Source: an uncultured Sangeribacter sp. (GTDB taxonomy: Bacteria; Bacteroidota; Bacteroidia; Bacteroidales; Muribaculaceae). From it: DNA of 64,000 nt. The position numbers and the translations under genes were made by a program. The notes under the pieces are model-generated. The model saw only the letters and a program-made list of their open reading frames with translations. It had not been told where the DNA came from and searched no databases. The DNA is taken from contig CAYZQA010000002.1 in NCBI GenBank assembly GCA_964480745.1, positions 2,744 to 66,743 of the forward strand. The letters run 5' to 3'. Shown piece by piece: positions 1-64,000 of this stretch (position 1 is its first letter; every line of letters starts with the position of its first letter).

Positions 1-498
1 AGCTTTGACGAACTACAAGGAGATGTGTTCAATTTTCTTCTGAGAAAGAGAGCCGAAGTATGGCCAATTGGGAATAAGGATAGGGAGGCAATCTGGCAAA
101 TCAGGCTCGATCCCCCCGCTTATTCCAACAGCTATCTTCACGACGCCGCCGAGCACATATTGTCTCAACTGGACAAATTTTCTCCTTGGTTGACGCATGA
201 TAATCCGGAAATTGTAGCCAATGCCTTGTTGATATTGTGTGTTAGGGAAAACAGAATGCTTCAGAGCCAACTCGAATCTCAGTTGCAGCTTTTTCGTAAA
301 AGTGGGGGCTTTACGGAGAATATGACAGCCGAAAGGCTGGAAGCCCGCAGAGAAAGAGCTTCTAATGAGGGCGCCCCGAGCTGCCCGGTTTGTGGCAAAC
401 CGATGTTGAAAAGGATGCAACGGAAGGGAGAGAACCAGGGACGCGAGTTCTGGGGCTGCAGCGATTACCCGCGTTGCAACGGGACGAGGAGGATTTAA
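1..498 (+). CDS. four-helix-bundle protein with C-terminal topoisomerase-type C4 zinc ribbon (5' end cut by window edge)
   Basis: Frame is open from nt 1 (track start at 25 is an internal GTG). C-terminus CPVCGKPM..FWGCSDYPRCNGT fits the topoisomerase-type zinc-ribbon pattern. Helical N-part resembles four-helix-bundle/23S-IVS-like proteins. Confidence 0.55.
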   Translation, partial: SFDELQGDVFNFLLRKRAEVWPIGNKDREAIWQIRLDPPAYSNSYLHDAAEHILSQLDKFSPWLTHDNPEIVANALLILCVRENRMLQSQLESQLQLFRKSGGFTENMTAERLEARRERASNEGAPSCPVCGKPMLKRMQRKGENQGREFWGCSDYPRCNGTRRI

Positions 499-504
499 TT
501 GGGG

Positions 505-663
505 GATTTTATCGAGATTTATCAGGATTAATCAGGATTAATCTTGATTTATCGGGATTAATCTTGATTTATCTTGATTAATCTTGATTAATCGGGATTT
601 ATCAGGCTTAATCTTGATTTATCGGGATTTATCAGGCTTAATCTTGAATTATCGGGATTATCC
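505..663. repeat. tandem array, about 16 units of 10 bp (ATC-NN-GATT-W; palindromic core GATTAATC)
   Basis: Fifteen units sit in exact 10-bp register at 511-660, with partial units at both ends. A 30-bp super-unit is duplicated (601-630 and 631-660). Confidence 0.95.
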
Positions 664-678
664 AAATAATTTTTCGTT

Positions 679-1674
679 ATGGTTTCAGTTATCGTTGTGA
701 CATATAATCAGGAGGGGACGATCGCCCGGACCCTCGATTCCATCCTTTCGCAGAAGTTTGACGGACCGTTCGAGATCGTTGTCGGCGACGATTGTTCGTC
801 CGACCGGACTTCCGATATTTGTCGCGATTATGCGGCCCGTTTTCCGAAGATTATCCGCTATTTCCGGCGCGACAGGAATCTCGGCGTGGTCAGGAATTAT
901 TTCCAGTGCCTCGCCGATTGCCGAGGTAAGTTTGTGGCCGATTGCGCGGGGGATGATTTCTGGGTGGACCGCTACAAGCTGAAGAAGCAGCGTGATCTTC
1001 TCCTTTCCAATCCCGCCATTTCGATTGTCCACACCGCCTGGAACAGTTGCGCACCCGACGGCAGCAACCCTCAGCCCGGCTTGTCGCGCGATGTGCGCGC
1101 CCGAATACCGGCCATCTCCCTCAAGGGCACGTCGGTCGGCGCTATCCTCGGCCGGAAGCCGGAGGCGACGATCCATCTTTGCTCGGCGATGTACCGCAAG
1201 TCGCTCATCGACCGGGAGATCGAAGATCATCCCGAGCTATTTGTCTCAGACGATTATTCATGCGAGGATCTCCAGATCATCGTGGCCATGGCAGCTCGTG
1301 GGTCTGTGGCCTACCTGCCGGAGGTGACGCTCTACTATAGCGTCGCGCCCGATTCGGTCTCGCATCAGACGGATTTCCGGAAAAAATACCGGCAGGTACG
1401 GGGGAATCTGATCCTCACCGAGCGGCTTCGCCAGCATTTCGGCATTGACCCGGCGGTCGTGGCGGACTATTATTCCCGGACGGCTGATTATCTTGAGGCG
1501 CAGGTATTTCATGCCGGGGATGAGGCATTGCTTGCCGATAGCCGGGAACTGATCGCCTCCTTGCCGATTGAGGGGAAACGGTCGCGAAAGGGTGCGCTCC
1601 GCCGCAGCCTGATGGGGAACCCCGCGCTCTGGAAGCTTTCGCGCCGCCTGTTCGGCAAGAAAGAGAGTCGATAA
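679..1674 (+). CDS. glycosyltransferase family 2
   Basis: N-terminal VIVVTYNQ..SILSQ..VGDDCSSD is the GT-A/DxD signature. Confidence 0.85.
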   Translation: MVSVIVVTYNQEGTIARTLDSILSQKFDGPFEIVVGDDCSSDRTSDICRDYAARFPKIIRYFRRDRNLGVVRNYFQCLADCRGKFVADCAGDDFWVDRYKLKKQRDLLLSNPAISIVHTAWNSCAPDGSNPQPGLSRDVRARIPAISLKGTSVGAILGRKPEATIHLCSAMYRKSLIDREIEDHPELFVSDDYSCEDLQIIVAMAARGSVAYLPEVTLYYSVAPDSVSHQTDFRKKYRQVRGNLILTERLRQHFGIDPAVVADYYSRTADYLEAQVFHAGDEALLADSRELIASLPIEGKRSRKGALRRSLMGNPALWKLSRRLFGKKESR

Positions 1675-1695
1675 GGCAGGGCGGCTGGTAAAACA

Positions 1696-1717
1696 GGGAC
1701 GCGATGTATCGCGTCCC
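1696..1717. repeat. REP-like palindrome GGGACGCGAT-GT-ATCGCGTCCC
   Basis: 10-bp perfect arms located 22 nt after the GT2 stop. Same element as at 63528-63547 and 63573-63592. Confidence 0.85.
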
Positions 1718-1869
1718 TACTCTGGCTGGAATGTCTTTGTGGTTGTTTCGCGGGGATGGATTTGCAATAATCGGCGGGATGTGCTATTTTTGTGGTTTAA
1801 TTGGGATGGGAGCGCGCCGGTCGATACGGCGGTTACCCTCACTCCCTCCACATTCCCGAAGATTAGCCG

Positions 1870-3402
1870 ATGAAAATTCTTACTAATAAAGATATTAAGG
1901 CCTTGAAGACGGCCACGTGCGAGGCCCAGAATATTAGCTCTATCGATCTGATGGAGCGTATCGCCTCCGTCGTCAGCGTCGAGGTCATCTCCCGGTTCCT
2001 CCCCAGCCAGCGGATTGTCGTCGTGGCCGGACCGGGCAATAACGGCGGCGACGCACTCGCCACCGCCCGGATGCTTTTCGAGCAGGGCTACCGCAAGGTC
2101 GAAGTCTTCCTTTTCAATGTCTCCGACCGCCTCAGCCACGATTGCGACGAGGAACGCAAGAAACTGCTCACAGTCGACGGCATCGATTTCACCGAAATCC
2201 GCCGCGAGTTCACCCCTCCCTACCTCGGGAAGAATGATGTCGTGATCGACGGACTCTTCGGCGCCGGATTGAAGGATGGCCTGAAGGGTGGCTTCATGAT
2301 GCTCGCCCGTTATATCAACGATTCCGGCGCGTATGTAATCTCAATCGATCTCCCTTCCGGCCTGATGGGGGAGAGCAACCAGAACAATAATCTCCGCGAT
2401 GTCATTCACGCCAATCTGACGCTGACCTTCCAACTGCCCCGCCTTTCGTTCTTCTTCAAGGAGAATTCGGAAGTGCTTGGCGAATGGAAGCTCATAGACA
2501 TTGACCTCGATCAGGACGCGATAAGGAACGTGGAGTCTGACTATTACGTCATCGACGCCAAGAATGTCGCTCCGCTCCTCCGCAAGCGCGACCCCTTCAC
2601 GGCCAAGCGCGACTACGGTTCGACGCTCCTTTTCGCCGGCTCCACCGGCATGATGGGCGCCGCCGTGATGTCCGCCCGCGCTGTGCTCAAGACCGGCGCC
2701 GGGCTCTGCACGGTCCATTCCGCCAGCCGCGGCTTGCAGATATTGCAGACCGCCGTGCCGGAAGCTATGTTCGAGCCCGACCGCAACGAGCATATAATCA
2801 CGGACATGCGCCTCCATCATAACCATCAGGTTGTGGCGGTCGGCCCCGGAATCGGTACGCATGAGAGCACAATCAACGCCCTCAACTCGCTGCTTCAGAA
2901 CACGACCGCACCCCTCGTGCTCGATGCCGACGCATTGAACTGTATCGCCCAACGCCCCGAAATGCTGACGCTCCTCCCCCCGAAGACCATCATCACCCCC
3001 CATATCGGCGAGTTCGACCGTCTCTTCGGCGAACATCTATATGGCGAGGAACGCGTCGCAACGGCCGTCAAGATGGCCCGCCATTACAATATAAACATTG
3101 TCCTCAAGGGGCATTATTCGGTTGTTGTCCGTCCGACAGGGCGCGTCTGCTTCAACATGACCGGTAACCCGGGAATGGCCACAGCCGGCAGCGGCGACGT
3201 ACTGACCGGAATCATCGCCTCCTTCCTCTCCCAGGGCTACGCGCCGGAATATGCCGCCACAATCGGGGTCTATATCCACGGCCTCGCCGGAGATATGGCC
3301 GCCGAGGAAGTCGGCGAGTTCGGGCTTACGGCTTCCGACATCGTCAACTGGTCGGGCCGCGCAATCAGGGAGGTGCTCAACCGTTCTCCAAAACTTTTCT
3401 AA
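1870..3402 (+). CDS. nnr: bifunctional NAD(P)H-hydrate epimerase / ADP-dependent dehydratase
   Basis: YjeF_N part (GPGNNGGDA) plus C-terminal carbohydrate-kinase-like part (GSGDVLTG). Confidence 0.9.
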   Translation: MKILTNKDIKALKTATCEAQNISSIDLMERIASVVSVEVISRFLPSQRIVVVAGPGNNGGDALATARMLFEQGYRKVEVFLFNVSDRLSHDCDEERKKLLTVDGIDFTEIRREFTPPYLGKNDVVIDGLFGAGLKDGLKGGFMMLARYINDSGAYVISIDLPSGLMGESNQNNNLRDVIHANLTLTFQLPRLSFFFKENSEVLGEWKLIDIDLDQDAIRNVESDYYVIDAKNVAPLLRKRDPFTAKRDYGSTLLFAGSTGMMGAAVMSARAVLKTGAGLCTVHSASRGLQILQTAVPEAMFEPDRNEHIITDMRLHHNHQVVAVGPGIGTHESTINALNSLLQNTTAPLVLDADALNCIAQRPEMLTLLPPKTIITPHIGEFDRLFGEHLYGEERVATAVKMARHYNINIVLKGHYSVVVRPTGRVCFNMTGNPGMATAGSGDVLTGIIASFLSQGYAPEYAATIGVYIHGLAGDMAAEEVGEFGLTASDIVNWSGRAIREVLNRSPKLF

Positions 3403-3413
3403 ATCTCCTCGCT

Positions 3414-4493
3414 ATGAAAAGAATAATCTCAATCCTGACGCTTATTGCCGGTGTTTCATTCGGGAGCTTCAGCCAGCAGACAAAGATCCTGACCGCCGAG
3501 AAGCATAACGAATATGGGCTTGTCTATACGCTGCCGACAACGGCGTTGCGAATCGACGTGACGGCGCGGCGGACCGTAAATGTCGCCGGGCCTTATTACC
3601 GCTACGCCAAGAAATATATCGGCACGGATAAAGTCATCGCCAACGATTACGAACAATGGGCGATAACCGACCTGCAGGTGACCCCCTACGGAATCCCTGA
3701 TCCGGAATCGCGCTACCTCATGCAGCTTAAGCCGGGGGCCCTGACCTGGATTTGCGTCGACAATGACGGGATGCTTCTGTCGATCAACACTGAATCCGAA
3801 GCCCCTTCGCTTCCGGCCGTCGCGTCCGATACGAAAGCGGCTCCGATTAATGAAAAGGAATATCTGCAATATGTCAACGAGGATTTCCTCGCCTCCCAGT
3901 CTTCGGCCAAGCAGGCCCAGATGCTGGCGGAGAGCCTGATGGAAATCCGCGATGCACGCATCTCCCTTACGCGCGGCACGGCTGAGACCATGCCCACGGA
4001 TGGACGACAGCTCGAACTGATGCTCCAGGAACTTGCCCGCCAGGAAGCGGCCATTACGGGCGCATTCACCGGATTTTCGACCACGGAAACCGTAACCCGC
4101 AGCTACACGTTCATCCCCGAGGAGGATGGGCGTACGGTCCTTTTCCGCATGAGCGACTTTGCCGGATTCGTCGAGGCCGACGATTATTCCGGCGACCCGG
4201 TCTATATCAAGGTTGCCGTCGGAAAGCGCGGGGAATTGCCCGTCGATGCGAAAGGGGAGGAGAAGAAGCTTCCGAAGGATGCCGTCGTCTACAATATCCC
4301 CGGCTCGGCGCGCGTCACGCTCAGCCTCGCCGACAAGACGCTTTATGACCGCTCGCTTGATTTCTCCCAGTTTGGCGTCCGGTTTGGCTTGAATCCTACT
4401 CTGTTCAGCGATAAGAAGGCGCGTTCAGCTGCAACGTTCAATCCCGCAACGGGTGCCCTCGAAGATATAGGCCCGGCAGATGATGCAGAATAA
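3414..4493 (+). CDS. DUF4831-like secreted protein
   Basis: Signal peptide present. Family assignment is from recollection of Bacteroidota DUF4831 proteins. No catalytic motif seen. Confidence 0.55.
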   Translation: MKRIISILTLIAGVSFGSFSQQTKILTAEKHNEYGLVYTLPTTALRIDVTARRTVNVAGPYYRYAKKYIGTDKVIANDYEQWAITDLQVTPYGIPDPESRYLMQLKPGALTWICVDNDGMLLSINTESEAPSLPAVASDTKAAPINEKEYLQYVNEDFLASQSSAKQAQMLAESLMEIRDARISLTRGTAETMPTDGRQLELMLQELARQEAAITGAFTGFSTTETVTRSYTFIPEEDGRTVLFRMSDFAGFVEADDYSGDPVYIKVAVGKRGELPVDAKGEEKKLPKDAVVYNIPGSARVTLSLADKTLYDRSLDFSQFGVRFGLNPTLFSDKKARSAATFNPATGALEDIGPADDAE

Positions 4494-5793
4494 TACCCCC
4501 GTCACGCTGTCGCAATTCCAGGCGATGGTCGGCAACGCGCTGCGCGTCGTGCCGACGCTCCAGCGCGCATGGATTATCGCCGAGCTGAGCGATGTCCGCG
4601 TCAGCGGCGGCCATTGCTACATGGAGCTGATCGAGAAGGATGAGCGGGGCATGACCCGCGCCAAGGCAAGGGCCATGATCTGGGCCGGTCAGCTACAGGC
4701 CCTCCGGATGAAGTTTCATGCCGCCACGGGCCGCGATATCTGCTCGGGACTGAAAGTCCTTGTCTGCGGGTCGGTCAACCATCACCAGATCTATGGCCTG
4801 TCGGTTACGATAACCGACATCGACCCTTCCTACACTCTCGGCGATATGGAGCGTCTGCGGCGCGAGATCCTCGATCGCCTTAAACGCGAGGGACTGCTCG
4901 ACTGCAACAAGCAGCTCGACCTCTCGCCGATCCCCCAGCGGATAGCCGTCATTTCGGCCGAAGGGGCTGCCGGCTATGGCGATTTTATGAACCAGCTCGG
5001 CAATAACCCCGAGGGCTACAAGCTTTATCCTTTCCTTTTCCGGGCCGTCATGCAGGGCGATAACACGGTGCCTTCCGTCATGAATGCCCTCGATCTCGTC
5101 GAATCGACGATCGACCTCTGGGACTGCGTAGTCATTATCCGAGGAGGCGGGGCGACCACCGACCTCAACAGTTTTGATAATTATGACCTGGCGCGGCGGG
5201 TTGCGGAGTTCAGTCTGCCGGTCATCGTCGGTATCGGCCATGAGCGCGACCGGACGGTGCTCGACGAGATTGCCAACGTGCGCTGCAAGACACCGACCGC
5301 CGTGGCTGCGTTCCTGATCGACCGCCTGCGGGATGCGTGGTTGCGCGTTTCGGGGCTCGTGGAGAAGGTAGGCCGCTATGGCGCTGATGCGTTAAGGGGT
5401 GAGGAGCATCGCCTCGCCAATCTGGAGGCCTCGCTTCCGGCGCTCGTGCATCATCGCGTGATGCGCGAGAAGATGCGGCTCAGCGAATTGGCTGCCCGCG
5501 TCGGGAAGGATGCCGGAAAGGTTGTCGCCTCCGAGCGCTCGAAGCTCGACATGGCTGTCGTCAGGTTAGGGCAGGGAATGAAAAATGCGACGGCGCGCGA
5601 GAAGATGAAGCTGCAACGTCTTGACGATATGCTGAGGCTGCTGAGTCCGGACAATACGCTTCGACGTGGCTACAGCATCACGCGTGTCAATGGCCACGCT
5701 GTCAGGGATGCTTCGCAATTGGCAGCGGGAGATGTGGTGGAGACGCGGGTCCAGAACGGAGTGTTCCGTTCGCGCGTGGAAAACGATAATTAA
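4480..5793 (+). CDS. xseA: exodeoxyribonuclease VII large subunit
   Basis: OB-fold N-terminus and catalytic core (IIRGGG, GIGHERD). Followed by xseB. Confidence 0.9.
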   Translation: MMQNNTPVTLSQFQAMVGNALRVVPTLQRAWIIAELSDVRVSGGHCYMELIEKDERGMTRAKARAMIWAGQLQALRMKFHAATGRDICSGLKVLVCGSVNHHQIYGLSVTITDIDPSYTLGDMERLRREILDRLKREGLLDCNKQLDLSPIPQRIAVISAEGAAGYGDFMNQLGNNPEGYKLYPFLFRAVMQGDNTVPSVMNALDLVESTIDLWDCVVIIRGGGATTDLNSFDNYDLARRVAEFSLPVIVGIGHERDRTVLDEIANVRCKTPTAVAAFLIDRLRDAWLRVSGLVEKVGRYGADALRGEEHRLANLEASLPALVHHRVMREKMRLSELAARVGKDAGKVVASERSKLDMAVVRLGQGMKNATAREKMKLQRLDDMLRLLSPDNTLRRGYSITRVNGHAVRDASQLAAGDVVETRVQNGVFRSRVENDN

Positions 5794-5802
5794 AACTTAG
5801 AA

Positions 5803-6015
5803 ATGGATACGAACGAACTCAAATATAAGGATGCAGTTGCGGAACTGGAAACCATCGTCCGCAAAATGGAATCGGACACATGCGACATCGACTCGCTGTC
5901 GGCCTATACCAACCGCGCCTTGGAACTGCTTAAATTCTGCAAGGAGCGACTGATGAAGACCGACAAAGACGTCGAAGCCTGCCTCGAACAGCTCCGCTCC
6001 GCCCTCGCCGAATAA
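5803..6015 (+). CDS. xseB: exodeoxyribonuclease VII small subunit
   Basis: 70-aa helical protein directly after xseA. Confidence 0.85.
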   Translation: MDTNELKYKDAVAELETIVRKMESDTCDIDSLSAYTNRALELLKFCKERLMKTDKDVEACLEQLRSALAE

Positions 6016-6030
6016 TCCAGACCGCGGGAA

Positions 6031-8505
6031 TTATTCGCGGTAGTAGACGCGTTTGACGCGGGGGGAGACGGAGGTCAGGATTTCGTAGGGGATCGTGTCG
6101 AGCGCGTCCGCAAGCCGCTGGAGCGGCGCCTGGCGTCCGAAAATCTCCACCGTATCCCCCACCTTGCAGTCGATGTCGGTCACGTCGATCATGCAGGCGT
6201 CCATGCAGATGTTGCCCACAGTCGGCGCCTCCTGCCCGTTCACAATCACCGATATGCGGCCCCGTCCGAAATGACGGTTCATCCCGTCGGCATAGCCGAT
6301 CGGGATTGTCGCTATGAGCGAACGGCGCGTCAGACGCCCATGACGCCCGTAGCCTATCGTCTCCTCCTGATCCCATTCCCGGATCGCTATTATCATCGTC
6401 TTCAGCGTAGAGACGACCGCCAACGGCTCCTCCATCGACGGAGGAAGCGTGTTCGCCCCGTAAAGACCGATCCCGAGCCGCGCGAAATCATAATGATACT
6501 CCGGAAACCGCAGGATGCCCGCCGAATTCAGTATATGCCGAAGGATCGGCCGGCTGCTCCGCGACAGCATGTAGTCCGTGAATTTTTCAAACCGCTTCAG
6601 CTGGAGCAACGTGTAATCATCCATGTCCGGGCAATCGGCCGTGGCCAGATGTGAGAACACGGTCTTGGCTCTTACGCAAGGATTCGCCTCAAGGATATCC
6701 ATCAGTTCGGGGAGTTCCGATTCGAGGAAACCGGTGCGGTGCATCCCCGTGTCCAGCTTTATATGGATGGGATAATCGGAAATCCCATGCTTCCCAGCCT
6801 CGCGGATAACGTCGGAGAGGACGGCAAAGCTATAAATTTCCGGCTCTATACGGTTGTCGAACATCGCCGCGTAATTCTCCACTTTCGGGTTCATCACCAT
6901 AATCGGCATCGTGATGCCTCGGCGGCGGAGTTCCGTGGCCTCGTCAAGGACAGCCACTGCAAGATAGGCTGCCCCGCAATCCTGAAGCGTCTTCGCAATC
7001 TCGTAGCTCCCGGCTCCATATCCGGAAGCCTTGACCATGCAGATGACCCCGGTCGCTGAAGGAAGATGACGGCGGAAATAGTTGAAATTACGCACAATCG
7101 CATCCAGATTCACCTCCAGCACAGTCTCATGCCGGCGCGTCTCCAACATATCGGCCACAGAGGAGAAATCACACTCCGGGGAGCCTTTCAGAAGGATTGC
7201 CTCATTACTGAAATCCGAAGCGCTGAGGGAATCCAACAGTTGCTCGGCCGAGTCGAAAAAGAGTGAGTTGGCCGGGAAGAGGGAGGCGTGGGCCTTCAGC
7301 GTCGGTCCGACGCCGATAAAACGGGGGACATCGGCGGCTTCTAAAAGATGGGCCACGCGACCGCATAGCGCCTCGATGCTACCGGTTTCGTGATGGAGGT
7401 CGCTCAGGATAAGAGTCGAGGTTTGGAACGGCATCTTCCGACGGCGCAGGAAATCGAGCGCAGGGCGCAGGGATGAGAAATCAGATGTGTAGGAATCGAC
7501 AATCACGGAGCAATCGTTGACCCCTTCCGTGACATTCAGTCGCGTCCCGATCTTATGGAGATGGGCGAAACGCTCTGCGATCGTGTCGCGGTCGATTCCG
7601 GCCGAGAGCATGAAGGCGAGTGCATTGGCTGCGTTCTCTACGTCTGTCTCATTGTCGAGCGGTGCGAAGAACCGGCCGTGAATGCCTTCATAAGTGTAAT
7701 CCACTTCCTTTCCGTTTTCTGCGTCGCGGACGCTGATGAAAAGTGGAGCATGGCTATCTTTGCGGCTCCAGCCGAGAGCCTGCGCATTGGGGGCAGCCTT
7801 GGCGACAGCTTCCGTTAGTAGCGGGTCGTCGGCGTTGAATATGACAAGACGTGTAGCCGGGGTCGAGGCGAGCAACGCCTTTTCGTATGCCTTCTCGCGA
7901 TCGGACGAAAAACCGTCGGAATGCGGGTCGCCAATGTTGGTGATTATGACCGTGTCGGGGCATATGCAATTAGCGAGTGGAAGCATCTCGCCGGTGGTGG
8001 AGATTCCGGCCTCGATGATTCCGAGGCGCGCCTCCGGGTCGAGCTCCCACATCGAGAGGGGCACCCCGATCTGGGAATTGTAGCTGCGCGGGGAGCGGGA
8101 AATCCCCGTGAGAGGCTCCATAAGCTGGAAAATCCATTCCTTGAGGGTCGTCTTTCCTCGGCTTCCCGTGATGGCAAGGATAGGGGAGGAGAAACGGTCG
8201 CCCCGCGCGGCGATTGACTGAAGGGCGGCGACAGTGTTGTCAACGAGCAGGAAAACCGCATCGCTTCCCTCCATTTCCGGCGGGATATGGTTGACAACAA
8301 AGCTGCGCACTCCCTTGCGGTAGAGGTCGGCGATATAGCGGTGGCCATCATTGCCGGCGGAGGGAATGGCGAAGAAAAGGGTGGAAGAGGGCGTTTCGAG
8401 CGACCTTGAATCTGTCAGGAGTTGGGAAATGATCCTTTCGCCGGCTTTGGGGTCGGAAATCGACTGCCCGAGGCGGGCGGCTATATCGGAAAGGGTTGCG
8501 GTCAT
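6031..8505 (-). CDS. murF-alr: fused UDP-MurNAc-tripeptide--D-Ala-D-Ala ligase / alanine racemase
   Basis: Mur ligase P-loop GSRGKTT at the N-terminus and PLP racemase VKASGYGAG at the C-terminus. Start moved to ATG 8505 (MTATLSDIAARLG), because the track's GTG 8604 lies inside a terminator hairpin. Confidence 0.85.
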   Translation of the reverse strand: MTATLSDIAARLGQSISDPKAGERIISQLLTDSRSLETPSSTLFFAIPSAGNDGHRYIADLYRKGVRSFVVNHIPPEMEGSDAVFLLVDNTVAALQSIAARGDRFSSPILAITGSRGKTTLKEWIFQLMEPLTGISRSPRSYNSQIGVPLSMWELDPEARLGIIEAGISTTGEMLPLANCICPDTVIITNIGDPHSDGFSSDREKAYEKALLASTPATRLVIFNADDPLLTEAVAKAAPNAQALGWSRKDSHAPLFISVRDAENGKEVDYTYEGIHGRFFAPLDNETDVENAANALAFMLSAGIDRDTIAERFAHLHKIGTRLNVTEGVNDCSVIVDSYTSDFSSLRPALDFLRRRKMPFQTSTLILSDLHHETGSIEALCGRVAHLLEAADVPRFIGVGPTLKAHASLFPANSLFFDSAEQLLDSLSASDFSNEAILLKGSPECDFSSVADMLETRRHETVLEVNLDAIVRNFNYFRRHLPSATGVICMVKASGYGAGSYEIAKTLQDCGAAYLAVAVLDEATELRRRGITMPIMVMNPKVENYAAMFDNRIEPEIYSFAVLSDVIREAGKHGISDYPIHIKLDTGMHRTGFLESELPELMDILEANPCVRAKTVFSHLATADCPDMDDYTLLQLKRFEKFTDYMLSRSSRPILRHILNSAGILRFPEYHYDFARLGIGLYGANTLPPSMEEPLAVVSTLKTMIIAIREWDQEETIGYGRHGRLTRRSLIATIPIGYADGMNRHFGRGRISVIVNGQEAPTVGNICMDACMIDVTDIDCKVGDTVEIFGRQAPLQRLADALDTIPYEILTSVSPRVKRVYYRE

Positions 8506-8583
8506 ATCGTCAATAGGGATTGAAAAAGCAGAGTCATGGAGGCGGATTATCGAGGCGGGCCGTGAGGATCGAAATGGCCGGAT

Positions 8584-8612
8584 AAAAAAACAGATGCGTA
8601 TCACTACGCATC
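8584..8612 (-). terminator. intrinsic terminator-like hairpin in the murF-alr upstream region
   Basis: GATGCGTA-TCAC-TACGCATC followed on the minus strand by TG plus T7. Confidence 0.55.
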
Positions 8613-8846
8613 GTCTTCCCGGTCGTCTACGAAATCCTTCGGAGGGGGACCGTGTCTTAATTCTAATTTAATCCATAACTTTACTAATGCAACAATAAAT
8701 TGTCAATGAAACGATATATGCGATATCTTCAGCTTGGAAATCGGATGGACTCGCCATCTGAATTTCCTCTGCCGTATGTCTTTGTCAACGGTTGCAGATT
8801 TATCCGGCCGGAAAGCATTCCGGGAGGCGCCCCCGGCCTTAAATCC
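8584..8846 (-). ncRNA. candidate ~260-nt non-coding transcript or attenuating leader upstream of murF-alr
   Basis: A TAATTTTG box (8851-8858, minus) is followed about 260 nt later by an 8-bp hairpin plus T7 (8584-8612). No ORF of 60 aa or more on this strand. murF-alr ATG lies 79 nt further on, with no TAnnTTTG box in between. Confidence 0.3.
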
Positions 8847-8850
8847 GATG

Positions 8851-8858
8851 CAAAATTA
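8851..8858 (-). promoter_or_regulatory. -7 box TAATTTTG heading the ~260-nt unit upstream of murF-alr
   Basis: Exact TAnnTTTG. The next bases, GCATCGG ATTTAAGG, resemble the start of sRNA copies C and D. Confidence 0.35.
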
Positions 8859-8993
8859 ATAATGAAAATTAATATCTGCAAGAGCCAAAATTAAAAAATT
8901 CGGCTCTCTCAAAGTTAGTATTAAGGATTTTTTGTTAAAATTTTTTAATCCTCTCTTTTCTTGGAAATTGCAGTCTGCTCCGAATAAAAGCGA

Positions 8994-9048
8994 TTTTGAT
9001 TCCACGGCGAGTTTTGATTCCACGGCGAGATTGATTAATTTCGCGGCG
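8994..9048. repeat. 18-bp direct repeat x2 plus a degenerate third unit (TTTTGATTCCACGGCGAG)
   Basis: 8994-9011 and 9012-9029 are identical, and 9030-9048 is related. The array ends 12 nt before the mscS-family ATG. Confidence 0.85.
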
Positions 9049-9060
9049 TAGAACTGACTT

Positions 9061-10311
9061 ATGACACAAGAAGTAGCTCCCGGCGTCGTGGCGACATTCT
9101 TCGCCGATGCGCGCGCCTTTCTCGAAACGCATATCAACATTCCCGGCAGCGTGGCCCTTTCTTCCCTGATCCTGTTGGTAGGGGTCGGATTGGTCGCTGT
9201 GGCCGGTTATTATGTCTCGATCGTGATTCTCCGGCTGATAGCCAAGATTGTGGAGCGGACCGAAACCGACTGGGATGACGACCTGATCAACGCGCCGATC
9301 CTGAAGGCCATATCCATGCTGACTCCGGCGATCATCCTTTCCCGGCTTTTCCCGTTCTGCTTCTCGCGGATGGGGACGTTCGCCGGAATCATCCATCTTC
9401 TAACGGACTTTTTCATCATCTGGGTATCGGTGGACGCCGCCAACACGTTCCTCGACAACCTCTTCTATGCCTTCACCAAGCGGAAGCGTTTCCGTCCCTA
9501 TGCCGTCAAGGGTATTTTCCAGATGGGGAAACTTATCTTCATCGGAATAGGGATCATAATCGGGATAAGCCTCATTGTGGAGAAATCGCCCGTGGCGATC
9601 CTAACGGCCCTCGGTGCTTCGGCGGCAATCCTGATGTTGGTGTTCAAGGACACGATCTTAGGTCTTGTCGCAGGCGTCCAGCTGACGGCCAACAAAATGC
9701 TTCATCGCGGAGACTGGGTGATAGTCCCCAAGCATAATGCCAATGGGGAAGTCCTTGACATCACGCTGACCACGGTCAAGATCCGCAACTGGGACAATTC
9801 GATAACGACCGTCCCGCCTTATTCGCTTGTCTCGGAATCGTTCCAGAACTACCAGGCCATGCGCCGCTCCGGCGCGCGCCGGGTCTGCCGCCCGGTCTAT
9901 GTCGACATGAATTCGATCCGCATGATGAAGCCCGAGGAGATTGAGGGTCTCCGGGGCGCCGGATTTTGCCCCTGGATGAAGCCCGAAGAAAGCCCTTCCG
10001 GGATGATGGCCAACCTGAGTCTTTTCCGCCGTTATCTGGAGGCTTGGATTTCCTCCTTGCCCGAGGTCCGGACCGACCTTCTGTTTATGGTGCGCCAACT
10101 CGAACCGACCGTCTCCGGCCTGCCGATCGAACTCTACTTTTTCCTCTCCGTCGTAGAATGGAAAGGCTTCGAGCATATCCAGGCCGACATTTTCGACCAT
10201 GTCTATGCCGTCGCGCCTCATTTCGGGTTGACTCTCTTCCAAAGTCCTACGGGCCGCGACCTGCTCGCCCTCCGTCCGGAGGAGGCGCTGTCTCAGATTC
10301 CGGCGCGGTAA
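9061..10311 (+). CDS. mechanosensitive ion channel (MscS family)
   Basis: Several N-terminal TM helices followed by an MscS beta-domain-like region. Confidence 0.8.
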   Translation: MTQEVAPGVVATFFADARAFLETHINIPGSVALSSLILLVGVGLVAVAGYYVSIVILRLIAKIVERTETDWDDDLINAPILKAISMLTPAIILSRLFPFCFSRMGTFAGIIHLLTDFFIIWVSVDAANTFLDNLFYAFTKRKRFRPYAVKGIFQMGKLIFIGIGIIIGISLIVEKSPVAILTALGASAAILMLVFKDTILGLVAGVQLTANKMLHRGDWVIVPKHNANGEVLDITLTTVKIRNWDNSITTVPPYSLVSESFQNYQAMRRSGARRVCRPVYVDMNSIRMMKPEEIEGLRGAGFCPWMKPEESPSGMMANLSLFRRYLEAWISSLPEVRTDLLFMVRQLEPTVSGLPIELYFFLSVVEWKGFEHIQADIFDHVYAVAPHFGLTLFQSPTGRDLLALRPEEALSQIPAR

Positions 10312-11081
10312 GCCTCCGAGATTTTCTCAAGCCATTCTGGCACAGGACCGGGAGCCGAGCTGCGGTCGATCCAGACAGGGACGACGGACACGATCCCATG
10401 GTCGAGACACCATCCATCCGTTCGGTCGTTTTCCGGTTCGAGATTCTCGAATGAACCGGTCATCCAGTAGAATTTCCCTCCGTAAGGATCTGTGTATTCC
10501 TTATATTCATCGTTCCAACGGCCCCGGCAGGGAACGGCAAGGCGCATATCGGACGGCGTCTCATGAATGTCCGGGATATTGACGTTGAGGGACATCCCTT
10601 CCGGCAGACCATACTCCAGCACGAGCGGCACGAGCGTCTCGATCGCCCGACTGCACGGAGAGAAATCAGCATCCGCGCTATGGTCGGTCAGCGAAAAACC
10701 GATGGCCGGAAGTCCGAAGACGCTGCCCTCCATGGCCGCGCCCATCGTCCCGGAATAGAGGACGTTGACCGCTGCATTCGAGCCATGGTTAATACCGGCC
10801 ACAACCAGATCGGGCATACGGTCGAGAATATAATGGACCCCCAACTTCACGCAATCCACCGGCGTACCGCTTACCTTATACATCGGCACTCCCTGATAAT
10901 CGGGAAGGCGCTTGACGCGCAGCGGACCGTTTACCGTCAAGGCCATTGACTGGCCGGAGCGGGGAGTGTCAGGGCATACGGCTACGATATCTCCGAAGGG
11001 GAGGAGCCGGTCGATCAAGGCATGTACGCCCGAAGCCATATGGCTGTCGTCGTTCGTAACGAGAATGAGTGGTCTTTTCAT
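10293..11081 (-). CDS. surE: 5'/3'-nucleotidase SurE
   Basis: ILVTNDDS and GINHGSN..YSGTMGAA signatures. Confidence 0.9.
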   Translation of the reverse strand: MKRPLILVTNDDSHMASGVHALIDRLLPFGDIVAVCPDTPRSGQSMALTVNGPLRVKRLPDYQGVPMYKVSGTPVDCVKLGVHYILDRMPDLVVAGINHGSNAAVNVLYSGTMGAAMEGSVFGLPAIGFSLTDHSADADFSPCSRAIETLVPLVLEYGLPEGMSLNVNIPDIHETPSDMRLAVPCRGRWNDEYKEYTDPYGGKFYWMTGSFENLEPENDRTDGWCLDHGIVSVVPVWIDRSSAPGPVPEWLEKISEAYRAGI

Positions 11082-11096
11082 TTTTATTCTTTGTGG

Positions 11097-12098
11097 TCAG
11101 GGTTGGAGACTTTTCTTTCTTAGCAGATAGCGGGAGAGGACGGCGTTCCGGCGCGTTCCGGGAATCTGCCGGAAGTTTGATTCTTTCGGGAAATCCCGAT
11201 ATTCCTTCGCCATCTTCCGGAAGTCGTTGTGAGCCTTGACGATCGCCTTGGCGTTCGCGAAATCCCCTTTGAGGAGAAACATCCCGAACGCGAGCGTGTC
11301 GGCCAGGCGTCGGATGAAGGTCAGACGCTTCCCTTCGCCGCGAGGAAGGTTCTTATGAAGCAGCAGGAGATTATTGCGGAAGTTGAGATATGTCTTCTTC
11401 GGATTCTCCTTCGCGAGGGAGGCTCCTCCGAGATGAAACACTTCCGACTCCGAGATTGCACATACGCGATGACCGCTCCGCAGGATGCGCCAGCAGAGGT
11501 CTATTTCCTCCTGATGGGCGAAAAAACGCGGGTCGAGTCCGCCAACGGAGAGGTAAAGCTCCCTCGGCACGGTCAGGCAGGCGCCCGATGCCCAGGCGAC
11601 ATCAACGGGAGGCGTGTCATATTGCCCGCGGTCCTCTTCGCAGACGTCAAACAGTCGTCCGCGGCAATAGGGATACCCGAGTCGGTCGAGATAGCCTCCG
11701 GCTGCTCCGGCATATTCGAAAAAGCCGGGGTTGCGGAGGCTCTTGATCTTAGGCTGGACGGCGCCGACGTCGGGATTAGCTTCCATGAAGTCAAGAATCG
11801 GCTGCCACCATCCGGGAGCGACCTTCACATCCGAATTGAGCAGGGTCACGAAGGGGTAATCGACGGCTTCAATGGCCCGGTTATAACCCTCGGCAAAACC
11901 GTAATTCCGGTCAAACTTTATGACCTTGACCTCGGGATAATTTTCCATCACCCAGGCGACGGAGTCATCCGTCGAGCCATTGTCGGCTACAATCAGGTCG
12001 GCCTCCTCGGAAACCGTCGATCGGACGGCGTCGGGAAGATAATCTTTCAGCAGTTGCAGGCCATTCCAGTTCAGGATTATGACTCCTAATTTCTTCAT
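11097..12098 (-). CDS. glycosyltransferase family 2
   Basis: VIILNWNG..VADNGSTDDS GT-A signature. Confidence 0.85.
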   Translation of the reverse strand: MKKLGVIILNWNGLQLLKDYLPDAVRSTVSEEADLIVADNGSTDDSVAWVMENYPEVKVIKFDRNYGFAEGYNRAIEAVDYPFVTLLNSDVKVAPGWWQPILDFMEANPDVGAVQPKIKSLRNPGFFEYAGAAGGYLDRLGYPYCRGRLFDVCEEDRGQYDTPPVDVAWASGACLTVPRELYLSVGGLDPRFFAHQEEIDLCWRILRSGHRVCAISESEVFHLGGASLAKENPKKTYLNFRNNLLLLHKNLPRGEGKRLTFIRRLADTLAFGMFLLKGDFANAKAIVKAHNDFRKMAKEYRDFPKESNFRQIPGTRRNAVLSRYLLRKKSLQP

Positions 12099-12104
12099 AT
12101 CGGA

Positions 12105-13406
12105 CTATCCGTTATTGGGGGAAAGATTGTCGGGAGTTAGTAGAACTTCCGTCACGCGGTTGACGAGCGAAAGGTCGAGCGGCGCCTCCACGCGAAGGTA
12201 GTTGTCGGTCAACCCATGGATCAGCTTCGCCTCTGCCGGAGGCTGCTCCCAAAGGACCTTTGCACGGCGTCCGATGTTTTGACTGATGACCTCGCGCAGC
12301 TTGCGGTTGGAAATTTCCATCAGTTCGCCGACGCGGCGATGGCGTTCCGCGGGCTCAACGCTGTCGGCAAGGCTGAGTGCTGCCGTCCCCGGTCGCTCCG
12401 AGTAGGGGAAGACATGCAGGCGGCTGATGGGGAGAGAGTCGATGAAGTTTCGCGACTTCTCCCACTCTTCCGGAGTCTCGCCCCGAGCCCCGGCAATGAC
12501 GTCGACCCCGATGAATGCGTTCGGCAATTCGGCGAGGATTTCTTCCATGCGGCGGCGGAACAGGTCGGTGTCATATCGGCGGTTCATCAGCCGCAACACG
12601 CGGTCGGACCCCGATTGGAGTGGGACGTGGAAATGAGGCATGAATGCTCTTGATTCCCGGGCCACCCAGCGGATAATCTCGGGAGTCAGCAGGTTTGGCT
12701 CGATGGATGAGATTCGGTAACGCTCGATGCCTTCAATCGCGTCGAGGGCGCGGAGCAGGTCGAGGAAGGACTCGCCGGTGTTCTTCCCGAAATCGCCCGT
12801 GTTGACTCCGGTGATGACTATTTCCTTCCCACCTTCGGCAGCTACCTCGCGGGCAATTTTCTCAATGTCGCTGATACGCCCCGAGCGCGAGCGGCCACGC
12901 GCGTAAGGGATGGTGCAGTAGGTGCAGAAATAATCGCAACCATCCTGAACCTTCAAGAAATACCGCGTCCGGTCGCCGCGCTCGCACGATGCGTCGAACT
13001 CCTTGATATCGCGGACGGGGGTGACTTCAACGGCCGGCTGACGGCTTTCCATCCATTGGTCGAGATAGGAGGCTATTTTCAGCTTTTCATTGCTTCCGAG
13101 GACGATGTCCACTCCCTCGATGGCGGCCACTTCCTCCGGCTTTAGCTGGGCGTAGCAGCCGGTGACGACCACGGTCGCCCCGGGCCATTCCCTGACAAGG
13201 CGGCGGATCAGCTGACGCCCCTTCTTGTCGGCCATTTCCGTGACGGAGCAGGTGTTGACTACGATCAGGTCCGGGCTTTCACCGGAACGGACACGCCGGA
13301 TGCCCCGTTCGGCCAGCATCTTGCCGATTGTCGATGTTTCCGAGAAATTGAGCTTGCAGCCGAGGGTGTGGAAGTCGGCCTTCAGGTCGTAATGGGGAGG
13401 GGTCAT
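12105..13406 (-). CDS. mtaB: tRNA t6A37 methylthiotransferase MtaB
   Basis: Radical-SAM CDYFCTYC plus MTTase N-domain and TRAM-like C-terminus. Confidence 0.9.
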   Translation of the reverse strand: MTPPHYDLKADFHTLGCKLNFSETSTIGKMLAERGIRRVRSGESPDLIVVNTCSVTEMADKKGRQLIRRLVREWPGATVVVTGCYAQLKPEEVAAIEGVDIVLGSNEKLKIASYLDQWMESRQPAVEVTPVRDIKEFDASCERGDRTRYFLKVQDGCDYFCTYCTIPYARGRSRSGRISDIEKIAREVAAEGGKEIVITGVNTGDFGKNTGESFLDLLRALDAIEGIERYRISSIEPNLLTPEIIRWVARESRAFMPHFHVPLQSGSDRVLRLMNRRYDTDLFRRRMEEILAELPNAFIGVDVIAGARGETPEEWEKSRNFIDSLPISRLHVFPYSERPGTAALSLADSVEPAERHRRVGELMEISNRKLREVISQNIGRRAKVLWEQPPAEAKLIHGLTDNYLRVEAPLDLSLVNRVTEVLLTPDNLSPNNG

Positions 13407-13443
13407 GGACTCTCTGTTGGGATTCAGATTGTGAATTTTTACA

Positions 13444-13451
13444 CAAAATTA
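13444..13451 (-). promoter_or_regulatory. -7 box TAATTTTG upstream of mtaB
   Basis: Exact TAnnTTTG, 38 nt before the ATG. Confidence 0.45.
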
Positions 13452-13528
13452 GTAAGAAATCAGAGAAAACCGCGCCCTCTCCGATAAAAAAGGACTCCGA
13501 AATATTGACAAGGGCGGGGAAGATTTAT

Positions 13529-13536
13529 TATCTTTG
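13529..13536 (+). promoter_or_regulatory. -7 box TATCTTTG upstream of ftsX
   Basis: Exact TAnnTTTG, 49 nt before ATG 13585. Confidence 0.45.
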
Positions 13537-13584
13537 CACGCGGAGCGCGAGGCTCTCGGCGCACGCACGCGTCGTTACAAGACT

Positions 13585-14463
13585 ATGAAACAGAACAAAG
13601 AGGTAAAGATCTCATATTGGGCGGCCCATCTCACAACGATTGTGAGCGTGTCGCTCGTGCTTATATTGCTCGGGGTGATAGCCATGATCTGGATATCGGC
13701 CGACACTGAGACCCGACGTCTTAAAGAACGGATAGAATTGAGCGTGGTGATGGCCGACAGCGTTTCGGACGCGACTGCCGGCGCGATGGCCGGGCGTCTG
13801 AAGGAGGCCCCATATGCCCGCAATGTCCACCTTGTGACGAAAGCCCAGGCTCTTGAAAACTGGAAGAAAGACACAGGCGAGGATCTCGAACAGCTTTTCG
13901 GCGTCAACCCCCTGAGCCCTGAAGTCAGTTTTTCGGTCAAGGCCGATTATGCGTCGGCCGCTTCAATCGCTAAGATAAGCAAGCAGCTGGAAGCGTTGCC
14001 CGGCGTTGAGACTGTCGCTTCCCCCGACGCGGCAATGGTCGATTCGATGAATGCAAACATCGGCAAGCTTACGCTCCTGCTGGCCGTGATTGCCGCCGTC
14101 ATGGTTGTCATCTCATTCGTCCTGATCAACAATACGGTCCATCTCTCGATCCATTCGCGGCGCTTCACAATCCACACCATGCAGCTCGTAGGGGCCACGA
14201 ACGGATTTATCCGCCGCCCGATTGTCGTCAATAACCTACTCTCCGGGCTTATTGCCGGAATCATCGCGGCCGGGATTATCGCCCTCGCGATGTTCGGGGC
14301 CAAGAGCGGCGGAGGTCTCGACGTCGCTTCATACGTCAGCTGGCCGGCTTATGGCATTGTCGCCGCTGGGCTGCTCGTCATAGGCATGTTGATATGTTCG
14401 CTGGCAGCGATGATTGCCTCAACAAAATATCTCCGCAAGGATTACGACGAGCTGTTCCGTTGA
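13585..14463 (+). CDS. ftsX: cell-division permease-like protein FtsX
   Basis: Four TM helices with a large outside loop. Start moved to ATG 13585, downstream of the TAtcTTTG box. Confidence 0.8.
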   Translation: MKQNKEVKISYWAAHLTTIVSVSLVLILLGVIAMIWISADTETRRLKERIELSVVMADSVSDATAGAMAGRLKEAPYARNVHLVTKAQALENWKKDTGEDLEQLFGVNPLSPEVSFSVKADYASAASIAKISKQLEALPGVETVASPDAAMVDSMNANIGKLTLLLAVIAAVMVVISFVLINNTVHLSIHSRRFTIHTMQLVGATNGFIRRPIVVNNLLSGLIAGIIAAGIIALAMFGAKSGGGLDVASYVSWPAYGIVAAGLLVIGMLICSLAAMIASTKYLRKDYDELFR

Positions 14464-14531
14464 TAGACCCCGTCTCATAAAATTTCAGAGCTTCCGGGGC
14501 AGTTTCGGGCTCGCAAACACATTAAACAAAC

Positions 14532-14804
14532 ATGGCAAATTTTTTCAATTTCAATAATACCGAACTGAAGAAAGTCGACGACTCGCAGCGTCCTTTCTCG
14601 AAGACCAATTTCCTGATGATGATTGGCTGCGCCGTGCTCATTATCGTAGGCTTTATCCTTATGAGTGGCGGGGCTTCGGCCACAGACGCTGAGTTTAACC
14701 CTGAAATCTTCAGCACGCGCCGGATCGTTGTCGGCCCGCTGCTGACGTTCCTCGGTTTCCTGCTGATGGCCTTTGCCATCATCTACAAGCCTCGCAAGGA
14801 ATAA
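14532..14804 (+). CDS. DUF3098 small membrane protein
   Basis: 90 aa with two TM helices. The position between ftsX and uppP is as recalled for Bacteroidota. Confidence 0.6.
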   Translation: MANFFNFNNTELKKVDDSQRPFSKTNFLMMIGCAVLIIVGFILMSGGASATDAEFNPEIFSTRRIVVGPLLTFLGFLLMAFAIIYKPRKE

Positions 14805-14861
14805 TCCTCCAGTTCGCTTTCAACCGGTTTCAATCTAAATCCTTTTTTACATATATCCGAT

Positions 14862-15692
14862 ATGGATTGGTTAGACGCCCTTATCCTCGGCATTGTCCAG
14901 GGGCTCACGGAGTATCTCCCCGTCAGCTCCAGCGGACATATCGAGATTTTTAAGCAGATTCTCGGAATCGATCTTCCCGCAGATGAGAATCTCGCCTTTT
15001 CAGTGATGGTCCATGCGGCGACCGTGCTCTCCACAATCGTTGTCCTCTGGCCTCAGTTCTCCAAGCTCTGCAAAGGCTTTTTCTCCTTCTCCGGCAACCC
15101 GGAGTTCTATTACGTCTGCAAGATTCTTGTCAGCTGCATCCCTATAGCCATTGTCGGCTTCCTGTTCAAGGATTTTGTCGAGAGCTTTTTCGGGAACGGC
15201 CTGCTCGTGGTCGGTATCTGTCTGTGCGTTACGGCCGGACTTCTCCTTTTCGCCCATCTGTCGGACAAACGGCTTGCCTCAACGGGCCGGGAGAAATTGG
15301 TTCCGGCTTCGGCGGGGCATGATGTGACATGGTGGGACGCGTTCATCATCGGTTGCGCCCAGGCCGTGGCGGTTTTGCCCGGTCTCAGCCGTTCCGGAAC
15401 AACGATCGCCACGGGTATTCTGCTCGGCGTGCGCCGCGATAAGATAGCTTCCTTCTCTTTCCTTATGGTCATCATCCCCATTCTTGGCGAGGCTCTTCTT
15501 GACTTGAAGGATATGATCGGCGGCGAGGGTACAGGCGCAATCGGCGTCCTTCCTCTTGTTATAGGTTTCGTGTCGGCCTTCATCGTTGGCTGCGGCGCCT
15601 GCAGCTGGATGATCAACCTTGTGAAACGCGGCAAGCTCGTCTGGTTCGCGCTCTATTGCGTTATCATGGGCGTCATCTGCATTCTCTGGTAA
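14862..15692 (+). CDS. uppP: undecaprenyl-diphosphate phosphatase
   Basis: BacA/UppP motifs GLTEYLPVSSSGH and SRSG. Confidence 0.9.
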   Translation: MDWLDALILGIVQGLTEYLPVSSSGHIEIFKQILGIDLPADENLAFSVMVHAATVLSTIVVLWPQFSKLCKGFFSFSGNPEFYYVCKILVSCIPIAIVGFLFKDFVESFFGNGLLVVGICLCVTAGLLLFAHLSDKRLASTGREKLVPASAGHDVTWWDAFIIGCAQAVAVLPGLSRSGTTIATGILLGVRRDKIASFSFLMVIIPILGEALLDLKDMIGGEGTGAIGVLPLVIGFVSAFIVGCGACSWMINLVKRGKLVWFALYCVIMGVICILW

Positions 15693-15697
15693 TTCCT

Positions 15698-16426
15698 ATG
15701 AAGATGGATTTCATTTCGGGGGAAGTCATAGGAATAGACAAACCCCTTGGCTGGACGTCGTTTGACGCTGTGAAACGTATTCGCGGCGCAGTCCAGCGTA
15801 AGCTTGGTGTCCGCAAATTCAAGGTCGGTCACGCGGGGACACTCGACCCGCTTGCTACAGGCGTACTGATTGTTTGCACGGGCCGGGCAACAAAGCGCAT
15901 CACGGAGTTGCAGGAGGGACGGAAGGAGTATGTGGCGGAAATGACCCTCGGCGCGACGACGCCCAGCTTCGACCTCGAGACGGAGATTGATGCCCGCTAT
16001 CCGTGGGAGCATGTGACGCCCGAACTTGTGGCTTCGATCCTTCCTGATTTCACGGGGAAAGTCATGCAGGTTCCTCCAGTTTTTTCCGCAGTCAAGATCG
16101 ATGGGAAACGGGCCTACAAGTTTGCCCGCAGCGGCAAGGAGGTGGAGCTCAAGGCAAAGCCTCTGGAGATAACGGAGATAGAACTTCTTGGACTTGAGGA
16201 AAACCGGCTGACGCTACGGATTGTATGCAGCAAGGGCACCTATATCCGGGCTCTTGCTCGCGACATCGGCCGCGCCCTCAACAGCGGGGCCCACCTTACA
16301 GCGCTCCGGCGCACGAGGGTCGGGGAAATCTCCATCGACCGCTGCCTGACTGTCGATGAGGCTGTCAAGCAGATTGCCGAATGCGAGGTTGTCTACCCGG
16401 AAGGGTTTGCCCAAGAGGGGGCTTAG
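15698..16426 (+). CDS. truB: tRNA pseudouridine(55) synthase
   Basis: GHAGTLDPLATGVL motif. Start moved to ATG 15698, just after the uppP stop. Confidence 0.9.
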   Translation: MKMDFISGEVIGIDKPLGWTSFDAVKRIRGAVQRKLGVRKFKVGHAGTLDPLATGVLIVCTGRATKRITELQEGRKEYVAEMTLGATTPSFDLETEIDARYPWEHVTPELVASILPDFTGKVMQVPPVFSAVKIDGKRAYKFARSGKEVELKAKPLEITEIELLGLEENRLTLRIVCSKGTYIRALARDIGRALNSGAHLTALRRTRVGEISIDRCLTVDEAVKQIAECEVVYPEGFAQEGA

Positions 16427-16606
16427 AACGCGTTTCTTTAAAATAGCAGTCTCCAGGGTCTATGTCCCTTCGGATAAAATAATTTGACGCTCAATACGTT
16501 TAAATAGTGGAGAACTCCGTATCCGGACCCTTTCCGGCGCTGCGGAAGATGATGAAACCAAGCCATGCCGCACGTGTGCGGCTAAGGCGAAGGAAAACTT
16601 TAATCT

Positions 16607-17659
16607 ATGAAACTGTCGCAATTCAAATTTAAATTGCCTGAAGAACGCATCGCGCAGTATCCCTCGGAAAACCGCGATGAATGCCGGCTGATGGTGGTCA
16701 ATGCGAAGACCGGAGAGATCAGCCACCATATTTTCAAGGATATTATCAACTTCTTCGATGAAGGGGATGTCATGGTGTTCAACGACACATGTGTGTTCCC
16801 CGCGCGCCTTTATGGCAATAAGGAGAAGACTGGCGCATGCATTGAGGTGTTCCTGCTTCGGGAGCTCAATGAGGAAAACCGTCTTTGGGATGTCCTCGTA
16901 GAGCCTGCCCGCAAGATCAGGATTGGCAACAAGCTCTATTTCGGGGAGGATGATTCGCTCGTGGCCGAGGTCATTGACAATACGACTTCGCGCGGACGGA
17001 CACTCCGTTTCCTCTTTGACGGGGAGCACGACGAGTTCAAGGAGGCGCTGTATGCCCTTGGGGAGACGCCGCTTCCGGAGTATATCAAGCGTAAGCCGAA
17101 CGAGACCGACAAGGAACGATATCAGTGTATCTTCGCCTCGAAAGAGGGGGCTGTGATGGCTCCTGCGGCCGGAACCCATTTCAGCCGTGAACTTATGAAG
17201 CGTCTTGAGATTAAGGGGGTCGAATGCGGCTTCCTGACTCTCCATTCCGGACGTGGAAATTTCAAGGAGATTGATGTCGAGGATCTTACGAAACACCGTA
17301 TGGATTCCGAAGAGATGTATGTCTCGACGGAGTTGGTAGAGATGGTCAATACGGCCAAGGATGCCGGCAAGCAGGTTTGCGCGGTCGGTACGTCTGTCCT
17401 CCGCGGTATGGCTCAGGCAGTCTGCATGAATGGCCATATCATGGAGTTTGAAGGCTGGACGAATAAGTTTATCTTCCCTCCCTATGTGTTCACGGTATGC
17501 AATGCGATGGTGTCCAACTTCCATTTGCCTTATTCCACCATGTTGATGATGGTTGCGGCTTTCGGAGGCTACGAGACGGTGATGAAGGCTTATGAAATCG
17601 CGGTCAAGGAGAAATATAATTTCGGGGCGTATGGCGATGCAATGCTGATCCTTCGCTGA
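16607..17659 (+). CDS. queA: S-adenosylmethionine:tRNA ribosyltransferase-isomerase
   Basis: Full-length QueA-like sequence. Confidence 0.95.
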
Positions 17660-17683
17660 GCAATCCTAATAAGAAGCATATCC

Positions 17684-17729
17684 AATAACAAGACAGGTGT
17701 CCGCTCCGGCAGACACCTGCCTTGTTATT
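17684..17729. terminator. bidirectional hairpin between queA and the DUF4492 gene
   Basis: 18-nt arms (17 of 18 paired) with flanking A and T tracts. Overlaps the DUF4492 stop. Confidence 0.7.
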
Positions 17730-17979
17730 TTCGGGGGGAGGTTAGGGCCGAACGGACGGCTTCGGCGCGATCGGCATCGTTGTCGTAGTTGGTTTTCAAG
17801 AAATTGGGAAAGAAAAAGAGCTTTATGACAAGGAAAAAGATTATCAATTTGAATATTATCATTGCCCAGAGATACTTTCCGACAGTCATATTGCGGAATC
17901 CCTCAATATAAAAATAGAAAATCCTCATTGGCAGCGAACGTCTTTTCTCCGGCCGCAATCCTACCTCTTCTGTTGCCAT
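17725..17979 (-). CDS. DUF4492-like small membrane protein
   Basis: One or two TM helices. The family normally precedes cydAB in Bacteroidota. ATG 17979 is preferred over the track start at 18036. Confidence 0.5.
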   Translation of the reverse strand: MATEEVGLRPEKRRSLPMRIFYFYIEGFRNMTVGKYLWAMIIFKLIIFFLVIKLFFFPNFLKTNYDNDADRAEAVRSALTSPRK

Positions 17980-18245
17980 ATCATTAATAGGTTGTGTTAC
18001 GTTTGCTAAGTTACAATGAAATCTGTAAACTTCCAAGACAGAGGAGGCTTTCTATCTATTAAGACCCCGTCTCATATGGATTCATTAGAAGCGAAGTGTT
18101 TTGGTTAGCCAATAGCGCAGTTTTCTAACATTATGCCACTCTTCCCTATTCCGGGGGATGCAGAGGAGAATATGGGGAGAGAAGAAAAGATAGAAAGAAT
18201 ATTAAAATATGCGTAAAAATGGGCTTAATACGGCTATAACATCCT

Positions 18246-18315
18246 AAAAATAAAAAGATTAATTGTCTCCCGACAATTAATCCTCTAACCTTAAATCTAA
18301 TACCATGAAAAACAC
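18246..18315 (-). ncRNA. candidate small RNA, family copy A (~70 nt)
   Basis: A TAATTTTG box lies 6 nt before the core GTTTTTCATGGTATTAGATTTAAGGTTA. A perfect 11-bp hairpin (18257-18282) is followed by TTTTTATTTTT. No ORF. Ends are approximate. Confidence 0.55.
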
Positions 18316-18319
18316 GTGG

Positions 18320-18327
18320 CAAAATTA
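18320..18327 (-). promoter_or_regulatory. Bacteroidota -7 box TAATTTTG (sRNA copy A)
   Basis: Exact TAnnTTTG, 6 nt upstream of the conserved core. Confidence 0.55.
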
Positions 18328-18639
18328 TAAAATCTTTTTATTTCCTCCAAATATTTTGATGAAAAAATGTTCCCAATTTGATTAATTTAACAAGTCAAGG
18401 CTCGTTTTTGGGGAATTTGTTGAGTAATATTTTTAGCAAAATGTCACAATGAATGGCGATTTTTCACGGTTTGTCTATATCGCCGTTGGCAATTTGTCAG
18501 GAATTTTGCCTCATACCCCCTAATTTCAGGGTAACTCACTTTTATTCAGTTGAACGCAAAAATTTTTACTGTCACCTCCCTCATGTCGGGAAGAGATGAT
18601 TGTCTGGCGAGATGATTTTGGAATTGGCGGCTCGGCTGT

Positions 18640-19368
18640 TCAGGAAAATATTTCGGAGAGCACCTCAGGCGATTTCAGATCTCCCATCCCGGGGAAATGA
18701 ATCCCATAATATCGCAGCAGCCGTTGAAGCAACAACCGACGCTGCGCGCCGGAGAACCGGAAGCAGCCTCGATTGCGCATATTCATCCGTAGAAGCCCTG
18801 GGAGCATTGCCGTTTCCTTTACCGACAGGAAATCGCTGTGACCAGGGGCAAAGTAGGTCGGCTGCCCGGCCCTCATGTCGAACAGCATGTCCTCCTTCAT
18901 CTCGGAAAGGTCAGGGAAAATTCCGGCAAAGTGAAGGAATCCTATGAGAAAAGCGAGATGGATGTTGCCTATATCCTTGCGGGCCTTGTCAAGTATCCCT
19001 ATTGAGGCAAAAACATAATCCCATTGAGCCGGATCAGATTCGGAGTGGCGCAAAAAGGCATGTAAAAACTCGGCCAAAAATATGACCATGGTTGATTTGA
19101 CCGGGTTGAAGTAAAGGTCCTGCCATGGATGAGGAGAACTCAGGGATCCTAATGTCTGGAGATCCTTGTTTCCCTTAAAATTCACTTCTGTTGAGACGAC
19201 GGCGAGGGGCATGAGCCGGGCCGAGCGCTGGCGAGCACCCCGTCCCGTGCCGACAGGGGAGAGGAACGACACGCTTCCACGCTCGCGCGTGTAGAGCGTG
19301 ACAATGTTCATACGGTCGGAATGGCGCACCACGTTCGTGACGATCCCGGTCAGTTTCTCTATTGCCAT
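18640..19368 (-). CDS. recO: DNA repair protein RecO
   Basis: RecO-like OB N-terminus and matching length. Confidence 0.8.
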   Translation of the reverse strand: MAIEKLTGIVTNVVRHSDRMNIVTLYTRERGSVSFLSPVGTGRGARQRSARLMPLAVVSTEVNFKGNKDLQTLGSLSSPHPWQDLYFNPVKSTMVIFLAEFLHAFLRHSESDPAQWDYVFASIGILDKARKDIGNIHLAFLIGFLHFAGIFPDLSEMKEDMLFDMRAGQPTYFAPGHSDFLSVKETAMLPGLLRMNMRNRGCFRFSGAQRRLLLQRLLRYYGIHFPGMGDLKSPEVLSEIFS

Positions 19369-19372
19369 ATAG

Positions 19373-19380
19373 CAAAATTA
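19373..19380 (-). promoter_or_regulatory. -7 box TAATTTTG abutting the recO start (leaderless-looking)
   Basis: Exact TAnnTTTG ending 4 nt before ATG 19368. Confidence 0.4.
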
Positions 19381-19516
19381 CCAAATTTTTTAAGCAGTGA
19401 ATATCAGAGAGTAATAAAAAAGATGCTCAACAGGGGTTAGCTTGCGTGGCCCCCGTATGCTTACGAGTTTCTGAACCCCTCCCCAAAACGTAGGAGGAAC
19501 ATTAAAACACCGATGA

Positions 19517-19542
19517 GCCCCCTCGGAGGTGTCCGAGAGGGC
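19517..19542 (-). terminator. hairpin after the lipoprotein operon
   Basis: 11-nt arms (10 of 11 paired) located ~35 nt after the 206-aa ORF stop. The T tract is weak. Confidence 0.4.
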
Positions 19543-19574
19543 TTGAATAAGATGCCTATTAAGATGTATGCAAA

Positions 19575-20195
19575 TTATTTACGTTCATCCCCGGGGATAA
19601 ATTTTGGATGCCAATCGAAAGCATCGCAGACGATGCAAGGAGATTGAGGTGGCCATTCGGGATCAGGATGGCTATAGGCATAGCCAGGAGCCGCCAAAGT
19701 AAGGCATTTTCCGCATTCCCATCGATAATATCCTGCGTATCCTCCCGACGGTCGGGAGACGACCCAGTTTTGGTTGTTTTCATAACCCGGATGCACGAAG
19801 GCTACAGTAAAAGGAGTTTTGCCTTTGAGCGACATTAGCACCTCATAATAGAGACCTTCATTGTTGCCCGGTGTTACCTTAAAGTACCCATTATCCCCCT
19901 TCCACTGGTAAGTGGCTAAGGTATTGGTTATACCCGGAGTTTTGGTATAGTACTCTATTTGTTTGATGGCCATTTCCTCAGAAGGACAGTTGGTATAGTA
20001 AAAGCCGTCATCTTCGGTAGGCATAAATGCCGGTTGATTGGTGTCATCGAGAAAGAGAAGACTGGTCAACTCAGTGAGTTCTTTCTGAGCCGGTGATTCA
20101 GGCGTCTCTTCTTCGTCACTGCAAGCAGTGAAAGCGAAGCCGCTTGCTACCATGAACATACCGAGCAACAGTCTTGAAAAGATTGATTTCTTCAT
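19575..20195 (-). CDS. lipoprotein of unknown function with C-terminal CxxC..CxxC
   Basis: Lipobox ..GFAFTAC. No recognised domain. ECGKC and CIVC motifs lie near the C-terminus. Confidence 0.6.
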   Translation of the reverse strand: MKKSIFSRLLLGMFMVASGFAFTACSDEEETPESPAQKELTELTSLLFLDDTNQPAFMPTEDDGFYYTNCPSEEMAIKQIEYYTKTPGITNTLATYQWKGDNGYFKVTPGNNEGLYYEVLMSLKGKTPFTVAFVHPGYENNQNWVVSRPSGGYAGYYRWECGKCLTLAAPGYAYSHPDPEWPPQSPCIVCDAFDWHPKFIPGDERK

Positions 20196-20221
20196 GTTGT
20201 TATTTTTGTGTTTTAATTTGT

Positions 20222-22333
20222 TTATGGATTTATAAATTCGTCCATTGAGGAGTTGTAAAGGTTGCCGTAGTTTTCGGCGTTGTAAACCATTACATGACTA
20301 CCGACGGTGTTAATGAACAGCCGGTTATAGAGGTCATGCATTGAGATGATTGATTTATTAGTCAAGTTCTCAATTAGGGTGGAGGTAAAGCGGTTGCTCA
20401 TCCATATACCCAAATCGGTGTTGAACACATCGGCTTTTGATGTTTCATTGGGATTTGCCGCTGTGTAGAAAATCATACCGGGGAAGCCCACGCAATTTTC
20501 AAACACACTACCTGAATAGCAAGATTCGACAAACATTGCCAACTTACGATACCCTTTTTTTGCGTACAGCTCTGAAAGAGCCTTATTCATCAGGGAGGGT
20601 GTCATTCCCATAGCGGTTTCATCCCAACAGAGGGCACCGGGGGTTCCGTGACCACTCCAGAATACGAACAAGTTAGTTCCCTCATCTCCGTTAATCACAT
20701 CAGGTGTTTTATCAGTAGTGTTTCCCGATAGGATATTGCAGAAGTCTTCCGCGGATAAGTCCTTAAGATTGTAGTCAATCAGAGCATTGGCATACACATT
20801 CTCTCCACCATGCCGTATGCGGATTACACCCTTGTCGGGGTTATTGGAGTTTGCTGCAATATCATCTGCCATGATCAGAATAATGTCTGAGTCGGAATAG
20901 CCATGAGCTTTCAGCAATTGATACATAGCCAACACGTCGGCTTGGTGGCGATAATTGCTCCAACCAGTGGAGGTAGCAATCAATAATGCTTTATGCGCGG
21001 TCAAAGGGCCGTAGGAAATTGAGGAACCATTGCCAAACTCCTGCATTTGGGTTGCTTTCCAGTTCCACCCTGCAAGGGTTGCTTCCGTTCGGTTTCCGCC
21101 GTCAGCCGTATTGTAGTCAAGGATAATGTAATGTCCGTCGTAAACCTTGTAATTGTAGTAAACGGTAGATAGAACATTAGTATAAACCTTGCTGTCAAAA
21201 TCGAGCCAGCCTGACGCTCCGCGCACGTATGGTCGATCACCACGAGTAAGCGCATCAACGACATTGCGCATATCTTCGCCCATCCACGAACCCATATTGA
21301 AATCGCGTCCGTCCACAATGTTGCGAAGTGCATCACGAGTGGAGGTTTCGGGGTTTATGTCCTGAGACCATATTGCGTATGTGAGAAGCATAACGGCATC
21401 ATAAAGTTGTGCCGCTCCGACAGTCGGGTCATCACCAAAGACTGTACGGTAGGATACATCAAATCCTGTTTCAGGATTAGCCCCGAAACACACACCTTCA
21501 ATACCTTCGGCTTTAATCCCTAATTGTGCAATGACATCAGAGCCATAGCCCATATCAGAAAACAATAACCGAGGGGCAGAAGAACCGGCTGAATTGAATT
21601 TGTCAACCACAATTTCAATGTCGGCAATCTGACTTGGCGCACAAATTACATAGTCTGCCCCGGAGCAAGCGGCATTTGAAGCGGTTTCAGCAATACCTGC
21701 CTTATTATAAGTAAAGAGTCCTTTAACTTCAAGTCCTAATTCATGTGCTTGGAAAGCAAACCAATCGACAAAAGTTTTGCCGTAATCATCCTCTCCGTTG
21801 GCTATCAAAGCAACGGATTAGCCACCGTAGTTCACCACCTTGCTAAGAAGAACCTCAGACTGGGTTATGTCGGTTTCCGTCATAGCCCAAAGGTTTCCTG
21901 TAGATGCAAATGCCCGAACCAATTCCTCGGTAGTGGCAAGAGTCATGAATGTAACTCCTTGGCGGCAAAGCACAGACGCAAGTGCTTTGGCACTTGAGGA
22001 ATAAAGGCCACCCACAACAGCATATACATCTTCACGTTTAGCCAATTTTTCAGCAAGCGCAGGCAAATCCTCGGAAGTTTCATCGTAGTACTCAAAGGAG
22101 AGTTTCACGGTCTTGCCCTGAGAGGAAAACGCCTGTTCAATATTATGGGAAAGAAGCGTAAAAATGCGGTTCCAATGGTTAGATAATCCATTCTCCATTG
22201 GCAACACCACAGCTATAGTTTTCTCAATAGCGGGTTTGTTGGCAGAAGGCCCATCGTTTATCGGGTCATCGCTGCAACTTACAACTGTTAACGAAAAGAA
22301 TATCAGAAGCAGGAATAAAAACTTTTCTTTCAT
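20222..22333 (-). pseudogene. lipoprotein: type-1 periplasmic-binding fold fused to a C13 legumain-type peptidase, interrupted by one in-frame TAA
   Basis: Lipobox FFSLTVVSC and a PBP1-like region. Legumain His (FWSGHGTPG) and Cys (FVESCYSGS) motifs. The 200-aa and 528-aa track ORFs share a frame and are separated only by TAA at 21818-21820. Confidence 0.6.
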
Positions 22334-23391
22334 AATTCCTCGGCCTCCTTTCTTATTGCTTCTTGTCGCGCAGCATCGACGATGGGTTGATAATGAAGAT
22401 AATTTGGAGCCAATTGCCAATCTATATACCCGCTTTCAAGACCGAAAACTTTTGATTCGGGCAGTTCTCTCGTGGCAAGCCAAGTCTCCATATAGTCACA
22501 AATCAAGCGGTCAATATGCTTTATCACACATCCCGTGATGTTGCGAGAAAGCCCTGACTGGTCCACATCCATTCCGGCAGTGAGTGGCGAATTAGGATAC
22601 TCACGCGTGTAGCGGTAAATGCCTTGGTTGCTACCTCCCGCAACTGGAAAAATGAAAGAGTAGCTTTTCGACCAATTGCTCATTTTTTGATAGGCGGCTT
22701 GTGCGGAAACATAGCCGGTCCAATCATCTGCGAGATATTCCGTGAAAGCGTTAGCGTCAATTGCTGTTGATTCAAAGCCGGCTTGGAATCCCATACCCGC
22801 TTTTGCAATGGTCATGTCATTAGGATGCGCCAAAAGAATAAGCGCATCCTTACTGCCGTCATCTTCGCCAAGAGTATTGGCATATTCCGCGGCTGTTACG
22901 CCGGCAAGATAAGATGCTCCATACATGGACATCCGAAACATTGTGATAGGGAGTTCGCTCTCAATGTCAGTCTCAAACATGAGCATTCGTTTGTTGTCAG
23001 TAAGCGAATATTGAGAGAACAAGTCAGTGACAAGTTCTTCGTAATCAGCACTCGCTACAACAAATAAAGCGGGAATGTTACTCGGTGGCAAAGAAAGCCA
23101 GTCTGTAAGCAACCGCTCCGCATCTTCCAGTGTGCCGGGCGAATATTGGTACACATCCACTTCGGCATAATGTTTTTTCTTAAAATTTTGCACCCCTGTG
23201 AGGATGCAATCCATATATCCTTGGTCGACGAGGCCACTGGGTCCGTACAATACAATAATTTGTGGAGTCGGGTGAGTTGGCACCGGGTTGGGTTCACCTT
23301 CTTCCGATGAACACGCAAACGACACCAACGATAGAATGGTCAGCAGAGATGCAGGCCATATATTTTTTAAAAGTCGTTTTAAGGGGTTCAT
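22330..23391 (-). CDS. BMP-family (PnrA-like) substrate-binding lipoprotein
   Basis: Lipobox LVSFAC. Bmp motifs FPVAGGSNQG and GMDVDQS. Its stop overlaps the next start (ATGA). Confidence 0.75.
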   Translation of the reverse strand: MNPLKRLLKNIWPASLLTILSLVSFACSSEEGEPNPVPTHPTPQIIVLYGPSGLVDQGYMDCILTGVQNFKKKHYAEVDVYQYSPGTLEDAERLLTDWLSLPPSNIPALFVVASADYEELVTDLFSQYSLTDNKRMLMFETDIESELPITMFRMSMYGASYLAGVTAAEYANTLGEDDGSKDALILLAHPNDMTIAKAGMGFQAGFESTAIDANAFTEYLADDWTGYVSAQAAYQKMSNWSKSYSFIFPVAGGSNQGIYRYTREYPNSPLTAGMDVDQSGLSRNITGCVIKHIDRLICDYMETWLATRELPESKVFGLESGYIDWQLAPNYLHYQPIVDAARQEAIRKEAEEL

Positions 23392-23518
23392 CGAGTATGT
23401 TGATGGAAAAATCTACAGTTTCTTTACACTTCTAACGAGATTATGAACTCCATATTTTGATACCCCGTCTAATACTTAAGGAAATTAAAAATTAACAGAA
23501 TCTTGTCAATAGAGATGC

Positions 23519-23553
23519 AAAAAGGGGCGACGGAAGTTGCCTTCCGCCTCCCC
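23519..23553 (-). terminator. rho-independent terminator after rbr
   Basis: GC-rich hairpin (GGGG..CGGAAG / CTTCCG..CCCC) followed by T5 on the minus strand. Confidence 0.6.
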
Positions 23554-23614
23554 TGAGCTGGTATGGGATTTATAAGATCTTTTTCGTTTAATCCATTCGA
23601 TTGCAGACTGCCAA

Positions 23615-24205
23615 TCAGATATTGTCCTGCTCGCGCATGAAATGCTGATAAGGATGGTAGCAAGCGGGGCACTTCTGTGGGGGCTCTGTGCCTTCGAAAA
23701 TGTAACCGCAAACGAGGCACTGCCACTTGATCGGTGTGTCGCTCTTCCAGACTGTGCCGTTCTCGATTCTCCAGCGCATCTTGTCGAAACGCTCCTTATG
23801 GTGGTTCTCAATGGTTGCGATAGCCTCGAAACGGTCGGCGATTTCGTCAAACCCTTCTTCGCGGGCAACTGCGGCAGAAGCCTTATACTGCTCCACGCCC
23901 TCGCGTTCCTCTTCGGAAGCAGCAACAGCCAGATTGTCGGCAGTTGAGCCGATAACGCCTGCATCAACTCCTAATGGAACTGTGTTGCAACCGCCCTCTT
24001 TGAGGTATTTCAAAAATATCTTTGCGTGATGAAGCTCATTGTCAGCAGTTTCTGCGAAAATGTTGGCATATTGGTAATACTGCTCTTTCTGTGCTGCCTG
24101 AGAGAAGAATGTGTAACGCGTGACGGCTGCGGATTCTGCCATGTAAGCATTGGCGAGATTCACTTGCGTGCGGGTGCCGACGAGGCTCTTTGCTGGGGTG
24201 TCCAT
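23615..24205 (-). CDS. rbr: rubrerythrin
   Basis: Ferritin-like diiron domain plus C-terminal rubredoxin CLVCGY..CPAC. Confidence 0.9.
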   Translation of the reverse strand: MDTPAKSLVGTRTQVNLANAYMAESAAVTRYTFFSQAAQKEQYYQYANIFAETADNELHHAKIFLKYLKEGGCNTVPLGVDAGVIGSTADNLAVAASEEEREGVEQYKASAAVAREEGFDEIADRFEAIATIENHHKERFDKMRWRIENGTVWKSDTPIKWQCLVCGYIFEGTEPPQKCPACYHPYQHFMREQDNI

Positions 24206-24331
24206 AGTATTTGTTTTTATATTTAGTTTCGATATGTCCTGATAGCCTCGGCAGCGGAATACGTTTCTTCTCTGCTTCAGCTTTCGATGTTATAACACTG
24301 TCTCTATTGATTTGGTTTGAGGGGGAGTATG

Positions 24332-24405
24332 AAATAAAAAGTCTATCCCTTTTCACAAAGAGATAGACCGAAACCTTAATCTTAATTTAATACTATGAAA
24401 AACAC
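24332..24405 (-). ncRNA. candidate small RNA, family copy B (~74 nt)
   Basis: A TAACTTTG box lies 6 nt before the core GTTTTTCATAGTATTAAATT..TAAGGTT. A 12-bp hairpin (24341-24368) of unrelated sequence is followed by TTTTTATTT. Confidence 0.5.
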
Positions 24406-24409
24406 ATTG

Positions 24410-24417
24410 CAAAGTTA
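24410..24417 (-). promoter_or_regulatory. -7 box TAACTTTG (sRNA copy B)
   Basis: Exact TAnnTTTG, 6 nt upstream of the conserved core. Confidence 0.55.
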
Positions 24418-24546
24418 ATCAATATGGCGCATATTTTTCCCGTATTCGGAGGGGAATGACGGAAATTAAACGTTTTTAACATTTTTGCCCTGAGTGAACA
24501 GAGGTGGGTGAATAGGTTAACCGCTTTCACTTTCAGAAGTTTTTAT

Positions 24547-24554
24547 TAATTTTG
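24547..24554 (+). promoter_or_regulatory. -7 box TAATTTTG upstream of the DUF2851 gene
   Basis: Exact TAnnTTTG, 62 nt before the ATG. Confidence 0.45.
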
Positions 24555-24615
24555 CGGGAAAGGATAGACCCATTTGTCGTCATGAAATCCGTCTAAAAAT
24601 AACTGGTCCGCGCGC

Positions 24616-25965
24616 ATGGAGATGATATTTCAATATATGTGGAAACACAAGATGTTCCCCCGCCGGCCGTTGACGGTCGATGGTGAGGAGTTGGAAATCT
24701 TGTCGCCGGGCATTCTGAACTCAGACAGCGGCCCCGATTTTTCAGGGGCAAGGATCAGGATCTCCGGTCAGGAATGGGCCGGCAATGTCGAGATCCATGT
24801 GAAGGCTTCCGATTGGTTTCGCCATAACCACCATCTTGACCCCGCATACGATTCTGTAATCCTCCATGTTGTCAGCCGCTCAGATCAGCGTGTTGCGCGC
24901 CGGGACGGAGAAAAAATCCCGCAGCTTGAACTCCCTTTCAGCGACCATTTCGCCCGGATGTATCTCAAATTGTCGGAACGCGTAACGGCCGTGCCCTGCG
25001 AATCCTTTCTCCATGCCATCCCCGGGATTCTGAGGACAGACTGGCTTTCGACCCTTTCCCTTGAACGGCTCTATCAGAAAGCCGACCGAATCGCGGAGAC
25101 CGCATCTTCGCTCGGAGGCGACTGGGAATGGGCGTGCTTCGTGACCCTTGCGCGGGCATTGGGGTTCAATCTCAATGGACAACCCCTTGAGATGCTCGCC
25201 CGCTCCACTCCCTTGAAATTTATCCTCCGGCACAGCGACAATCTCCTGCAGTTGGAAGCTCTCCTTTTCGGACAAGCCGGTTTTCTTGACAGGGGAGTGC
25301 TGATTTTTGACGAATATTATCAGCTTCTTTGCCGCGAATATTTCTTCCTGGCGCGGAAGTATGGCCTTCGGCCAATTAATGCCGACATCTGGAAATATGC
25401 GCGGACCCGTCCTGGAAATTTCCCGCATCGTCGGATTGCCCTCCTTGCCGCGGCCCTCCATGGAGGATTCTCACTGCGAACCAAGATCGTGGAGGCGCGC
25501 AAGGATCCGTCGGCATTGAGGGATCTCTTCAGGTTTGAAGTCTCCGAATATTGGCAAAACCATCATAACTTCGACATAGAGTCGCCCCGGCAGCCGGCGC
25601 GCCTCTCAAAAGCGTCTGTCGATCTCATGCTGATCAACTTTGCGGCTCCTCTTGTTGCCGCAGTTGCCCGCCGTCAGGGCGATCCGGAAATGGGGGAGGA
25701 TGCGATGTCAATCTGGTATGGCCTCCCTCCGGAACGGAACACATATATTTCCCAATGGGCGCGGGCCGGAATCCCTGCCGCTGATGCCGCCGATTCCCAG
25801 GCCCTCATCCAGCTGAGGAGGGAATATTGCGACAGGATGAGATGTCTCGACTGCCGGTTTTGCAACGCGTTGCTTCGCCGGTCGCTCATGACCCCGGAAG
25901 AAATGGGAGGCGCTCTCTCCCCATTCGATGTCCCGATTGAACATGAGGAGCCTGTTATGGGTTAA
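24616..25965 (+). CDS. DUF2851 family protein
   Basis: N-terminal YMWKHKMF..GPDF..GNVEIHVKASDW pattern. Confidence 0.75.
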   Translation: MEMIFQYMWKHKMFPRRPLTVDGEELEILSPGILNSDSGPDFSGARIRISGQEWAGNVEIHVKASDWFRHNHHLDPAYDSVILHVVSRSDQRVARRDGEKIPQLELPFSDHFARMYLKLSERVTAVPCESFLHAIPGILRTDWLSTLSLERLYQKADRIAETASSLGGDWEWACFVTLARALGFNLNGQPLEMLARSTPLKFILRHSDNLLQLEALLFGQAGFLDRGVLIFDEYYQLLCREYFFLARKYGLRPINADIWKYARTRPGNFPHRRIALLAAALHGGFSLRTKIVEARKDPSALRDLFRFEVSEYWQNHHNFDIESPRQPARLSKASVDLMLINFAAPLVAAVARRQGDPEMGEDAMSIWYGLPPERNTYISQWARAGIPAADAADSQALIQLRREYCDRMRCLDCRFCNALLRRSLMTPEEMGGALSPFDVPIEHEEPVMG

Positions 25966-26060
25966 AATCTTATGAAGGATAATTCCGCATACATATATTG
26001 TCAGACGGTTAAGACTATCAATGGAAGGAATATCCTGCAACTGAAATACTGAATTGAATC

Positions 26061-26996
26061 ATGGCATCCCCTGCAGATAAGAAAAGATTTCTCCCGAAAG
26101 GTCCCGACAAGATCTTCAATTGGGAAAACAGAACGGAGGAGACCCTCCCGCTAATGGAATTTGTCGCCTCTTTCCGGCCCGACACCAAACGGTCGGAAAT
26201 AAAAAAATGGCTTAAGTTTGGCCATCTGATGGTTGGAGGTGTGGTCACGACCCGCTTTGATGAACCCGTGGCGCCGGGCGTTGTCGTTTCCTTCAATTCC
26301 TCGCGGCCATTCCCTGTTTTCCATCATCCCCGGATTGAAATAGTCTATGAAGATGATGATGTGATTGTCATCAACAAGGGCTACGGGCTCCTTTCCGTCG
26401 GGGCTCCCAATAAGAAACGGGAGGAAAATGCCTACGACATTCTCCGGGATTATGTCAAGAATGTCGATCCGCGCAACCGGATATATGTGGTCCACCGTCT
26501 CGACCGGGACACGTCCGGGCTCATGATGTTTGCAAAGACTGAGGAGGCCCAGAATATCCTGCGCCACAACTGGAACAATATGATTCTTGAGCGGCTCTAT
26601 GTCGCCGTCCTGGAAGGCTATCTTGAGCAAGATCAGGGATATGTCAAGAGCCGTCTGGCTGAAAATTCCCAATATGTCGTCTATTCGACCGACGATCCCG
26701 AGGAGGGAAGGATTGCAGTGACCCATTATAACGTGCTGGGCCGGGGAAATGGATATACCCTTGCGCAGTTCTCCCTCGACACGGGGCGTAAGAACCAGAT
26801 CCGTGTCCATGCCTCCGATCTGGGCCATCCAATCGCCGGCGATAAGAAATATGGCGCTGAGACGAGTCCCCTTCATCGCCTTGCTCTCCATGCGCAGACG
26901 CTCCGTTTCGCCCATCCCATAACTCGGAAGGATATGAATTTCCAGACGCCCGTCCCTCCGAAATTTGAGGCTGCAATCCGCCGGAAATTAAAATGA
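26061..26996 (+). CDS. RluA-family pseudouridine synthase
   Basis: S4-like N-domain and HRLDRDTSGLM catalytic motif. Confidence 0.85.
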   Translation: MASPADKKRFLPKGPDKIFNWENRTEETLPLMEFVASFRPDTKRSEIKKWLKFGHLMVGGVVTTRFDEPVAPGVVVSFNSSRPFPVFHHPRIEIVYEDDDVIVINKGYGLLSVGAPNKKREENAYDILRDYVKNVDPRNRIYVVHRLDRDTSGLMMFAKTEEAQNILRHNWNNMILERLYVAVLEGYLEQDQGYVKSRLAENSQYVVYSTDDPEEGRIAVTHYNVLGRGNGYTLAQFSLDTGRKNQIRVHASDLGHPIAGDKKYGAETSPLHRLALHAQTLRFAHPITRKDMNFQTPVPPKFEAAIRRKLK

Positions 26997-27003
26997 ATAG
27001 CAA

Positions 27004-27831
27004 ATGAAATTAGATAAAACATCATATTATCCTCCTTCCCCCCTCGGGCCGGAGGAGGATTCCGAGGAAGAGATTCTGGAAGTGGCGACGGTTTCTGGCG
27101 AAGAGACCGAACCGGAGGCCAACGAAGAGGAAGAAGAGATTTCCGAAGAGGAGAGCAATCATGCGGCCGACGAGACTCCGGAAGATTCCGGGTATGAATC
27201 GACTCCTCAGGAAGGGTCGCGGGCAGTCAGCATGATTGCCCAGATTATATCGTGGGTGATGGTGCCATTCTTTATGCCGGTTTATGGCGTGCTTCTTGCG
27301 TTCCACCTCTCCTTGTTAAAATATATTCCAGACAGTTCCAAATGGGGTTTCGTCCTGGTTGTGGCGCTCATCAATATCGTGGTCCCGTCGCTTCTTGTGT
27401 TGCTGCTGAAGCGGATGGGGATTGTCCATGACTTGGGCTTGAACGGACGTCGCGAACGGCTGATCCCTTATGTCATCACTATTCTCTGCATGCTCGGGAC
27501 AGCCTGGTTCGCTTATGCAAAGGGTGCGCCGATGTGGCTTGTGATGTTCTTTGTGGCCGGTGGCGCAGCCGGGGTTTTCGATACGGTGGTGAATTTCTTT
27601 TGGAAAATTTCCGCCCATGCTGCCGGAACTGCCGGGGTCGTGGCCCTCTTGCTCAGGATTATGCATTCCGGGTATCCGGAAATGAACATGATATGGTGGT
27701 TACTCGGCGCAGTTTGCGTCTGGGGACTCGTCGGGTCGGCCAGACTCTGGCTCGGGCGACACACGCTGGGGCAAGTGCTCGCCGGCTCGGCCGTCGGTTT
27801 CTGCTCAGTATTTTTCCTCACCATGATTTGA
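27004..27831 (+). CDS. PAP2-like membrane phosphatase with acidic N-terminal tail
   Basis: E/S-rich N-terminus followed by TM helices with degenerate PAP2 motifs (KISAHAAG, SARLWLGRHT). Confidence 0.5.
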   Translation: MKLDKTSYYPPSPLGPEEDSEEEILEVATVSGEETEPEANEEEEEISEEESNHAADETPEDSGYESTPQEGSRAVSMIAQIISWVMVPFFMPVYGVLLAFHLSLLKYIPDSSKWGFVLVVALINIVVPSLLVLLLKRMGIVHDLGLNGRRERLIPYVITILCMLGTAWFAYAKGAPMWLVMFFVAGGAAGVFDTVVNFFWKISAHAAGTAGVVALLLRIMHSGYPEMNMIWWLLGAVCVWGLVGSARLWLGRHTLGQVLAGSAVGFCSVFFLTMI

Positions 27832-27841
27832 TTTTTTTGAA

Positions 27842-29374
27842 TTGCATTTGATGAAGAAGAGATTAGGACGGCGTCCGACGCGGGAGGTGAAAGTCGGGAC
27901 GCTCGGGATAGGAGGCGAGAATCCCATAAGGATTCAGTCGATGACCAACACGGTGACAACAGATGTTGAGGCTTCTGCCCGTCAGGCCAAGGCTATTGCC
28001 GATGCAGGCGGGGAACTTGTGCGGCTAACGACGCAGGGAGTGCGCGAGGCGGCTGCCCTGGGTCCCATCCGCGAGCGCCTGACAGAGTTGGGATGCAGCG
28101 TGCCCCTTTCTGCCGATGTCCATTTTAATCCCAATGCTGCCTTTGAGGCGGCTTCAACGGCCGACAAGGTCCGGATTAACCCGGGCAATTTCGTGGATGC
28201 AGCCCGGACTTTCCGCGTGCTTGAATTTTCAGATGAGGAGTATGCCGGCGAACTGATGAGGATTCGGAAGGCGTTGGTCCCTTTCCTTGAGAAATGTCGC
28301 GCAAATTCCGTCGCCGTCCGTCTTGGAGTCAACCATGGTTCGCTCTCCGACAGGATCATGAGCCGTTATGGCGACACTCCTGCGGGAATGGTGGAATCGG
28401 TCATGGAGTTCCTTCGGATTGCCCGTGAGATAGATTTCAACGACATTATCATTTCCATTAAGGCCTCCAACACTGTCGTCATGACCGACACGGTCAGGCT
28501 CTTGGCCGACACGATGGATAAGGAGGGAATGGATTTCCCGCTTCATCTTGGCGTCACGGAAGCCGGGGATGCTGAGGATGGGCGTATCAAAAGCGCCCTG
28601 GGGATCGGTGCGCTCCTCCTCGAAGGTTTGGGTGATACCATCCGCGTTTCCTTGTCTGAGCCTCCTGAGAATGAAATTCCGGTTGCGCGAGAGCTCGTCG
28701 AATATACGGGCCGTTCCCTGAGATGTGCCGTGGAGGAAGGACGTCCTTTCCCGGTCGAATTTACTCTTCTTGAATATCCAGCCGGTCTCCCGGAGGATCG
28801 TTTCGGAGCTTGGCATACGGATATGGAAGAGGATCCGGACGTTGCGGAGATTCAAGGAAAGGAAGGAGTAAAGAAGCAAGGCGTCATAATGCTCCGATAT
28901 GATGACGCGGATTTGGACCTGCTCCGCATTCATGCGTCGGCAGATGCAGGCTTTCTATTGCTGAATGGCTACGGGAAGGGACTGCGGATCGAAGCTCCTG
29001 CGTTCAGCCGGGAAGTGCTTGGCCAGTTGGAGCTTGATATTCTGCAGGCTGCGCGGCTGCGCACATCCAAGACAGAATATATTTCCTGTCCGAGTTGCGG
29101 ACGCACCCTCTTTGACCTTCAGGCAACCTTGAAAGAGGTCAAGGAGGCGACCGCCTCTCTCGTTGGCCTCAAGATCGGCGTCATGGGCTGCATCGTCAAC
29201 GGGCCCGGAGAAATGGCGGATGCAGATTATGGATATGTCGGTGCGGGCCCCGGTCGCGTGAGCCTTTATCGAGGCAAGGAACTGGTTCTGAAAAATATCC
29301 CTACTTCCGAGGCGTTACCGGCCCTGATGGAGTTGATAGAGGCTGATGGAAGGGGTGTGGCCATGCGGCCATAA
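27842..29374 (+). CDS. ispG: 4-hydroxy-3-methylbut-2-enyl-diphosphate synthase
   Basis: GcpE TIM barrel plus Fe-S domain (CPSCGRT, GCIVNGPGE) with an insert. Confidence 0.9.
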   Translation: MHLMKKRLGRRPTREVKVGTLGIGGENPIRIQSMTNTVTTDVEASARQAKAIADAGGELVRLTTQGVREAAALGPIRERLTELGCSVPLSADVHFNPNAAFEAASTADKVRINPGNFVDAARTFRVLEFSDEEYAGELMRIRKALVPFLEKCRANSVAVRLGVNHGSLSDRIMSRYGDTPAGMVESVMEFLRIAREIDFNDIIISIKASNTVVMTDTVRLLADTMDKEGMDFPLHLGVTEAGDAEDGRIKSALGIGALLLEGLGDTIRVSLSEPPENEIPVARELVEYTGRSLRCAVEEGRPFPVEFTLLEYPAGLPEDRFGAWHTDMEEDPDVAEIQGKEGVKKQGVIMLRYDDADLDLLRIHASADAGFLLLNGYGKGLRIEAPAFSREVLGQLELDILQAARLRTSKTEYISCPSCGRTLFDLQATLKEVKEATASLVGLKIGVMGCIVNGPGEMADADYGYVGAGPGRVSLYRGKELVLKNIPTSEALPALMELIEADGRGVAMRP

Positions 29375-29469
29375 ACCAAACTCAGGATTGTCTTGTTTCT
29401 ATATTGAAGCCTCCCCTATATGGAGAGGGGTTAAATTGAGTAAAAGACAAAAATATAGATAAGACAGTT

Positions 29470-29769
29470 ATGAAAAATCTTGAAGCTAAGCTTAGGGAAT
29501 CCATCCCGTCGATAGTCGCTTTTCAGCATATGGCAGAGCATGATGCCGTTGAAGTCAAATATCTGGTTGAAGAGTTGCGCAAGAAATATGGCGACCGGGT
29601 CAATGTGATTAGAGTTGACAGTTCATTCAACCGTCCGGTTATTGAAAAATACAAGTTAAACGCCTATCCGACCTGGATTCTCTTCAAGGAAGGAGAAGAA
29701 CTGATGCGCGAAAGCGGCAAAAAGACAATCGGCGAACTCTCCCAGCTCGTCGAACGCGCCTTCTCCTAA
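29470..29769 (+). CDS. thioredoxin-fold protein lacking any cysteine
   Basis: Trx-like cis-Pro region YPTWILFKEGE. There is no CxxC and no Cys anywhere in the 99 aa. Confidence 0.6.
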   Translation: MKNLEAKLRESIPSIVAFQHMAEHDAVEVKYLVEELRKKYGDRVNVIRVDSSFNRPVIEKYKLNAYPTWILFKEGEELMRESGKKTIGELSQLVERAFS

Positions 29770-29792
29770 TAGCGATTGAAATCATCTAATTG

Positions 29793-29820
29793 CCGGGATG
29801 GATTTTTCCATCTCGGCTTT
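29793..29820 (+). terminator. hairpin after the thioredoxin-fold gene
   Basis: CCGGGATGG-(loop)-CCATCTCGG with one mismatch, followed by CTTT. Confidence 0.4.
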
Positions 29821-29821
29821 A

Positions 29822-29829
29822 TAAATTTG
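29822..29829 (+). promoter_or_regulatory. -7 box TAAATTTG upstream of the kinase-like gene
   Basis: Exact TAnnTTTG, 46 nt before the ATG and directly after the trx-fold terminator hairpin. Confidence 0.45.
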
Positions 29830-29831
29830 CG

Positions 29832-29853
29832 ATTTTGGATTCTCATCCAAAAT
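29832..29853. promoter_or_regulatory. operator-like palindrome ATTTTGGAT-TCTC-ATCCAAAAT
   Basis: Perfect 9-bp arms between the -7 box and the kinase-like gene start. Confidence 0.4.
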
Positions 29854-29874
29854 TCGTAATTTAGAAATGTCATT

Positions 29875-30687
29875 ATGTCAAATCAAGACTTCTGGGAATC
29901 CATAGATGAAATCATTATTAATGGCTTCGATTCCAACGGTCTGGAAAAATTAGACTCTTATGCAGACAGGTTCATTAACCGGAAGCTCATATTTAACCGA
30001 TTTTCACCGCAAGAACAGTATGGCTGCGCAACAGGAGGTTCGGCTCATGTCGTTGCGTCCCTTCTCTCGCGAGCAGAAGATCCGACAAATCCAGCAACTC
30101 AAACAAGGGGCAATTTCAAAGCAATCCTCCAACAAGGAGAGAGACAAACTGCACTCGTAGAGAAATGGGCTAAAGAAAAAGGTCTCTGGTTAGACGATAT
30201 TGATACGCTTTTGGCTGAAAATCTCGGAGAATTTATTGCTGAAGGGGGAGAGGCAAAAGTTTATGATAATGGAATTGCTGTTTTGAAAACCATAGGGTTG
30301 GATTATTATATATTACTCTCGGATGCTCTGGATCGCATTTCCTTACATAACGCTTATTTTCCAGAAACCAAAATGGAAGTGATTGGTTTTGGTAGAGATA
30401 AAATGAATGAATTTAAGATTTTGATCTCACAACCATTCATAGAGGGATTCCCTATGTCGAATCCTGAAATAGAGTCCTTCATGGAAAAGTTGGGCTTTAG
30501 ACTGCAAAATCCTCGAAATTGGACCTATCTTACTGAAGACATCTATCTCAGCGATATACATGATGAAAATATTTTAAAAACTAAGAATGGAACTGTCTTC
30601 GTAATTGATTGTGATATTCGCCTTAACACTCCCGAATTGGGGAAAGGTGGACGAAGAACCTCTGGTCGTGATGTGACTATTATTTGA
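29875..30687 (+). CDS. protein-kinase-like fold protein (polyvalent-protein-kinase-like)
   Basis: GGEAKVY, LSDIHDENIL (compare GDLHPGNIL of APH/choline-kinase-like folds) and FVIDCD. Lies in an AT-rich islet. Confidence 0.5.
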   Translation: MSNQDFWESIDEIIINGFDSNGLEKLDSYADRFINRKLIFNRFSPQEQYGCATGGSAHVVASLLSRAEDPTNPATQTRGNFKAILQQGERQTALVEKWAKEKGLWLDDIDTLLAENLGEFIAEGGEAKVYDNGIAVLKTIGLDYYILLSDALDRISLHNAYFPETKMEVIGFGRDKMNEFKILISQPFIEGFPMSNPEIESFMEKLGFRLQNPRNWTYLTEDIYLSDIHDENILKTKNGTVFVIDCDIRLNTPELGKGGRRTSGRDVTII

Positions 30688-30726
30688 TGTTATTCAGAAA
30701 ATTATAAATTTCCCATAGATAAAAGA

Positions 30727-30755
30727 CATCCGGCTTCCGCTGCGGAAGCCGGATG
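30727..30755. terminator. bidirectional hairpin between the kinase-like gene and cysS
   Basis: Perfect 14-bp arms CATCCGGCTTCCGC / GCGGAAGCCGGATG. Confidence 0.7.
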
Positions 30756-30780
30756 CGTTGTGTTTGGATAGGTCAGAGAT

Positions 30781-32253
30781 TTATTTCAGACTCCATTCGA
30801 CGCCGTTCTTCGTGTCTTTTACGTTGAAGCCGAGGTCGGCGAGTTTGTTGCGGATGAGGTCGGATGTTGTCCAGTCTTTGGACGCCTTCGCGTTGGCCCG
30901 GATCTCCATCAGAAGGTCTACAGCCCCTTCGTATGGCTTCGTGTCGGTAGCCGTCCCCTCGTTGCCCAGACGGATGCCCAGCAAATCGGAAAGAATGGTC
31001 CTGAAAGTCTCCTTTAGGCGCTCAATATCCTCTCCCGAGAGGGTGATAGATCCGTCCGAGGCAGAATTGATCAGCTTCGAAGCCTCAAATAGATGAGCAA
31101 TGGCCATCGGCGTATTCAAGTCGTCATCAAGGGCCTCCAGACATTTTGCCATAAAATCGGGCACCTCAACACTCGATTTCTCGCCAGGCGTGAGATTGTT
31201 GAGCCTCTGCCACGTGTCGAGCATCTTCTGCAACGCCTTTTCCGCAGCCTGAAGCGCCTCGTTGCTGAAATCGACTGTGCTCCTGTAATGTGCCTGAAGG
31301 ATGAAAAAGCGGATCACCATCGGGTCGTACGCCTGTGTCAGCAGAGGATGCGTCCCCTTGAAGAATTCTTCAAGAGTGATGAAGTTGCCATAAGATTTCC
31401 CCATCTTCTTGCCGGCAATGGTGATCATATTGTTATGCATCCAGAATCTCACCGCATCATGGCCCTGGGCCGCCACGCTCTGGGCAATCTCACATTCATG
31501 GTGTGGAAACATGAGGTCCATCCCCCCGCCATGGATGTCGAAAGTGTCGCCGAGATACTTCCGTCCCATCGTGGAGCATTCGAGATGCCATCCCGGGAAA
31601 CCTTCGCTCCAGGGAGAGGGCCAGTGCATGATGTGCTCGGGCGACGCTTTCTTCCAAAGCGCGAAGTCAAGGGGATTGCGCTTCTCCTCCTGGCCGTCGA
31701 GCGTACGGGTGGTGTTCAGCAGTTCGTCGATATTCCGGCCCGAAAGTTTTCCGTAATGATGGTCGGCGTTATACTTTGCCACATCAAAATAGACCGACCC
31801 GCAGCTTTCGTAGGCATATCCGGCCTCGATTATTTTCTTGATATACTCGATCTGCTCGATGATATGGCCGGAAGCGTGCGGCTCGATGGAGGGGGGGAGG
31901 ACGTTGAGGGCCTCCATGTCGCGATGGTAGCGGTTCAGATAATACTGGACAACTTCCATCGGCTCCAGCTCTTCGAGGCGCGCCTTCTTGGCGACCTTGT
32001 CTTCGCCTGAATCGGCGTCATGTTCGAGGTGACCGACATCTGTGATATTGCGGACATAGCGCACCTTGTATCCGAGATGCTTCAGATAGCGGAAAAGGAT
32101 GTCGAACGTGATTGCGGGGCGCGCATGGCCGAGATGGGCATCTCCGTAGACCGTCGGGCCGCAGACATACATTCCGACATGTCCCGGCTGAAGGGGAGTG
32201 AAATGCTGTTTGGTGCGCGTCAGGGTGTTATAGAGGGAAAGATTGGAATCCAT
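30781..32253 (-). CDS. cysS: cysteine--tRNA ligase
   Basis: HIGH (HLGH) and KMSKS (KMGKS) motifs in a full-length protein. Confidence 0.95.
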
Positions 32254-32273
32254 GATGAGGGGAATTAGGAAAT

Positions 32274-32304
32274 AAAAAAAGAGGCGCGTTTCGGCGCCTC
32301 TTTT
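32274..32304 (-). terminator. intrinsic terminator between DUF3467 gene and cysS
   Basis: 8-bp GC-rich stem AGAGGCGC/GCGCCTCT with A7 on one side and T4 on the other. Lies only ~20 nt upstream of the cysS ATG. Confidence 0.6.
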
Positions 32305-32318
32305 GTTTCATGCCGGAA

Positions 32319-32603
32319 TCAGTTGTTGCCGCCCTTAGCGTTGCGGGGAGCGATTTCGCCGAACTGAGCCTCATATTTCTTTACATTGTCAGTGAGCGCG
32401 AAGAGAAGCTTCTTGGCATTCTCGGGGCTCATGATCACGCGGCTGACTACGGGAGCCTGCGGCATGCCGGGAGCAGCGAAGATGAAGTCGATGAGGAACT
32501 CGCTGGGGCTGTGGCCGATCATTGCGAGGTTAGTGTACTTGCCATCTGCCAATTCAGGGCGAAGCTGAATCTGAAGCTGATTCTGGTTTTCTTTATTTTC
32601 CAT
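32319..32603 (-). CDS. DUF3467 family protein
   Basis: 94-aa protein resembling DUF3467 (YTNLAMIGHSPSEFLIDF). Confidence 0.65.
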   Translation of the reverse strand: MENKENQNQLQIQLRPELADGKYTNLAMIGHSPSEFLIDFIFAAPGMPQAPVVSRVIMSPENAKKLLFALTDNVKKYEAQFGEIAPRNAKGGNN

Positions 32604-32807
32604 TTTCTTTTAATCTTTGAAGTTGTAAAGGTAGTCCAACAAATATCAGGCCAAATAATCAATCCGGGAAAGGCTTCCGGTGGCCATCAATCCATTGTAA
32701 CGCAAAATTAATCAAAAATTCTTTGATTTCCAAGCCCCCCGCCACCAAAGCACTCCAAAGCCCATCAAAAGGACTACCAATAGACATGATTCAGGGTTCA
32801 GCAGCAA

Positions 32808-32837
32808 AATTTCTTGCATCTTCTTGTAATTTCTTGC
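32808..32837. repeat. 10-bp direct repeat AATTTCTTGC x2, 20 bp apart
   Basis: Copies at 32808-32817 and 32828-32837, upstream of the DUF3791 cassette promoter box. Confidence 0.8.
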
Positions 32838-32868
32838 GCCTTCCCATAGAGTAAAACTCAGAATTTCG

Positions 32869-32876
32869 TATTTTTG
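32869..32876 (+). promoter_or_regulatory. -7 box TATTTTTG upstream of the DUF3791/DUF3990 cassette
   Basis: Exact TAnnTTTG, 48 nt before the ATG. Confidence 0.45.
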
Positions 32877-32923
32877 CATTTAATAACCAACTCGCCATCG
32901 ACCCTTAACATTAACCGAAAATT

Positions 32924-33172
32924 ATGAATAAAGACCAAATTGATTATGTAACCTCTGTAATCGGAGCGTTGGCCTTGATGACTGGTAAGTCATGTTCATG
33001 GATCTACCAAAAACTGCAATCCGCAGGCCTCATAAAGGGTTATTTAGCCGACGCATATGAAGTGCTCCATACGTTTAGCTTGGAATATGTGGCCGAGGAT
33101 GTTATTACTCTCATGAAGAAGAAAGGATACGAACTATGTTATAGTGTATCATACTTCAGACCAATGCTTTGA
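32924..33172 (+). CDS. DUF3791 family protein
   Basis: 82-aa helical protein. Overlaps the next gene. Confidence 0.6.
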   Translation: MNKDQIDYVTSVIGALALMTGKSCSWIYQKLQSAGLIKGYLADAYEVLHTFSLEYVAEDVITLMKKKGYELCYSVSYFRPML

Positions 33173-33617
33173 TTCGCCCGATGTTTTGCATTCGCGCAAT
33201 GCCCTTGATTTAGGGAAAGGATTCTATGTTACTCGGTTAAGAGATCAGGCCGAGAAATACTCGATGCGTTTTCTAAGGGTTGGGAAAAACGCTTTTTTAC
33301 ATATTTTCGAGTACTCCCCGGATGCTGATTTGCGAGTAAAGGTGTTTGACGCTTATGACGAAGAATGGCTTGACTTTGTTTGCGCATGTCGTAAAGGCGG
33401 GGAGGAATACTGTCAATACGACATCATTGAAGGTGGAGTCGCAAATGATAAGGTGTTTCAAACAGTAGACTTATATATTGCCGGGATTTACAATAAGGAA
33501 CAGGCGTTGCAGAATCTTGCCTATGAAAAGCCAAACAATCAATTATGTTTTGTTACTCAGAAGGCGATTGACAGGTGTCTGATATTTGTAGAACATAAAC
33601 CGATCAAACATGGATAA
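33144..33617 (+). CDS. DUF3990 family protein (possible ART-like fold)
   Basis: N-terminal YHTS and GKGFYVT motifs. GTG start is the only in-frame start after the stop at 33114. Confidence 0.6.
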   Translation: MYHTSDQCFDSPDVLHSRNALDLGKGFYVTRLRDQAEKYSMRFLRVGKNAFLHIFEYSPDADLRVKVFDAYDEEWLDFVCACRKGGEEYCQYDIIEGGVANDKVFQTVDLYIAGIYNKEQALQNLAYEKPNNQLCFVTQKAIDRCLIFVEHKPIKHG

Positions 33618-33858
33618 GGCAACCAGAATACTTCGGGATATGAAATATTCCCGCATCATTGATTTGATCGCCGATAAGTTGCAAATACCGCTTGAAGAAG
33701 CGATGAGTATGTTATACACTTCCCCTTTGTTTGAAATAATTGATGACGGCACAGCCGATCTCATCTGCCGCAGCGACATCTACCTCGCCGAAGAAATAAT
33801 ACGAAACGATCAGTCACGTAGCATTTACCAAGACACCCATACTTTGCCTAAGAAGTAA
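33610..33858 (+). CDS. DUF3791 family protein (second copy)
   Basis: 82-aa helical protein. Its start overlaps the DUF3990 stop by 8 nt. Confidence 0.6.
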   Translation: MDKATRILRDMKYSRIIDLIADKLQIPLEEAMSMLYTSPLFEIIDDGTADLICRSDIYLAEEIIRNDQSRSIYQDTHTLPKK

Positions 33859-33918
33859 TCGATAAGGGGCGGGTATAGTATAATCTTTTGTGGTAGGTTG
33901 ACTTTATCAAAATTATTC

Positions 33919-34608
33919 TTACTCTATGTCGTTAATGTCCTGCGCCGGGGAAGGGGTTGGTTCGAGGTGGCCGTCGGCGATGCGGATGGTGCGGGTCGCT
34001 ATTTCGGCCATACCGTCGTCGTGGGTGACGATGACAAACGTGTGGCCGTAGTCGCGATTCAAGCCGACGATTATGTCGCGGATCTCATCGCGGTTGCGCG
34101 AGTCCAGACTCCCCGTCGGTTCGTCAGCAAATACCACCTTCGGATCATTTATCAAGGCGCGGGCGATCGCTACCCGCTGCCGCTCTCCCCCCGACAATTC
34201 GCCAGGGCGGTGGGTCAGCCGCTGGCTCATCCCAAGCAGGTCGAGCAACTCGCGCGCACGCCCCGTGGCCTTGCTGCGGCTCATGCCGCCGATCAGCGCC
34301 GGTAACGCCACATTCTCCTCAGCCGAAAATTCAGCAAGCAGTTGATGAAATTGAAAAACAAACCCGATATGACGGTTGCGGAACGCCGACAACCGCTTGT
34401 CGCTCATCTTCGAAATCTCTTCCCCGTCATAAACCACCTTTCCCGAATCCGGCTTGTCAAGCGTGCCGGCAATCTGCAATAACGTTGTCTTCCCGGCCCC
34501 GCTCGGCCCCACAATGGAAATTATCTCATGCTCGGGAAGCGTCAGGGAAATCCCTTTCAACACTTCCAACTGGCCAAAACTTTTCCTTATATCCTGAAGT
34601 TCAATCAT
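33919..34608 (-). CDS. ABC transporter ATP-binding protein (LolD/MacB type)
   Basis: Walker A GPSGAGKTT, signature LSGGERQR and Walker B. Confidence 0.85.
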   Translation of the reverse strand: MIELQDIRKSFGQLEVLKGISLTLPEHEIISIVGPSGAGKTTLLQIAGTLDKPDSGKVVYDGEEISKMSDKRLSAFRNRHIGFVFQFHQLLAEFSAEENVALPALIGGMSRSKATGRARELLDLLGMSQRLTHRPGELSGGERQRVAIARALINDPKVVFADEPTGSLDSRNRDEIRDIIVGLNRDYGHTFVIVTHDDGMAEIATRTIRIADGHLEPTPSPAQDINDIE

Positions 34609-35371
34609 TTTTTTTTAAATTAGACAGCTTCATGATGACATGGTTCGCCATGTAAATCCCGAAAATAGCGGGTATGGTCGCCGTGGTTCCAAATGACGTC
34701 CGTTTGTTCCGGCTCTCCACTTCCACAATCGCCCCCGCTCGCGGCGCCTCCTCGCTGGCCACGACCCGCAACGTCCGACGCAACCCCATCTTCTTCAACC
34801 GTTGGCGGACAGCCCGCGCAAGACCATCCTCACGCGTCTCCCACAGATCCGTGTAAACAACCTTCGTAGGGTCAACCCTTCCCCCGGCTCCCATGGAAGA
34901 TATAACAGGTATATGGCGCTTTAGACACTCCGCTAAAAGCTCCGTCTTGGGCGCAACCGTATCGATGCAATCAACGACGTAGTCATAGCCCCGGTCAAGA
35001 AGGTCGCCGATATTGTCGGGGGTGACAAACAATTCCAACGCCTCGACCTCAATCTCAGGGTTTATGTCGCGGAAGCGCTGCGCGAATAAGTCGGTCTTGA
35101 CCTTTCCGATGGTGGAGATGGTTGCGATCAGTTGACGGTTAAGATTGGAAGGGGCGACCGTGTCGGCATCCACCAGCGTCAGGTGCCCGACGCCGGTGCG
35201 TGCCAGTATCTCTGCGGCATAGCCGCCGACGCCGCCAACCCCGACCACTAACACGCGGGCCGAGGCAAGGCGATCCATCGCCTCGTCTCCCAGCAGGCGC
35301 CGCGTCCGGGAATCCCTGGATTCCTCTCCGGAAGCCCCGGACGCTGCCTCTATGTTCGGATCTTTATTCAT
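34601..35371 (-). CDS. tcdA: tRNA threonylcarbamoyladenosine dehydratase (ThiF/E1-like)
   Basis: GVGGVGG Rossmann motif. ATG 35371 shares one base with the upstream TGA. Confidence 0.8.
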   Translation of the reverse strand: MNKDPNIEAASGASGEESRDSRTRRLLGDEAMDRLASARVLVVGVGGVGGYAAEILARTGVGHLTLVDADTVAPSNLNRQLIATISTIGKVKTDLFAQRFRDINPEIEVEALELFVTPDNIGDLLDRGYDYVVDCIDTVAPKTELLAECLKRHIPVISSMGAGGRVDPTKVVYTDLWETREDGLARAVRQRLKKMGLRRTLRVVASEEAPRAGAIVEVESRNKRTSFGTTATIPAIFGIYMANHVIMKLSNLKKND

Positions 35372-35595
35372 CAATAGCCCGTGTGACGAAGCCAGCTCCC
35401 CTTGAACCCTGTTTCCTCCAGTGTCTTCTCAACCTGGGCCGCATGTTCTGCATCCTCGGGAAGACCATGGACTTCAAGGATCTTGTCTACGGAATTGAGA
35501 TCCATGCTCCACTGGGCATTCGGGAACTTGCTCTGCATCGCGTTCAGGATGGCTGTCTGGCAGCCTCCGCATTTTGCGTTAGTCTTAAATTTCAT
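35371..35595 (-). CDS. heavy-metal-associated (HMA-like) small protein
   Basis: 74 aa with an N-terminal KCGGC metal motif. Directly downstream of copA. Confidence 0.6.
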   Translation of the reverse strand: MKFKTNAKCGGCQTAILNAMQSKFPNAQWSMDLNSVDKILEVHGLPEDAEHAAQVEKTLEETGFKGSWLRHTGY

Positions 35596-35625
35596 TATAT
35601 AACAGATTAAAAGTTTACGATGATA

Positions 35626-37851
35626 TTATTTCTTTTTGGTTTTGCCGAAGCGAGTGAGCCTTAGGGAATTGGTCACAACGCATACTGATGACAACGCCAT
35701 GGCTGCCGATGCGAACATTGGTGTCAGCAGGAACCCGGCCCAATAGAGTGCGCCTGCAGCCAAGGGAATGCCGATGGCGTTGTAGATGAAAGCCCAGAAA
35801 AGATTTTCACTGATAATCCGGATCGTTGCCTCTGAAAGATGAATGGCCTGGGGCAACGCCGCCGGATTGCCTGAAACCAAGGTCAGCTGTGCCACCTCGA
35901 TGGCAATGTCAGAGCCTCCTCCCATCGCTACCGAGACGTCTGCCTCCGCCAACGCCTCAGCATCATTTATTCCGTCGCCGATCATTGCCACTTTCCGACC
36001 CTCCTCTCGCAGCTTGCGGATAAAGTCATATTTGTCGGAGGGCAAGGTCTCTGCTTTCACATCTTTGATTCCCGCCTGCCGCGCAATGGCTTCAGCAGTT
36101 GCCCGCCGGTCGCCGGTCAGCAGAATAGTCTGGATCCCGGCCTTCTCAAGTTTCTCGACAGTAGAAGCGGCCTCCGGACGCAACGTATCCGAAACGCTGA
36201 ATGCCATGATGGCAGCCCCTTCTTTTTCCAGGACTACGACCCCTCGGCCTTCCGCAAGCCAGCTTTCCACGCTCTCACGCAGTTCCTGACTCCCTGTCGA
36301 CGCGAGATCCGCGCTGCCTGCTCGATATTTCTCTCCGCCGCTCGTGAACTCCATCCCTTTGCCGGGGATATAGTCGAACGTCTCGGGCGACACGGGGACA
36401 ACCCCTTTCTCTTTCATCCATTTGCAGATTGCTTCCGCCAAGGGATGGGTCGATTTAAGTTCTGCGCCATAAAGCGCCCGCTCTCCTCCCGTTCCGACAA
36501 CGGCCGTCACTCTCGGCTCTCCCCGCGTCAGAGTCCCGGTCTTGTCGAATACGACTGTGTTCACCTTTGCCAGGAGCTCAAGGGCCGTGGCATCCTTGAT
36601 AAGTATGCCGGTTCTCGCCCCGGCGCCGATGCCGGCCATGATCGCAGTCGGAGTGGCGAGACCCAGTGCGCAGGGGCAGGCGATAACCAGGACTGATATG
36701 GAGGTGACCAACGCCTGGGGCAGATGGCCCGGGCCCGTGAAATACCATAGGCAGAATGTGAGGATGGAAATGAGGATAACGGCTGGCACGAAGATTGCGC
36801 TTACCCGGTCCACCATCCGCTGCACCGGCGCCTTCGAACCCTGCGCATCGTGGACCGAACGGATGATGCGCGCAAGTTCCGTATCCGCGCCAACTTTTAG
36901 CGCGCGGATGTCTATTGTCCCGAGTCCGTTGACAGTCCCTGCCGTGACATGAGCACCGACACTTTTTTCCACTTTCTCAGACTCCCCCGTCAGCATGCTT
37001 TCGTCAATAGAGGTGGTCCCTTTCTCTACGGTCCCATCCACGGGAATTCTTTCCCCGGGGCGCACGCAGACCGTGTCGCCGGCGCGGATCGAGCCGATGT
37101 CGACCAACTTTGTCGTGCCATCGGGGAGCACAAGCAAAGCCTCGCTCGGTTGCAACTCCATCAGCGCGCGGAGGGCCGCCCCCGTGTTCCGGCGGCTGCG
37201 TGCTTCCATCAGTTTCCCCGTCAACACAAAGGCAATGATCATCGCCGCCCCTTCATAATAAAGGTCGGCGCTTATTCCATGACTTTCGAAATAGGACGGG
37301 AAAATTGTATTGAACGCGGAAAACAGGAAACTGACCGCCGTAGAAAGTGCCACAAGGGTATCCATCGACGGGCGCCCGATCAGGAGCGAGTGCCAGCCAC
37401 GGATATAGAAGTCTTTTCCGCAGACCGCAAGGACGACTATCGTCATTGCCATGTAGACCCAGGCCTCTCCGGGGAAATGGATGTGGATCATGCAGAGCGT
37501 GGCCAAAGGGATGGTCAGCGCCCATGCAAGGATTGTTTTCCATTTCATCCTTGAATAAGACCTGGCTTCCTCCTCATCTTTCAATTCCGTTGCACGCGCA
37601 AGGTCGCTCTCGACGATCATGTCGTAGCCGGCAGCGCGGACCGCTCCCGCCAGGGTCTCGGCCGAAGTCTGCTCAGGATTCCACACCACGGTCGCTTCCT
37701 GCGTCGCGAAGTTGACATCGGCTGAATCCACGCCCGGCTGAGAAGCCAGCGTCGATTGCACCGTTCCTGCACATACAGCGCACATCATCCCCGTCACCGG
37801 GAAGGAGGATTTATGTAAGGCTTTATCTATATTCTTCATCTTATGCGGCAT
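35626..37851 (-). CDS. copA: copper-translocating P-type ATPase
   Basis: HMA GMMCAVC plus CPC, DKTGT and GDGINDA motifs. Confidence 0.9.
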
Positions 37852-37863
37852 TGCGAAAAAATC

Positions 37864-39138
37864 CTACAAGTTGCGGATTCTCCACTCTGAGGGATAGAGG
37901 TTGTTGGCCCGCGTCCCTATATTCTTAACAAATCCGAGGGGCCAACCGTGATAGCAAACCGCGACAAATCCGCGCGGTGTGTCCGGGGGAAGCGCAATGG
38001 CTTCATGACGGAGATAGTTCAATATCTCCTCTTCCGAAAGCTCTACGCATGGATATTCCTTCGAAAAACCGCATAAAAGCGGCAATTCGGGAGCCGGAAT
38101 CTTCTTCCCTCCTTTTTCAGTCTCCATCGGGAAACCGTCGAGAACCACGTTTGGCTTTTTTCGCAGTTGCGCTTTCAGTCGCTCCCGGTCGCGAGACGTG
38201 CCGCATTCATGGTCGCCCGGCTTGCGAAGCACGGCTGCAAAGAGACCTTCCCCGCGTGTGAGGTGAGGCATGAAACGCAACGCCCTGTACGGCCCTGACA
38301 GTTCCTTCCCGATCCCATATTCTTCCGGCAATTCGGGAGTTGCCGACAACAGACCCAATTCTTCGATGGCAAACCGGAGATTATCCTCGTTCTCTTCCGT
38401 GTTGAAAGTGCATGTGGAATAGATCAGGAATCCTCCCGGCTTCAAGGCAGCCGCCGCATTGGCGAGGATCTCCCGCTGCAGGGAGGCGCATTGCTCCACA
38501 AGTCGTTCGCTCCATTGCGTGGCCGCCACCGCCTCTTTCCTCATCATCCCCTCGCCCGAACAGGGAGCATCCACGGCTATGATATCGAACATCTCGCCCA
38601 GCGAAGCGTATCGGGAGGAATCCGAGCGGGTCACCATTATCTCCCCATATCCCCATTTGAGCAGGTTCTCCCGAAGGATCTTTGCCCGCTGGGGGACGAT
38701 TTCGTTGGCCACCATCAGCGACCCGTCCGGAAGGGCGTTGAGCATGGATGTCGTTTTCCCTCCGGGCGCAGCGCATAGGTCAAGCACATTCAGGCCTCGC
38801 GCCGGAGCCAGCCCCCGGATTATTCTTTTGGTTAGGGTTTCATATATCATCGAGGAGGCATCCTGGACGTAGAACACCCCGGCGTGGAGCAGAGGATTGA
38901 GTGTGAATTTCGGACGCTCAGAAAGATAGATGCCGGCATCGCACCATTTCACGCCCCCCTCCGCCTCGTATCCGGCTGCCAAGGGGGAAATCGCTTTGCG
39001 CCAGTTGGCCTTGATGCTCGTCTCGGGAGGAAGGGCCATAGCTGCAAAGAATGCATCCGCGTCGTTTCCGAGCAGTTTTCTCATCCGTTCCTCAAAAGGG
39101 GCGGGAAGTTCTTCTCCGGTAGGTAATCTCAAGGCCAT
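37864..39138 (-). CDS. RsmB/RsmF-like RNA cytosine-C5 methyltransferase
   Basis: DLCAAPGGKT, DAPCSGEG and YSTCT motifs. Start moved to ATG 39138, because a TAtaTTTG box (39173-39180) lies downstream of the track start. Confidence 0.8.
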   Translation of the reverse strand: MALRLPTGEELPAPFEERMRKLLGNDADAFFAAMALPPETSIKANWRKAISPLAAGYEAEGGVKWCDAGIYLSERPKFTLNPLLHAGVFYVQDASSMIYETLTKRIIRGLAPARGLNVLDLCAAPGGKTTSMLNALPDGSLMVANEIVPQRAKILRENLLKWGYGEIMVTRSDSSRYASLGEMFDIIAVDAPCSGEGMMRKEAVAATQWSERLVEQCASLQREILANAAAALKPGGFLIYSTCTFNTEENEDNLRFAIEELGLLSATPELPEEYGIGKELSGPYRALRFMPHLTRGEGLFAAVLRKPGDHECGTSRDRERLKAQLRKKPNVVLDGFPMETEKGGKKIPAPELPLLCGFSKEYPCVELSEEEILNYLRHEAIALPPDTPRGFVAVCYHGWPLGFVKNIGTRANNLYPSEWRIRNL

Positions 39139-39172
39139 ATCTGCTTTTCTGGGTTTGTCTCTTTTTGCTCTG

Positions 39173-39180
39173 CAAATATA
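39173..39180 (-). promoter_or_regulatory. -7 box TATATTTG upstream of the RsmB/F-like gene
   Basis: Exact TAnnTTTG, 35 nt before ATG 39138. Confidence 0.45.
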
Positions 39181-39290
39181 ACACATTTTATTCGAAACCG
39201 AATTGCGGAGTAAACATGTCGCGTCCGAATGCGGAAGGCAATAAATAAGGCTTTTGATGCGTTTAATATCGTTGACCTAAAAATTCCACA

Positions 39291-40010
39291 ATGAATCTTA
39301 GCCCGGCTCTCTATCTCGTTCCGGTAGAAATTTCTTCCGCAGATGTCGACAGGGTTCTCCCTCCCGAGAACCTCAGGATCGTCAGGGATATCCGTTATTT
39401 TATAGTGGAGAATGTCCGGACGGCGCGGCGTGCGCTTCGCCGTTGGCATCGGGATTTCCCGATCGATGAATCGACATTTTTCGAGCTGAACGGCCATACT
39501 CCCGCAGAAGAAATCTCCTCATTCCTTGACCCTCTTCGGCAGGGAATGCCAGTCGCCGTTATGAGTGAGGCAGGATGTCCGGCTGTTGCCGACCCCGGCG
39601 CGGCCGTTGTGGAAATAGCCCAGAGGGAGCGGTTGAAGGTCGTGCCGCTTGTCGGCCCGTCAAGCATCCTTCTGTCGCTCATGGCCTCCGGGTTCAACGG
39701 CCAGGGATTCGCGTTCAATGGCTATCTCCCAATCCGCGAAGGCGAAAAGGCCAAGGCTCTCCGCGACCTTGAAGCTCGCTGTCGCAATCTTGGCCAGACT
39801 CAGATCTTTATCGAGACGCCTTACCGTAACAACCGGATGATCGATTTCCTGGCCTCCACCCTTCGCCCCGACACGCTGCTTTGTGTTGCCTGCGATGTGA
39901 CAGACCCCGAGCGCGAGTCCGTTATCACCCTTCCCGCCGCAAAGTGGAAGTCCGCTCCCAAGGATTATGACAAGCGTCCGGCCATTTTCCTGATCCACGT
40001 CCCATCCTGA
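39291..40010 (+). CDS. SAM-dependent methyltransferase, tetrapyrrole-methylase (RsmI-like) fold
   Basis: RsmI-like core (SEAGCPAVADPG..GPSS). Confidence 0.7.
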   Translation: MNLSPALYLVPVEISSADVDRVLPPENLRIVRDIRYFIVENVRTARRALRRWHRDFPIDESTFFELNGHTPAEEISSFLDPLRQGMPVAVMSEAGCPAVADPGAAVVEIAQRERLKVVPLVGPSSILLSLMASGFNGQGFAFNGYLPIREGEKAKALRDLEARCRNLGQTQIFIETPYRNNRMIDFLASTLRPDTLLCVACDVTDPERESVITLPAAKWKSAPKDYDKRPAIFLIHVPS

Positions 40011-40030
40011 TCCACGTCCCATCCTGATTA
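39989..40030. repeat. 17-bp tandem duplication (CCTGATCCACGTCCCAT x2 plus partial) spanning a stop codon
   Basis: 39989-40005 and 40006-40022 are identical. The methyltransferase TGA (40008-40010) sits in the second unit. Confidence 0.9.
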
Positions 40031-40061
40031 GTATCCTTCCGGATGAACTGATAAATTTTTT

Positions 40062-41051
40062 ATGCCAAAGAAAAAGATACGTTTTGATTCTCATCCTCAA
40101 CTCCCCTTCGCTGAATGGGAGGAAGAATTCGTTGTCTCCGCTCCCAAGGGGAAAGCCCCTTCCGGAGGGGGTGTGCTCACGGATCTTGATGACAATCGGA
40201 CGGCGTTGCCCCCCAAACGTATCTTCTATATCTCCCTTGCTTCCGGCTCAAGCGGTAATTCCTGCTATGTCGGCACAGAGGAAGGCGGCGTCATCATCGA
40301 CGCCGGAATACGCTCCGAACAGGTGAAGGATATTCTGGCGGCAAATGGCATACCGATGTCGCGTGTGCGCGGCCTCCTGCTGACGCATGACCACTCGGAC
40401 CATGTCAAGTATGCCTACAACCTCCTGCGCAATAACCGTCACATGACTCTGTTCTGCACAAACCGGGTCTTGAACGGACTCCTGCGCCGTCATTCGATCT
40501 CACGCCGGATCAAGGAATATCATACCCCTGTTTTCAAGGAAATCCCCTTTAAAATTGCCGGATTTGAAGTTACGGCTTTCGAGGTGCCCCACGACGGGAC
40601 AGACAACATGGGCTTCTCCCTGGAATATGACAGTCGCCGCTTTGTGCTCGCCACTGACCTTGGCGCCGTCACCGACCGTGCGCGCCATTATATGTCGCAG
40701 GCTAACTACCTTGTTATCGAAGCCAATTATGATTCGGAAATGTTGCGCTTCGGTCCTTATCCAGAATATCTTAAGGCAAGAATCAGGGATGTCAATGGCC
40801 ATCTCGACAATCAGGACACGGCCCGCTTCCTGACCGAAATTGCCAATCCTGCGCTCCGGTATGTCTTTCTGTGTCATCTTTCTAAGGATAACAACACGCC
40901 GGCAAAGGCCCTGAAGACTGTCCGCGAAGCGCTTGAGGCTAAAGGGCTGACAATCGGTTCGGCCAAGGAAACCCTCCTCGACAGAAAAGCCGATCTCCAG
41001 CTTATGGCCCTCCCCCGATTCGATCCGACGCGTTGCTTTGTTTTCCGTTAA
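40062..41051 (+). CDS. MBL-fold metallo-hydrolase
   Basis: THDHSDH (HxHxDH) motif. Confidence 0.8.
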   Translation: MPKKKIRFDSHPQLPFAEWEEEFVVSAPKGKAPSGGGVLTDLDDNRTALPPKRIFYISLASGSSGNSCYVGTEEGGVIIDAGIRSEQVKDILAANGIPMSRVRGLLLTHDHSDHVKYAYNLLRNNRHMTLFCTNRVLNGLLRRHSISRRIKEYHTPVFKEIPFKIAGFEVTAFEVPHDGTDNMGFSLEYDSRRFVLATDLGAVTDRARHYMSQANYLVIEANYDSEMLRFGPYPEYLKARIRDVNGHLDNQDTARFLTEIANPALRYVFLCHLSKDNNTPAKALKTVREALEAKGLTIGSAKETLLDRKADLQLMALPRFDPTRCFVFR

Positions 41052-41083
41052 CACCCCCCTATAAAATTTTAGATCTTCCGGGT

Positions 41084-41443
41084 CTATAGGAGCTTTGAAA
41101 GCTCTTCGGCCACATCCGCGACGCCGATCCCCAACTGCCTCATCTCTTCGGCTATGGTTGGAAGCGCCCTGTGGAAGAATTCCTTACGCCGGATAAGGCC
41201 GACCTTCTGCTGAGCATCTTCCGCCAGGATAAAACCGATTCCCCGGCGTGGGATGATTATTCCCCCGTCCTGAAGATCCTCGAAGGCTTTCATTACAGTG
41301 CGGCTGTTGACGCCAAGTTCCCCCGCCAATTCGCGGACAGAAGGAACCTGACGCCCCGCTGTCCATTCCCCTGAAAGAATGCGGGCATAAGAATAATCGG
41401 CTATCTGTTTCCAGATCGGCTTGGAATCGTTGAATTCCATCAT
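41084..41443 (-). CDS. GntR-family (YtrA-like) transcriptional regulator
   Basis: Winged-HTH GntR N-domain with a short C-terminus. Confidence 0.85.
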   Translation of the reverse strand: MMEFNDSKPIWKQIADYSYARILSGEWTAGRQVPSVRELAGELGVNSRTVMKAFEDLQDGGIIIPRRGIGFILAEDAQQKVGLIRRKEFFHRALPTIAEEMRQLGIGVADVAEELSKLL

Positions 41444-42249
41444 AGGTTGCTATGCTTCAATGCCTTGTAATTAAGCCGGACCATTATGACAATGTAAATG
41501 GCCAGCGCGATGCTGAGACCCCACGTAAAGCTGTGGTTGGCTGTCAGGGATTCCACAGCCTGCGTGGAAAGTTCGGCTGGTGAGCAGGGATCGGGTTCTT
41601 TGCCGGCATATCCGTCCTCAAAGCCCTTCTTCAAGGCAAAGATGATGCCATATATCGCTCCCACGGTCCCCAATATAATCTGAAAGACAATTACGGATAC
41701 AAATCCTTTGACAAATCGGCCTGTCCGCGGTTTTGTCACGAAGTAAAGACAGGTCAGCACGGTCGCGATTGCTCCGAAAAGATTGAGTATTCTGAGCGAA
41801 ATAGGATTGTTAAACCTGATATCGACCAGCATCATCAACTCCGATGTCTGAATTGCCGGCCAAGCCCGATAGATAAGCAACGCTGCTTCCGGAAGGAGGA
41901 AGACCGCTATGGCCGTGACTGCAAGGAAATAGATCAGACGTAGGGCCAGTTTCTCTGCCGCAGCCGCAGGGATGAGACGTTCGACAATCCTTGCATCCCC
42001 CGATTTGCAGAGCACAATCGGCCCCAGGTCATAACAGAACTGCAACGCAATCCATGAGACCGTGAAGATCCCGACCTGAAGGTAGCCATTCAAAGGAAGG
42101 AGCGTCAGAATGGCGCAAAGGAGGGATAGGGCGCCGTAAAGCGCAAGCTGCCGCAGGAAGGAACTCCGGTAGAATAGCGCTAACTGCCACACGCGCCCCC
42201 AGGAGAACCGGGAGGTGGCGCGTTCTTTGTTTTCTTCAATATATTCCAT
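41440..42249 (-). CDS. polytopic membrane protein, no recognised family
   Basis: About 6 hydrophobic helices. Start/stop overlaps with its neighbours suggest coupling. Confidence 0.6.
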   Translation of the reverse strand: MEYIEENKERATSRFSWGRVWQLALFYRSSFLRQLALYGALSLLCAILTLLPLNGYLQVGIFTVSWIALQFCYDLGPIVLCKSGDARIVERLIPAAAAEKLALRLIYFLAVTAIAVFLLPEAALLIYRAWPAIQTSELMMLVDIRFNNPISLRILNLFGAIATVLTCLYFVTKPRTGRFVKGFVSVIVFQIILGTVGAIYGIIFALKKGFEDGYAGKEPDPCSPAELSTQAVESLTANHSFTWGLSIALAIYIVIMVRLNYKALKHSNL

Positions 42250-42251
42250 GG

Positions 42252-43091
42252 TTATCGGTGTAATTCTTCCATTACTTTTGCGTTCCCCGCCGAATGGAGC
42301 GCGGAATAGAGCATCCTCCAGTCCGGGGCCGTTGGCCGATCCGGATCGGCCGGCAAGATTGCCCGCGTTATCCCCATCATTTTTTCTGAATACAGGATGT
42401 CAGGGTTTTCCTCGTTCATAAGATTCCGGAAGGCGAGTCGGCTCTCTATTTCTTCTGCCGTGGCCGCCAGTATGAGCTGCGAACGGTTGAGGATCAATAT
42501 CCCGTCAAAAAGATTTTCAAGGTCAGCTACGGAATGGGTCGAGACTATCATGGTCTGCTCCGGTTCGATAGTGGATGCGATCAGTCGTCTAAGAGTTTCG
42601 CGCCCTTCGATGTCGAGTGCATTCGTCGGCTCGTCAAGCAATACGATCGGCGTGCCAAGCGCAAGGACATACGCCAACTGCGCTTTCTTTGTTCGTCCCA
42701 ACGATTCCCCCTGCAAGTTCTCATGTCCCGTCAGTCCGAAGGCCTGGAGATTTCTGTCGAAGGCTTCTTTTGAGAAGTTGGGATAGAACCGGGAATGGAG
42801 GTCCGCAAGTTCCCGGATTGTCTTCCCGGGTAGAAACTGGTTCTCTTCAAGCAGAAATACTCGGCCCATCTCTTCCGGGCGGTCAGTCTCTGAGTCAGCT
42901 CCGTCGATTGTTATGGAGCCGAATGTCGGAGTCCGGAGTCCGGCGATCAAGTGGAGAAGTGTCGTTTTCCCCGACCCGTTTTCTCCGGCAAGGAGATGGA
43001 TTCCCGGCGCAATGGAGGCTGAGACGCCACGGAGCGCCGGGGATCCTGATTTAGGGTATGAGAAATCTATTCCTTTGATCTCGATCATCAT
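42252..43091 (-). CDS. ABC transporter ATP-binding protein
   Basis: Walker A GENGSGKTT and Walker B IVLLDEPT. Confidence 0.85.
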   Translation of the reverse strand: MMIEIKGIDFSYPKSGSPALRGVSASIAPGIHLLAGENGSGKTTLLHLIAGLRTPTFGSITIDGADSETDRPEEMGRVFLLEENQFLPGKTIRELADLHSRFYPNFSKEAFDRNLQAFGLTGHENLQGESLGRTKKAQLAYVLALGTPIVLLDEPTNALDIEGRETLRRLIASTIEPEQTMIVSTHSVADLENLFDGILILNRSQLILAATAEEIESRLAFRNLMNEENPDILYSEKMMGITRAILPADPDRPTAPDWRMLYSALHSAGNAKVMEELHR

Positions 43092-43969
43092 TCAACGGGA
43101 GTAATCGTGAAACCAGCTTTGCGCAATCCTTCGAGGACGCCGCGTTCTCCGGGAAGATGGCCCGCGCCGACAACCACCATCAGCGCCTCCGAAGGCATCT
43201 CCTCGCTGAGAATCTTCACCCAGTTGTCGTTGCGCGAGTAAATCATGCGCTCAAGCATTCCGGGTTCATCCGAGTCCGCCTCAAGCATTTCGTCATAGAT
43301 TGCCTGAATGTCGTGGGCCAGGTATGCGTCGGAGATCTTTTTGGTCTTCTCGGCCTCCGTTCCTTCTTCCCTGATTGACTTTATGAGCGACTCCGCCTGC
43401 TCAGCGATCGGCTGGTTATAAAGCATGTCTATCTGGAATTCCATCGTTTCGAGGCCGGCCACGGGTTTCCCAAGCTCGGCGGCACGATTCTGCATCGTCA
43501 TGTCGATTCCTTCCATCGGGTTGAGCTCCGGAAGAATCCTCTGGACGCGAAGGGCTGCCAGCTGGGTCGAGAGCACTGACGGCTTCATCCCGTAAAGCAT
43601 CTGGAGCGGGGCCTGGCCCCCCGTGTAATCTTCCCAGACTTTGGAAATGGAGTCGAGCTGCTCGGCAGTGAAGAGTTTGTCAAGCGTGCTGTCGGCAGGC
43701 GCGATGAACGACTGCTGCATGGCCATCAACTTCGAGGGGTCGGCCATCTGCGCCATCTCTATCTCGCCGTAAAGTTTGTCAACTCCCTGCATGATGGAGG
43801 GGAGGGCCTTGATCTCATCCACAACCTTGAGAGGGGCGAAGTGGTGGGTCCCTAAGATATAGCTGACTTTGTCAGAACCCTGTTTTTCCACTTTGTAAAG
43901 AATCTGCGCATCTGCGTTAGTCGACAGGAACATTGCCGCAAGGGCGGCGAGCAATACGGTCTTTTTCAT
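43088..43969 (-). CDS. TraB/GumN family protein
   Basis: Signal peptide plus GTHH and GAGHL motifs. Confidence 0.8.
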   Translation of the reverse strand: MKKTVLLAALAAMFLSTNADAQILYKVEKQGSDKVSYILGTHHFAPLKVVDEIKALPSIMQGVDKLYGEIEMAQMADPSKLMAMQQSFIAPADSTLDKLFTAEQLDSISKVWEDYTGGQAPLQMLYGMKPSVLSTQLAALRVQRILPELNPMEGIDMTMQNRAAELGKPVAGLETMEFQIDMLYNQPIAEQAESLIKSIREEGTEAEKTKKISDAYLAHDIQAIYDEMLEADSDEPGMLERMIYSRNDNWVKILSEEMPSEALMVVVGAGHLPGERGVLEGLRKAGFTITPVE

Positions 43970-44035
43970 TTGCTATGGTTTTGTTGGTTTAGTTTTCTAT
44001 TAAGTGTTGCGGTGTTGTAGTCCGTTACAACACTG

Positions 44036-44043
44036 CAAAGGTA
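44036..44043 (-). promoter_or_regulatory. -7 box TACCTTTG upstream of the TraB/GumN operon
   Basis: Exact TAnnTTTG, 67 nt before ATG 43969. Confidence 0.45.
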
Positions 44044-44198
44044 GAACCTCTGTCTGATATCTGCAAAGTAATTAACTAACATTAACATTAGGCTTGACAA
44101 ATTGTTTTATTTCGTTATGTCTTATTCCTTAAATATTAATAATCGTTAAATGAAAGAGAAATTTATATGTTTTATAACATTGTTTTAAAAAATATCCC

Positions 44199-44206
44199 TA
44201 CCTTTG
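44199..44206 (+). promoter_or_regulatory. -7 box TACCTTTG (sRNA copy C)
   Basis: Exact TAnnTTTG, 6 nt upstream of the conserved core. Confidence 0.55.
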
Positions 44207-44210
44207 CATC

Positions 44211-44281
44211 GAGTTTTTCATGGTATTAGATTTTAAGGTTAACGCAAGATTGGTTGTCGGGATGACAATCAATTTTTTTTT
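44211..44281 (+). ncRNA. candidate small RNA, family copy C (~70 nt)
   Basis: A TACCTTTG box lies 6 nt before the core GTTTTTCATGGTATTAGATTTTAAGGTTA. Hairpin 44249-44273 is followed by T9. Confidence 0.55.
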
Positions 44282-44352
44282 GCGCGTACGTTTCCGCTCA
44301 TTGCCAATGAGTCCTCCCGACCTCTATATTTTCATATTTCCCTGTTTTTGAT

Positions 44353-44360
44353 TAAATTTG
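44353..44360 (+). promoter_or_regulatory. -7 box TAAATTTG upstream of the UbiA-family gene
   Basis: Exact TAnnTTTG, 60 nt before the ATG and downstream of the sRNA C terminator. Confidence 0.45.
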
Positions 44361-44419
44361 TTTCGGCCAACGGATACGTTCCCTCCCCGGGAAATGCGCT
44401 CTGCTTGCCGTTTTGAGTT

Positions 44420-45307
44420 ATGAAAACCAACATTCTTGACATTGTCAGGCTTCTGCGCCCGGCCCAATGGGTGAAGAATCTATTTGTGTTTCTGCCGGCG
44501 ATTTTCGGCGGGGGCATTCTCAACGGCCATGTCATGGTCGCCGCCCTTGAGAGTTTCCTTATTTTCTCAATCGTGGCTTCCTCTATATATGTCATCAATG
44601 ACCTCCATGACCTGGAGGCCGACCGGGCTCATCCCGAGAAGCGCAGACGTCCGATTGCATCGGGCCGTGTCCCCAAAGGGGGCGCCATCGTGTTGGCCCT
44701 CCTCCTCTGCGTCGGTTGGTTCGCCCTGAATTTTGTTTTCTTTGGACTCAACCCGGCAATATGGGCCATTGTCCTCGGGTATTTCCTGATGAACATTGCC
44801 TATACGTTCGGTCTGAAGCAAGTGGCGATTGTCGATGTCTTCATTATCGCGGCCGGCTTTGTCCTGCGTGTCCTCATGGGTGGCGTCGCCTGTGGGATTT
44901 GGGTTTCTCCCTGGCTGATAATGATGGTGATGCTTCTGACGCTTCTCATCGCTTTCGGGAAGCGGCGCGACGATGTGCTGCTGATGGAGGAGGGCGACAA
45001 AGCCCCCAGAAAGTCCGTGACAGGTTATAATATCCCTTTCGTCAATCAGGTCTTGTCCATGCTGTCGGCAACAACCATCGTCGCCTATATCTGCTATACG
45101 CTCAGTCCGGCTGTCGAGGCGCGTTTCGGTTCCCGCTTCGTCTATCTGACGAGTGTTTTCGTGATTGCCGGGTTGCTCCGGTATCTTCAGATTGCAACGG
45201 TGATGCAGAAAAGTGGGCGACCGACACAGATTGTCTACGGCGACCGCTTCATCCGGATATGTGGCCTTCTCTGGCTCGCCTCTTTCTTCGTCATTATATA
45301 TTGCTGA
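44420..45307 (+). CDS. UbiA-family prenyl-phosphate phosphoribosyltransferase-like protein
   Basis: LRPAQWVKNL N-terminus, NDLHDLEADR Asp-rich motif and multiple TM helices. Confidence 0.8.
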   Translation: MKTNILDIVRLLRPAQWVKNLFVFLPAIFGGGILNGHVMVAALESFLIFSIVASSIYVINDLHDLEADRAHPEKRRRPIASGRVPKGGAIVLALLLCVGWFALNFVFFGLNPAIWAIVLGYFLMNIAYTFGLKQVAIVDVFIIAAGFVLRVLMGGVACGIWVSPWLIMMVMLLTLLIAFGKRRDDVLLMEEGDKAPRKSVTGYNIPFVNQVLSMLSATTIVAYICYTLSPAVEARFGSRFVYLTSVFVIAGLLRYLQIATVMQKSGRPTQIVYGDRFIRICGLLWLASFFVIIYC

Positions 45308-45337
45308 GCCGACGATGGATTAAACAGATTAAACAAT

Positions 45338-45931
45338 ATGAAACAGCAGCAGATAATCAGTGCTTTCGATTTCGACGGGACCCTGACATGCCGCGATACG
45401 TTCAGCGATTTTGCCAAGTTCGCTTTTGGCCCGCGTCGTTGGTTACGTGCCCTCCTGAAGCAGTCCCCCCGTTTGGTCGGTTGGAAACTTGGCTTGGTCA
45501 AGGCCGACAAGGCAAAGGAACGCCTGTTCGGGGAGCTGTTCGCGGGAATGCCGGCGGTGGAGTTCCGCGAACTGGGACGCCGTTATGCCAAGAGGGTTGA
45601 TGCTATTCTAAGGCCTTCGGTTGTCGGAAAGCTCCGCGAGGCGGCCGGACGTGGCGACAACGTACTGATTGTTTCCGCCAGCATAGCCGATTGGATACGT
45701 CCGTGGGGCGCATTGCAAGGTGTCGATCATGTGCTGGCAACGGAGGCGGAGGTGGGGGCTGATGGGCGGCTGACCGGACGCTTCTCCAATCGGAACTGTA
45801 ACGGTCGCGAGAAGGTGCGCCGTATTCTTGAGGCCTGTCCTGACCGTAAGGAGTCCCTCCTTGTGGCCTACGGGGATTCGCGCGGCGACGCGGCTATGCT
45901 CCGCGAAGCCGACTATCCCAATTATGTCTGA
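45338..45931 (+). CDS. HAD-IB family hydrolase
   Basis: Motif I DFDGTLT in a protein of about 200 aa. Confidence 0.75.
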   Translation: MKQQQIISAFDFDGTLTCRDTFSDFAKFAFGPRRWLRALLKQSPRLVGWKLGLVKADKAKERLFGELFAGMPAVEFRELGRRYAKRVDAILRPSVVGKLREAAGRGDNVLIVSASIADWIRPWGALQGVDHVLATEAEVGADGRLTGRFSNRNCNGREKVRRILEACPDRKESLLVAYGDSRGDAAMLREADYPNYV

Positions 45932-45982
45932 CAGTTTAACTGTTCTGATCTGTTCTGAATCAAAAAACAAAATTTCCATAAT

Positions 45983-47626
45983 ATGAAGAAACTGTTTCTC
46001 GCGGCCATGACGGTCGCCATGGCTGGGGCCTCCGCAGATGCCTGCACCAACCTCATAGCCACCAAGGGAGCCACAACCGATGGCTCCGTGATGATGACCT
46101 ATTCGGCCGATTCCCATAATCTATACGGCTTCCTTCATCATGCGCCTGCGGCAAATCATGCTGCCGGGGCCGTGCGCGATGTCGTCGAATGGGATTCCGG
46201 CAAACCGCTCGGAAGCATTCCCCAGCCGGCAAAGACATATAATGTGATCGGGAACATGAACGAGCACCAGCTCGTGATAGGGGAGTCAACATGGGGCGGC
46301 CGCCATGAACTTGCCGACACAACGGGCCAGGCGCGGGTCGATTATGGCGAACTTATCTATATCGCCCTTGAACGTGCCAGCAATGCCCGCGAGGCTATCG
46401 ACGTGATGACTTCGCTTGTTGAAAAATATGGCTACGCTTCGGAAGGAGAGTCCTTCACGATCGCCGACAAGAACGAGGTGTGGGTGATGGAGATGATCGG
46501 AAAGGGCGCCGAGAAGGGAGCTGTCTGGATTGCGGTCCGCATCCCCGACGGAGCCATCTGCGGCCATGCGAATGAGCCCCGTATCCGCAAGGTCAACCTG
46601 AAGGACAAGGAGAATGTCCGCTATTCGAAGGATATGATTTCCTTCGCCCGCAAGCGCGGTTATTTCTCGGGCAAGGACGAGGAGTTCTCTTTTGCCGACG
46701 CATATTGCGAACATGATCCCTCGACGCGCCGTGGCTGCGACGCCCGCGTATGGTCGTTCTTCCGCCGTTTCAATAAGGATGCAGAACAGTATTTCGCATG
46801 GTGTAATGCCGATTCCGATGAACCGATGCCTCTCTATGTCTTCCCCGACAAGAAGCTTTCCCTTGAGGATATGATGGCCTCCATGCGCGACCTTTTCCAG
46901 GATACTCCCTACGATATGACCAAAGATCCGGGAGCCGGGTCGTACCATGTCCCTTACCGCTGGCGTCCGATGGAATATGAGGTGGATGGCAAGAAATATT
47001 GCATGGAGCGCGCTATCGCAACTCAGCAGACCGGCTGGAGCTTCGTTTCCCAAAGCCGCGACTGGCTCCCCGATCCCGTCGGAGGTCGCCTCTGGTTCGG
47101 CACGGACGATACGAATTTCACCGTCTATATGCCCATCTATTGCTCCGTGACAGAAGTTCCTCTCCAGCTGAAAAAAGGAGATATACAGACTTTCGATAAG
47201 GATGCCAATTTCTGGATGACAAACATCGTCGCCAATCAGGCTTATAACCGCTATTCCCAGATGATTCCCGATATCCGAAAAGTCCAGAACCGTCTCGAAA
47301 CAGACTTCATCTCTACGGCAAATGAATTGGATAAGTCGCTCACAGAGTTCTATAAGGAAGATGGGGCGGAGGCCGTAACGGCTGCAACCAACCTGTTTGC
47401 TGCCGCAGCGGCTGAGGAGGCAACGGAAGCCTACCGCGACCTCGCCATATATCTCTTCGTGAAGTATATGGACGGCAATATGAAGAAGACCGATGCCGAC
47501 GGCAATTTCATCAAGAGCGAGTATGGCGTGCCGGTCTATCCTGAGTTCCCCGGATATCCTGACCCCGCTTATTATGAGAATATCGTGAAGGCCACGGGCG
47601 ACCATTTCCTGATCAAGGAAAAATAA
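45983..47626 (+). CDS. C69 family dipeptidase
   Basis: Signal peptide followed by the Cys nucleophile context ADACTNLIATKGAT. Confidence 0.85.
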   Translation: MKKLFLAAMTVAMAGASADACTNLIATKGATTDGSVMMTYSADSHNLYGFLHHAPAANHAAGAVRDVVEWDSGKPLGSIPQPAKTYNVIGNMNEHQLVIGESTWGGRHELADTTGQARVDYGELIYIALERASNAREAIDVMTSLVEKYGYASEGESFTIADKNEVWVMEMIGKGAEKGAVWIAVRIPDGAICGHANEPRIRKVNLKDKENVRYSKDMISFARKRGYFSGKDEEFSFADAYCEHDPSTRRGCDARVWSFFRRFNKDAEQYFAWCNADSDEPMPLYVFPDKKLSLEDMMASMRDLFQDTPYDMTKDPGAGSYHVPYRWRPMEYEVDGKKYCMERAIATQQTGWSFVSQSRDWLPDPVGGRLWFGTDDTNFTVYMPIYCSVTEVPLQLKKGDIQTFDKDANFWMTNIVANQAYNRYSQMIPDIRKVQNRLETDFISTANELDKSLTEFYKEDGAEAVTAATNLFAAAAAEEATEAYRDLAIYLFVKYMDGNMKKTDADGNFIKSEYGVPVYPEFPGYPDPAYYENIVKATGDHFLIKEK

Positions 47627-47650
47627 CAACGCGCTATCCGTATAAAAATA

Positions 47651-47692
47651 AAAAATCATCCGGCAAGCTGCTGCGGCTGCCGGATGATTTTT
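47651..47692. terminator. bidirectional terminator between the C69 dipeptidase and acyl-CoA ligase genes
   Basis: 11-bp stem ATCATCCGGCA/TGCCGGATGAT extended by A5/T5 tracts. Confidence 0.8.
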
Positions 47693-47717
47693 ATTGGGCG
47701 TCCCCTCTGGGTAGTGA

Positions 47718-49385
47718 TCAATGCGTATAAAGGAATCTCTTGATTGAACGCTTCGGGGTCTTCTCAAACTCGTTTGGCATGAGGATGATTTTGTGGATCT
47801 GCTCGTAGGGTGCAACCAGTTTGTTGAGTTCCTTGCGGATATTTTCCATCGTGGAGTCCATGTCGGCGATGGAAATGTCAAAGCGGTCAAGTGCCTCGTA
47901 ATCGGGATATACGAGAGCTGCCAAGCGACCGTCACGCTCCACGACGAGACTCTCCGCCACGAAGGGCATATTGTTGAGTTTGGCCTCGATCTCCTCCGGA
48001 TAGATGTTCTGGCCCGAAGCCGACAGAATCATTGTCTTCGAACGGCCGCGTAGGAAGAGTGTCCCGTCTTTCGACCGGGTCCCCATGTCGCCTGTATGTA
48101 GCCAACCATCCTTGTCTATCACGGCTTCCGTGGCCGCCGGGTTCTTGTAATATCCCTTCATTCGGTTTGAACCGCGAACGCATATTTCGCCGGGAATGTT
48201 CTCCGGGTCTTCTGATTCGATCTTCGATTCCATGTTGGGGAGGGTCCGCCCCGAAGAACCGGGGATGAACTCCCGCCAGGGTGTGTAGCTGATAAGTGGG
48301 CCGCATTCGGTCATGCCGTAGCCGACCGTGAAGGGGAACTTGATCTTATGAAGGAATTCCTCAACTTCATGATTGAGCGGAGCGCCTCCGACAATCACTT
48401 CCTCAAACTCTCCTCCGAAGGCATCGATCAATTTCTTGCGTATCTTCGAGTAGATATAGGAATCCAGGAACGGCACAGCTAAGGTCCAGCGCATCGTCCC
48501 CTTTGAGATCATCGGCAGGATCTGGTTTTTGTAGATCTTTTCCAGGATTAGCGGGACGCAGATGACGAGGTTCGGTTTCACTTCCCCGAGAGCCTTTAGC
48601 AATACCCTCGGCGAGGGAGTCTTTCCAAGCAGGGTGATGTGGGATCCGACGGCCAGCGGGGTCAGCATGTCGAATGCGCATCCGTAGGCGTGGGCCAAGG
48701 GAAGGAAGGCCAATGCGCGCGAACTGCGGAAATGGAGCATTGTCTCCCGCCCGAAACATACATTGCCGGCAAGATTCTCGCCTGTCAGCATTACGCCCTT
48801 GGAGAATCCTGTTGTCCCGGAAGTATAATTGATTTCGACAACCTTGGAGTTGTCAACATCCGCATAATGGATATCCTCCGATGTAAAGCCCTTGGGATAG
48901 CGGCGACGGAAACGTCGCGTGAGCAGGCGGAGGTGACGCTGAAGCTCCTCTCCCTCCCGCTCATGGAGAAGATGGAAGTCCTCGATGCTCAGCACTCCGC
49001 GCACCTTAAGCAACGCCTCCGGCTCGATAGGCTCCCAGAGATGGGAGGAGACCAGGAAAAGGTCTGCCCCGGAGTGGTTGACGATATGCGTGATGTCGAC
49101 CGGATTGAATTCCGACAGGATCGGGACGATGACGGCCCCATAAGTGACGGTTGCCATGTAGATCAGCACCCAGTTGACAGAATCCTTCCCGCAGAGCGCC
49201 ACCTTCTCTCCCCGCTTGAGACCAATCGATTCATAGAAGGTATGGATTCGGGCTATTTCCGTTGCCAGCTCGCTGTAGTTGAGCGTCTTCTTCGTGACGT
49301 AATCGGAGAGGGCCGGAAGGTCCCAGTTCTCGATGAAACTTTGTTCATATATCTTTATGAAGTTCTCTATCTTGATTTTTTCCAT
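47718..49385 (-). CDS. AMP-binding long-chain acyl-CoA ligase-like enzyme
   Basis: TSGTTGFSKGV and GYGMTE motifs. Confidence 0.85.
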   Translation of the reverse strand: MEKIKIENFIKIYEQSFIENWDLPALSDYVTKKTLNYSELATEIARIHTFYESIGLKRGEKVALCGKDSVNWVLIYMATVTYGAVIVPILSEFNPVDITHIVNHSGADLFLVSSHLWEPIEPEALLKVRGVLSIEDFHLLHEREGEELQRHLRLLTRRFRRRYPKGFTSEDIHYADVDNSKVVEINYTSGTTGFSKGVMLTGENLAGNVCFGRETMLHFRSSRALAFLPLAHAYGCAFDMLTPLAVGSHITLLGKTPSPRVLLKALGEVKPNLVICVPLILEKIYKNQILPMISKGTMRWTLAVPFLDSYIYSKIRKKLIDAFGGEFEEVIVGGAPLNHEVEEFLHKIKFPFTVGYGMTECGPLISYTPWREFIPGSSGRTLPNMESKIESEDPENIPGEICVRGSNRMKGYYKNPAATEAVIDKDGWLHTGDMGTRSKDGTLFLRGRSKTMILSASGQNIYPEEIEAKLNNMPFVAESLVVERDGRLAALVYPDYEALDRFDISIADMDSTMENIRKELNKLVAPYEQIHKIILMPNEFEKTPKRSIKRFLYTH

Positions 49386-49454
49386 AGTTCTATGTTGGTA
49401 TCTTTGGGGGTAACGACCCCGGAGGCTCTGAATTTTTATGAGATGCTGTCTAAT

Positions 49455-50642
49455 TTATTCGGCTTCGCAAGCTATGCGGTAAATCTCCCGGCAATCATCC
49501 ATCGAGAGCTTGACATAGTTTCCGAGCGTGTCGCCCATGTTGCGATGCAGCGATTTCACCATCTTGTCGATGTCCGGCTCCTCGCCTCCGAGCAGGGTCC
49601 GCAGATTCGTTGTCAGGCCGAGATCATGGTAGAAGTTCTTCAGGTTGGAGATTCCTTCGTCGATAATTTCGTTCGTGTCTTTTCCGGCGGGGTTCACAGA
49701 CATCACGTTGATGGCGAATTTCCAGAGTTTGTCAGGATTGCGGGAAGCGCAGAATTCCATCCAGGCGGGGATGATGACGGCCAGACCCGCCCCGTGGGGG
49801 ACATCGTAGAATGCCGAGATCTCATGCTCAAGACGATGGGAGGCCCAGTCTTCAGTCTTGCCCACGCCGCAGAGGCCGTTATGAGCCAGCGTACCGGCCC
49901 ACATCACATCGGCCCTCGCCGCGTAATCGTCCGGATTGAGGCGCAGGGTGAGCGCGCGGTCCATGACATCGCGCAATATCGCTTCGGAATAGGCGTCGAC
50001 AAGCTCCGTGTCCGGAGTGTTGGAGAAATATCTTTCATAGATATGGGCCATCATGTCGACGACGCCGTATGCGGTCTGTTCCCAGGGGAGAGAATATGTC
50101 AGCTCCGGGTTCATTATAGCGAATTTAGGGCGTAGCTTGCGCGGGTAGCGAACGGATATTTTCTGATGTGTCTTCTCGTTGGTGATTACCGAGTTGCCGC
50201 TACCTTCGCTTCCGGCGGCCGGGATTGTCAGCACGACCCCGAGCGGGAGAGCGACTTCAGGCGTGGCCTTCCCGTCATAGAAGTCCCAGAAATCTCCGGG
50301 ATAGACTGTGCCGAGGGCGATCCCTTTTGCCGCATCAATCGGAGAGCCCCCGCCTATTGCAAGCAGGAAGTCGATTTTCTTTTCGCGGGCAAGCTTGATG
50401 CCGTCATATACGTTGTCGGCAGTCGGATTGGGCTTGACCCCTCCGTAAAGGGTGTAGGGGAGTCCGGCGGCGGTCAGCGAATCGGTGACCTCTTTCAATA
50501 ATCCGTTCTTTTCGATACGGTCCGAGCCGTAGACGATCATTACGTTGGTGGCGCCATATCGGGCGAGGGCAGCCCCGGCCTCTTTCTGAGTGTCGCGCCC
50601 GAAGATAAATTCGGTCGGGGAGCAAAATGTGAAGTTTTCCAT
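49455..50642 (-). CDS. iron-containing alcohol dehydrogenase
   Basis: GGGSPIDAAK motif and Fe-ADH length. Confidence 0.9.
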   Translation of the reverse strand: MENFTFCSPTEFIFGRDTQKEAGAALARYGATNVMIVYGSDRIEKNGLLKEVTDSLTAAGLPYTLYGGVKPNPTADNVYDGIKLAREKKIDFLLAIGGGSPIDAAKGIALGTVYPGDFWDFYDGKATPEVALPLGVVLTIPAAGSEGSGNSVITNEKTHQKISVRYPRKLRPKFAIMNPELTYSLPWEQTAYGVVDMMAHIYERYFSNTPDTELVDAYSEAILRDVMDRALTLRLNPDDYAARADVMWAGTLAHNGLCGVGKTEDWASHRLEHEISAFYDVPHGAGLAVIIPAWMEFCASRNPDKLWKFAINVMSVNPAGKDTNEIIDEGISNLKNFYHDLGLTTNLRTLLGGEEPDIDKMVKSLHRNMGDTLGNYVKLSMDDCREIYRIACEAE

Positions 50643-50797
50643 CGGTTAAGTTGATTAATCAATTAGGGTCCGCTAAGATGGTCGCATTATTGGCCAGCTC
50701 GAAATAGGGGTTGGCGGGAGGACCCATTATCATTATAACAAAGTCGGGCCCGCAAAAAGTTGCGGACCCGAGGGGGAAATTTGAATAATCGGCAATT

Positions 50798-51193
50798 TCA
50801 TCGTCTGAATGCGGCGCGAATTTCGGCCGCAGTGGTTTCCATCATTTCAGGGGTGACATCCTTTAGTTTGTCTCTGAAATCCATGTCTCCCTCATTCTGG
50901 AGAGGGATCAGGTGGATATGGGCATGGGGCACTTCAAGGCCGAGCACGGCCATGCCGACTTTGCGGCAGGGAATTGCAGCCCGGATTGCCTCAGCCACTT
51001 TCTTCGCAAACAGCGTGAGCCCGGAAAGGTCCGGATCAGACAGATCAAAGATATAATCGGTTTCCTTCTTGGGGATTACCAGGGTATGCCCCCGGCGCAC
51101 GGGATTGATGTCAAGGAAGGCGAAATAATTGTCGTCCTCGGCAATCTTGTAACACGGAATCTCTCCTGCAACGATTTTTGAGAATATGGTCAT
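50798..51193 (-). CDS. HIT family protein
   Basis: Histidine triad HAHIHLIP. Confidence 0.9.
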   Translation of the reverse strand: MTIFSKIVAGEIPCYKIAEDDNYFAFLDINPVRRGHTLVIPKKETDYIFDLSDPDLSGLTLFAKKVAEAIRAAIPCRKVGMAVLGLEVPHAHIHLIPLQNEGDMDFRDKLKDVTPEMMETTAAEIRAAFRR

Positions 51194-51313
51194 GGTTTGT
51201 GTTTTTTCGGTTATCGCAAGATGCTCCGCGGATTCGGGGCAGGATGAATCAGTTTGTTATAAAGGTGAGTTGAATAGCAGGGGAGTGGCGACCGCGCCGT
51301 GCGGGAAGCCGGA

Positions 51314-51778
51314 TCAGATCTCGATCTTCACGATTTCGAAGTCGACGATTCCTGCAGGCACCTGGACCTTCACCGTGTCGCCGACCTTATGGCCGATCAG
51401 CGCCTTGGCGATGGGGGTGGTGGCTGAGATCTTCAATTCGCGGAGGTTGGCCTCGTTCTCGGTGACGATCGTGTAGGTCATCGTTGCGCCGTTGGCAACA
51501 TTGCGGATCGTGACCTTGTTGAGAAGCTGGACTTCCTCCGTGTTAAGTTTGCTGTCATCGATGATGCGGGCCGACGCCACAAGCTCCTTGAGCTTGGCGA
51601 TCTTCATCTCGAGCATGCCCTGCGCCTCCTTGGCGGCATCATATTCGGCATTCTCCGAGAGGTCGCCCTTGTCGCGGGCTTCGGCTATCGCCTGCTTCAC
51701 GGCCGGACGCTGTGCCTCAAGCTCGGCCAGCTCCTGCATCTTTTTGTTGTAACCCTCCTGGGTCAGGTAAGTTGCCAT
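51314..51778 (-). CDS. greA: transcription elongation factor GreA
   Basis: Full-length GreA-like coiled coil plus C-terminal domain. Confidence 0.95.
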   Translation of the reverse strand: MATYLTQEGYNKKMQELAELEAQRPAVKQAIAEARDKGDLSENAEYDAAKEAQGMLEMKIAKLKELVASARIIDDSKLNTEEVQLLNKVTIRNVANGATMTYTIVTENEANLRELKISATTPIAKALIGHKVGDTVKVQVPAGIVDFEIVKIEI

Positions 51779-51952
51779 CTCTTGTCAGTATATTTTCTTG
51801 GCAGACGACCCTTAAGATCCACAGTCTTAGTAGTCTTCCGCACATTATGAGTTAGTAAAAGTCAGCGACCCGGCGCATATTGCGTCGGCCCGCGTGTATG
51901 TTTAAACAGCCGCAGAGTTGCCCCCGCGGCCGCGTTCTTCCTTTTTGCGTTG

Positions 51953-51960
51953 CAAAGTTA
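51953..51960 (-). promoter_or_regulatory. -7 box TAACTTTG upstream of greA
   Basis: Exact TAnnTTTG, ~175 nt before the ATG. Confidence 0.35.
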
Positions 51961-51992
51961 CCGCTTTTATTTTGATTCAACAAGTTTTTTAT

Positions 51993-52000
51993 TAATTTTG
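51993..52000 (+). promoter_or_regulatory. -7 box TAATTTTG upstream of sufE
   Basis: Exact TAnnTTTG, 55 nt before the ATG. Confidence 0.45.
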
Positions 52001-52054
52001 AATCCGGATTTATCCGCTATTATGTTTCATTAACATTCTCTCCTCCCTTAACCA

Positions 52055-52480
52055 ATGACTATCAACGAAACCCAAGACGAAATAATTGAGGAATTCGAGG
52101 GTCTGACCGACTGGATGGACCGCTATGCCTATATCATCGATCTCGGTAACACGCTCCCGGAGTTCCCCGAGGCCGAGAAAACGCCAGCCAACCTTATCGA
52201 AGGTTGCCAGAGCCGCGTCTGGATCGATGCCCGCCGCGAAGAGAGCGGCAAAATCGATTTCCGCGCCGATTCCGACGCGCTTATCGTGAAAGGCATAGTG
52301 GCCTTGCTGATGAGGGTCCTCAATGACCATACCCCGCGCGAGATCCTTGACGCCGACCTTTATTTCATCGACCGTATCGGCCTGTCGGAACATCTTTCCC
52401 CGACGCGAAGCAATGGCCTCGTGGCTATGGTCAAGCAGATCCGCGACTACGCCCGCGCCTACGATCTTCTCGACAAGTAG
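52055..52480 (+). CDS. sufE: SufE-family sulfur acceptor
   Basis: EGCQSRVW active-site Cys context. Confidence 0.85.
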   Translation: MTINETQDEIIEEFEGLTDWMDRYAYIIDLGNTLPEFPEAEKTPANLIEGCQSRVWIDARREESGKIDFRADSDALIVKGIVALLMRVLNDHTPREILDADLYFIDRIGLSEHLSPTRSNGLVAMVKQIRDYARAYDLLDK

Positions 52481-52579
52481 CCGGTCGGCAATTAACCGGC
52501 GACTGGCCCTCCTCTCCTTCTCATTCTCTCCTCCTCCTTCTCCCGTAATAAACTTTTCTAACCTTAAATTAATCCATTT

Positions 52580-54124
52580 ATGTTTGCCAATCAGCCAAAA
52601 GGCCTGATTCCTGCCGCCCTCTCCAATATGGGCGAACGGTTCGGCTATTACATCATGAACGCTGTGCTCGTTCTCTTCCTTTGCTCCAAGTTCGGGCTCT
52701 CGGAGGAGACAAGCACGCTCGTCTATTCTTTCTTCTACGCCGGCATCTATGTGCTGAGCCTCGTCGGCGGTCTGATCGCCGACAAGACCCAGAACTACAA
52801 GGGGACGATCATCTGGGGTCTCGTCATCATGACCTTGGGTTATGTCGTCCTGGCGTTCCCCATCCTCGCCACCCATGAGAACACGGCGTGGCTCCTGACG
52901 CTGACCTGCGTCGCGCTGTTCTTCATCGCTTTCGGTAACGGTCTGTTCAAGGGTAACCTCCAGGCTATTGTCGGTCAGCTTTACGACAATCCGAAGTATG
53001 CCGCCCAGCGCGATTCCGGTTTCCAGATTTTCTATGTCTTCATTAATATCGGCGGTCTTATCGCCCCGTTTGTTGCTCCGATGCTTCGTAGCTGGTGGCT
53101 CGGTGTCAATGGCATGACCTATGATGCCTCTTTCCCCGCGATGGCCCATCAGGTGCTGAGCGTGACCGACAGCATGAGCCTTGAGAATATCAACCAGTTC
53201 TACGCGCTGGTTAGCGCGCATGCAGCCGAGGTCGGTGCCCACGGTCTGCAGAACATGCAGGATCTTCAGGCTTTCTGTACGGAGTATCTGAAAGTGTTCA
53301 ACACCGGTATCCATTATTCCTTCATCGCCTCCGTGGCGGCAATGCTTATCTCCCTCTGCATTTTCATCATCACGAAGAAGGGTCTTCCGACGCCCGCGAA
53401 GAAGGAGAAGCAGGAAACTCTTTCCTATACTCCCGAGGAGAAGGCAGCCATGGCCAAGGAGATCAAGCAGCGCATGTATGCGCTCTTCGCCGTTTTGGGA
53501 ATCGCGATTTTCTTCTGGTTCTCGTTCCATCAGAACGGTACGTCGATGTCCCTCTTTGCGCGTGACTTCGTCGATACGTCGACGATTGCTCCCGAGATCT
53601 GGCAGTCGGTCAATCCTTTCTTTGTCATTGTGCTGACGCCGATCATCATGTTGATTTTCTCGTCGCTTTCCCGCAGGGGGAAGGAGATTTCGACTCCCCG
53701 CAAGATTGGACTCGGTATGGGAATTGCCGGTCTGGGATATCTGTTCCTGACGCTCTATTCGCTCTTCATGGGTTATCCCTCCGGTACGGAGTTCCGCGCG
53801 ATGATCACGGCCGGTGAACATGTTGTCAAATCGGGCCCCTGGGTGTTGATTCTCTACTATTTCTTCATGACGGTTGCTGAGTTGTTCATCTCTCCGCTCG
53901 GTCTTTCATTCGTTTCCAAGGTAGCTCCGAAGCATCTTCAGGGTCTTTGCCAGGGTCTCTGGCTGGGCGCAACTGCAATCGGTAACCTGCTGCTTTGGAT
54001 CGGTCCGTTGATCTACAACGCCTGCCCGATCTGGGTCGCATGGGCCGTATTCCTTGGCGTCTGCGTCATCTCAATGGGCGTCATGTTCGGCATGGTCAAC
54101 TGGCTCGAACGCGTCACCAAGTAA
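52580..54124 (+). CDS. proton-dependent oligopeptide transporter (POT/PTR2, MFS)
   Basis: GGLIADKTQNYKGT PTR2 signature and many TM helices. Confidence 0.85.
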   Translation: MFANQPKGLIPAALSNMGERFGYYIMNAVLVLFLCSKFGLSEETSTLVYSFFYAGIYVLSLVGGLIADKTQNYKGTIIWGLVIMTLGYVVLAFPILATHENTAWLLTLTCVALFFIAFGNGLFKGNLQAIVGQLYDNPKYAAQRDSGFQIFYVFINIGGLIAPFVAPMLRSWWLGVNGMTYDASFPAMAHQVLSVTDSMSLENINQFYALVSAHAAEVGAHGLQNMQDLQAFCTEYLKVFNTGIHYSFIASVAAMLISLCIFIITKKGLPTPAKKEKQETLSYTPEEKAAMAKEIKQRMYALFAVLGIAIFFWFSFHQNGTSMSLFARDFVDTSTIAPEIWQSVNPFFVIVLTPIIMLIFSSLSRRGKEISTPRKIGLGMGIAGLGYLFLTLYSLFMGYPSGTEFRAMITAGEHVVKSGPWVLILYYFFMTVAELFISPLGLSFVSKVAPKHLQGLCQGLWLGATAIGNLLLWIGPLIYNACPIWVAWAVFLGVCVISMGVMFGMVNWLERVTK

Positions 54125-54187
54125 CCCAGCCTTTATTCAGGCAACGCAATAGCCACCCGACAGTCACCACCGCGACTGCCTACCATT

Positions 54188-54232
54188 AAGCTCCCGCAAC
54201 GAGGAAGACATCATTCCCAGTTGCGGGAGCTT
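54188..54232 (+). terminator. hairpin after the POT transporter gene
   Basis: 13-bp perfect arms AAGCTCCCGCAAC/GTTGCGGGAGCTT with a weak T tract. Confidence 0.55.
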
Positions 54233-54482
54233 TAAGATTTATATGTTTAATTTAATATTTGTTTAAAATTGGAAATTTTCCAAATTATTTATCCGTAAAT
54301 ACTTGTTTCCTGATCTCCAGTGCATTTCAGGAGAGGTGGAAAAGGTGAATTTTTTGCAGAATGACAATATTTCAGATTTTGACCCTCTATTTATAAGGTT
54401 CTAAACCTGCTTGGCTTGTCACATACTTGCAAAATTATTTTAGAAATATTAAATTAGATGAAAATCTTTAAAATGAACGCCT

Positions 54483-55376
54483 ATGAGAACGGACTTTAAG
54501 TTTATTACGACGACATTGAAAAGGATGATGATTTTTGCGTTCATGCTTACCCCGGTAGTCGCGTTTAGTCAGAATTGTTTCGTAGACGGGACTGAATGGA
54601 AGGTAGAGGGATGTGGGACTGAATCCCCTTATCCCAATTATTGGCATTGTAATATAAAGCAGGTATTTGATGCTGAGTCAGGATTTTCTGCCTTTATTGT
54701 GGAAGATGTCGAGGAAGGGTCTATCCAACATGGGGTATATGTAAAAACTGAAGGCGATCAAGTCTTTTTTAAAAAGACCCTTTCTTCAGAATGGTTGCTA
54801 ATGTATGATTTTTCCCTTTCACCCGGAGATGTGGTGACGGTTTACCAGCCAGACTATGCAGATTCAGAAGGGTTGCCGAGGCCGGCTTATCTGAAATGTA
54901 CCGGTGTCTCGGAAAGTGAGGAGTACGAAGGCCTCATCGCTATGGAGTTGGAAGAATATTCCGATGATTCTTACGAAGCAAATTTAGATGCGGAGCCGGA
55001 GAGATTCAAGCTTGGAAGTGGTACATGGTTGAAAGGTGTAGGATCAACCCAAGGAGTGCTATGGAACGCTGGTTTTGGTATGTGTGGATGGGGGTCCCGA
55101 TTAATGGATGTGCTTTTTAACGGAGAAATCCTATACAGTTTTTATCTTTCAGATGTAAGCTGCGTTAGAAATGATACGAACATCCAAGTATCTACAAATG
55201 GATTAAATCTCATCGTTACTACCCCCGACCGGAATGCTACTGTGACTGTACATTCCATTTCAGGTGCGACCATAGCATCATCTATAACTGGAGGACGCAA
55301 GGAGATACCTGTTTCCTATCCTGGAATTTATTTGGTAAATGTTAACGGTCAGACCCAGAAGGTAGCCGTTCGATAA
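54483..55376 (+). CDS. secreted protein with T9SS type-A C-terminal sorting domain
   Basis: Signal peptide plus a beta-rich C-terminal ~80 aa ending GIYLVNVNGQTQKVAV. Confidence 0.6.
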   Translation: MRTDFKFITTTLKRMMIFAFMLTPVVAFSQNCFVDGTEWKVEGCGTESPYPNYWHCNIKQVFDAESGFSAFIVEDVEEGSIQHGVYVKTEGDQVFFKKTLSSEWLLMYDFSLSPGDVVTVYQPDYADSEGLPRPAYLKCTGVSESEEYEGLIAMELEEYSDDSYEANLDAEPERFKLGSGTWLKGVGSTQGVLWNAGFGMCGWGSRLMDVLFNGEILYSFYLSDVSCVRNDTNIQVSTNGLNLIVTTPDRNATVTVHSISGATIASSITGGRKEIPVSYPGIYLVNVNGQTQKVAVR

Positions 55377-55398
55377 ACCAAATGGTAATTAAAAACAT

Positions 55399-55446
55399 CG
55401 GTATTGAAAGTCGTAAATTCTCAACGACTTTCAATACCGTTTTTTT
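55399..55446 (+). terminator. rho-independent terminator after the T9SS cargo gene
   Basis: 16-bp perfect arms CGGTATTGAAAGTCGT/ACGACTTTCAATACCG followed by T7. Confidence 0.85.
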
Positions 55447-55497
55447 AAGATCTATTTCTAATCTCTGTTAATGGCGGTGGGACTGATGAGTATGTGC

Positions 55498-55568
55498 ATA
55501 AAAAAATTGATTGTCATCCCGACAACCAATCTTGCGTTAACCTTAAAATCTAATACCATGAAAAACTC
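55498..55568 (-). ncRNA. candidate small RNA, family copy D (~70 nt), near-identical to C
   Basis: This is the reverse complement of copy C (one substitution in the upstream part, T7 instead of T9). Hairpin at 55506-55530. Confidence 0.55.
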
Positions 55569-55572
55569 GATG

Positions 55573-55580
55573 CAAAGGTA
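55573..55580 (-). promoter_or_regulatory. -7 box TACCTTTG (sRNA copy D)
   Basis: Exact TAnnTTTG, 6 nt upstream of the conserved core. Confidence 0.55.
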
Positions 55581-55745
55581 GGGATATTTTTTAAAACAAT
55601 GTTATATAACATATAAAATCTCTTCAAATTAAAGATTATTTAACCTTGTATCACCAATTAATTTGATTAGATTAATCTTTATTAACAATTTTAAGAATTA
55701 CGACCGATTTTAATAAGGAATTTTTGAAATATCGGGGATGTTTCA

Positions 55746-55753
55746 TATTTTTG
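55746..55753 (+). promoter_or_regulatory. -7 box TATTTTTG upstream of the 193-aa lipoprotein gene
   Basis: Exact TAnnTTTG, 29 nt before the ATG. Confidence 0.45.
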
Positions 55754-55781
55754 CATCCGAATCTACTGAATTCTCTATAAG

Positions 55782-56363
55782 ATGAAGACTCAGAGGGGGC
55801 ATTTCCTGCTCCGGTCTGCCCGGATTGGCATCGCGTTTGGATTGGCTGCTATTGCAGTCGGCTGCGGAGGCCAAGGGAAGACGGAGGCGTCCCGTCATTC
55901 TGCCGAGGCTGCGAAAGAGGAATATCACGCCGACAGGGATATTGCGATGACCGTATCGAGCATCGCCGATGCGATACGTGTCGGCGAACCCCTTGACACT
56001 TTAGGATATAATTTTGAGGGAATTCTCACGGATGGAACCGGACGACCGATTTATTCGGATTTGCGCGGTGCGCCGGGAATCTGGGACGTAGATGTTCTTA
56101 ATGAGCGGATGGCGGTGGTCAGCAACCTTGATTTGGGAGACCTCTTGCCAGAGGATCTGAAGAATTATCTGGCATATTCGCTTGATCTTTCCGACAATGA
56201 CATTATAGATGCTCAGCGCCTCGAGGAGGGAGACGAAGAACTGGAGATGGTAACCTACGACCTTGACGGGTGCCTGCTGCGCATAGAGACTCGCAAAGGA
56301 ATGTCCGCCTCCGGCATCGAAGCCCCACTCATGCGCCTCACCCTCTCTTCCCCTCCTAACTGA
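55782..56363 (+). CDS. lipoprotein of unknown function
   Basis: Lipobox AIAVGC with an acidic C-terminal half. Confidence 0.5.
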   Translation: MKTQRGHFLLRSARIGIAFGLAAIAVGCGGQGKTEASRHSAEAAKEEYHADRDIAMTVSSIADAIRVGEPLDTLGYNFEGILTDGTGRPIYSDLRGAPGIWDVDVLNERMAVVSNLDLGDLLPEDLKNYLAYSLDLSDNDIIDAQRLEEGDEELEMVTYDLDGCLLRIETRKGMSASGIEAPLMRLTLSSPPN

Positions 56364-56409
56364 ACCACTGCTTGCTTTCGCTTTAAGCCGAATTCCTCTG
56401 AGAACGATA

Positions 56410-57759
56410 TTAAAAATAGATCCCTTCTTCCGGACTGTCAGGCTGGAGCCACATCACATAGTAGATGGGAAGATAGGTGATTTTTCCCTCCCGACTCACC
56501 TCCCTCGCATTGGAGAAGACAATTGCTTCCTTGACATTGTAATCCCGGTTCTCTACAAAGCGTGAAAGCGCGCTATGCACCTTGTAATCTTTTCCGGATT
56601 TTATTTCGAGCGGCATGACAGAAAGTGTGTCGTAATTATCGATAAGGAAATCCACCTCCCCATTCTTCTTATTGTCATAATAGAAGGGTTTGAACCCATG
56701 GACATATAGTTCCTGGGCTACCACGCTCTCGTAGACCGCCCCTAAGTTGACACTTCGTTCATCATCAAGTATGGCCTTAATGTTCCTCCCGTAGAGGAGA
56801 GATGTCAGTAATCCGACATCATTTAGATATAACTTGATAAGATTTCGCGTGCTCGATTCGAGCAGCGGGAATTGGGGACCTGTCACTGCTCCTACCTCCA
56901 AGGCTACCCCGGAGTCCACCAGGTAATCAAACTCTTCCTGATAAGTGGAGAAACGTGCCCCCTTTTTTTCTTCAATATTCTTGGCGACTATCCGTTTTTT
57001 CTTGTTCTCCATCGCGGAAGGGATCAGCCTATACAGTCGTTCGATTTTAAGTCGGTGCTCCTCATCATATTTTTCAGCATCCGCCTCATAAAGCCGATGA
57101 ATATCTCTTTGGATATTGCGCACCTCTACAATATTGTGGGTTTCAAGGTAGGCGTTTACTGCATCCGGCAGCCCTCCGGAAATCAGATATTTCTTGAAAA
57201 GGTCGAGCGTCTTGGTGTGGAGTCCCTCGCTCAATGATTGCCCCTCGTTGAAACTCTTTCTGATATGATCTAACAATTCCCTGCCGTATCCGTTGGCGAT
57301 CAGGAATTCTTCGAAATCAAGGGGGTACATATGCTGGATGTCGATGCTTCCGATAGGGATGGAAGTTGATTTATGTAGGGTCAACCCTAAAAGTGAACCG
57401 CTCGCAATATACGTGTAGCGACCTTCTTGCCGCAGAAATTTCAGTAGGGTCAGAAGTTGGGGATACTCCTGTATTTCATCCAGGAAAATAAGCGTGTTCT
57501 CCTTATTTCCCAGTTGGCCATTGGCAAAAATGCTGACTGTGAGGTAAAAATCCTCCAGGGTATGGACATTCTCAAAAAGCCGTTGCCCCTCCTTGTCTTC
57601 CATGAGGTTGATCTCTACGAAATTTGGAAATAAGCTTTTCCCTACTTCTCGAATGATGTAGGATTTCCCTATCTGACGGGCTCCTTCTATAATCATTATC
57701 TTATCTGAACCGCTTTCGAGATGTTTGCGAATAGTGGATTCTATTTTTCTGAATAACAT
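56410..57759 (-). CDS. AAA-type ATPase with DUF4143-like C-terminal region
   Basis: Walker A GARQIGKS. Architecture matches Bacteroidales AAA_14/DUF4143 proteins. Confidence 0.8.
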   Translation of the reverse strand: MLFRKIESTIRKHLESGSDKIMIIEGARQIGKSYIIREVGKSLFPNFVEINLMEDKEGQRLFENVHTLEDFYLTVSIFANGQLGNKENTLIFLDEIQEYPQLLTLLKFLRQEGRYTYIASGSLLGLTLHKSTSIPIGSIDIQHMYPLDFEEFLIANGYGRELLDHIRKSFNEGQSLSEGLHTKTLDLFKKYLISGGLPDAVNAYLETHNIVEVRNIQRDIHRLYEADAEKYDEEHRLKIERLYRLIPSAMENKKKRIVAKNIEEKKGARFSTYQEEFDYLVDSGVALEVGAVTGPQFPLLESSTRNLIKLYLNDVGLLTSLLYGRNIKAILDDERSVNLGAVYESVVAQELYVHGFKPFYYDNKKNGEVDFLIDNYDTLSVMPLEIKSGKDYKVHSALSRFVENRDYNVKEAIVFSNAREVSREGKITYLPIYYVMWLQPDSPEEGIYF

Positions 57760-57791
57760 ATAGTTAACATTTATTCCGTTATTTTTCGCCT

Positions 57792-57799
57792 CAAATTTA
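57792..57799 (-). promoter_or_regulatory. -7 box TAAATTTG upstream of the AAA ATPase gene
   Basis: Exact TAnnTTTG, 33 nt before the ATG. Overlaps the first 14-bp direct repeat. Confidence 0.45.
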
Positions 57800-57875
57800 C
57801 ACTTTTTCCGTCAAAAACACCTATTAAAATTACACTTTTTCCGAGTTTTGAAGGCCGATTTTTACACTTTTTCCG
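57797..57875. repeat. three direct copies of TTACACTTTTTCCG spaced 33 and 32 bp apart
   Basis: Copies at 57797-57810, 57830-57843 and 57862-57875, in the divergent region between the AAA ATPase gene and pseI. Confidence 0.9.
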
Positions 57876-57939
57876 AAGCTGCACTGTCCATGGATCAGCC
57901 TCCCCAAGGAGATTTTGCGGAATTACCAGCCTTTTTTGC

Positions 57940-57947
57940 TAAATTTG
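57940..57947 (+). promoter_or_regulatory. -7 box TAAATTTG upstream of pseI
   Basis: Exact TAnnTTTG, 17 nt before the ATG. Confidence 0.45.
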
Positions 57948-57963
57948 GAGAAAAATTAGAAGA

Positions 57964-59016
57964 ATGTCCCAATCCAAGATAGTCCTTGATAACCCGCCGG
58001 CCAATGGAGAAAGTCCGCTGATTGTCGCCGAACTCTCCGCCAATCACGGCAATTCCTTGCAGACCGCCCTCGACACGGTCCGCGCAGTGGCCGCAGCCGG
58101 TGCAGATGCCATCAAGCTCCAGACCTATACCCCCGATTCCCTCACCCTCAAGGCCGACAACCCGGACTTCCGTCTCGAAGGTGGACTCTGGGATGGCCGC
58201 TGGCTATACGACCTATACACAGAAGCCCGCACCCCCTACGAATGGCATCAGCCTATCTTCGATCTTGCACGCGAACTCGGACTCATCTGCTTCTCCACTC
58301 CTTTTGACCTCGAAGGGGTCGACTTCCTCGAATCTTTAGGCAACCCTATCTACAAGATAGCCTCCTTCGAAATCGCTTGGCTTGACCTTATCCGTTATGC
58401 CGCCTCCAAAGGAAAACCGATGGTGATCTCCACAGGTATAGCCACTCCCCAAGAGATAGAGGAAGCGGTCGCTGCCTGCCGCGCGGAAGGCAATGATGAC
58501 ATAACTCTCCTCAAATGCACATCCGCATACCCGGCCCGCATCGAAGACGCCGCCTTGGGCGACATGACAACGATGCGTGAAAAATATGGAGTAAAAGTCG
58601 GATTGTCCGACCATGCCCCCGGCGCAATGCTTCCCGTAATGGCCACGGCCTTAGGCGCAACCTTAATCGAAAAACATTTCATCCTCGACCGATCGGTCGG
58701 TGGGCCCGACGCCGCCTTCTCCATGACTGCCGAAGAATTCGGCTCCATGGTCCGCGATGTCCGCATGGCCTCCGAAGCCATGCGGCCCGGTCCGCAAGGT
58801 CCCGACGCGCCTGCTCCCAAAGGGAGGGAATGGGGGAGGAGCATATATGTCTCGGCCGACATCCGCGCCGGCGAACGCTTCACGCCCGACAATGTCCGGT
58901 GTGTACGCCCCGGCCTCAGCCTCCATCCGCGCCACCTGCCGCAGGTGCTTAAATCCCGCGCCGTCCGCGACCTTCCCAAAGGAAGCCGGATCTCGCTCGA
59001 CGACCTCGCGCTTTGA
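57964..59016 (+). CDS. pseI: pseudaminic acid synthase (NeuB family)
   Basis: NeuB TIM barrel (VAELSANHGNSL..KLQTYT) plus C-terminal SAF-like domain. Lies within the pse cluster. Confidence 0.8.
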   Translation: MSQSKIVLDNPPANGESPLIVAELSANHGNSLQTALDTVRAVAAAGADAIKLQTYTPDSLTLKADNPDFRLEGGLWDGRWLYDLYTEARTPYEWHQPIFDLARELGLICFSTPFDLEGVDFLESLGNPIYKIASFEIAWLDLIRYAASKGKPMVISTGIATPQEIEEAVAACRAEGNDDITLLKCTSAYPARIEDAALGDMTTMREKYGVKVGLSDHAPGAMLPVMATALGATLIEKHFILDRSVGGPDAAFSMTAEEFGSMVRDVRMASEAMRPGPQGPDAPAPKGREWGRSIYVSADIRAGERFTPDNVRCVRPGLSLHPRHLPQVLKSRAVRDLPKGSRISLDDLAL

Positions 59017-59040
59017 TTTGCGCCTCTCCTCCATTTTTGT

Positions 59041-59048
59041 TATTTTTG
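59041..59048 (+). promoter_or_regulatory. -7 box TATTTTTG between pseI and pseB
   Basis: Exact TAnnTTTG, 50 nt before the pseB ATG. Confidence 0.4.
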
Positions 59049-59054
59049 CAAGCA

Positions 59055-59089
59055 ACAATCCAGCATAAACAAGCCACAATCCAGCATAA
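59055..59089. repeat. 14-bp direct repeat ACAATCCAGCATAA x2 in the pseB leader
   Basis: Copies at 59055-59068 and 59076-59089, between a TAttTTTG box and the pseB ATG. Confidence 0.85.
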
Positions 59090-59097
59090 GAAAGGTC

Positions 59098-60138
59098 ATG
59101 CTCAACAATAAATCCGTACTCATCACAGGCGGGACCGGTTCCTTCGGCAAGAAATTTGTCGAAACCATTCTGAAACGTTACCCGGATGTAAAGCGCATCG
59201 TCATCTACTCGCGCGACGAACTCAAGCAGTTTGAACTCAAACAGCGTTACCCCCACGACAAATATCCCCAGCTGAGGTTCTTTATCGGCGATGTCCGCGA
59301 CGGCGAGCGTCTCCGCCGCGCCTGCCAGGGAATCGACGTCATAATCCATGCGGCCGCAATCAAGCAGGTCGACACGGCTGAATATAACCCCGAAGAGTGC
59401 ATCAAGACTAATGTCAACGGTGCGCAGAACGTAATCAACGCCGCCCTTGAAACGGGCGTGCAGCACGTCGTCGCGCTCTCCACCGACAAGGCTTGCGCGC
59501 CGATCAACCTATATGGCGCCACAAAACTCACGAGCGACAAACTCTTTACGGCCGCCAACAATATCAAAGGCGATCGACCGGTGCGTTTCTCCGTGGTGCG
59601 CTACGGCAATGTGATGGGCTCGCGAGGCTCCGTCATCCCCTTCTTCATCGGGCTGCGCGACAAAGGGGCCGCAGAACTTCCCATCACCGACATGCGCATG
59701 ACCCGCTTCAACATCTCCCTCCAGGCAGGGGTGGATCTCGTTCTCTGGGCCATCGAGAACCATCTCGGCGGCGAGATCTTCATCCCCAAGATTCCATCCT
59801 ATCATATCAAGGATGTGGCGACGGCCATTGCTCCCGGCCTTCCGCAGGTCGAGGTCGGTATCCGTCCCGGCGAAAAGCTCCACGAAGAAATGATCACGCC
59901 GACCGATGCGCTCAACACGATCGACATCGGCCGCTACTATGCCATTCTCCCCTCAGTCTCTTTCCAGCATTCCCGCGAGGACTATATCGCCCATCATGGC
60001 GGCAAGCCTGTGCCAGACGGATTCCATTATTCCTCCGACAAGAACACGGAGTGGGAGACCGTCGATTCCATGCGCGAGAAGATCCGGCTCTATGTGGACC
60101 CCGATTTTAAAGTTGCCCCTGATTCCTCCAAAGAATGA
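59098..60138 (+). CDS. pseB: UDP-GlcNAc 4,6-dehydratase (inverting)
   Basis: VLITGGTGSFGK Rossmann motif in a PseB/FlaA1-like sequence. Confidence 0.9.
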   Translation: MLNNKSVLITGGTGSFGKKFVETILKRYPDVKRIVIYSRDELKQFELKQRYPHDKYPQLRFFIGDVRDGERLRRACQGIDVIIHAAAIKQVDTAEYNPEECIKTNVNGAQNVINAALETGVQHVVALSTDKACAPINLYGATKLTSDKLFTAANNIKGDRPVRFSVVRYGNVMGSRGSVIPFFIGLRDKGAAELPITDMRMTRFNISLQAGVDLVLWAIENHLGGEIFIPKIPSYHIKDVATAIAPGLPQVEVGIRPGEKLHEEMITPTDALNTIDIGRYYAILPSVSFQHSREDYIAHHGGKPVPDGFHYSSDKNTEWETVDSMREKIRLYVDPDFKVAPDSSKE

Positions 60139-61334
60139 CCCCTCCTGAACTCCCGATTCCCTACGGCCGGCAGACAATCACCGACGAGGATGTCGCCGCC
60201 GTTGTCGAGACTCTCCGCAGTCCCTATCTTACGCAAGGCCCGAAGATTGCCGAATTTGAAAAGGCCTTCGCCGATTATGTCGGTGCGCGTTATGCCGTGG
60301 CAGTCAACAACGCAACGGCCGGTCTTCATATCGCCGCCAAGTCGCTTGGTGTGGCTCCCGGTCAGCGTGTCATTGTGACGCCCCTCACATTTGCCGCCTC
60401 CGCCAACTGCATCCGCTATTGCGGAGGAGACGTGACCTTCTGCGACATCGACCCGAAGACTCGCCTGATGGACCCTGCCAAGCTGACGGAGATTCTTGAG
60501 GCTAACCCCGCCGGAACGTTCGCGGGGATCGTCATCGTCGATTTCGCCGGCTATCCCCATAATCTGGAGGAGTTCCGGAGGATTGCCGACCGCCATGGGT
60601 TATGGATAATAGAGGATGCTTGCCACGCCCCCGGGGCTTGGTTCACTGACTCCGAAGGCCACCGCCAACTTTCCGGCAACGGCAAATTTGCCGATTGCTC
60701 CGTTTTCTCCTTCCATCCCGTCAAGCACATTGCGACTGGCGAAGGAGGAATGGTGACGACCGATTCCCCCGAATTGTATGAACGGCTTTGCCTATACCGC
60801 TCACATGGGATCACGCGCGACCCCGACCGACTGGAGGAAAACCACGGCGGCTGGTATTATGAGATGCAGGACCTTGGCTTCAACTATCGTCTGACGGATA
60901 TGCAGGCGGCCCTCGGCATTTCCCAGCTTCGGCGTGCCGACGCCGGGCTTGCGCGCCGTCGCGAGATTGCCGACCGCTATGACGAGGCTTTCCGCAGTCT
61001 TCCCGGTGTTACGATTCCTTACCGCGATCCCTCCGTGGGCCATGCTTTCCATCTCTATGTCATTGAGGTCGACGACAAGGAGGCAGATCAGCCCGGGACA
61101 GCCCGCAAATCGCTATACGATTTCCTACGGGCCAATGGGGTGCTGGCCCAAGTCCATTACGCGCCGGTCCACCTCATGCCCTATTACCGTCAATTGGGCT
61201 CCAGTCCGGGCGATCTCCCCGTTGCGGAACGCTATTATACACGCTGCCTCTCCCTGCCCATGTTCCCGGCCTTGAGCGACGCGCAGCAACAATATGTAAT
61301 TGAGAAAGTAAAGGAATGGAACGCATCGCGATAA
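60135..61334 (+). CDS. pseC: UDP-4-amino-4,6-dideoxy-N-acetyl-beta-L-altrosamine transaminase
   Basis: DegT/DnrJ/EryC1 family with IPYGRQTITDED N-terminus and PLP-Lys context FSFHPVKHI. Confidence 0.9.
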   Translation: MTPPELPIPYGRQTITDEDVAAVVETLRSPYLTQGPKIAEFEKAFADYVGARYAVAVNNATAGLHIAAKSLGVAPGQRVIVTPLTFAASANCIRYCGGDVTFCDIDPKTRLMDPAKLTEILEANPAGTFAGIVIVDFAGYPHNLEEFRRIADRHGLWIIEDACHAPGAWFTDSEGHRQLSGNGKFADCSVFSFHPVKHIATGEGGMVTTDSPELYERLCLYRSHGITRDPDRLEENHGGWYYEMQDLGFNYRLTDMQAALGISQLRRADAGLARRREIADRYDEAFRSLPGVTIPYRDPSVGHAFHLYVIEVDDKEADQPGTARKSLYDFLRANGVLAQVHYAPVHLMPYYRQLGSSPGDLPVAERYYTRCLSLPMFPALSDAQQQYVIEKVKEWNASR

Positions 61335-62497
61335 TCCCGGCGCGTGGAGGCTCAAAACGGATTCCGGGCAAGAATATCCGTAATTTTCATGGCATTCCCG
61401 TCATTGCCTACTCAATACGCGCCGCTCTCCGCAGCGGTCTCTTTTCGGAAGTAATGGTTTCCACAGATTCTGAGGAGATCGCCGAAGTGGCCCGCCAGTG
61501 GGGTGCGTCCGTGCCATTTTTACGTTCGGCCAAGACGAGCGATGATTACGCAACAACGGCCGATGTCATCCGAGAAGTACTCGATGAATATGCTGCCCGT
61601 GGACGAGAGTTCGCTGAATTTTGCTGCCTCTATGCCACGGCCCCGTTCGTCACTTCCTCGCGCCTCTCGGAGGGCGCCCGGATGCTGGCCGACCATGATG
61701 CTGCTTTCTCCTGCGTCGCTTACAGCTATCCGGTCCAGCGTGGCCTTGAGATCTCTTCGGATGGCCGCATTGCGATGCGTTGGCCTGAATATGCCGGAGC
61801 CAGAAGTCAGGACCTTACCCCGACTTATCATGATGCCGGTCAGTTCTATTTTTCCCGCACGGAGGCTTTCCGGCGTTGCGGGTCGCTCTGGGGACCCGAT
61901 ACGGCCCCGATTGTGCTCAGCGAACTCGAGGTCCAGGACCTTGACACTCCCCTCGACTGGACGCTCGCCGAGATAAAGTTCTCGCTCCTCCGTTTCCCGG
62001 ATAGGATAGATACCGAACATTACACCTTCCTTAACTATACCGTCCTCGACACTCCGACAAGCCTCCTGCTCCTCGAATGTCGCAATCTTCCGAGCATCCG
62101 CCGCTTCATGTTCAACCGTGAGGTTATCCCTGAGGCGGAACATCTGCGTTTCATCTCCGGATTGCCCACGGAACTCGACCGGGCCTATTATGCCGTATAT
62201 GAGCGCGACGGAGCGCTGATCGGGAGCGTCAATATCCATTCCATAGCTGAACCGGGACTCCCGCTCTCGACGTTCGAACGGGGTGTCTGGTTGCGGCCCG
62301 CTGCGCAAGGATGCGGCCATTCAAAGCGTCTTCTCTCGGAATTCTACTCATGGCTCAAAAAGGAGAGGGGAGCGAAAGCCATCCTGACCGAAGTGTTTGC
62401 CGACAATGTGCCTTCCCTTGGTCTGGAATCAGCTTTGGGCGCTAAGGAGATTGCCTCGGAGGATTCCCGACTGAAACGCTTCCTGCTGGAACTCTGA
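61316..62497 (+). CDS. pseF-pseH: fused pseudaminic acid cytidylyltransferase / PseH-like GNAT N-acetyltransferase
   Basis: N-terminal IAIIPARGGSKRIPGKN (CMP-sugar synthetase). The C-terminal ~160 aa form a GNAT with a PseH-like RN..IRRFM region. Confidence 0.75.
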   Translation: MERIAIIPARGGSKRIPGKNIRNFHGIPVIAYSIRAALRSGLFSEVMVSTDSEEIAEVARQWGASVPFLRSAKTSDDYATTADVIREVLDEYAARGREFAEFCCLYATAPFVTSSRLSEGARMLADHDAAFSCVAYSYPVQRGLEISSDGRIAMRWPEYAGARSQDLTPTYHDAGQFYFSRTEAFRRCGSLWGPDTAPIVLSELEVQDLDTPLDWTLAEIKFSLLRFPDRIDTEHYTFLNYTVLDTPTSLLLLECRNLPSIRRFMFNREVIPEAEHLRFISGLPTELDRAYYAVYERDGALIGSVNIHSIAEPGLPLSTFERGVWLRPAAQGCGHSKRLLSEFYSWLKKERGAKAILTEVFADNVPSLGLESALGAKEIASEDSRLKRFLLEL

Positions 62498-62502
62498 AAG
62501 CG

Positions 62503-63522
62503 ATGCAACGTAGAAGAATCCTCTTCCGCGCTGACGCGGGCCCGAAGACTGGCTATGGACATTTTGTCCGTAGCTGCGCTCTTGCCGGCTATCTGCGCCA
62601 TTATTGTGAAGAGCATGGTGAATCCCTCGATCTGCTTTTCGCCTCCCGAGGGGACTCTCCCGGCCAAACGCTAACCCCATTTCAGCAATCCTCGCTCCTC
62701 GAAGTGGGCGCCAGCTTTATCCCTCTGGTTAGCAATGACGACTTCTTGCGCCTTCTCCTTCCTGAAGACATCGTTGTTCTTGACAATTATTATTTCACCA
62801 AGGCGTATCAAAGGGCGGTGAAGTCTCGATGCGCCGCTCTTGTCTGTCTACATGATATGCCGGGCCATGAGTTTGATTGCGATGTGGTAATTTCCGGTAC
62901 GCCGCTTCCCCGTCATTCTTACTCCATGCCTGCGGATGCCCTTTATTTTTCAGGGTTGCAATACTTTCCGTTGCGCGCTCCTTTTTTTGCGCCCGCTGCT
63001 CCCACAGCCTTACGTAATGACGAGGACTCCCCGATTGTCCTTGCCATGGGTGGGGCAGACCCCCTCCAGCTTGCCCGACGCCTTGCCCCGGCTGTCCTTG
63101 AGGCTTTCCCGGAGAGTCCGTTGGTGATAATAGGCGGCAAAAAGGAGGATTATGCCGATGAGAGGACCACTGTGCTGACGGGCCTCACTGCCTCTGAGAT
63201 GGTGGCCTTGTTCGACCGGTCAAAGCTCGGAATTTTCCCGGCCAGCACAGTGTGTATCGAGGCCTTGTCGCGCAGGCTACCGATCCTGGCGGGACGTTTC
63301 ACGGATAATCAGGACTATCTCTACGATTATCTTCATAAAGAGGGGTATGCCGGCCCATTGGGTGATCTCAGTGACCTTTCCGCGCAGGCTGAGGACAATA
63401 AAGAAGTGGCTGCCGGCCTTATTCGCCATGCAGCCACACAAACGTTTTCAAAATCCGGTCCAAAAATCAATTTCCAAAAGGCCCGTTCAGAACTCGCCTC
63501 AGGCATTCTCTCCCTTATTTAG
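62503..63522 (+). CDS. pseG: UDP-2,4-diacetamido-2,4,6-trideoxy-beta-L-altropyranose hydrolase
   Basis: N-terminal RILFRADAGPKTGYGH pattern and position in the pse cluster. Confidence 0.7.
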   Translation: MQRRRILFRADAGPKTGYGHFVRSCALAGYLRHYCEEHGESLDLLFASRGDSPGQTLTPFQQSSLLEVGASFIPLVSNDDFLRLLLPEDIVVLDNYYFTKAYQRAVKSRCAALVCLHDMPGHEFDCDVVISGTPLPRHSYSMPADALYFSGLQYFPLRAPFFAPAAPTALRNDEDSPIVLAMGGADPLQLARRLAPAVLEAFPESPLVIIGGKKEDYADERTTVLTGLTASEMVALFDRSKLGIFPASTVCIEALSRRLPILAGRFTDNQDYLYDYLHKEGYAGPLGDLSDLSAQAEDNKEVAAGLIRHAATQTFSKSGPKINFQKARSELASGILSLI

Positions 63523-63612
63523 TTTGTGGACGCGATTTATCGCGTCCCTACTAAGAGCGTGGGGTAGTTTGAGGACGCGATTTATCGCGTCCCTGCTAAG
63601 AGCGTAGGGTAA
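63523..63612. repeat. two tandem 45-bp units, each carrying the REP-like palindrome GGACGCGAT-TT-ATCGCGTCC
   Basis: Units 63523-63567 and 63568-63612 differ at a few positions. They lie between convergent pseG and the CD225 gene, and the second unit covers the CD225 stop. Confidence 0.9.
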
Positions 63613-64000
63613 GGAAGGCGTATAGGATTATGCCTAAGAAGAAAGTGAGGCCTGTCCATAGCTTTGCCGATCGGGAATAATCATGCGCTTCCAACGACAG
63701 TTTCTTCTTCTCATCCTCCGGCAGGTCTTTCGATCCGCCGGGATTATGGGCCGCGGCCCACGACCGACGGGTCATTATCCCGTAGTATATGGCCACAAAT
63801 CCCGTAGGCGGAAAGCAGAGCAACGTTAAGACTATGGCCGGGATAAGCATCGACACGGGCTGAATATCTGTGTCCGGCGTTTCCTCCATCAGCGGCCGGT
63901 TGCGACGGAAGATATAGGGATCTTCCGGATCCAACTCCAAGTTGGGGTCTGTCTCGGGTTGCTCCGGCTCGGGGGTAACGGCGGGAGCTGCCTGCGACGG
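63596..64000 (-). CDS. CD225/dispanin-family membrane protein (5' end outside window)
   Basis: Frame stays open to nt 64000 (track start 63940 is an internal TTG). Pro-rich N-part followed by a two-TM CD225-like region (LLCFPPTGFVAIYY). Confidence 0.55.
   Translation of the reverse strand, partial: PSQAAPAVTPEPEQPETDPNLELDPEDPYIFRRNRPLMEETPDTDIQPVSMLIPAIVLTLLCFPPTGFVAIYYGIMTRRSWAAAHNPGGSKDLPEDEKKKLSLEAHDYSRSAKLWTGLTFFLGIILYAFLTLRS

What the first reader, a model, noticed from the sequence alone, without database searches (positions are those of the whole stretch)
18246..18327. Four-copy family of ~70-nt promoter-to-terminator modules with a conserved 5' core (candidate sRNA family)
Four intergenic loci share one architecture: A 18246-18327 (-), B 24332-24417 (-), C 44199-44281 (+) and D 55498-55580 (-). 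Each has an exact Bacteroidota -7 box (TAATTTTG, TAACTTTG, TACCTTTG, TACCTTTG). Exactly 6 nt later comes a conserved core GTTTTTCAT(G/A)GTATTA(G/A)ATT...TAAGGTT. Each then has a strong hairpin followed by a T-run (T5AT5, T5AT3, T9, T7). Copies A, C and D have related stems (TTGTCGGGA.GACAA). Copy B has an unrelated stem sequence at the same position, which argues for selection on structure rather than on the DNA repeat itself. No ORF fits on the transcribed strand. The single-stranded 5' core contains UUUUUCAU, the complement of the AUGAAAAA start context common in Bacteroidota secreted and lipoprotein genes, so it could act as an anti-start-codon seed. I do not recognise this core as a named Rfam or Bacteroides sRNA family, but I cannot search.
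Basis: partly seen in the sequence, partly recalled or inferred. Interest (0 to 1): 0.75.

Follow-up and report, generated by a model that had tools for sequence, protein, structure and literature searches.

The report
Four FopS small-RNA genes (known family)

Summary
All four loci exist exactly as described. Each has a TAnnTTTG -7 box, then 6 nt, then the core GTTTTTCAT(G/A)GTATTA(G/A)AT, then a strong hairpin and a T-run.

Rfam 15 assigns A, C and D to RF04319, the FopS "family of paralogous sRNAs", with 67.8-76.9 bits against a gathering score of 56. Copy B scores 43 bits. It belongs to a divergent sister group with a 5-nt insertion after the seed.

FopS was characterised in Bacteroides thetaiotaomicron (PMC11697453). 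Its single-stranded 5' seed pairs at the start codon of susC/PUL mRNAs and blocks translation, and the protein RbpB counteracts this.

A scan of 120 Bacteroidales loci shows the same architecture in 121 of 130 copies, and the terminator stem covaries. The window comes from an uncultured Muribaculaceae-like genome, outside the Bacteroidaceae range given in the paper.

One side result may be new. A palindrome matching the published Cur/BT4338 operator consensus lies upstream of C and D. It also lies upstream of 53 of 130 family copies, against 8 of 419 control promoter-like regions.

Verdict: real, well supported, and a known kind. Interest is modest.

The parts
18246..18327 (-). Copy A: complete fopS gene module. 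The -7 box TAATTTTG is at 18320-18327, the sRNA at 18249-18315, the seed at 18295-18315, the terminator hairpin at about 18253-18286, and the T5AT5 run follows.
   Evidence: RF04319 scores 67.8 bits against a gathering score of 56. The fold is -16.6 kcal/mol, z -4.4, with an unpaired 5' end. The -7 box ends 6 nt before the core. A 64-nt sequence identical to copy A occurs in Muribaculaceae MAG locus L096.
24331..24417 (-). Copy B: divergent FopS-like gene. The -7 box TAACTTTG is at 24410-24417, the sRNA at 24331-24405, the hairpin at about 24340-24369, and the T5AT3 run follows. The seed has A12 and A19, and a 5-nt UAAGA insertion follows position 21.
   Evidence: RF04319 scores 43.1 bits, below the gathering score of 56 (E 0.0054). 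GibS matches only over the 5' R1 region, at 34.6 bits against 115. The fold is -17.3 kcal/mol, z -3.4. An ortholog lies beside DUF2851 in L010. Seven of eight sister copies also fall below the gathering score.
44199..44282 (+). Copy C: complete fopS gene module. The -7 box TACCTTTG is at 44199-44206, the sRNA at 44211-44282, the hairpin at about 44246-44276, and a T9 run follows.
   Evidence: RF04319 scores 76.7 bits. The fold is given. It forms a 128-nt inverted duplicate with D.
55497..55580 (-). Copy D: complete fopS gene module. The -7 box TACCTTTG is at 55573-55580, the sRNA at 55497-55568, the hairpin at about 55503-55533, and a T7 run follows.
   Evidence: RF04319 scores 76.9 bits. The fold is given. 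It is 97% complementary to the C module over 128 nt.
44167..44180 (.). Palindrome ATGTTTTATAACAT. It starts 46 nt upstream of the core of copy C and is centred about -38.5 from the inferred TSS. It matches the published Cur/BT4338 operator consensus TATGTTnTAnAACATA.
   Evidence: It is one of only two exact ATGTTN4AACAT sites in the 64-kb window, against 0.04 expected. Its enrichment across the family is shown. The consensus is quoted in PMC6989115.
55599..55612 (.). Palindrome ATGTTATATAACAT, at the same position upstream of copy D.

Best explanation
The four loci are independent genes of the FopS family of trans-acting small RNAs. A, C and D are canonical members. B belongs to a divergent sister group.

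Each gene has a housekeeping Bacteroidota promoter of the sigma-ABfr type, with TAnnTTTG at -13 to -6. Each is transcribed into an RNA of about 65-75 nt that ends at an intrinsic terminator.

The first 21 or so nucleotides (GUGUUUUUCAUGGUAUUAGAU, seed R1/R1') stay single-stranded. [quoted passage not shown] This blocks ribosome binding. In B. thetaiotaomicron the targets are the first genes of polysaccharide-utilisation operons, mostly susC. An RRM-1 protein, RbpB, binds the sRNA and relieves the repression.

- **Shown here:** family membership, promoter, seed, terminator, stem covariation and the wide distribution across Bacteroidales.
- **Inferred by homology from B. thetaiotaomicron experiments:** actual transcription, the targets, and the role of RbpB in this organism.
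For: - **Rfam.** RF04319 hits above the gathering score for A, C and D, and a full-length sub-threshold hit for B.
- **Seed.** In A it is identical to the Rfam consensus over positions 1-21, and C and D differ at 1 nt (alignments).
- **Fold.** The 5' end is unpaired and there is a single terminator hairpin.
- **Architecture across the family.** Among 130 copies from 120 Bacteroidales loci plus the window, 121 have a -7 box 4-8 nt upstream of the core (99 at exactly 6 nt). 121 have a terminator that gives a 60-79-nt RNA.
- **Promoter profile.** The -33 TTG and -7 TAnnTTTG elements appear at canonical spacing.
- **Stem covariation.** 85.5% of cells are paired against 38-57% for slid partners, 12 of 12 pairs show double changes, and 0 of 500 shuffles reach the observed score.
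- **Published mechanism.** Inline probing, EMSA with compensatory mutants, in-vitro translation and RbpB antagonism for B. thetaiotaomicron FopS-10 (PMC11697453).
Against: - There are no expression data for this organism.
- The window holds no susC-size gene and no RRM-motif protein, so neither a target nor the partner protein could be shown here.
- A duplex scan of all ATG starts in the window found nothing beyond background. The best hit was -20.4 kcal/mol, and the background 1st percentile is -19.4.
- Copy B fails the Rfam gathering score and differs in the extended seed. The B. thetaiotaomicron paper links this region to target specificity, so B may have other targets.
- The published range of FopS is Bacteroidaceae. 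Function in Muribaculaceae is an extrapolation.
Confidence: 0.88

Rival explanations
1. Some copies act in cis, as 5' leaders or attenuators of the gene downstream on the same strand. Copy B would serve the rubrerythrin gene at 23615-24205, and copy C the UbiA prenyltransferase gene at 44420-45307. The short RNA would then be a premature-termination product.
For: B ends 125 nt upstream of the rubrerythrin ATG, and no TAnnTTTG box lies between them. C lies 138 nt upstream of a gene on the same strand. One of the 14 B. thetaiotaomicron FopS RNAs is processed from an mRNA 3' UTR, so the family is not strictly free-standing.
Against: A and D face convergent genes, QueA at 16607-17659 (+) and ORF 54483-55376 (+), so they cannot be leaders. 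Neighbouring genes are not conserved across the family: tblastn with the window's flanking proteins hits only 4 of 120 loci. The invariant part is the 5' seed, not a sensor domain. The terminators are strong and no alternative antiterminator fold is predicted.
Confidence: 0.08
2. The copies are a dispersed mobile or phage-borne DNA repeat (MITE- or REP-like) that happens to look like a promoter plus terminator and has no RNA function.
For: The family is multicopy. C and D are a near-identical 128-nt inverted pair. Related copies occur in three phage records, and the FopS paper suggests phages spread the genes.
Against: No terminal inverted repeats or target-site duplications are present. Similarity between A, B and C/D stops at the promoter and the terminator. 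The 11.2 kb between C and D holds housekeeping genes: UbiA, HAD, peptidase C69, an AMP-binding enzyme, Fe-ADH, HIT and GreA. The conservation pattern follows a transcript, with invariant promoter boxes and seed and a covarying stem. B. thetaiotaomicron homologues are detected on Northern blots.
Confidence: 0.03
3. The loci encode a very short peptide that starts at the AUG inside the core.
For: Copy A has a 9-codon ORF that starts at the core AUG (read).
Against: B has AUA instead of AUG, as do 52 of 130 family copies. A 1-nt indel shifts the frame in C and D, so the ORF runs through the terminator. The authors of the FopS paper excluded sORFs.
Confidence: 0.01

Closest known systems
FopS sRNA family (Rfam RF04319 BTncRNA_FopS; 14 paralogues in Bacteroides thetaiotaomicron; PMC11697453)
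   Same: The same 5' seed (GUGUUUUUCAUgGUAUUAGAU), the same one-hairpin architecture, the same length of 65-72 nt, the same sigma-ABfr promoter type, and multicopy. A, C and D pass the Rfam gathering score.
   Different: The host is an uncultured Muribaculaceae-like bacterium, whereas the paper reports conservation within Bacteroidaceae. Four copies lie within 37 kb of housekeeping DNA. Copy B and its sister copies carry a 5-nt insertion and fall below the Rfam threshold.
GibS sRNA (Rfam RF04182; B. thetaiotaomicron)
   Same: It shares the R1 seed. Copy B has the GibS-like variants CAUAGUA and AAGAUUAA (alignment).
   Different: GibS is about 142 nt, has a second seed R2, and uses a non-canonical PM2 promoter. 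The window copies score 34-35 bits against a gathering score of 115. They lack the 47-nt middle part and have canonical -7 boxes.
DonS-type cis-encoded PUL sRNAs of Bacteroides fragilis
   Same: They are also small RNAs that repress polysaccharide-utilisation loci in Bacteroides (mentioned).
   Different: DonS-type RNAs are encoded divergently or antisense to the PUL they control. The window copies sit between housekeeping genes, and the window holds no susC-size ORF.
Multicopy seed-sharing sRNAs of Proteobacteria (OmrA/OmrB, Qrr1-5)
   Same: Paralogous short RNAs with a conserved 5' seed, variable terminators, and repression of outer-membrane protein mRNAs at the ribosome-binding site (general knowledge; the FopS paper draws the same comparison).
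   Different: There is no sequence relation. Those RNAs depend on Hfq, whereas here the partner is an RRM-1 protein that antagonises the RNA rather than assisting it.

Membership tests
FopS (RF04319) | Score at or above Rfam's gathering score (56 bits) over the full model: copies A, C and D | tested here: met
   67.8, 76.7 and 76.9 bits, model positions 1-71 of 71.
FopS (RF04319) | Score at or above Rfam's gathering score: copy B | tested here: not met
   43.1 bits, E 0.0054, full-length alignment. Seven of eight sister copies in other genomes score 44-52 bits, and one Bacteroides copy scores 58.2. B is therefore filed as a FopS-like divergent subgroup and not as a canonical member.
FopS (RF04319) | Conserved, single-stranded 5' seed R1/R1' (positions 1-21) | tested here: met
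   A matches the consensus at 21 of 21 positions, C and D at 20 of 21, and B at 19-20 of 21 (A19; A12 is a common family variant, found in 52 of 130 copies). The seed is unpaired in the MFE fold of A, C and D and in the centroid fold of B.
FopS (RF04319) | One Rho-independent terminator hairpin directly after the seed region, with a total length of about 65-70 nt | tested here: met
   Lengths are 67, 75, 72 and 72 nt. Hairpin energies are -13.3 to -17.3 kcal/mol, each followed by a T-run. The stem covaries across 100 distinct copies.
FopS (RF04319) | Own canonical sigma-ABfr promoter (TAnnTTTG -7 box) | tested here: met
   An exact TAnnTTTG ends 6 nt before the core in all four copies and in 99 of 130 family copies.
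FopS (RF04319) | Expressed as discrete RNAs of about 65-70 nt, induced by bile salts | not testable with these tools
   No transcriptome of this organism is available. Its proteins were found only in two Logan metagenome assemblies.
FopS (RF04319) | Pairs at the start codon of susC or first-PUL-gene mRNAs and represses their translation | tested here: inconclusive
   The window has no susC-size ORF. No ATG start region in the window exceeds background. Across the 120 loci, one of the top 40 sites is the start of an ORF of at least 1091 aa, 140 nt downstream of a FopS copy (L110). The complete genome is needed.
FopS (RF04319) | Bound and antagonised by the RRM-1 protein RbpB | not testable with these tools
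   No RNP1 or RNP2 motif occurs in any frame of the window. The rest of the genome is not available.
GibS (RF04182) | RNA of about 142 nt with both R1 and R2 seeds, scoring at least 115 bits | tested here: not met
   34.6 bits for B and 33.8 bits for D. Only R1 and the terminator align, and the 47-nt middle part is absent.
DonS-type cis-antisense PUL sRNA | Encoded divergently or antisense to the susC gene of the PUL it controls | tested here: not met
   The neighbours are RecO, QueA, rubrerythrin, DUF2851, TraB/GumN and UbiA, plus two proteins without Pfam hits. The longest ORF in the window is 857 aa.
Mobile repeat (MITE/REP) | Terminal inverted repeats, target-site duplications, and similarity that extends beyond a transcript | tested here: not met
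   Similarity is confined to the promoter plus the RNA, 128 nt for C and D and 48 nt for A against the others. The flanks are housekeeping genes.

The most novel reading that the evidence does not exclude
FopS genes may be direct targets of the carbohydrate-utilisation master regulator Cur (BT4338, CRP family) across much of the Bacteroidales. In this window that would apply to C and D but not to A or B.

**The site.** A palindrome matching the published Cur consensus wwwTATGTTnTAnAACATAwww (PMC6989115) lies upstream of 53 of 130 sampled copies. The consensus of these FopS-associated sites is AATTATGTTTTATAACATAAAA.

**Position.** The sites fall into three sharp classes, centred about -61.5, -38.5 and -30 from the inferred TSS.

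**Controls.** Only 8 of 419 AT-rich control regions upstream of other -7 boxes carry the site (Fisher p = 3e-29). Of the 35 exact sites in 944 kb, 29 lie within 70 nt upstream of a FopS core. None was found at the copies in the 27 Prevotellaceae loci.

**Meaning if true.** Sugar sensing through Cur would be wired to translational repression of PUL transporters through FopS. The paralogues in one genome would also be regulated differently.

**Novelty.** The FopS paper names only an 'unknown transcriptional regulator' and does not mention BT4338 in this context. I found no paper in the library that links the two.
Probability: 0.5. Interest if true: 0.6.

Novelty: new member of a known kind. Interest (0 to 1): 0.3.

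Why it matters
For annotation, these are four previously unannotated fopS genes in an uncultured Muribaculaceae-like genome. They show that a reader working from sequence alone can recover a real sRNA family and its mechanism.

For biology, there are three modest additions.

1. **Range.** The FopS seed, promoter and terminator module is not confined to Bacteroidaceae.
2. **A sister subgroup.** A group with an insertion next to the seed, which includes copy B, mostly escapes the Rfam threshold.
3. **A candidate regulator.** Many fopS promoters, including C and D here, carry a site that matches the Cur/BT4338 consensus. This gives a testable candidate for the unidentified regulator of the family and a possible link between sugar sensing and translational control of glycan uptake.

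Tried and rejected
- **Extra copies in the window.** The core pattern with up to 3 mismatches and Rfam at E <= 1 found only the four.
- **MAFFT plus RNAalifold on 50 copies.** This gave no consensus structure, because the stems were misaligned by 1-2 columns. I replaced it with a covariance model and a model-guided alignment. That alignment leans towards the structure, so I rely on the slid-partner control.
- **Target search inside the window.** The first script timed out. The second found no start region beyond background.
- **Seed-complement search over all 120 loci.** Most top sites were not gene starts, so enrichment for susC could not be judged.
- **Organism identification.** Exact protein look-up failed for a 741-aa protein. 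Two other proteins were found only in Logan assemblies of SRR13282573 and SRR13282574. The assignment to Muribaculaceae rests on 72-74% nucleotide identity to Muribaculaceae MAG loci.
- **RbpB-like RRM protein in the window.** None was found by RNP1/RNP2 motif search.
- **Synteny of copy B's neighbours.** DUF2851 is adjacent only in L010, and rubrerythrin is not adjacent in any B-type locus.
- **Mapping the sRNAs near Cur ChIP peaks to FopS numbers.** BTnc140, BTnc195 and BTnc364 from PMC10294740 do not appear in the held supplements of the FopS paper.
- **Other weak Rfam hits.** MIR3444, CRISPR-DR57 and BTnc231 all score far below their gathering scores and were treated as chance.

Full report

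Yes. Reading the four loci shows the same layout on the transcribed strand of each:
- an exact TAnnTTTG box: A TAATTTTG 18320-18327, B TAACTTTG 24410-24417, C TACCTTTG 44199-44206, D TACCTTTG 55573-55580;
- six nucleotides;
- the core GTTTTTCAT(G/A)GTATTA(G/A)AT;
- a short A/U-rich linker containing UAAGGUU;
- a perfect hairpin of 13-15 bp;
- a T-run.

The 19-nt core occurs exactly four times in the window. No further site appears with up to three mismatches. Shuffles give 0.04 expected. The predicted folds leave the first 29-35 nt unpaired and give one terminator hairpin. Energies are -16.6 kcal/mol for A, -17.3 for B and -13.3 for C and D, with z-scores of -4.4, -3.4 and about -1.9.

C and D are a 128-nt inverted duplicate, 97% complementary, that covers the promoter region and the RNA and then stops. 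A and B share only the -7 box, the core and the general architecture with C and D.

**2. What is it?**

Rfam 15 assigns A (67.8 bits), C (76.7) and D (76.9) to RF04319, "Bacteroidetes FopS (family of paralogous sRNAs)". The gathering score is 56, and each match covers the full model. With relaxed thresholds B also aligns over the full model but reaches only 43.1 bits, E 0.0054. It also gives a weak GibS match confined to the shared 5' seed and the terminator.

The family was described and tested in Bacteroides thetaiotaomicron (Nat Commun 2025, PMC11697453):
- There are 14 paralogues of about 65-70 nt, driven by canonical sigma-ABfr promoters.
- They are detected on Northern blots and induced by bile salts.
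- The RRM-1 protein RbpB binds them.
- FopS-10 blocks translation in vitro. Compensatory mutations restore the effect, and RbpB relieves it.

**3. Family-wide test of the architecture**

By record title these are:

| Group | Loci |
|---|---|
| Prevotellaceae | about 27 |
| Bacteroidaceae | about 26 |
| Muribaculaceae | about 25 |
| Unassigned Bacteroidales | about 20 |
| Paludibacteraceae | 6 |
| "Porphyromonadaceae" MAGs | 5 |
| Dysgonomonadaceae | 4 |
| Parabacteroides | 1 |
| Massilibacteroides | 1 |
| Mislabelled bins | a few |

Among the 130 copies in these loci plus the window:
- 121 have a TAnnTTTG box 4-8 nt upstream of the core, 99 of them at exactly 6 nt;
- 121 have a hairpin and T-run that give a 60-79-nt RNA;
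- three are GibS-length, 130-149 nt.

A position profile of 97 distinct upstream regions shows the -7 box, a TTG at the -33 position and an A-tract between them. That is the standard Bacteroidota promoter.

A covariance model built from 50 copies re-found 105 copies and aligned them. On that alignment:
- all 12 stem pairs show changes on both sides;
- 85.5% of cells are standard pairs, against 38-57% when the 3' partners are slid by 1-3 columns;
- none of 500 shuffles reaches the observed covariation.

The alignment is model-guided and so leans towards the structure, but the slid control is clear. What is conserved in the 3' half is pairing, as expected for a terminator.

**4. Copy B**

MAFFT places B in a distinct group with L001, L007, L010, L013, L015, L074, L084, L101 and L118. 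The group carries a 5-nt insertion (UAAGA) directly after seed position 21 and has CAUAGUA instead of CAUGGUA. Seven of eight tested members score 44-52 bits on RF04319, below the gathering score. One Bacteroides copy reaches 58.2.

A12 is common in the family, in 52 of 130 copies, including a B. thetaiotaomicron copy. A19 is rare, in 3 of 130.

The B. thetaiotaomicron work attributes the different target range of GibS and FopS to mismatches in the 3' extension of the seed. I therefore infer that B has a partly different target set. This is inference only.

B's ortholog in Muribaculaceae MAG locus L010 is 96% identical and lies next to the same DUF2851 gene.

B ends 125 nt upstream of a rubrerythrin gene on the same strand, and no -7 box lies between them. 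A cis role through read-through cannot be excluded for this one copy.

**5. Surroundings**

The window has 52.7% G+C. Its closest relatives among the fetched loci are Muribaculaceae MAGs, with 72-74% nucleotide identity over coding genes. Two of its proteins occur only in Logan assemblies of two runs. The host is therefore an uncultured Muribaculaceae-like bacterium.

The neighbouring genes are housekeeping:
- RecO and QueA beside A;
- rubrerythrin and DUF2851 beside B;
- TraB/GumN and UbiA beside C;
- two proteins without Pfam hits beside D;
- between C and D: HAD, peptidase C69, an AMP-binding enzyme, Fe-ADH, HIT and GreA.

Nothing here indicates a mobile element, and there are no target-site duplications. 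The window has no susC-size ORF and no RRM-motif protein. Targets and partner protein must therefore lie elsewhere in the genome. An in-window duplex scan found nothing above background.

Related copies occur in three phage records, unannotated. This agrees with the paper's remark about a phage-borne copy.

**6. A side result that may be new**

C and D share a conserved upstream stretch that holds a 14-nt palindrome: ATGTTTTATAACAT at 44167-44180 and ATGTTATATAACAT at 55599-55612. These are the only two exact ATGTTN4AACAT sites in the window, against 0.04 expected.

Across the window plus the 120 loci:
- 29 of the 35 exact sites in 944 kb lie within 70 nt upstream of a FopS core.
- 53 of 130 copies have a site with at most one mismatch within 200 nt.
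- Only 8 of 419 AT-rich control regions upstream of other TAnnTTTG boxes have one (Fisher p = 3e-29).
- The sites fall into sharp position classes that start at -69, -46 and -35 to -41 from the core. Their centres are about -61.5, -38.5 and -30 from the inferred TSS.
- Their extended consensus is AATTATGTTTTATAACATAAAA.

This matches the consensus quoted for the CRP-family master regulator BT4338/Cur, wwwTATGTTnTAnAACATAwww. The experimentally required Cur site in the fusA2 promoter, CCTTATGTTACATAACATTGTT, also matches (PMC6989115).

The FopS paper speaks of an unknown regulator and mentions Cur only in another context. Other papers note sRNAs near BT4338 ChIP peaks, but not FopS by name. I could not map those sRNAs to FopS numbers.

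Caveats:
- Copies related by descent are not independent.
- The direction of regulation is unknown. The -61.5 and -38.5 positions resemble CRP class I and class II activation sites, while the -30 class would more likely occlude the promoter.
- No site was found at the copies in the 27 Prevotellaceae loci, nor upstream of A or B.

**7. Verdict**

What is new here is limited to three things:
- four unannotated members in a family-level lineage outside the range stated in the paper;
- a divergent subgroup, which includes copy B, that mostly escapes the Rfam threshold;
- the Cur-box association, which is a lead and not a result.

Interest is 0.3. Novelty class: new member of a known kind.

Noticed in passing
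window 44167-44180 and 55599-55612; also upstream of FopS copies in many loci (for example L002, L016, L035, L089, L098, L103 and L111): A palindrome matching the published Cur/BT4338 operator consensus (TATGTTnTAnAACATA) lies upstream of C and D. It also lies upstream of 53 of 130 family copies, in three fixed position classes, against 8 of 419 control promoter-like regions. It is absent from A and B and from the copies in all 27 Prevotellaceae loci.
   Followed up: partly
window 24206-24330 (- strand): Copy B's terminator is followed after 125 nt by a rubrerythrin gene on the same strand, and no TAnnTTTG -7 box lies between them. The gene may depend on read-through from B's promoter or on a non-canonical promoter.
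   Followed up: partly
window 488-687: An array of about 20 head-to-tail 10-bp units (GATTWATCNN) lies directly upstream of the ORF at 679-1674. Its last unit reads TTATCCAAA, one mismatch from the E. coli DnaA-box consensus TTATCCACA (recalled from memory, not tested). It may be an iteron or a protein-binding array. The weak MIR3444 Rfam hit here is an artefact of the repeat.
   Followed up: no
window 1689-1733, 63520-63564 and 63565-63609: Three copies of a G+C-rich hairpin repeat (GGACGCGATNTATCGCGTCC followed by CTAC), two of them in tandem at the right end of the window. This looks like a REP-like intergenic element.
   Followed up: no
L110 4504-4570 and 4708-4737: In a 'Porphyromonadaceae' gut MAG, a FopS copy lies about 140 nt upstream of an ORF of at least 1091 aa (susC-size). 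The start region of that ORF (ACCUUAAAAAAAUACCGAUGAAAAAAACA) is complementary to the seed, at -20.1 kcal/mol. This may be an sRNA encoded next to its own target.
   Followed up: no
phage records MT836368.1 8038-8121, PQ571285.1 (Bacteroides phage BX-TP2) 44800-44863, and MT836359.1 70-131: FopS-like modules occur in three phage records, unannotated. One is 91.8% identical to copy C over all 84 nt.
   Followed up: partly
window 18246-18327 compared with L096 5609-5680 and L052 1120-1230: A 64-nt RNA sequence identical to copy A occurs in a Muribaculaceae MAG next to a different gene, a homologue of window ORF 52010-53821. In L052 an A-like copy lies next to RecO but in the opposite orientation relative to it. 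The modules therefore move or invert relative to their neighbours.
   Followed up: partly
window 18249-44282 and 55497-55568: Four family copies lie within 37 kb of housekeeping DNA. B. thetaiotaomicron has 14 copies in its whole genome. Only about six of the 120 sampled 8-kb loci hold two or more copies. Whether this is a real cluster needs the complete genome.
   Followed up: no
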